A stretch of 37,891 bases of DNA, from the NCBI GenBank assembly GCA_000320545.1, contig ADNK01000673.1, positions 1-37,891 of the forward strand. Reading direction: 5' to 3'. The number at the start of each line of letters is the position of its first letter. Within the stretch, counting starts at the first letter, position 1. Source of the stretch: Bigelowiella natans CCMP2755 (Eukaryota; Protista; Cercozoa). This document shows, piece by piece, positions 1-37,891 of the stretch. Position numbers and translations under genes: made by a program. The notes beneath the pieces are model-generated. The model saw nothing but the letters and a program-made list of their open reading frames with translations. It made no database searches and had not been told where the DNA came from.

Positions 1-149
1 GAGAGAGAGAGAGATCGCATACCATCCGTAGAAACGCACTTCACTTCAGGAAAGGCGATGGCTGCATGATCAGATCGATGAAAGTGTGACAAATAAACAA
101 TCTCGGGGAAAATATCCGGTCGCGGCGAGAAGAGCTCTTTTTGAACGAC

Positions 150-782
150 CCTATCAACGTTCGCGCGACATTGCATCCCAGTGTCCCTGAGCCCAATAGC
201 AAGCAGCTCGTGCGCTTCAGCATTTCCGTGTCGAGGGAGGGGAGCGATCTCCACCTGAAGAAACATGTATGAGGAGGGAGGAGGCGAAGGAGAAGAAGAA
301 GAAAAAGGCGGTGGTAGATCAAGCAGGAGGGGGAGAGGGAGGGGGACAACGGAGAAAAAAGAAGGTCAGGTCATCGGCAGATAGGATGGGGTTTGGTATG
401 AAGTAAATGACGAAGTCGCGCTGCTCGTCGCTAATTACCTCATCAATTTCAGGTTCAAATCCGCACTTGTTCTTGCCAGTGTCTTCGGGTCAAAGACCGA
501 TTTCAAGTCCACAAGACGGGCGCCGAGTCTCCCCTTAAGTTAGGACGACATGATCTTCCTTTCGGCAACATCTCTGACTCCCCCTCCCCCCTCCCCTAAC
601 CATCCCCCCCCCCGCCCTCGCATAAGGTAACGTGTGTTGTGTGGAAAATCGTTGGGGCAGTAGCCTTCTCTCTGTTATCCTAAAAGTACTTTTCCTTTCG
701 AGTGCTTGTCTTATTTGTGCTATTCCTACCTTGGCGTTTGGCTCCCACCCGGTCGTCGTGTACTCTCCGTAATTCGTCGCCC

Positions 783-819
<37 letters not shown>

Positions 820-1863
820 TGCAGCAGCACTCTTTGCGGGGCCATCTCTGAGTCTGACGCTGAGCACGGTGCTTTTGGTTGATTTGGAATCAGCGGCGAT
901 GTCAATACACCTATCTCGGATTGAGAGGACCTGAGGGTGGGATATTTCATTTGGCTACATCAGACGCAACAGCCCGCAATCAGGCAGATCGATGAGTGGG
1001 CGAGACGCGACGACGACGGCCTTCCTAAACACCAGGCACATACATACCTCGATAACGTCGAGATCAGGGAAGCAGTATCTGAGGTACATGAGGTAGTTCC
1101 GCAGCGGCCAGCCTGGATATTCTTTGAGGGTTGCCGGGTCGGCAAAGGCGAACAGGTAAATCGGCGACGACGGCCCCTTGCGCGCAGAAGGGGGCATCCT
1201 AGAAAACGCCTTCAGGTCCAGCAGCTTCACCGCTCCCTCTCTCGCCCGAGCCGATTTTTCGGAGGGCACCTCCACCACGAAGTGCGAGTCTGCTTTGCGC
1301 GCGTGCTGCTTGAAAATCTGCCCGATCACCTCAGGCGAGAAGCGGCCGCTGAGCGGCTGCATCGGCTTCTCAACCGTGAGGACTTTGGCGGGGTTTAGGG
1401 CCGGGAATGCGAACCAGTAGTAGTACCGGTGAGTCTTCAAATTGGCGTACGATATCAGGAGGAAGCGGTTCAGACGCGAGGGGTCCTCTGTGCAGGCGCC
1501 AGATTCGATGTCCTTCCACAGAGCCTTACCTTCGTCGTCGATCATCCTTTTCTTGTTGAAAGCCTTGAACTCCTCGACGGTATTGGCGTTGAAGAGCTGG
1601 CCCCAAAATGGGTACTCCCCACCCTGTAGCAGCTCTTCCGGCTTAAAGGCATTTGGGCCGAGTGAGATCCGAGCGGGCACGGACGCCGACGATTTAACGA
1701 CAGGGGGGGCAGGGCCAAAGGTCCCTACAATAGGAACGGATTCCGTGCTTAGCTTGAATTCCTCTAGCTTTTTCTGGCTCAGCGTGTGCCAGAACGACAC
1801 ATCTACACAGCTGGCCAAGGGCTGGAAGCGGGCGATGGAAGGAGGGGGTGACTCGGAAGCCAT
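150..1863 (-). CDS. ATG7: Autophagy E1-like activating enzyme ATG7, 5' part (continues beyond the left edge); inferred exons 1863-1048, 930-730, 533-439, 254-150
   Basis: ATG7 N-terminal motifs ([73 protein letters not shown]). GT-AG splicing joins GWEPNAK|[10 protein letters not shown]...ADLNLKLMR|WRSLPSLD to the ThiF nucleotide-binding motif [15 protein letters not shown]. Confidence 0.95.
786..828. repeat. (GCA)n trinucleotide repeat encoding poly-Ala in ATG7 exon 2
   Basis: cagcagcag... run lies in frame within the exon and reads [17 protein letters not shown] on the minus strand. Confidence 0.9.
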
Positions 1864-2390
1864 TGCCTCGGTTCAGAACTCTCTCTCTGTTGTTGTTGTT
1901 GTTGTTGTTGTTGCGGTTTGTTTTTGTTGTTGTAATTTTTGTAATTTTGTAATTGTTTTAATTGTTGCGATGGAGAAGTGGTTTCCTACTTGATAATTAT
2001 TCAAACGAAAAACAACGTCGATTTCCTAGGATTTCTTCAAAATGTCGTCGAAGCTTTCTCTTTTTCAACTGAAGTTAATCAAAAATAGAGATTTTCTCCT
2101 GAAATTCTGCATTTTGTTGTTGTCGCAAGATCCCAATGTGACACAACATAAACAATATTTCTGAATAGTTGTAGCTGGAAGGTCTGGATAGTGTTGAGGA
2201 TGTGACGAACTAACTTTTGTTTCCTGCTCCTCGGGAAATCTCTCGAACAAAAAAGTGTTTTTTCCGAATTTTCACATTGCACGGGGATTAATGCTAAATT
2301 TGATTTTCGCCGGCATTGACAGCAGATCTGCTGCAACAAAACACGGCTTCGTTTGTGCTGTGAAAAGTTGGCACATGGTTCGTTCACAAA

Positions 2391-3026
2391 ATGAAGTCAC
2401 CCATTCATGCGAAGCTGATGACCTTTGTTTACACATTGCAGCTGCAGCATGGTTGCTACTACGTGGGACAGTCTGACAATCCATATAAACGATTCAAAGA
2501 GCACAAACGCGGAGATGGCTCGGACTGGACATGCCTTCACAAACCCATTTGCATCATGCACATGGAAATGGTCCCGCAGTCGAAGGCATCAACCGAAGAG
2601 GACCGAATCACAGAGGAGTTGATGGGAGAGAAAGGCATTGAAAAAGTGAGAGGGGGGACTTATTCTCAGATTAATTTACCTCTTCATTGTGTGAAAACTT
2701 TAAGGGCCAAGATGGTTCACAAAGAAAACGCCTGTTTCACGTGTGGTTCGCCCAGCCATTTTGCAAAGGAATGCCCGAATTGCCAGAGATACGGGAGAAA
2801 CAGCCACACAGAAAAAGATTGCTATGCTAAAATTCATCTGTTTGGTGACAGTATTGAAACTGAGGACGAATCTGAGGAAGAATCTGAGGACGAATCTGAG
2901 GAAGAATCTGAGCGCAGAAGGCAGAGGCTAACAAACAGATTTCATCAGAGGTGGAACAGAGGTCAGAGAAGCCCAAGAACCTCATCCACAAAAAAAAAGA
3001 ATTTTAAGTCGAGATTTTATCGGTGA
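2391..3026 (+). CDS. Intronless GIY-YIG nuclease with C-terminal CCHC zinc knuckles and an acidic/basic tail
   Basis: FVYTLQLQHGCYYVGQSDNPYKRFKEH (GIY-YIG motif with conserved R and H), GSDWT, EEDRIT (candidate catalytic Glu), VRGGTYS. Knuckle CFTCGSPSHFAKEC plus a degenerate second knuckle CQRYGRNSHTEKDC. The true start may be the Met at 2418. Confidence 0.85.
   Translation: MKSPIHAKLMTFVYTLQLQHGCYYVGQSDNPYKRFKEHKRGDGSDWTCLHKPICIMHMEMVPQSKASTEEDRITEELMGEKGIEKVRGGTYSQINLPLHCVKTLRAKMVHKENACFTCGSPSHFAKECPNCQRYGRNSHTEKDCYAKIHLFGDSIETEDESEEESEDESEEESERRRQRLTNRFHQRWNRGQRSPRTSSTKKKNFKSRFYR
2862..2912 (+). repeat. 12-bp tandem repeat GAGGA(C/A)GAATCT x4 encoding EDES/EEES
   Basis: Directly visible: gaggacgaatct gaggaagaatct gaggacgaatct gaggaagaatct gag. 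Confidence 0.9.
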
Positions 3027-3900
3027 TTCCAGTGTGCATTTAATTTTGTAGCACTGTTTTTGTCCTGCAACCTGCAACGACCGCACTTGTTGCAAGGGCA
3101 TGCATGCATCGCTGTTCACCTTCAAGACTTAACACCAGGTGAACCATGCTAGCATGGCTTCTTTTTGACGGCCATCCCACAGTTTGCTGTCTTGTAGGCA
3201 TGAACTGCACCTTGATGGATCATTCTAGCATTCGTCTTCTTGTTCTTCTTCTTGTTCTTGATCGTCTTCTCATTCCATGCATGCCAGCATGGGGCACTTG
3301 CGTCATCGTCGTGCAGCACCACTAGACCAGCTAGCCAGCAACAACAATGCAAAATTGTCGAACACCACGAAGAGTTGGCACTTCTGATGATCCTTTCAGT
3401 GACACCATTCTGGCATTGATGTTGTTTCATGCATTCATTCGTTCAAGTTGCACGGAAAGTTTTCATTCACGTGTCAAATAAATCACCCGCAACCCGTAAC
3501 CATCTTCATTGTGTGTCTGTCATGCTCTGTCACTGTTCGACTACTGGACTATTCGAGCAGTCGAGTAGCAATTTTCAAGATCACAAAGTCAACAACAGCC
3601 AACTGGACAAATGCAAACTGTGGCATGCTAGCTTGCGCCCGTGGATGACATCTGCATGCCAATGTCAGATTGCAACGCAGTACTATTTTGCGATGTGTAA
3701 ATTAGGATCCATGCCATCTGTGGCAAGGCAACTTAATTACCTACTTCTATTCTCTGGTCGTCGCCTGCCGACATTGTTGTACCGCTTCTTTTCCCATCAA
3801 TGGTAGAAGATGCTCTTTTACTGCGTTGATTTTGATGATCTTCCATATCGTCAACCTAATTTTGATTGAATAAGTACACGTCTACTCAAAATATCATTTC

Positions 3901-5190
3901 TCAACTTCTTTGAGTTCCAGTTGGAGGTCCCTCCCGCCTAGACTCGACGTTTGCTCATTTTTCCTTAATGAAAAAATGTATCATATAATTTAAAGAAACT
4001 TCGAAAGTATTACCTATCATCAATCTTAAATTTAGTGCTGCAAATCCCTTCCAGTGGCTTCTCGTTTCCACCTCCAAGCCAGATGGGAATCTCAGCTGGG
4101 TCAATGTGCTCCGACATAATCTCAATATTCTTCTTAGCATTTGAACCAAGGATAGTTATTTTTTTTTTAGTACTGCTATGAATAAATGCTTTTAATAGAG
4201 ACCATGCTGTTGTAAACACGAATGGCGCGTTTACGATGTACAACTTTTCAAGAGATTCTGGATAAAGCATATTTGACAACGGTAGGACTTTACGAACCAT
4301 TGCCATGAAATCACGGCTAAGATGGCTCATGCTATAACCAGCAAGGTCGATGACCACGATGTGTCGGTACAATCGATACCCAAGTTTTTCAGAGATGATC
4401 TCTTTGATCAGTCGGACTTCTTCTTGACCGCGAATATAGCATCCACGATACTTCGAATAACTGTTTTGGGGAAACATCAACTGTGATATGAGGGAAGAAG
4501 TCTAGACAGGCGGGCATTAGATGTGTCGAAGCGGTATACCCAAATTTCACAAGTTCCTTTGGTTTCATCATTCCTGTTCGTGAATAATAGACTGGGCGGC
4601 CAATTTTAGAACATCCTGTATCAGGCAAAATCAGTGGCTATTTGACTACATGTCTATTATGCGTACATCACCTAATACTCCTGTTTGAAGAATCTCATTG
4701 TATTCTTCCCAACCGGTTGGATTCTCTTTTAGCGCTCTGTCGATTTTAAGCTCTTTACGCTTCTCTAAGAGAGCTTTGTAGGCATCTATTGTCGCCTCTT
4801 CAGGATCCTAGATGTATTAATGATGAAATCTATGCATTCTATTGAAAGTTCATTTTTATCGGTATCAAAAATTGAACACCTTATAACTCCGATATCCACG
4901 GACAGTTTGTAGGAGATATGTTTCTGAAATATTAGAATCGGCTCCAGCAAACTTTTCGCGCATTTTTTCCATCATGTGCATCTCATACAAATCTGGATCC
5001 CGAGCTTCTTCTGGCAGTTCCAGATTATTTTCACTATCTTCCTCTTCATCGCTATCAGCATAGTTCAATCCGTGAGGGCCAACCACATTTCCGTGCAGTT
5101 TATTTTGTTCTTCCGTATCATCAACCTGAGGAGGCGGTGTTGAAATACTAATATTAGCCAAAAAACAATACGAACCTGTTTCATATCCAT
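3901..5190 (-). CDS. SEC14/CRAL-TRIO lipid-binding protein, multi-exon; start uncertain (5190, 5304 or 5530)
   Basis: Exons joined by short GT-AG introns give GCSKIGRPVYYSRTG, IVVIDLAGYSMSH, YPESLEKLYIVNAPFVFTTAWSLLKAFIHSSTKKKITILG and IDPAEIPIWLGG, which are canonical CRAL-TRIO motifs. The stop is either at 4010 or after a short last exon ending at 3901. Confidence 0.9.
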
Positions 5191-5493
5191 TAAAAGAGCA
5201 GAGTTCGATTTTAGGACTGATGTAAGAGAGGCTCGAATGCCAAGATTTTTGGTACTGCCCTCCCTAATGAACAGAACTTTTTGCCTCCCTGTCTCTGTGC
5301 TCATGATCGCTTCTCGAATCACCTAGAAAATGTACTTGTGACGCTACATATGCGATGTACAGTACGTATTGGATATACCCTTGACGGAAGCGTCCACTCA
5401 TTTGCATACAAATCCGTTCGTATCGGCACGTGAGAGAAAAAGTTCCTGCGTGTGTATCATTGTTATTTGCGGAAGGAATTTTAGATTTTGTCA

Positions 5494-8400
5494 TCACCTT
5501 ATCAAAGAGACCGTTAGGAAGCCCCTCCATTCGTTATTCCTATCGGAACTGGAATGTGAAATCTTTGAGTCTCTTTCTTCTGACTTTGTTGACTGTCTAT
5601 CATCATCCGTTTTCCGGTAGGTATGAACCAATATTGGAAGCAAATGGAAGATACTGGAATGGCCTTTGGGAGAAGGCTTTAAAAATTTGAGAGATTTGAG
5701 ATAGTGCCCAAATCGCGTAGACCATTGGTGGTGTGTGATTTCAATCAAAATCCATCCAAGAAATATCATTTTCATAGGTAATACGCAGACTATGACACCC
5801 AATAGGATCCTAACAATAATATTCATTAGTCATTTCGACTTTTCCGCAAAGAGTAAATAGAAGGGTGTTGTACAAAAGGAATGAGGCGATGGAGGATGGC
5901 ACTGGATCTCGCCATAGCATCAGGGATTGTAATCGTTCAATTGATAAGGTTAGACCCTCAAGAAATCTAATATTCACATATGATGACGAGGGAGACGAAA
6001 TAACTTTTTCTGATAACATATACCTTTGTGCCTGATAAAGCAGAGCTAGATCATCATGTCCATTTGTGTCTGCGTCGATCGATTTTATCTTCATACGATT
6101 GTCGATTGGCAAATAAGTAATATCTAAGTGAGCAAAATAGCCGCTTGCAACCCATACGATACTACCAGAGTAGCCAAAGTGCTGATATCGTACGAAGATT
6201 ACAGTCAACAGATCGCGATGCAATTTGGGTGGAATATTCATAATGATCAGCATTTTTAAATGTTCTACGCACCTCCCCAAATTGTAGGCCAAGCTTGGAT
6301 TTAGGTCCAATGATGCTACTAGAATCTACAATAGAACCTGCGAATAGACAAGGGAAATAACTAAGTAATATCAGCAAATTAAAATTGAACGAGATAGTAC
6401 CTTTAATAAGTTTCACATCCCTCACATGTCCCCCAATCAGGAAGGTCGCTTTCTCCCCAAGACGAGTACCCGTGAGACGTATCGAGACAGATTTTAGATT
6501 CTGTTCTTCCAATACCACGGCTTTTTGATCTGTGTTCCCTGTAGGTAAACCTCCTTTTACGGAAGATTTCCTTTTAGTCTTGGGAGAAATAGGACCCAGC
6601 ATCATGCAGATAATCAAAAGTGCAGGGGATGCTTGCAAAAGTGATCCTGGTAAAATAATGACAGAGAGGACGAGTAGTACAGTTGCAGTCATAGAAGTGG
6701 AAAAGGATTTCCACATCAGAATATCTCTTGCCCACTGATATTCTGTCGAGTATACTGCCAAAGAATTTGAGATTCTGCACCAAAATTTAGCAATGAGCTG
6801 TTATTCACATCACAGGCACAACTATGACACGGACCTTTGAAGAGCACTTAAACTTCTCGGAATGTCTGTGACAAGGAGGTGTTCTTCCCTATTATTGTCT
6901 GATCGCTCCGAAATGGGATGGAGATTTAATTTTGGAACACTCTTTTCTTTGCCGTAAGATGGAGACTGCTTTGATTCGACTTCATGCCCCTTGTTATCGT
7001 TGGCAACTTGGCGCGGAATAACTTTTTGGTTGGGTTTTCTTTTCATTTTGTCTCTAAGGATCGAGCGTGGTGGGATGCTTGAAAAAAAATAGAGGGGGGA
7101 GAACCATTGGGAAACTTCAAGCCGTATTTCCATAGCAGAACGCTCGGTTCCAAATGTTTGTTCTGCGTGTGAGTTAGGAAATTTTATGGAGCCCTGTTTT
7201 CTATGTAGCTGATTCAAATTATCTAAGTCTGGGGTTTGAAGCTTGAACCATCCATCGTAAATCTAATTAGAAAATAAGTCATCATTAAGGAGATTGTATC
7301 AGCCTTTTAAATCTAAATATTAAAGTACTGAGTGAGGAGGAACAATTGCGAATGGTATATACGATAATCCTTTAAAGCGCCATGGGGCATTGCTTTTGAT
7401 TCCTATTCGGGAGTAATCAGATCTGTAACTTTTGTATAATCAATTGGAAAAACTATGGCAATTACCGCTTACTATAGGTTTGTTTCGTGAATATAGCACG
7501 CATGTGAATCCATGGTCAACTCCATAGGCTAAATTTAGCAATTTTAAAGATGAAGTTATCCCCGGTAATCTTCAGATGCTTAAATAGAGAACTAAATTTT
7601 AATCCTTTAAATGTCTTAAGTACCAGGAAGAAGAAATCTCTCGTTGATCAAGATCCTGATTATACTCTTGCCAGAGTTTGATTCTTCAACTTCCTTCAAC
7701 ATCATTGGTGATGAGGCAATCTCACTCCTCGAGGCGACGCTTGCTGACGAAGATCCTGGTCGTTTTATACGGGAAGGAGCTTCGTCTTCAGAGAGTGGAT
7801 TTCCCTCATGCCCAGCAAGCTTGGTTGGATTAATAATTATTTTTGGTGTGTAAAGAAGGAAGCGCGTTGAGAGCACTCTTTTTTCGAAATGGCTAGTCAT
7901 ACCAGCATTTATATTAGAATGAAAACCGAAAAGTCAAGATAACTTAAGTTCAGAGTACATTTCTATTTTGTAGAGGGTTGGTACAAGAGGACGATGAACT
8001 TGAACTTCGAAAACATGCACAGACACCTGCCACAATACTATGAGACAATAGCTGCGTGGTTCTCATTATGGTTGTGTTTACTTGACCCTTTTCAATGGAT
8101 TCATAAGACGCGGAGACAAGTAATCGTTTATTTGGTGCACACGCTTTAGCCTTAAAAACTCTCGTGGTTCAAATTCAGCCATCTGATTTGGAATGAAGAT
8201 CGATAAGGAGCTATCGGAACAGGAAAACAATTTGCAATGAAAAATAATATTGCCTACCTTATTATCCAAACTATCAGGGATTTGTATCAGGCTAGAATCT
8301 TCTTTCCTTGATCTGATGCTTTTCACTTCATCCTCGAGCTTTTTCAGATATCTGAGGCAATCAAATGACACACAACAAGTAGGTCATATATTTTTTTTTC

Positions 8401-11400
8401 TCATAAAATATTTCATCTTCTATACCTCGCAAAGAAACATTTTGCTCGTAGACTTTTGATGAAGCTTTGGAATGAATCGTAATTCGAACAGATTACACTA
8501 TATAAGTGACGCTGGGTCCTTATGTCAACTTTCCAGATGCCCCACTGAATTCGTAAGCATGGAATCATCATTCGTCATGTACATAGACTCTATTCCGAAC
8601 ATACCCAGCCAATAATCTCCTTGATTTCAGTGTAACGGATGTTTTGCTTGAGGAATGACTTCGTTCTGCTAGGAGTCACGAAGTACGAAGCCTGAGAATA
8701 TTTTTCATTTCTTACAATCTTCATATTTTTTCCAAATTTCATCGTCTTACGTAACATTGGAGAGACTCCTCTGCGAATTCTGATACTCCAGTATGCCATG
8801 TTTCCATGCTCTGGGGCAGTTTCTTTTGCGATTGATTCGAGAACATTTGGAACAAATTCAAACCCGTTGATGCATCTATTTTTGATCTTGGCACTTTAAT
8901 CATCTACCACGGATCAATAATGTACAATAAGTGAGATTAAGAAAACTTGAATTCATCTCAATCTAATCCGGCTTCAAACCTGCACATGAGAGAAATGTTG
9001 TGGGGGTACTTGGAACTTCCCAGCTTCTTCATCCTTTTCTATTTTTACATCTTTAATCTTGCATGAGATCTTCGCTAATAGAGAAACCTCTGATTTTGAA
9101 ATAAAATCGCTCATTCAATTTTCACATCCCCTGAGTAACACAGTTACCCTTCGAAAGACAGAATGCTGCGGGACGAATTACATGAGCCTAAATTATACAC
9201 ATGCCAACACTCACACACGCGCCCACACACAGATTGTATAATATCCGATAATCTTATTTAACAACTTTACCATTAGTCCGAGTGTAGACACTTCCATTGG
9301 AATCGGTATATTTCCCTCGCTATCCAAGCAAAGATCTAGAGTTTCTCTCAACTGCTTACTTAGCCATTCAGATCTATTTTTCGCCTCATATGATCCATTT
9401 CTTCTAAGAGTACGAGTATTTGCCATTGCATTGTTCTGAGCCGACTTCATTTCTTGATTTTTGGACCCGGATTTCCCTCCCTCGCTGGTAGGGTTACGAA
9501 CGTTCTCAATATTTTGAAACGCAATTCCGAGAATGCATTCCGCAATAAAAATAGCCGTTCGACGACTTGACAAAACTATCTCTGATTGTGGCTCCTAATG
9601 GGTACAGAGAAACTTATCATAAATATTGAAAGTAACTGAGACAGAGGTATTACAAAAGAATAGCCGAAATATCATCAGTGGAAATTCGATGAAATTTTTA
9701 CCTGATTGTTATTCAGCATTTTCTCTCGAGACTCATTTAGACCTTTCGCCTATTTGTTAGATGGAATACTGAGTCTTGTAATGACATATATTTGATACCA
9801 ACCTCATTTGAAGGGGACTTTCCGCCGTTTTTGGGGGACATTTTACGTATCACCAACGTAATATGTGTTTGAAGCATGCTATGGCAGCGGACCTCCACGC
9901 CAATCACATCCTCAAGAGAAATCTAAACCAGATATCAATCAATTACAATGATGAATATTGATCAATTACATATTTATCGCTGACCGAATTCAGAATTATT
10001 GCGTTGTTATTCTGATCGAATACGGTTGTTCTTTCTGAGACTCGCTAATAAAGTTCAAACAGTAAGAATCCATGACTCTATGATGGTATTTGTGCAACCA
10101 TAATTCGCAAACGTTTGTTCGTGACTGAAATCCACTTTCCTAAGTGTTAGATTGGAATGCCATTGATGGTATTGGTCCCATTGTTCTGAAAGTGTGAGTA
10201 TACCTATTGTTGTTGACGCTCCTGAGGATCCTGGATTATCTCTTGCGATCAGTTTAAGCTTCTCCTTCGAAGATCGAACACCATTCCATATCTTCATAGC
10301 CTTCTGAGAGTAGATCAAAAACTTGTCGTCGGATGTGTTTCAATGAGGCATCAGTCTTCACCTTAAGCTCTTCCCATCCTCGGCTACTTTGATGATATAT
10401 ACCTGGCACGTATTAGAATTTTCCTCGTGCATTACTTGGGAACAATGTTGCTCGTACCGCTTGGGACGGATTCCGCGTCCAGATTCTCGATGTACCGCTC
10501 TTTTATTTGGAGATTATTGTGAAAGCTTAAGATCGAATGCTTTACTGTCTCCATTAACAACCCTATTGTAGTTGCAGAACTTGCATTGACATAAAGATAT
10601 CTTGGATAATGCCTGTGCAATATAAAACAAAATAAATTAAAAAAAACTAAAGGCAAATTTGGAAAAATTACAAGCGCAGTTGCTGAAGCTCCAGTGATCC
10701 AGAGATGTACTCAACATTACTAACAAGCTCTGCTGAACAATAAATTCCTTCCTTCTTCGCTAATAGCTTCTCCCATACTTCTCCACAGTCGATGAGCGCA
10801 TATCCTCCCTTCAGTCTGTGATAAAAGCGCTATCAGTCTATAGAAACAAAACAAATTTGACAATACCGGAAATCAGATTTGACAATCTTGTTCTCCTCCA
10901 GATTGGTTCTGTATTACAGGGAATTTCTTCTTAATAAATTAATTCCACTTCGTTGAAGACATGAATACTTTTTATCTAATGGAATCTTAAGCTGGCGTCT
11001 GTCTTGAAATTCTATTAAATACTTGAGATAGCTTAACCATTCCTAAAAAATATTATGTAAGCTCTTATAAAGCCATGCACTGTAGCAAATCAGAGAACAT
11101 TGTATTCCCTCCTCGACTTGCAGCGAACTTCATATCTTTGAATTTAAGAATAATTCGTTCACTTCAGATCAAATGAAATCAAATGATACGGATACCTTTT
11201 CTCGGGAGGAATATGAATTGTGAATTCAACAGGGCAATCAGCATTCTGCTCAATGATGGCTTCTCTGAGAGGTATTGTGTCGGCTATTCTGGAATGGCTA
11301 TCAGAATAGACTCGAAGCTCAAACTTCGTTGGATCTTTTAACCCTTTTTGCTTGACGATCGGGCCTACAATATTAATAAGAGATTGCGTCTACCTTTTCC

Positions 11401-13402
11401 TGTTCAGGATAGTTTGATGACCTTCGACTTCAGTGTTTATGCTGAGAAGTCTGGGAATTCCAGGACTAAACTTTACTCTTGCCTTCTGCTTCTTTATTTC
11501 CTTCAAATGTAAATGTTTAAATCCCGATTTTTGAAGTATCAAAATTGTATTCTACATTAGCTCCAAAAGCAGCGAAATTTCTGAAACCTTTTACTAATTT
11601 AAGATGGAATATAAATTTGAGTAAGAATGACTCCATCCACTTCCAAATAATTTTAGATAAACTCACCCAGTTTTCCAATATTTCCTTCTGCTTTCACATT
11701 GGAGGTAGGAACATCAGGCTTGGGAGATTCTGGAGGTACCTGCAACGAGTACTCCTACAGTATTCGTTCAAAGAGGGTTGTGCAAGTAGGTACCGAGTAT
11801 ATTGCAAAAGTTCGAATATAAACTTCTTTGTAGTCCTCGGTCATGTCTGGGTTTTTAATCGTAACAACTCTGATTTGGGAGGAATATAAATATTTAGACC
11901 CTTAGAGACAATAATTTGTTCGATTATAATACCCTTCCTTAATCGGTAAATTTGCCCCCCATGGTTGCAACGTCTTTCTTATTAGTTTTCCAACGCTCTC
12001 TTTTTCGAAGGTTAATACTCGATGAAGGGCTGGCTTCTTCTGTTTCTTCTTTTTCCGTTTGATTTTTTGCTTCATTCTTGCGTTAACTTTTGGATCAAGA
12101 AGTTTTTTGTTGTAGAGCTCAAGAATATAAGGGCATGGAACGTACATAAGATGCCTTCGAAACCTGAATAAATTTGCTAAACCTCAACGTTGTATATTAA
12201 AGAAAAGGAAGATGATCTCACTCAAAAGTTTTTCCAAACACGTGCTCGATCAAGTGGCGGGACACTACAGCGTTCACAATTTCCTGCGCAACTGATTTGG
12301 TGCCACATGTCCAGTTCTTGCATATCCACTTTTAGATATTTATCATTAGACTAATCATTGAGTATCGTCAAGATATCACAACCTCGAAGATGTATGCTCC
12401 GGAGAACAAAGGATTATGGGGCTCATTACGAGGAAAATTCAACGGTGAAGGAGCCTCGAGACAAATTCTAACTAACATCCTGCAAATACAGTAGCACAAC
12501 AGCACAACTTGAACACTGTGTATCTATCGCTCTAGTATGAATTTTTACGAAGTTAGCTTGATTCCGCTTAGCTGCCCGAATCTCTGAACTGTAGAATCGA
12601 TCTTCATTGTATGCTGAAATTATTTTGTTTTAAAAACTAAGTTTGATGGTAACAAATCGAATTAGTCCACCGGTAGTAACAAAATGTGAGCATCGCCAGG
12701 ATTGCCGTCGCCATTTGTGGCTATCTCTCCCACAAGCATCTCATCATAAAGCCTGCAATTTCCAAACAATGTTTTTAGCTGAATCGACTATTTAACCATT
12801 TAAATGTTGTACACAAACGAATACCTTTCTCCTGTGATTCTGTTGTAGATTGAAAAAGTGTTGAAAATCCGGCACTGCATTCTGTCATTTGATTGTGAAG
12901 GGGCAGGTTATTCGTCTTTTCAGATCCCGATTTATGCTATCTACTTACTCTAAGATTTCTGTCTTTGACTTGAATTTCTTTTTGCCATCATCGTTCAATT
13001 TACTTTCTTGCTTCTTGCACCCATTGAAAGCACTTATGTGTAGAATTTCCATCCCTAGAATGTGCACATTGCAAATTGTTCTGAGAATTTGTATGGGCGT
13101 CGCGAACTGGTATTTCCTACCATTGTTTTTGAACGATTGAAGCACTTTTGCCTTTAGATCTCTGATGTGGTCACTGACGTGTGCGCTAATTGCCACATGA
13201 AACCTTTTAATTGACGAATCAACAATTGAATCAAAGCACTTATGAGCGGAAATGAATCGCACTGATTTTCGTTGAGTGGGAAAATGTGGCATCTAATATC
13301 CAAATCGTCAGCTGCGCCTGCCCCTTTTGTGAGGTCTTGGATGGTTTGACGTGCTGAGAACGAGCCGAAACGCACTTCCTCAACGGCAACACCATCCGCC
13401 AT
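5494..13402 (-). CDS. Large multi-exon gene (possibly more than one): DEP-like domain, probable C2 domains and a C-terminal PRT_C/MCTP-like membrane region
   Basis: Spliced exons near 12100-12480 read FSGAYIFE|WICKNWTCGTKSVAQEIVNAVVSRHLIEHVFGKTF..FRRHLMY (DEP-like). YDGWFKL...MEIRLEV near 7100-7260 resembles a C2 C-terminus. YQWARDILMWKS and ERLQSLMLWRDP followed by hydrophobic helices match the PRT_C signature of MCTP proteins. The full exon chain was not resolved. Confidence 0.6.
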
Positions 13403-14466
13403 TGTTAAAAATGTGAGAGTCTTGTCAGAACGCCAAATCACCTGCATTTTTCACAATCCATGGTGCATTTGGAAGTCGCAGATGAGAGTCGGAGGTGAGC
13501 ACTACAAACAAACGAGTGTCCAAAATCCAACGACAACGAGGCGCAATGGGGGACTGCGACACGCTCTTGAAATCAAAGTTGGGCTTGGGTGGATTGTGAA
13601 CCACGATGAATGATGCTCCGTTGACACGTGGACATTTTGTTGTTGCAGTCGCTTTCCACCTAGCCATGATGTCCACCATGCTGCCCACATTTTCATGCAG
13701 ATTCCACAGGGCTGCGACAGATGGCCCACAACACAGCTCGGTCGAACCTGTGACAATTTTCATGTTTGAGCAAGCGTGAACTTTTGAAGGCGATTTGAAG
13801 CTTCAGGGAGCAGTGAGAAAGTCACTTCCTTCGTGTTCGCACGCAGCTGGGATTTTTCGCGTGCGTGTGGTCAGCGTGCGCGCACGCACTTGCGCACCAA
13901 AAACACTGCTGCAGCTCTGCACATTGTTTGCAACTCTCAGCAAACTTCTTGCATTTTTCGCAAAAACATCGTTTTTGGCCTTCGAAAACGTGACAACGAA
14001 ATGCAGGTTTTCACGGAAAGTGACACGTTTTTGGTCGTTTCTCGGTCAAAAATTGCATTTTGATCGACGCTCGGCCGAGCTGCAGATGTGTTCTGCATGT
14101 GATCACGTTCATCAATGTGAAGACGCGCTGCGCGCACGCGCACGCGCACGACCAGCCTTTTGCGCTGCAGCCAAACGTTGCCGGGTTTGTGTGAATGCTG
14201 TTGCAGAGTCGTCAGCACTGGCTAGAGCAGCCTAGCAGTGCTGGAGTGGCGCACTCAGGTGCCACATGGGTGGTGCGATGCTCGTTCAGCGTGCGCGCGT
14301 CAAGTGATTCAGCAATTGCTGGCACCCGCATCGTGTGCACTTTGCATGACCACGTCAGGATGACAAATGAAAAAGTTGCTCTTGTTCATCACACCTGTTC
14401 GACGCTTTGTGGTGAGCACTAGCTCGTTCATGTGTACGTGACGTGTGAGACGGATGTGATGAAGAA

Positions 14467-17400
14467 TCAAATTTTTTCAATGGTCATCCTGATGTAGCTG
14501 TGCAATGCAGCGGCTACAGCGCTAATGTTGCATCTGTTGGTTTCTGCCACAATGTGTTTCATGCATTTGAAAGCGTCCTCATGCGACCGATGTTGCCGCG
14601 CACTGCGCGCAGCAGTTCTGGATTCAATTTCAGCCTTTGTCAACCGGTTCGTGTCGTCGTTGCGATTCATGATCGCGCGCATTTGATTGCGCAATCTGAT
14701 TTGTTCTCGACCATGTGTTGGACATTGCAGGAGATGATCCATGTCCTTCAGGATGCCACATGCATCGCACGTGGCATCTTCCTCTGTGCATTGTCCACGT
14801 GACAGCATGAATTTGCCAAGATTGCCGACACCACAGATGGCGCGCATCCATGATGTAGCAACACTTGGAAGTTTCAGTTTGATGCCGGTGATCGAAGATG
14901 ACGGGAGGAAACCAAGATTCTTGAGATGCACAGCGCGCAATGAATCATTGGACCATTCCTCTTCGAATTCGTTGAAAGCACAAGATTTCATCACCTTGTG
15001 ATGTTTTTTCAGTTCTTTTTTCAGCGCCTCTGTTGTCGCCAAAACGGTGGGCAATTCGTCACCTAACAAGTCGTCAGTGATCGATTTGAGCCGTCGAAAC
15101 AAGGATGCTTTGTTCCACGTGTGTGTGGGCACATCAATCCACGATGTGCCATCCAACATTTTTCGATTTTCAATGATGAAGCCATAACTGCTCCAATCAT
15201 TTATTCCCTCATGGATTTGAGGACCGCTGCCTGTGTCGATCCATGCGTTAGTGCGTAACCATGATTTAGCACACTGCACTTTAGTTTGATATCGGGGTGG
15301 CAACGTGCCAGTGAGGACGTGGGGGACGTCGTTGGAGATGGATCCAGGTAATCCCAATATACGTTTCAGGGTTTGGGATTCCATGGAATCCATCTGTTTT
15401 ATTCGTATGTTTCTTCGTGATCTCCATATTGGAGCAGCGTATCTGCTGGATGCAAGGAACCATGATTTGTAAAATTTCAGTCTGACGTTTAGCGGTACAA
15501 GGTGTCTGGAATAACACAACCTTAACAAAAACCTTCGCTTCTTTTGCAATCTCAGGTGAGAAGCAAGAGCATGTTTTTCAAAGGTTAATTTGTTGTCGAA
15601 GATTAGTCCGAGACATCTGCCGCTGTCGACTCTTTTTATTTTTCCTTGGAGATTGAGAGAGATGTTCCAGGAGGTTTGGTGTCGGTGGGCTTTATTTCTT
15701 TTGTCAATTATAAGGTACCCGCTCTTGTCCCCATTGAATCGCATCCGCCATTTCATGCACCAGTCCGTCATTTGGTTTAGGTCGGCCTGGATATCATCTT
15801 GCATTTTCCCCCATCGGTTTGGCGAAAACAATTTGTAGGGGGTAACGTCGTCACAGTATATTTGGAAATCTGTGTTGGTAATATGTTCGTAAATGTCGTA
15901 ATAGGTTATGAAAAGGAAACAGCTGAGAGATGATCCTTCGGGGACGCCGCTCCCAAGGTTCATGTGCTCAGAGAGAGTATTGCCAAATCTGAATCTGGCG
16001 GTACGATCTCTGAGCCAGTCGTCGATCCACAGCAATAGCGAGCCTCGTATTCCGTATTTGTCATGTAACTTGCGTATCATGCCGGAATGCCAGGCTTTTG
16101 GATAAGCTTTAGAGGCATCTGTAAACAACAGGATGGCTGCAAGCTTTTTGTTATATACTCCATCCTCGATTGACTGCGTCATCTTTGTGAGTGCAGTTTC
16201 GCAGGATCGATTTTTCATGAATGCATACTGATGTATGCTAATGTTTTTGGGGGGTATAGCTTCGCGGAGCCGTTGTTCTATTAGTTTGTCTTCTATTTTA
16301 GAAGCTATTTGTAGGAGAGAAATCGTTCTCCCGTTGAGAGGGGTGTTAAGTTCTTTGTTGGCCTTAGGGATGAGACAAAAAATGGCCGCCTTACGTGAGC
16401 CATCTCGGGTACCCCATCTATATGACATGTTGAATGTAGCTAACCACAGTTGATGGAGTTTCTTGCTTTTTTTCAACATGTTTAGGTGAACACCATCATC
16501 GCCAGGAGACTTGTACGGTGATGCTTTGTTGATCACGTTTCTTAGTTCATGCATAGAAAAATCTCTGTTGTATGAATTAACACTGTAGATCTTTTTGTCT
16601 TCATTTTTCCTGAAGGTATTTCTCCAGGCCTCAGTTTCAGCGTGAAAGGTTCGATTTTTCTTGTCTGACGGGTGTGGTTTGTAGATATGTTTCCATTTGG
16701 CAACACACACTTCACATTTTTTTTCTTCAGAGGTTTCGCCATCGAGTCCTCCGAATTTATCCCGCCCTCTGGATTTTTGGAATAATTTGTACAGCATTCT
16801 GGTATGATTCCCATTGTTGTATTTTTCGAAGCGAGACAAGAATAATTGCCATGCTTCGTACTGAAGGGTTTCGGTGGTTCGTTCAAGTTCGGCGTTGATT
16901 TCTTGGATCTTGGTTTCTAATAATTTTCTCTTCCGAAATTTCCTTTCGTGTTTCAAGGATCTAAATAATTTTTCTTGTTGATCTTTGATGGATTTATATT
17001 TTTTGTCGTTTTGGTATGGCTTGATTGGACTCCAACGTTGTCGTTTTTTTGGTGTGCAGCTATTAAAAGCTTTTCCGGTAAAGTCCCAGAACCAGCGTTC
17101 AAGCTTTTTTGCATCAGCCTCCGATTGAACGTTTAGTATGCGCTGGTGCAAGCGTTCGGTAATATTATTCAATTTTTCGTCAAATCGTTTTACATCGAAT
17201 TTGTCGATGTCATATATCATTGGTGAAGTCTGTTGATGGATTGCCACAGGTTTTCCAAAGTGGATACCGAAATGGTCACTTGTCGTGGTGTTGGCCATCT
17301 GATATTCTATTTGGTGTGCGAAGTTTGAGGAGCACAGCACATGATCAAGTGTGCTTGTGTTTCCTTTTCTGAAATATGTGGCTTCCCCAGGGTTGACCAT

Positions 17401-17961
17401 CATGATGTTGTTATCCGACAACCACTGGTGTAGGTATCTGCCACGTCTATCTTCTTGGTTTCGGACATCGTAGGTGGAGTGTTTAGCATTAGTGTCCCCC
17501 ACGATGATGTATTTTTTCCATTTCTGTTTCCGAATGATGTTCATTATGAAATCTAATCTCTCTTTCAGATGTGAGATGTTTTGGTGTGGCTGGAGGTACA
17601 CCATTATGACAGCATATTTTTCAATGCTGTGTATGAAAAAACTAATATCGTAATTGTTATCATCTATAGGTATATGAATTATATCTGTGTTCTTTTTTCT
17701 TAATCCAAAGCTCCCAGAGGAGCCGCTCGTCCGAATCACTTCGTATCCCGCTGGAGGATGCAGCCTCTCCGATTCTTTGAGGCGGCCTTCCCCAAACCAG
17801 GCGAGTTCGATGTTGTTGGTGGTTATCATTTCTTTTAACATATTATATCTTCTATTTATTCTTTGCCTGCCTTGTTCAGTTCCGTTTTTACTGCGTATGT
17901 TTTGGTAGTAGTAGGGGAGATTCAAATGATTAACCATATTTACGTGTCCTTCTGTTTTCAT
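14467..17961 (-). CDS. LINE ORF2: apurinic-like endonuclease, reverse transcriptase and C-terminal CCHC finger
   Basis: APE: YYQNIRS, IIVGDTNAKH, ATYFRKGNTSTLDHVLCS, TSDH. RT: KSPGDDG, LIPK, RTISLL, QYAFMKNRSC, DASKAY, GVPEGSSLS, YCDD, FNGDKS, RCLGLIFDNKLTF. C-terminal CDACGILKDMDHLLQC. No RNase H motif recognised. Confidence 0.95.
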   Translation of the reverse strand: MKTEGHVNMVNHLNLPYYYQNIRSKNGTEQGRQRINRRYNMLKEMITTNNIELAWFGEGRLKESERLHPPAGYEVIRTSGSSGSFGLRKKNTDIIHIPIDDNNYDISFFIHSIEKYAVIMVYLQPHQNISHLKERLDFIMNIIRKQKWKKYIIVGDTNAKHSTYDVRNQEDRRGRYLHQWLSDNNIMMVNPGEATYFRKGNTSTLDHVLCSSNFAHQIEYQMANTTTSDHFGIHFGKPVAIHQQTSPMIYDIDKFDVKRFDEKLNNITERLHQRILNVQSEADAKKLERWFWDFTGKAFNSCTPKKRQRWSPIKPYQNDKKYKSIKDQQEKLFRSLKHERKFRKRKLLETKIQEINAELERTTETLQYEAWQLFLSRFEKYNNGNHTRMLYKLFQKSRGRDKFGGLDGETSEEKKCEVCVAKWKHIYKPHPSDKKNRTFHAETEAWRNTFRKNEDKKIYSVNSYNRDFSMHELRNVINKASPYKSPGDDGVHLNMLKKSKKLHQLWLATFNMSYRWGTRDGSRKAAIFCLIPKANKELNTPLNGRTISLLQIASKIEDKLIEQRLREAIPPKNISIHQYAFMKNRSCETALTKMTQSIEDGVYNKKLAAILLFTDASKAYPKAWHSGMIRKLHDKYGIRGSLLLWIDDWLRDRTARFRFGNTLSEHMNLGSGVPEGSSLSCFLFITYYDIYEHITNTDFQIYCDDVTPYKLFSPNRWGKMQDDIQADLNQMTDWCMKWRMRFNGDKSGYLIIDKRNKAHRHQTSWNISLNLQGKIKRVDSGRCLGLIFDNKLTFEKHALASHLRLQKKRRFLLRLCYSRHLVPLNVRLKFYKSWFLASSRYAAPIWRSRRNIRIKQMDSMESQTLKRILGLPGSISNDVPHVLTGTLPPRYQTKVQCAKSWLRTNAWIDTGSGPQIHEGINDWSSYGFIIENRKMLDGTSWIDVPTHTWNKASLFRRLKSITDDLLGDELPTVLATTEALKKELKKHHKVMKSCAFNEFEEEWSNDSLRAVHLKNLGFLPSSSITGIKLKLPSVATSWMRAICGVGNLGKFMLSRGQCTEEDATCDACGILKDMDHLLQCPTHGREQIRLRNQMRAIMNRNDDTNRLTKAEIESRTAARSARQHRSHEDAFKCMKHIVAETNRCNISAVAAALHSYIRMTIEKI

Positions 17962-19372
17962 ATGCCCTGAATCGTAGGTAGCTGCCCTGATATGTGATTT
18001 GTGAATTCAGCAGTTTGGTGGCCTCTTCATGCGAGTGCACAAACAGCTGAAGTAGAGGGCCCTTGCCGAGAGGTTCTATTGCTGCGACTTTTACATCGAT
18101 GTTGGTTTCGATTATCTGCTTGATGATTCCAATTCGTGTTGATTTTTCCTGCTCGTTAGGTCCCAGCCTTGGGCCTCTCAGAACTACAGAGTGCTTACTT
18201 GGCCTTGACTTAGCTGCTCTGACTGTGGTCACTAATCCAAAGAGTGAGGGAAGGAATGATCCTTGTCCTAACTGATGTTCGGTGTTAAGCAGATCCAGGT
18301 AAGCATCCATCTTAGATTCTCTGGAGCCTTTGAAGAACACTTTTAGGTGGGTTTTATTCCTAGATTTGAATTGGATTCCTTGAAAGTCCTTCCCATATTT
18401 CGCTTGGAAAGCTACGTGCATTTGGAATTCGTTCAATCCTAGTGCATCGATCAACTTTGGAGTTATTTTGGACAGGTTTTTCCCAATATCTGGAACATCT
18501 TTTTTTTCACTGGATGGGTTCAAATCCTCTACGTTCTTTCCGGCTAGGCATTTAGTCTCTTCTTCCTCGGTGTTAACTTCTGTCAGTGTGTCGCGGTTTT
18601 CATCCCTCGGATCTGCTGTGTTTGTTTCCTCACTTGTTGGTTCGTTGGCATGTTTTTTTTTGCCAGTGAGAACAGTGCGACATGGGTCGCCGGAGGCCAT
18701 AATGGCGCCCCCCGCTTGCAGCATGGCTTTTTTGTCAAGTTCCAATATGAGCACGTTCTGTTTATACTTCCGGTTGTATTTCCTTTGATTCCTGGCGTGA
18801 CTTTTTGGAACTTGCCAACTCTGGCTATTCTTTCGCTCAGCTAGTCTTTGTACTTCTGCTTCAGGATATTTATCTCGACCATGAGGTTCATCAGCGCGTG
18901 ATGAGGTTGTGACACTAGCGTAAGTTCTCGAGGTCCGTTGCATCGAGGAGGGTTGAGCTTCCATTGTGCCATTCTTCTGATGTTCCTTGATATAAGTCAG
19001 TTCTTCTTCAAGTTTCAGTAATTTGTTTTTAAGCCCAGCGTTTTCCTCCTGCATGTCTTTTTGATCTTGCTGCAATTGTTGTTGTTTCTCATCAACTAAC
19101 TGGACCATTGTGGTCAGCATTTCACACAATTTTTTCATTGTGTTCCACTGAGGAGTTTCTTTGCGTTCCATTGTTGCAGACAGTGTTGAAGTAACTTCGC
19201 GAAGGCATTGAGACAGATCATGACTTTTCCTATCAGAGCCACAGTCGTCATCATTGCATTCTGAATCGAGATCCAACGTTGCGTGTTGGTTCTTTTTGTG
19301 CTTTCTTCCCTTTTTGGGTGTCTGGTGCTTGTTGTTGCCACGCGCGCTGCGCGTGATCATCACGGTGGGCAA
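17930..19372 (-). CDS. LINE ORF1 (gag-like nucleic-acid chaperone): basic N-terminus, coiled coil, RRM-like C-terminus
   Basis: Lies directly upstream of ORF2. Heptad-rich segment LQQDQKDMQEENAGLKNKLLKLEEEL, RTYASV motif, C-terminal SVVLRG...EEATKLLNSQITYQGSYLRFRAY. The track start is TTG; the first ATG (MITRS) is near 19360. Confidence 0.8.
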   Translation of the reverse strand: MPTVMITRSARGNNKHQTPKKGRKHKKNQHATLDLDSECNDDDCGSDRKSHDLSQCLREVTSTLSATMERKETPQWNTMKKLCEMLTTMVQLVDEKQQQLQQDQKDMQEENAGLKNKLLKLEEELTYIKEHQKNGTMEAQPSSMQRTSRTYASVTTSSRADEPHGRDKYPEAEVQRLAERKNSQSWQVPKSHARNQRKYNRKYKQNVLILELDKKAMLQAGGAIMASGDPCRTVLTGKKKHANEPTSEETNTADPRDENRDTLTEVNTEEEETKCLAGKNVEDLNPSSEKKDVPDIGKNLSKITPKLIDALGLNEFQMHVAFQAKYGKDFQGIQFKSRNKTHLKVFFKGSRESKMDAYLDLLNTEHQLGQGSFLPSLFGLVTTVRAAKSRPSKHSVVLRGPRLGPNEQEKSTRIGIIKQIIETNIDVKVAAIEPLGKGPLLQLFVHSHEEATKLLNSQITYQGSYLRFRAYENRRTRKYG

Positions 19373-19769
19373 TATTTCACTTGTGCGCGGCTATGAGTCC
19401 GTTTGAAATAGCATTTTGTAGATGCAGCATTATTGTAGTACATGCGTACAACGGGCGCCTGCGACGTTGCAACAATGCCACGCTGTTTACAAAAGGACTA
19501 GACACGATATGCTGGTGGCGCATGACAATGACAGTGCGTATGCGAGCCATTCACGCACACACATGCACAGCATTTCTTTGCTGATTGTTGCATGGTTGCC
19601 ACACATGCTAGCATGCAATTCTGGCAATGAAAACATTTGAAAGCGAGTGGATGATCATTGCTGACTTGCGTGAGTATCACATCCTGACATCATTCTCTAG
19701 ATTCAGGCTGCAAATGAAAGAGCAGTGCCATCACCGATTGTGATTGTAGCTGCAACAGTGGACGGCTCC

Positions 19770-22656
19770 TCAGAGTTGACACGTGTCACAATCCTTTTCA
19801 TTGTCCCACAAAGAGCCCCACAGCTTCATGACTTTCGTTGTCTTCATGTCCATCAAGCTGCGTAGCTGTGAGATTTCCAAGTCACCTTGGGTACATGCAT
19901 CTCCAGAGCAGAAGGAGACTGCGTGCTGTCGAGGTAGCTCCATGGCGCGCTTGAGCTGCCATGGCCCTGCGCCGCCTTCACGGTAGCAAACATAGGTGCT
20001 GTGGAGCATCGAGACTGGGAAATCATCCGGGACAGACTGATTGGCGAAGTCTTGCGACAACGAGATTCGGAATGAGCTTGGATACGACAGAAGCTTGGCA
20101 AGGGGTGGGGTCAGGATGTCCACATCAAGCCCCTTGTATTCCCGCGATGCGAATTTGACTAATGAAGCTGTAGTAACATCGCGATACTGCTCAAATGCAA
20201 GCTCCTTGCACACAGCAGGTGCTGGAGAAGCGGAAGCTATCTTGGTATCAATGACGGACTGAATGAGCCCCAACGTATGGGAGTGCGACCGCAGAGGATC
20301 GAAGCTTCTCTTGAAGAGCGAAGACAGCGAACGCATAGCGGCCTCGAGTCTACCAGTATCCTCTTGAGAGGCCTTTCTGCCCATCCGCGAATGCAAGAAA
20401 CGTGTATGGCCTATCATGGATAGCGCTTGACGGGAAAGTGAGAATGGCAAGTCGTCGATAGCGGCTCCAAGCTCATTCTTGACTTCGTCGAGCCCCTCAT
20501 GCGATAGCCAGAACTGTCCCGTCTTGCCATCCCGTAGCTTCACGGAGTCAGCCGCAGCGTGAATCATACGCGTAGGGACGTCACTCACGAGCATCACGTC
20601 CTGGTGCGACTCCAGGGCCTCCATTGAAGCCTCGTAGGCTTTTCGCAGCATATTCTCGGACAACTCCGTGGCATCACTCACCAGGGAAGTCGACTCATCA
20701 AGGAATTCAACGTGGCCGTGACAATTTAGGTAGTCCCCGACGGATCCGATGACTTTGTTCATGACCATGAGCTGCTGCTTGTAGACAGAGACGTAGCTGG
20801 ACACCTGCGCATGCATGTGATTCCAGAGCTGCGAGAGTCCCAAGAGGGAGCCCTGAAGGCTCTGGCGTTCCATCTTAGCACGGTTCACCAACACCTCGTT
20901 TGTAAGCAGGTCGAGCTTCCAATTTAAGGCGCTGGATACAGACATCTCTCCCCGCTTGCTGAGTCCCTGCACATCGCGATAGAGGCGCTGGCCCCTTTTT
21001 TTGAGGTCATGAATGCCGGTATGAATGTCGTCGAGCAGTACCAAACGCACCCCGATCGTGCTATTGATTCTTGCAGAGGTCTCTCGGACCTGGGTACGGA
21101 TGAGGCTGGCGCCAAGTCCTTTGCTGCGAGACTGACTCTGACGCTGATTGGAAAGCGCATGTGCCCTTCCTAGAATAGTATCCAGTCTCTCCAGACTTCG
21201 CACGAGCGTCTCGCTCGCATCCCGTGGATTTTGACTGGATTTCAGCGCAGAGTGGGTCGATGCGATGAGCTCGATTGCCTTGCTGACGCCGCCCTCATAC
21301 TCCTTCGCCGCATTCAAGTCGACTTGGTCCAGGGTAGTAGTAGCAGCGGCTACTTCTGGCTGTAGATATTTAGCAAGAGTCTTTGAAAGCTTGGCGTGCA
21401 GGGCGTGTGGCGATGGGATGGCCATATCGGCATGTCGTCGAGTAGCATCATCTTAGCCTTGTTTTTAGCGTTGATCTTTGCCACCTCGGTCTCCATTTTG
21501 TTCATAACGACCTGCGAATAGTAGTTCATGAGCATGTCGGAGTTCTTCACAATATTCTGGTTGGACTTCGCAATGTTCCTGATCACGGCGCTCGTTCCCG
21601 CCTTCACCGCATCCTTGACGCAGTGGAGGTCGCACAATATCCTGAGCACACTCACTTGGAGCGGGTTGCAGTCTTCATAACTCTCTTTACTGTCTTTAAA
21701 CTCTCGGTACTTCGCGGGGACTTCAGCCAGTCCCTCCCACATCTCGGACGCTAGGTCAGCAACGCCTTCGCACATATCTCCGTACTTAATAGACAAACCG
21801 AAGAAGGGACCTGCAAGGCCACCCCCTCCTCCCACCTCTTTGTCCGGAAGAAACTTGCATCCAAACTTCCCAATGGCGGTGCCAAGCTTCATACTCGCCT
21901 TGACGGCGCCAAGGGCAAGGAGATACGTATGCATCTCGTAGTCTCGTTTCAGATCCTCTGAATGGCATTCGTTCATTGTTTCGTAATTGAGGCCAGGGCC
22001 CCCATCCTTGCCGTGGCGCTTCCATGTAGTGCTTGCAAGGAGGGCGCAGGCACTGCCTTTGTCGAATATCTCTGTGGCCTCCTTGAATTTATCATTCTCG
22101 ATCGCGGCACATCCCTCGCTGTACTTGGGCTTCTCTGTCTTGAACTTGATGAGCGTTGGCTTCTGCGGAACGGAGGCGCCAAGGCCATTTGGGGGCGGCA
22201 TAACACCCCCGGTCATTCCTTTGCCAGACATGACTCCCAGCTCGATAACGGAGAAAGGCAGGCCCTTCTTGCTCTCGAGCAGCCAGTCCACAGAGAATGG
22301 ATGCTCAGCATGTCGGTGAGGCTGCGTGCACTTTCGGTCGCCGCCACTGGCGGGGATCAGGCACCAGGAGTTAAGACTCTTGTCGAAGAGCAGCTCCGAC
22401 CTTTTCACTGTCGCTACTTCCGGCTTGGGATATGGTGTAGGGTATGAGGTCGGATAGTTCGTTGGGTACCTGAGGCAGCAGAGAGTCGTCATCGATATGA
22501 TTGAGGACGCCATATGTCGTGTCTATCGCTTTTGGCTCATCTGTACTCTTCCACGCCACGATCATCATCATCATCATCATCGCTATATAGAAACATTAGT
22601 ATTACCGTGTAGGCTGCTTGCTCGGGTAACGCGTTGGGTATGCTGTGATATGGTGA

Positions 22657-22738
<82 letters not shown>

Positions 22739-24468
22739 ATTTTTTTATTGAACGAAGTGTTGCAATTTGAAAGAGAAAAGTATGCCTTTCAGAAGATAAA
22801 TGAAACATCGAGCACCAAAATTTCGAATTCAAGCGCATTGCCCGACAGAAGCTGGGGGGGGGGGGGGGGGGGGATTCGATGCGATACTAACCACCCATAT
22901 CATCTTTCTTAGTTACCTGTCGGATACTTCGTCGGGTATTTAGTAGGATAGCGGGTGGACTTTCCTACGAGAGTCTGCGCAAATGCAGTCTGTTCGTCGT
23001 GCTCCTTAGCCGTAGAAACAGCCGCATCCGTGTCAGGGGCCACATCTGGCGACCCTTCTTCCTCGGTCATTCCCTTCTCCGCGCCCCCAAGCTGAATGAG
23101 GCTCACGAGATTGTTCTTTGAGTAGGTGGAGCTCTGCTTAAACCGAGGGCGGAGTAGGTCGTCGTAGCCGGTGGGGCAGTAAATCCCCTCGTCGCTGCTG
23201 AAGCCGCTGATGGGCTCTGCTTCCGAAAGAACAAGACCGCTGTAGAACGGATACATGCAGCACGTGACGGCTATCTTCGTATTCGTCGACGTTCGGTCGG
23301 CCTGGAATCCGGTGACAATGCTCCGCGAGGGGCACTTGATGGGCTTCTTGATATTCAGGACAGACGTGACCGGGTCGAACGAGGCGTGCGAGTGCTGGAA
23401 GCGGATCTGCGTGCACTCGCCGAGGCCAGGAAGAGGGTTGCACAGGGCCGTGAACTGCGTTGGGCTGTTCTGCTTCAGCGAGTACATCGCCTCGCCCTTC
23501 CTGCACATGACGCTCAAGGAGTCGTCGTACTTGATTTCGACTACGGGCAAGGACTTCGCCTTGCTGGACCGCGCGCGCTGCACGCATGTCGACTGCTTAC
23601 CGAGCTTGTTCAGGAAGCCCGTTGAGCCCGAGCACGCCCAGCCAGAGCTGCTCGACGACGCCGCTCGAGTCTCCTCCTGCTTGGCCACCCTTGCGAAAGC
23701 CTCGTTGGGCAGTAGCATGACCTTGTCATCGCCAGAGGGGAAGCTGGTGGGGAACTTCGTCGGAACTTGAGAGGGGGCCCGGGAGGGGTACTTGGTCGGG
23801 TATTGTGTGGGATATTTTGTTTTTTTCGCCTTCGCTGATAAGACTTGATCAAACTCCCCAGTCTCCTCTTCCTTATCTGCCAGAGATGTTGCGGGTGAAG
23901 GCTTTTCTGCGCCATTCTCGATCTCCTCCTCTTCCTCTCCGTCCTCCTCAGCCAGGGAGACGACGTCATCATCCGGCTCTGCGAGGAGAGAGGTCTTCGT
24001 TGCGAACGCTGGCGTGAGTTGGCACCTGCGCAGGGTGAGGACGTCTAAGTACGCCTTAGACCCCATTGGGTAGTCGCGCACCGCCAGGCACTTTCCACCC
24101 GAGGTGTCTGAGAGCTGCATGCTCGAGGTGCCGTCGAGATCCATAGACCAGCTGAATGACTTGAGGCTGGGCCTTGACATGATCACGATTGAGCGCCCCG
24201 ATTCCACCTCTATCCAGCTAGGGTACTCGCTGGAAGTAGCCATGAAAAGGCCGATTCGACGGCCTCCCATAAACAGCAGCTCCTCCATCGATCCTGACTT
24301 CATCTCAATGGCCTTCTGCGCCGCATTGAAAACTTGCACGCAGCCCGCGCACTGGAGATTCGTGAGCCCCACTGCGCCGGTGCTATCGCGCCATTCGCCG
24401 TCCATGCAGACCACGGTGCCGTCAGCTCCCTTCTGCAAAGGATTCGAGACAGAAATAAGTGAACAAAA

Positions 24469-24510
<42 letters not shown>

Positions 24511-26633
24511 TATGTATATGCTTTACTGATCGCTTACGTTCGTCAAGAGCGTGTAGCTATCGTCGCACGAAGCAGAGAGCTGTGCGCCATGAGGAAAGGT
24601 CTCCGGCATCTTGCGCTTCGTCTCCTGGGTCGTCGTGATCATATACTCGCAGCGTGCGCATTTCTCCAATTCGGAGTCGCCCATGAGTTGGTTGAAGTCG
24701 CACTGATTGATCAGGTGCTCCCAGTAGCAGCTCTTGTAGCGATGGCCTTGGCCGGTAAGAAGTGCCCTCCTGCGGACCTCATGCCAGCACTTCTCGGGCG
24801 AGGCGATGTGGCAAAGGCGCTCGCTGCCGGCAGGCTTGAAGACCCCGTAGAGGTTCACGATGGCGCCGAGATCGATGCGCGTCATATACTGGCAGTCGCT
24901 GAACAGCAGACACATCCTCCCGCCATCGCCCTCCATCTCGCCGAAGTAGCGGCAGGTGGGGTCGTCGTTGCAGCTGAGCGCGCACGACTGCGAATCGGTG
25001 ATCTGGTTGATGAGGAACCTCTGGTCGCACATGTGCGGCCCGGACCACAGCAGCACCGGCTTCGGGATGAACTTGTTGAAGGACATCCCGGGCCCCATCG
25101 AGCCAACGGCCGCGGCTTCGTACGAGTCGACGTCCACCGGCGCGTTGTCCCCCCACTCCTCGAAGAAGCACTCGCAGGGATGGAGGTAGTAGTCGTCCTC
25201 GGTTACAGTGGTCGGGTCGTCAAAACGGAAGACCGTGAATTTGTCATCCACCGCGGAGCTCTTTCCTTTCACCACGCCCCTCTCCTTCTCTTGATCTTCG
25301 GAGTCGGGCTGGGGCTCGCTGTTCCCGGCCTCATCTTCCGTGCTGCTCTTTGTCTTTGATGGGTCCTCGTCGACGAGGGGCGAAATGCACCCCTTTCCCA
25401 TCGGCTGAATGCTGACGGCAACATCGTTCGAAACGCCGAGCACTTTGCTGAATAGCGATGCTACAGGAACCTTTGGGCGTGAGGGATAGGTGTAAGTAAT
25501 GATAATGACGACGACCACCCACCAACCCCCCCCCCACACACACACACGCGCGCGCGCGCGCGATCGGCAACCTATGATTACATATTAACAACTTCGCGCG
25601 GGAAGGAAAACATTGTCGTACCGAATCCATCACAACCCGCGGCACGATACTGGCTGTGGGGGAGCTTGACTGGTCCGAAGTCGGCTGCTGCGTCGGCTGT
25701 CGAGAGGTTGGATTTGGAGTGGGCCTCGGATAAGTGGGCTTATTCGTTGGGGCGAGGGTCGGCTTCATCGTCGGGGAGGGCCCGCCGTACGACAACATCT
25801 TGATGGTCGCGGAGGCAGGCTCGTACCACGTGTCCCCGGCGAACACCTGCCATCAATAGGGAGGAGAACACGTGCAGGTTAGAGGGGGGGGAAGGCGCTG
25901 GGAGGCTGGTCATTTTGCGGCTAGCAGCGGTCGACGACAGCGGCGGTTATAGGACGGAGATGGAAGTGCAGAAAATGATGATAAATATATGTGAGGTATT
26001 CATTTAATTTTACATTGAGGAGGTTCCCCGCTGGATACGGCGTCCCGCTGAGCTTCGTCTTACACACGCTCTGGTTATCGTAGAACACCTCCATGCTACT
26101 GTCCGGCCTCACCTCGACCCTTACTCTCACAAATCGATTCAGGGGGAGAGGGTTTTTGGGATCACATCCGTCGTTGCCATTCTTTGAGGTACCTATGGAG
26201 AAAGAGAAGAAATAGGGAGAGGTGGAGGCATAATCAGGCTCGATTTGACGGCGACGTTGGCTGGATTGTGTAGTGGATAAGATCAAATTCTTACCAGTCC
26301 GTATGTGGAGCTTCGTTGTGCCGGGGGCGGCCCAGATGCCAGGGACGCGGTCCCCGTTGTTACAGCAGTTGTTCTTTGTCGTCATGTGCACGATGCTGCC
26401 CCATGCGGCGATCTTAGCGTGGAATTGGATATCAAGTTCTAAGCTGTAGTATCCGAGCGAAGTCACGACTCCGATCTTCTCGTCCTTTGTTAGTACCGTC
26501 CTAAATGTGCGCGCGTACGCCGGTTTAGAGTGGAACGATTTCACAATATATGCTCATCTAGAGGTCTTCGCTTGGCTGTCACCGTTTCAGGCGCCACCGC
26601 ACACAACCACCCCCCATCGTTCTTCTCTCCTCG

Positions 26634-26668
<35 letters not shown>

Positions 26669-27088
26669 CACGGCAAGAAGCGTGCGGAAAATGATACTTA
26701 CGTTCTCCCTTCCAGCATATCAGTAGGGTCGAGGCGCTTGTTCGGATCATTCTTGCGGTAGGACAGGTCCTTCAGCATTGCGTTGGGCGATTCGTGCCAG
26801 GGGTCGCCAGCGTACACGGTGACGATGGTGCCTGCAGGGTAGATGGCCCCGGGCATCTTCCTCGTGCACACTTGCTTTCCATCGTAGAAGATCTTCACGG
26901 TGCTGAACTGGTCGACCTCCATCTTGATGGAGTAGTAGCGGTTGAAGCCGAGGGACTCAGTCGGGTCGCAGCCGTCGTTGCCGTTAGAGCTAGTTCCGGT
27001 ACGGAAGTGGAGCTGGCTCGTCCCTGGCTTCACCCATACCGCGGGCACCTGTAATGGCGGGTTTAGTCACAGGATCGTCGTCAATACA

Positions 27089-27140
<52 letters not shown>

Positions 27141-30100
27141 TTAACAAGGAGGGTCAGGTATGGGCATTTATGTGTAGGGGAGGGGTATAGAGAGGGGGGG
27201 GGGGGAGGGGGAGGAGAGAGAGACATGTGTGTCTAGATCTACGAGAATTATAAATTACTCGGTCGCCGTTCTTGCAGCAGTTATCCTTGGTCGTCAGGTG
27301 CACGATGCTTCCCCACCCCTTCACGACTCCCTTCAGTTTAAGCTTGAACTCGAGGATGTACGGGCCTACCGTCCTCACGTACCCGCGGTTGACATTCACG
27401 CCGGGCCGCACCTCCTGGCTGTTTAGGATGTTGGAAGGGTTCGCATGCCCGGGCTCCAGCCCCATGTTGGCGCTGTGCGTCGAGGCGAACGAGGCGGTGC
27501 TCTCTGGAAATTCAACAACTTTGCCGCCCTCCTTCATTGGAACACCCTCAGTGCTGACGCTGGCCTCTTCCGGAGCAGATTCTTCGGACGAGTCTTCTGA
27601 GTCTTCCTGAACCTCTTCCAGCTCGGGGTCCTCCGTGGTTGCTGGACCTGCACCGTCGCTCAGCACGGTGATGGCGTCTGTAGCGTTCCCGCTGCTCTCT
27701 TCGAGCTTGACCGGCGGAGTCACAGTGATGGCAGAGGCGCCCAGAACGACAATGTCGGGGGCGGAGACCAGATCTCCGAGGATGCACGCTTCCACCTCGC
27801 CGTGCATCTCCACGTATGCTTTCTCGATGTCCACAAGGTCGTCCTTCTTGAGGCTGGCCTTGCGCACGACCCACCCGGTGTTGGTGTCCGTGCAGCCAGC
27901 GGGGAGGGCGTCGAGCTTGGTTCGGTCGTAGCGCATCAGGTAGAAGGTGTCGTCGAGGTGTAGCCCCTGCATCACGTAGATGGGCTGCGCCAAGGCCTTG
28001 CTCTCCTTCAAAAGAGGGCAGTAGAGGCCGGAGAGGTACGCCTGCTTGTCGAACTTCGCCTGCACGCAGGTCTGGTGCACCTGGCAGTTGTCCACTTTCA
28101 CGTTGGCTAGCGGGCCCTTGAGCGCGTGTCCGCTCTTGTGAGGAACGTCATCAGTCACCACTGCGAGCTCGTAGCACCGCTTCTCCTTCGGGACGAAGTT
28201 GTAGCCGGCGCAGGCCGGGCTCAGCGTGCATGCGTGCTTGCACGCAGTTTCCGAGTCGGAGGAATTACCCCGCGGCGATTTCAAGCGCGCGACCCAGCCC
28301 TCAGGACTCTTGAATCCGGCCGCGTCAACCCAGCAGTGGTCGTTGTCCACCTGAATGACGAGCTTGCTCTTTGCTTTGACGAGTCTGACCTGCTGAGCGA
28401 TCTCCGCGCTTGGAAGCGCCCCGTATACGTCGCAGGCGACGGTAAAGGAGGCGCGGCCTTTAACAGCTGGCATGAAGGCCCGCAGGCCGACGTGCGGGGA
28501 GCCGGAGAGCTCTCCGGTCATTGGCTGCACGTTGACGATGGGGAGGCCGTGGATGGTGAGGTCACCAGTGGACAGCTCGTACACCACCGGATGGTTCGTG
28601 GAGCTGATGCAATCGAGGTTGACGGAGAACATATTCCATGGCTTCTTGACTTTGCCGCTGGCGGCGTCCTTGTACCCCAGTTGCAACTGGGAGACCAGAG
28701 GCTGGCCTACCGTGACTCGAAGCGCGCTCGTAGGGTAGAAGTCTATATCTTGGGGCGGAACAGGGGGGTACGCGAAGATCTGATGATGGAAATCGGTTCA
28801 AAGGAAATGATAAGTTGACATCGCAAATCGAAGGTGGTCATATTATCTCAGTATCTATAGATTATAAGGGCGCAACCTTGACGTCCAGGTGGTGGATGGT
28901 TTTGGTGTCGTCAGTCGCTACGATGTGGCATTGTGACGAGTAGTACTCCTCGTTGCCGGACGGCGTACTCGCCTTGTCAGAAGCCGCGCGCCCTCCCTTG
29001 TAGTTGTAAAACAACTTGGCGTACTTGGTGCTCGTCATGTTTGCTCCGAGAGAGATGTCCCCCGTCACAGGATCCAATTCGATGAAAGAGGCAGGCGCGC
29101 ACGTGATTTTGTACTGCGGGCTCTTAGCTTTGAACTTGCTTGACCAAGTCGCCCTGTAGGTCCGCATGAAGCTGGCCTCGTCAAATATCATTGCCTTGAC
29201 AACAGCCTGCGAGGGATCATCAGCAGCCTTGTAGCCGAACGCCTTGGTCGAAATCTTCACCTTAGTCTTAAACTGCCGGTAGTCCCAGTTCAGCGGGCTA
29301 TTCAGGTTCCCGACCTTCGGCGCGAGCGCGCTGACCTCGCAAGTGGCATCGAAGGGCTCCTCGGTGAATGGAAAACCGGATATGACACCGGTGTTGCCGT
29401 CGAGGGTAAGTCCGTATTTCTCCAGATCGCACCCAGGACTAAGGACGTACTTGTTCGCAGTCCGTGGGTACGGTTCGGCGAGGAAATTCTCCCCGGCAAG
29501 GCCGATGCCGTTCGCGCGAGTGAGCACATATTCGAAAGGGGTCCCCGAGTGAATGCCGCCGCCACAGGCGCAGCACGCGTCGGCAGCTGAGAGATGCTGA
29601 TAGACCTTACTCGCCTTAAGCTCGTTTCCCTTGGTCGGTGCTCCGTTCCGGCACCAGCCGTTGGTTACGTAAGACGCGCACGAGTGGCCCTCTACGTCAA
29701 CGAAGGAATGCACGTTGGTGCATTTGACACAGTTGCTTGCCATCTGGGTGAAGCCGCCGAGACACTTAGTGCACTCTCCGTTGAAAAACGTTGCGCATCC
29801 ACTGCATACCAGTGAGGAATTGACCTTATGAAAATCGAGAGGGCAGCAGCTTTGCTTTACGGATCCCCCCTCGAACGAATAAAGCAACATCGTGTCCTCA
29901 ACAGCGCAAGAGCACTGACTGCTTGGGCTCTTGTTGTCCGCGCAGGCATACGCTACACCTGCTTCAGCTTCAGTGCGGGTAGCCGTGGAAATGGATTCTG
30001 GAGAAAAATACGTCAGTCCATCAGAGACATCACTTAACATGATTTTGGACATAAAAACACGATGCCAAATAACCTTGAAAGTAGCCGGCTGGGCAAGATT

Positions 30101-30308
30101 CGAAATTTCTCTGTTGTCCGGGGACAGTCGAGGCTACTAGCGTGAAGTTCTTCGCCTTTTCGAGGGGCCGCATTTGGCGTACATCTTCATTTACAATCCT
30201 ATTGCTCGGTTCATTCATCAAGGCTAATGTGGAGAGTCCTGAGAGCAACATCACCCCTAATGGTAGCGGTGACATTGCACCAGCAGGAATAGCCATCCTG
30301 CTTCGCAT
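19770..30308 (-). CDS. Giant (~3000 aa) probably secreted Cys-rich mosaic protein, multi-exon
   Basis: N-terminal hydrophobic leader (MSPLPLGVMLLSGLSTLAL); furin-like CxxC repeats; GWC...ACCACGGG motif; Ig-like GLTLDGNTGVISG; PAN/apple-like motifs (ACKHACTLSPACAGYNF, SCALSCNDDPTCRYF); two LamG/ConA-like repeats; PT repeats (PTKYPT) continuing across exons; helical C-terminus. The long ORFs 28862-30052, 27154-28686, 26698-27048, 25921-26544, 24523-25545, 22909-24438, 21350-22513 and 19770-21425 are collinear, and the junctions I checked have GT-AG sites. Confidence 0.75.
22660..22736. repeat. Compound intronic microsatellite (CA)n-(GA)n
   Basis: Directly visible. Similar (CA)n, (TG)n and (GA)n tracts and C/G runs occur in most introns from 22600 to 37750. 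Confidence 0.95.
27094..27138. repeat. Intronic (TA)n microsatellite
   Basis: Directly visible. Other (TA)n tracts lie near 24472-24503 and 36120-36163. Confidence 0.95.
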
Positions 30309-30953
30309 GACCTCCTGATCAGCCCCTTTCCAAATTTGGACCAGCAACATCCAATATCGGTGCAAAACCTCTTCCGAATATCTCCAATTATAGCATTATT
30401 TGAATCTACGACATGAGCAAATAGCCATACCAATACGAATATCTCTGTATTTGGAGACAGCAATCATCGGGGATTCGGTCTCAATGAAATCGGTCTTTTC
30501 CATGTCTCATTTCTACAGTTACTTTTTTTTATCCGTGAACATGGCCGTTTCCGCTTTTTGTTCTTTCTTACAACGGACTCCCGGTATTTTGCATAAGTTT
30601 TTATAAATCGATGTTATTTCTAATTTACGACAATGATTTTTCCATTAAAAAGTAAAACAGTCCATTGTCGATGTCGCAGAGATTTTTAGGCGTGATTTTC
30701 CTCCGAAAACTACGTCTGGCCAGACCCGACCCCACCCTTCGGTTATACTCTGGTAACGTGCCCGATGGGCGAGGGCCGGGCGAGGGGATTGGATTGTCAC
30801 GAGCATTCCAAACTTAGAGAGCGCATCGCGATCACATCATCCCTTTTCCCTACCCGCAGTTCGGAAAGCCTATTCTGCGAAATATGATAAGTAACCCTTC
30901 CGTTTTTTGTTCGTGGTGGTTTCGTGCTCAGATCTGGAGACAAAGCTGCGGCG
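30309..30953. promoter_or_regulatory. Probable divergent promoter region between the giant mosaic gene (-) and the EF-hand gene (+)
   Basis: Head-to-head start codons about 650 bp apart with an AT-rich core near 30590-30710. Positional inference only. Confidence 0.4.
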
Positions 30954-31726
30954 ATGGGGAATGCGCTGGAGGGCTTCAAAGGGAAGAAGGTAACCCCCCC
31001 CACGCCCCCTCCCCCTCTTTATCTTATTCTTCTCCTCATCTCTTGAATTTTTTGTGGTTCGACGGATTAGAAGGCTAGGAGGGTCGTGGAAACTCTTGAT
31101 TGACCTGCGATTTAATGATTCTTTCCTCTAAAATCCTATACGACTTGCTGTGGTGCGCAACTTAGTTGAAGGAGGCTACCAGGATAAGTGCTGAAGCAGG
31201 GGTGCATACGCGATAGCTTGACTCACAAATCTGCTTGCAGTATTGCTCAATGCATTCCCAATATATGTTTACATGTGCATATTCGTAATTCGTCTAGTCT
31301 TTTTTTCTTTCCTCCCTGCTTTCTTCAATGCTGGCGACACTAACAGCGCGCAAAACAAAATAACGCAGCCTGTTTCGAACTGGGATGTGGCGACGATTAA
31401 GGCGGCCTTCAAAAAGGCTGAGAAAGCCCAGACCGGTGCGAGAGAATCCTGTGGAAAAGCAGCGCTCTGCGTACAGATATTATAGTAACACTTCCCCTTG
31501 CTTGTCAAATATTCGCAGGCCTCGGATACTCACTCTCAAGGCTGCTGATGAAGGAGTACATATTCTAATTTGATGGCTGATTTGGTGCACAACGGTTTAC
31601 TGTTTTGGCGCGCATACTCACAGAGTGTTGGAGTTGTCTGAGGAGAGCTACGACATGCTGGTCAAGTGTTGGCGCAAAAATGGGGTACTCCGAAAGCTCG
31701 GATATTGTATAGTATATATATATTTA

Positions 31727-31795
<69 letters not shown>

Positions 31796-32250
31796 ATGTG
31801 TGTGCATCTGTGCGTCGTGTGTTGTGTGCGTGTGTGTGTGTGTGTGTATGTGTGTGTGTGTGTGTGTGTGCGTGAATCGCTGTAGGTCATCTCGGGATCA
31901 AAGGGGTTGCGCGTTTTACTTCGTTCCCTATCTCTACGAAAGAGATGCATTCATTCGTAGGAGAACCGCATAGTCGCACGACCAACAATGCCAGACACAC
32001 CGCACGCCCTCCCCCCCCATTCCAGTATTCCTCACTCGACCTAAATTTGCCCAGTATGGTGTTCTCTGCCGCCTAGTCATCGCTCGTCGAATATGGTTTC
32101 TTTCTCACCCCTCGTGCGTTCATATCTGCAGATACCTGGACTATTACATGTATCATTACGTGCCAAAGGTGCGCTCGCCTTTTCTCTCGCCCGCGCGCCA
32201 CGCATCATGCCTTATGATACATTCAACACGTGTATGTATCTCCGCATACC

Positions 32251-32289
<39 letters not shown>

Positions 32290-33374
32290 CATTGCACATC
32301 CACACATGGTTGATTATATTCGCGCTACCATATCAAGGGGAAGGATGGTGTTCAGCTGAAGCACATGCTGGGGTTTGCATGCCATCCCGAGACTCTGCCA
32401 GTCCTTCGAGCAATGTCTACAAGTAAATGCACAACAACACCAAGGCACACACACACACACACACACAGACAGACAGACAGACAGACAGACAGGGAGAGAG
32501 AGCGGATAGAGCAACGATAATCCTAAAAACTTGCCAACAACACAAAAACAAGCGCAAAAAACAGAGAGACGACGGGACGGTTTCCTTGTGAGAGAATGCT
32601 TGCGCAGAAGGGAAAGGCTTCCCGTAGAATCTCTCCCCTAACCGAAGTCTAATCTGCTCGTCGCGGCGCGGCGCTTTGATGTCGTTGTCGTGTGGCCTTT
32701 GAACGTAGGCGATGGGCTCAACCGCCAGCAGAGGCAGTTGGTTCTTGATTTGAATGCTGAGATGGAGACGAAAAGGCTCTTCGTGCAGAGAGTCTACAAC
32801 ACGGAAAGTAAGAGCGCATGGAACCTCCCACCCCTGCCCCCGCCTTTCCCCCCCCTCTTAAGCATCTGTATATTTCATGTGCGTGTGGTGCCTGTGCTAT
32901 TGCTCAATTGTGCCTTCGCTTCCCTTCTAGGCAAGGTGAGAGGGGGCAGCGACATCTACGACAAGGTCCTTCCATTCATCACGTATTGTCACGATCATGT
33001 GCTATGCTACTGGCGCACTGGAGAATAGGGCAGTAAAAACCATCGTATTCTTCTCTCTTTAGCGTTCTAGCTAGTAACCCTTCCTCAGAACTTACGAGCC
33101 CTCCCCCCCCTCCTTAAAAAAAAAAATAGACTGAACACAAGTACAGCCGAGTGAGAGTTGAGAAGCTGAAGCTGCTGTTTGACACGCTAGATACTGCAGA
33201 AATAGGCAAGGTCACAGCGGGGTGTAATATTTGCATGCATGATTTTTATAAATCGATTTGTGTGTTTCCGTTCCGCTGCCTCCTGCCGTCTTGTTAAAAG
33301 ATGGCGGATGTGGGGAATCGGGAGGGAGCGGACTGGGGAATCAAGATACAACAACAGAAAATCGCCTGCGATTC

Positions 33375-33409
<35 letters not shown>

Positions 33410-33748
33410 GTGTGTAAGTGTGTAAGTGTGCAAACGTAACTTCTTTCAGGTTCCTTTCAAGCTACTCTATGCACACGTGCATCATCAAGGTGTACAGTGC
33501 ACATGACGTCCACCCCCCCCCTCCTTCCTCCCCGCACACACACGCATCCAAAGTATTCATGTTATGTTGCTAGAGATTCCTCAACGCGCCCTCTGTTTTG
33601 CGGTGTGATTGTGCAAAGAACACGATGAGCTGCCGATGGATCGGCCGGTCAGTTTCGACTCCTTTTTGTCGAAGGTTTTCCCCTACTCTGTTAAGGAAGA
33701 GCGCGAGTAATTACCACAACCCCCCAGACACACACATTTCCATTTCCG

Positions 33749-33782
<34 letters not shown>

Positions 33783-34466
33783 TAGTGAGAGAGAGAGAGA
33801 GAGATATAGAGAGAGAGAGAGGGAGAGAGCGATGCATGCATTAAGCTGACTCGAACAAAGTACAAGGCTTTCGGTTTTTATACCCCCCTCTCCCCCCCCC
33901 CCCCCCCCCCCTCCTCTCTCCCTGTGCATGTGTGCAACATTTTTGGTTTAAAATGATTTCGTTGAGTGTGTTTGTGTTTGTGTATTTGGATTCTTTTGGT
34001 ATATATCCAACAATTCCAGCGTGATGCATTCGTGGGTCTACTACACACCCGTGAACAAGCAGCTTGGTGAGAGGACGGATGGCAGGGATCATTTTTCCTT
34101 TTTTTTGACTTGACAGCTACTGCTGTTCCCAGCGCGCCCCGCAATTAGTAGCATTGATTGATCCCAGAGATCAGCATCCGGTTTTCGAACAAAATTTTGC
34201 AGCATGATTCACGCCCCGTTGCTGCTGGGATTTCTCGACTTTTCCCCAGGATCTTTTGTCCGTGCGCATTCGGAAAAGAGGCGCCGCTCATTTGTTTGTC
34301 CGTTTCGTTCTTCGTGTTGCTGTTACGTTACAGTGCAAAAGCTCCAGCGGATATTCAACCATCTAAACGTGGCTTTCTCCGGGAAAGTAGTACTCTGCCC
34401 GCCTGCCTGCGCGCACGCATCCAGCGCATGCATGACGAACCAAAAAATCATCAAAATAACACGCTA

Positions 34467-34506
<40 letters not shown>

Positions 34507-34732
34507 CAATGTAATATATTCGTTTTTCCTTGCAGGTATGTCTCGGACGTGTCTACAGGATTCTCCGTAAATCGAAGGTGCTTGCTCCAACGCAGCTGCA
34601 CCTGCTCCAACGCAGCTGCACCATCCATTCGCACAAACTCGTTGCCGGCCTGTTCCACGCTCGCGTCCGAGGCTCGCGGACAATACGAATCATAAACTAT
34701 ATACACATACCCCGCACACAAACACGCGTACA

Positions 34733-34770
<38 letters not shown>

Positions 34771-35963
34771 GCAAGCAAGCGCGCCGCATAGCTCAGCTAC
34801 TGCAAGACGTATCCGTGAACGCGTTTTGTAATGTGTGTGGGATGGGCGCGCGTGTGTGTGTGTGTGTGTGTCTACTCTGTTCGTGCCACAATATTCCTTC
34901 ATTGGTCGCATGCTCTCCCCCCCCCTCAGGAGCTCCTCCAGTACATCGGAGACATCAGTCGGTTGAATCTATCGGAAGAGGAGGAAACAACTGCGGTAGG
35001 AAGCCAAACAACACGTGTCGAAACGGCACATATTGTGCTGTATTACCCCGCTGCCTGTGTGCTGACGGTGCATGTTGATTCTTTGGCAAAGTATTTGCAT
35101 TGTCGCTGGTAATTATGTGCCCTCCCGTCGCTCGCAAACAGCTACCTCCTCCTCACCCCCCCCCCCCCCCCCCTTCACCGGCAATAGGTGTCCTTTATCG
35201 ATATGCTGGAGCACCTGTTCAAGTACACACATCATCACCAGCTCGGTCGTATGTTTTTCCTTCACTCTCGCTCGCACAGCTAGCAGTGTCATTTTGCGCT
35301 AAAGAATGGGGATGGTTTTCTTTGAGCTTACGTACGCGCGACGCGCGAGCGTTTCTCTCTCTTTCTCTCCCTCGCTGTCCCTCTCCTCCTCCCGCTCTTT
35401 ATGTTTGTGTGCTTGTGTGTTGGTGTGTTGTTTTGGAGTCGGAAGAAATCTGAGAATAGTTTCCATAATCACAGCGCAAATCATATCATGGGCGAATATC
35501 GCTCCCACCCCGATGCTCGACGAGCAAAGGCTTCGGGTAGCGGCCAGGCATTGTATTGCCAATGATGATACAGTTACCCATAGGAAAGATCGCAGTAGTA
35601 ATTAGTAGTAGAGAAGGCGGTCAGCTCGATCGAAAGGGGAGATGCGATCTGATACGCGCAGGCAGATTTCTTTTCCTTTTCCGTTTTTGAGATTTCCTTT
35701 TTGTAGCTGCACACTGCGTTGTCCGCGTAGCGATGCAGAGGGATCGGCTTCATATGCGCTGCGAAACGACATCGTGTCGGCACCGCGCGCCATCCGCCTT
35801 CGCATTTTCCTAAAATTCATTCCTTTTCCCGCCGCCCCATAGGACATTCAAGAGATGTTCAAGAAGTGCGATGAGGTCCGTGCACGAAAGCCCGCGCAGC
35901 TGCGAGAGAGTTAGGGGAGTGGCGCGCCTGATTACATATTCGAGATAATTCCACAGACACTCG

Positions 35964-35996
<33 letters not shown>

Positions 35997-36118
35997 GAGA
36001 GAGTTGTCTCAATGTATACTTGCTTGCGCATGTTAGGATGGCGGGGGCACCATCTCCTTAGAAGAATTCAAAGAATCACTGGTGAACAGCGGTAAGACGA
36101 TTGCATGCACACCCTCAC

Positions 36119-36173
<55 letters not shown>

Positions 36174-36357
36174 ATATATGTGCTCTGCAGGTATAGCAAG
36201 ATCTGAAGCCATCAGACGCTTCAAGGATATAAACTCTGATGGTACGAGATTACATTTTTCGTTGTGAATTCGTTCAGAAGTGCGTGGTCTTTTAATGATT
36301 CTCCTCAGAAATATATTATATATATAAATAATATATATATATATATATATATATATT

Positions 36358-36391
<34 letters not shown>

Positions 36392-36554
36392 TGTGTGCCT
36401 ATTGCTGCGTTTGTATCATACATTGAAACCATTTATATTTGGAGGCTTGTTCGCCGATTCAAAGCACATGCAATGTATCGTAGGTGACGCGGAGATAACG
36501 TCTCTCGCATTCGTCAAGTTTTATTCCGAAAGTCTCTCTCTGAACGTGGGATAG
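30954..36554 (+). CDS. Multi-exon EF-hand calcium-binding protein, possibly N-myristoylated
   Basis: First exon MGNALEGFKGKK|gtaacc. Internal exon VEKLKLLFDTLDTAEIGK. C-terminal EF-hand pair assembled across introns: DIQEMFKKCDE|DGGGTISLEEFKESL and AIRRFKDINSD|GDAEITSLAFVKFY. Middle exons not fully resolved, so this could be two genes. Confidence 0.65.
31713..31872. repeat. Compound intronic microsatellite (TA)n followed by (TG)n
   Basis: Directly visible. Confidence 0.95.
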
Positions 36555-36943
36555 AGTAGCTAGGTAGCATGAAATTCAATGGCATGCAGTCGATTGGGGC
36601 ACCAATGAACGTACTGTCCTCAAATTGCCATGGATGTCTTTTGCGTGCAATGTCAAAATCTTGTGCATAAACATATGCGTCCTCTATAGTTCAAGCTGTT
36701 CCCAGCAGGCTCATAAGACATATCGCCATAATGGTGCTAGCATGCGCGGGTTGTTTGACGCGCCCGATAAGCATAGGCTATTTAAAATGCGAATGCTGCT
36801 GCCATCTGCGCTATAAAGCATGATTGTCCTTTGCTCGTATCACACGTCTATATTCAACTTGCTTTATTACTACAACTTCATGTTTGCTGGGCGGCGGTGC
36901 AGCACTACGACGATTATCATTAAGAAAGAAAGCGTGTTTGTGC

Positions 36944-36982
<39 letters not shown>

Positions 36983-37043
36983 CGCGCGCGCCTTATTGTG
37001 TATTAGCTCGCCGCGCTTCAGTCGCCGCTCAATAACGCCATCA

Positions 37044-37722
37044 TCACATCTGCTGCTGGGTGAAGATGGCACCCAGAGCTACCGCACCTACCAGCACCCC
37101 GAAAGCAAGGTACATTGTCCAAGATGAACCGAAGAAAGAAGAAGATGATGCTAAGGCGTCGTCGTCACCTGCGAGCGGGGGCAGCACATTCTCGCCTTCC
37201 TTATCGTCGCCGCCGCTGCTCTCTTCGTAGCCGAAGCTCAGGTTCTTGAACTTCTCCGCGAACGCCGCCTTCCTCTTTCGCTCCAGCTCGCGCTTCGACT
37301 GTTGTTGTTATTTTTGTTGTTTCAATGCGGAGCAAAAGGGGAAGCAAGGAAGGAAGCTGGCTGGGTGTGTCTCAGTAGTGTTATTGAATTTCCGACTTCC
37401 GTGATGTCCGTTATGAGGTAACACACCCACAATGAAATGCACTTTGGTGGAAAAACATAGCTGGGAAGTCAAGGATGCGAACAGAATAACTAACTAACTG
37501 ACTAACTGTTGGCAACGCATCGCTGTTTTCTGACGACGGGGCGGAACCGACTCTGGGTTGCTTACCTCCAGGGATTTCTCAAAGACTTCTACGCGGCCTC
37601 CGCCCTTTGCTTCGGGTAGGCTCTTTAATCTATGAATCATATTTTCAGCCTTCGCTAGGTAGTTTGTGGCCAAGTATATCTTCGCCAGCCGCTCCAGGCA
37701 CCTCACATTCTCTGCATCGATC
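37044..37722 (-). CDS. 3' end of a TPR-containing protein with a C-terminal transmembrane (tail) anchor; continues beyond the right edge
   Basis: Exon IDAENVRCLERLAKIYLATNYLAKAENMIHRL is TPR-like. The last exon has ELERKRKAAFAEKF and the hydrophobic end WTMYLAFGVLVGAVALGAIFTQQQM*. The layout recalls FKBP8/TWD1-type co-chaperones, but no PPIase domain is in the window. Confidence 0.6.
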
Positions 37723-37891
37723 TGAGGGGGAGGGGGGAGGGGGGGGGGGGGAGGTCCGAACAGTAAAGCGCACTATGGATTAAGGGCCTACTCATTACAG
37801 TCACTCGTCACCCTCCCCCCCCAACACCGACCCAAGCCTCACGCTTTCCTCCTCAATGCATATCATCGTAGCCATGCTCGATGGAACACCT

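Follow-up and report, generated by a model that had tools for sequence, protein, structure and literature searches.

Two-stranded loss of TA dinucleotides in a LINE family of Bigelowiella natans, likely through TpA-specific hypermutation

We have investigated the loss of TA dinucleotides in a LINE retrotransposon of Bigelowiella natans CCMP2755 contained in contig ADNK01000673.1, the whole 37,891 nucleotide stretch analysed being referred to as the window. On both strands, the family to which this element belongs has lost TA to TG and CA. The TpA-specific hypermutation of B. natans is the likely cause, and the scars in the tail of the element were probably fixed in a source that continued to produce copies, a reading to which we assign a probability of approximately 0.78. 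The scars are a real feature of the LINE and provide a further example of a process that has been described in a preprint (Mettrop et al., bioRxiv 10.64898/2026.01.13.699255). While the mutation process itself is already known, the copy-to-copy evidence on a multicopy LINE and the spliced antisense RNA across it are new.

The element has the confirmed organisation of an APE-type LINE, with an APE endonuclease and a reverse transcriptase in ORF2 and with ORF1 located upstream:

17930..19360, minus strand: ORF1, open, approximately 476 aa, upstream of ORF2 with a 35-base overlap with the ORF2 start
14467..17964, minus strand: LINE ORF2, 1165 aa, open, with Met at 17964; the stop-to-stop frame is 18006-14467
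Domains within ORF2: APE-type endonuclease, aa 118-234; reverse transcriptase, aa 533-752; C-terminal Cys/His motif, aa 1066-1081

ORF2 matches Pfam families PF14529 (E 1e-17) and PF00078 (E 7e-18), and all 11 of the 11 motifs checked in the endonuclease, reverse transcriptase and C-terminal Cys/His regions are present and align with intact relatives. A Pfam search gave no match for ORF1, across which multicopy depth persists to the 19175-19441 bin. 5'-truncated copies are evident from a depth gradient rising toward the 3' end and from 3' fragments among the gene models. An Rfam search of 13000-20000 detected no family, and 19340-19800 was rejected as an older LINE fragment after blastn and tblastn within the window returned no match. 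Judged by its sequence, the ORF2 copy belongs to an EN-RT LINE that is apparently intact, and its named relatives are gene models of Bigelowiella natans: sister copies of 81-99% identity bear Bigna1 or Bigelowiella natans gene-model names, and homologue searches also recovered two intact outgroup subfamilies with 68% and 78% identity. The closest relative outside the family, P0119, is 43% identical, other distant ones being approximately 22-32% identical. Residues ~940-1156 of P0119 form an insert of ~220 residues, RNase H-like by eye and negative in a Pfam search, which the family does not have. Pieces of the LINE that are 94-99% identical (P0044, P0048, P0064) are filed under a Prorocentrum lima transcriptome, which may reflect contamination or transfer. 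Sister DNA was sought in metagenome and viral contigs, with 40 and 4 pattern matches, respectively, and 0 confirmed in either set.

Loss of TA in the DNA is a far stronger signal than the tyrosine count and extends from the element into its surroundings:

13300..15180, no strand: TpA-erased domain from a change-point fit, covering the last ~730 bases of the element (the ORF2 tail) and ~1.1 kb of 3' flank
13568..14368, no strand: older low-copy repeat in the 3' flank, 3.5-11x flank depth, almost TA-free
19000..19770, no strand: milder TpA depletion across the start of ORF1 and the 5' flank, rho 0.26 at 19000-19400 and 0.32 at 19500-19770

Across its 1881 bases the domain retains 12 TA (rho 0.10), against 1.52 for TG and 1.71 for CA, and its part beyond the element includes the flank repeat as well as some single-copy flank, both TA-erased. 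The ORF2 tail at 14467-15250 has 8 TA in 784 bases compared with 148 in 2714 bases for the remaining ORF2 (p=3e-9), and in this tail TG and CA reach 1.49 and 1.79 of expectation. The rho of TA is 0.60-0.72 in neighbouring host genes and 0.66-0.72 in the remainder of ORF2. Dependence of TA loss on copy number along the element was considered and is unsupported, as no monotonic link with copy depth was observed over 19 bins (Spearman -0.23, p=0.35), the bins including one at 54x that is untouched, one at 61x that is erased and flank at 1x that is erased. Elsewhere in the window, a second TpA-poor island occurs at 2190-3680 (rho 0.30, TG 1.44, CA 1.55), surrounding an intronless-looking GIY-YIG and zinc-knuckle ORF (2364-3026) with ATG7 on one side and the next host gene on the other; it is possibly another foreign insert struck by the same process.

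Both the context and the strand of the changes were resolved at silent sites and between copies. In the tail of the window element, silent sites give an NTA:NTG ratio of 2:19, compared with 28:33 upstream (p=0.003), and an NNT|A:NNC|A ratio of 2:42, compared with 56:118 upstream (p=9e-5); in the controls outside TA the A:G ratio is flat (p=0.72) and T:C shifts in the opposite direction. Three dead sister copies (P0047, P0057 and P0118, pooled; named, heavily diverged gene models, three of the 15 compared), trimmed by eye, with DNA changes deduced from predicted proteins and with the window as reference at sites where it still has TA, are changed at 50 of 139 TA-transition sites and at 20 of 687 others. 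This holds for both directions, sense A>G occurring at 30/73 TA sites versus 14/445 elsewhere (p=2e-18) and sense T>C at 20/66 versus 6/242 (p=3e-10), with the AA context at background (7/256) and transversions at TA in 2/250. Reverse changes at TG and CA were observed once in 133 sites (C>T at CA 0/52, G>A at TG 1/81); as TpA is lost rather than gained, fungal RIP was rejected as the cause. At the protein level, the 26 Tyr compared in these copies have become Cys in 15 cases and His in 8, with 3 kept (Cys versus His, p=0.21). A second subfamily responds similarly, the 17 Tyr of four named gene models reading as 6 Cys, 5 His, 2 kept and 4 other, and its 99%-identical full-length members show few differences, mostly of the same type. 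Among 14 compared members of a third subfamily (the P0071 group, from metagenome sources) a single Tyr>Cys/His change and no pattern was detected.

The DNA contigs agree with this symmetry. A>G and T>C are the leading differences between the contigs and the window and occur in equal measure, with 102 and 116 places, respectively, in run X5 and 88 and 108 in run X4. Among the best-supported 40 of 584 DNA variants, only 11 lie at TA, TG or CA in the expected direction and 18 lie within the flank repeat. Both outcomes were observed at a single site:

14716..14717, plus strand: one site with two outcomes; the window reads TG, and CA accounts for ~38% of the depth of DNA contigs (462/1215 in run X5) and is read in an RNA contig

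TG versus CA at this site are the two outcomes expected of one ancestral TA. Combined, the silent sites, the sister copies, the struck flank and the de novo DNA changes reported in the preprint bear out the portion of the original prediction which proposed that both DNA strands are subject to a TA-specific process, as opposed to editing of the sense RNA; its further proposal, that the changes arose in this copy after insertion, is unsupported. That TA to TG or CA changes make no stop from a sense codon, as had also been stated, follows from the genetic code.

The prediction was built on tyrosine, and the gap it described is real, residues 8-927 containing 39 Tyr as against 1 for residues 928-1165, numbered from the Met at 17964 (Fisher p=0.002). 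The codons are also as claimed, the Cys of RCLG being TGT (15615-15613), the His of CPTH being CAT (14715-14713) and the Cys of NRCN being TGC (14532-14530). Five motifs had been offered as sites of lost tyrosine, of which CPTH and NRCN are scars while RCLG, ALHS and KCMKHI contain residues present family-wide:

15613..15615, minus strand: Cys784 of RCLG, family-wide, no lesion of this copy
14713..14715, minus strand: His1084 (CAT) of CPTH, sense T>C; the two outgroup subfamilies have Tyr here and an older sister copy has Cys
14530..14532, minus strand: Cys1145 (TGC) of NRCN, sense A>G; Tyr in the outgroups, His in other copies

The RCLG Cys is found in 21 of 22 aligned relatives and is thus not a lesion; its position lies ~430 bases outside the TpA-poor domain. 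The corresponding 'YLG' column is variable among 140 distant LINE reverse transcriptases (F 60, Y 57, L 10, I 5, C 3, other or gap 5) and is A in the 43% relative. Conservation is similarly high for the His of ALHS (65/70 aligned rows) and for the Cys, Met and His of KCMKHI (70/71, 69/71 and 70/71 rows, respectively). With redundant cluster members included, the CPTH column reads Y 48, H 15, C 4 and N 1 in 68 rows and the NRCN column Y 44, H 13, C 12 and F 1 in 70 rows. Intact relatives are likewise Tyr-poor in residues 928-1165, with 3-5 Tyr (1 versus 5, p=0.22), and therefore only two conserved Tyr are lost in the tail, most of the gap being a family trait. Relatives thus share RCLG and the Tyr-poor tail, contrary to what was predicted of unmutated copies, which is not the case for CPTH or for the strand symmetry, as both strands are affected. 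His1084 follows the final Cys of the C-terminal Cys/His motif by three residues. The occurrence of opposite residues, His versus Cys, among copies is the outcome expected if one ancestral TA had been resolved either way. Within the window itself the protein-level signal is weak, TA-explainable differences from the two outgroup subfamilies comprising 6 of 20 in the tail and 5 of 52 upstream (p=0.06).

The scars are shared between copies. His1084 is present in 7 of 9 and Cys1145 in 7 of 8 named gene models covering these sites, and 7 named gene models combine Thr1083, His1084 and Cys1145, none being identical to the window; P0118 has the opposite outcome at both Tyr sites (Cys and His). The same outcome in 7 gene models makes common inheritance likely, as independent hits would split approximately evenly. 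Contigs of 525-1205 bases with 0 letters differing from the window have depths of 275-286 in run X5 and 729-825 in run X4, compared with flank depths of 17-20 and 43, respectively. The window-identical long contigs are therefore at ~14-19x flank depth, corresponding to about 15-19 near-identical long copies, with the provisos that depth is a rough guide and not a copy number and that contigs collapse rare variants. Sharing of the tail across the long copies is based on partial contig tables together with proteins. RNA contigs over 14590-15582 differ from the window by 4 letters. The suggestion that the element looks intact but is dead is consequently unsupported, given the same residues in 7 gene models, the 11/11 motifs and the depth of the window-identical contigs: this copy is probably not dead, and rather than inactivating it the scars were likely established in a source element which continued to multiply. 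The 1.1 kb flank part of the domain, which is partly single-copy, is unexplained by pure inheritance. Loss of TA in the flank implies either that the element landed in already struck DNA, beside the older repeat at 13568-14368, or that this locus was struck in place together with its flank and is itself the source.

The 3' end of the element has further features, and RNA is apparently transcribed across the element from the opposite strand:

14352..14495, no strand: element 3' end (14455-14495) and an inverted copy, 79% alike (14352-14393), facing across ~60 bases inside the TpA-erased domain
16407..19178, plus strand: antisense to the LINE, eight GT..AG joints seen in the RNA contigs of one RNA run, splice ends checked

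The 3' terminal stretch at 14369-14635 exceeds 1000x flank depth and has many loose ends, a depth which suggests a short, high-copy, likely non-autonomous family with the LINE 3' end. Compared by eye, the loose-end consensus of the other copies has TA where the 3' terminus in the window has TG. A contig joint 14541>19600 occurs at single-copy depth in both DNA runs, with the flank contig letters before 19543 unmatched to the window there, and may stem from an allelic difference or from a short element at another site. We infer spliced antisense RNA over the LINE from the eight plus-strand joints, which were among the RNA joints listed, 44 more joints lying beyond these. Their depth is 100-270, the longest ORF on that strand is 134 aa, and joints of the neighbouring host gene in the same RNA run read CT..AC. 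As a lead, either the inverted 3' end or the antisense RNA could be a source of double-stranded RNA. Contigs of a marine metatranscriptome (run X16, share <=0.1) cover the neighbouring gene only.

Among the papers listed by literature searches, the Mettrop preprint alone describes this signature (10.64898/2026.01.13.699255). That preprint reports that, in Bigelowiella natans, integrated DNA of NCLDV and virophages is hypermutated by TpA>TpG/CpA changes. Its mutation-accumulation lines acquired, in two integrated viral regions, ~6e-7 mutations per site in each generation, of which nearly all were TpA>TpG or CpA; the de novo changes occurred in single-copy silent DNA, and the process is reported as ongoing with a de novo rate raised roughly 1000-fold (10.64898/2026.01.13.699255). 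TpA-poor coding sequences are described as enriched in reverse transcriptase and endonuclease-reverse transcriptase Pfams, and deamination to inosine by an ADAT2-like DNA deaminase is the hypothesis put forward (10.64898/2026.01.13.699255). The portion of the preprint text available has 0 occurrences of 'retrotranspos' or 'non-LTR', and it states that sites of >2x average depth were left out of the mutation counts, a filter which leaves multicopy LINEs unscored (10.64898/2026.01.13.699255). Some of the gene models considered here may be listed in its supplementary tables S6-S11. The LINE signature matches the preprint process in motif, direction and strand symmetry.

In the mechanism we favour, the adenine of TpA in genomic DNA would be altered, by ADAT2-like deamination to inosine according to the preprint proposal, and fixed as G at replication. 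As TA is identical on both strands, the result would be either TG or CA, converting Tyr to Cys or His, Ile (ATA) to Met or Thr and Leu (TTA) to Leu or Ser and never creating a stop. Copies struck in the EN-RT core would die with an open frame, as P0047, P0057 and P0118 may have done, whereas the lineage of the present copy would have been struck in its last 730 bases, for the most part silently or with tolerated effect, and would have amplified afterwards with its core preserved. A bolder extension, which we advance tentatively and consider doubtful, is that an active LINE lineage outlived a TA-targeted defence of the algal genome and disseminated its scars, because TA loss at its 3' end, the most repeated part, was tolerated and inherited until no target was left, an escape by target depletion, with the antisense RNA and inverted 3' end marking RNA-guided targeting.

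A variant of the favoured explanation, possible rather than probable, is that this locus was struck in place round its 3' junction and gave rise to the sister copies. The domain is single and continuous over flank and element and contains the inverted 3' end, which could form a hairpin or double-stranded RNA, the window is the majority contig across most of the element body, and the TG at its 3' terminus as opposed to TA in the other copies is also in keeping with such a source. Against this, the flank has its own older repeat, possibly struck separately, the window is unlike all depth at 16300 and 16587, at 14716-14717 the alternative outcome is found in an RNA contig, and a target-site duplication by which to date the insertion was looked for and not found, an exact search for 7-16 bases yielding one 7-mer only, although mutation may have removed it. 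An unlikely reading is that this copy acquired its mutations once inserted and is now inactive, its sisters being alike through gene conversion or trans mobilisation by the ORF2 of another subfamily. His1084 does lie beside the Cys/His motif where both outgroup subfamilies keep Tyr, and the same species has intact relatives of another subfamily (P0004, P0001 cluster). However, RCLG is family-wide, the catalytic motifs agree with those of intact relatives, TA in the core is at the host-gene level (rho 0.66-0.72), and there are ~15-19 near-identical long copies and a 3'-rising depth gradient, the latter typical of retrotransposition; in addition, His is observed at the NRYN site in near-identical full-length copies of another subfamily, indicating that the site tolerates change.

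The remaining alternatives concern the origin of the changes. TA is the hottest WA site of polymerase eta, whose WA>WG motif is known from somatic hypermutation, so that an error-prone polymerase of this type could be the mutator in place of a deaminase; this is quite improbable, as the AA context is at background (7/256) and transversions at TA number 2/250. ADAR-like A-to-I editing of the element RNA, copied in by reverse transcription, would benefit from the antisense RNA as a supply of double-stranded RNA, and the 5'-U preference of ADAR fits TA according to the preprint (10.64898/2026.01.13.699255). Reverse transcription of sense RNA yields sense A>G only, yet T>C is approximately as frequent (20/66 versus 30/73), the single-copy flank is struck too, and the preprint reports the same changes de novo in single-copy silent DNA (10.64898/2026.01.13.699255). 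RNA editing is thus largely refuted by strand symmetry and retains a very small probability. Equally hard to sustain is an origin in ordinary TpA avoidance and the amino acid composition of the C-terminal domain. TpA is under-represented generally, with rho 0.6-0.72 in host genes, and the tail of relatives is Tyr-poor too, so that this explanation accounts for most of the raw Tyr count; it is refuted for the DNA signal by the silent-site tests with their controls, by rho 0.10 over 1.9 kb including non-coding DNA and by the context-specific differences between copies.

The TpA process is recent in print and rests on two viral regions, with its action on transposons inferred from dinucleotide screens. 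The LINE family supplies direct copy-to-copy evidence in two subfamilies and offers a natural series, from intact to saturated copies, on which the roles of silencing, antisense RNA and position in targeting can be tested. For annotators, dead copies stay open because the process never makes stops and are therefore called as genes or fused into host models, where they are recognisable by Tyr>Cys/His changes; conversely, such scars are no proof that a copy is dead. P0002, P0003 and P0019 have TA-erased LINE tails fused to host gene models (kinesin, LCCL-domain protein), an expected annotation artefact.

In relation to known systems, the element resembles APE-type non-LTR retrotransposons in having ORF1, an ORF2 with endonuclease and reverse transcriptase, a C-terminal Cys/His motif and 5'-truncated copies, and differs in that the nearest outside relative (43%) has the ~220-residue insert missing from this family. 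RIP of fungi is dinucleotide-specific, two-stranded and aimed at mobile DNA, leaks into flanks and proceeds by C>T. The LINE process is similar in dinucleotide specificity, in affecting both strands of mobile DNA and in reaching the flanks; in contrast, RIP makes TA from CA and TG and creates stops whereas the LINE process removes TA and makes none, and TpA loss in the LINE shows no monotonic link with copy depth. Hypermutation of retroelements by ADAR or APOBEC is also host-driven and produces context-specific transitions, but leaves a one-strand signature on the element, unlike the two-stranded signature of the LINE, which extends to flanking DNA. The closest parallel in kind is the viral hypermutation of B. 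natans itself which shares with the LINE the TpA>TpG/CpA change, both strands, the species as judged by gene-model names, and the striking of mobile DNA with host genes spared. The two differ in that the preprint describes de novo changes in two viral regions, whereas the evidence for the LINE is copy-to-copy, and in that the LINE is transcribed and recently amplified, with its scars likely inherited.
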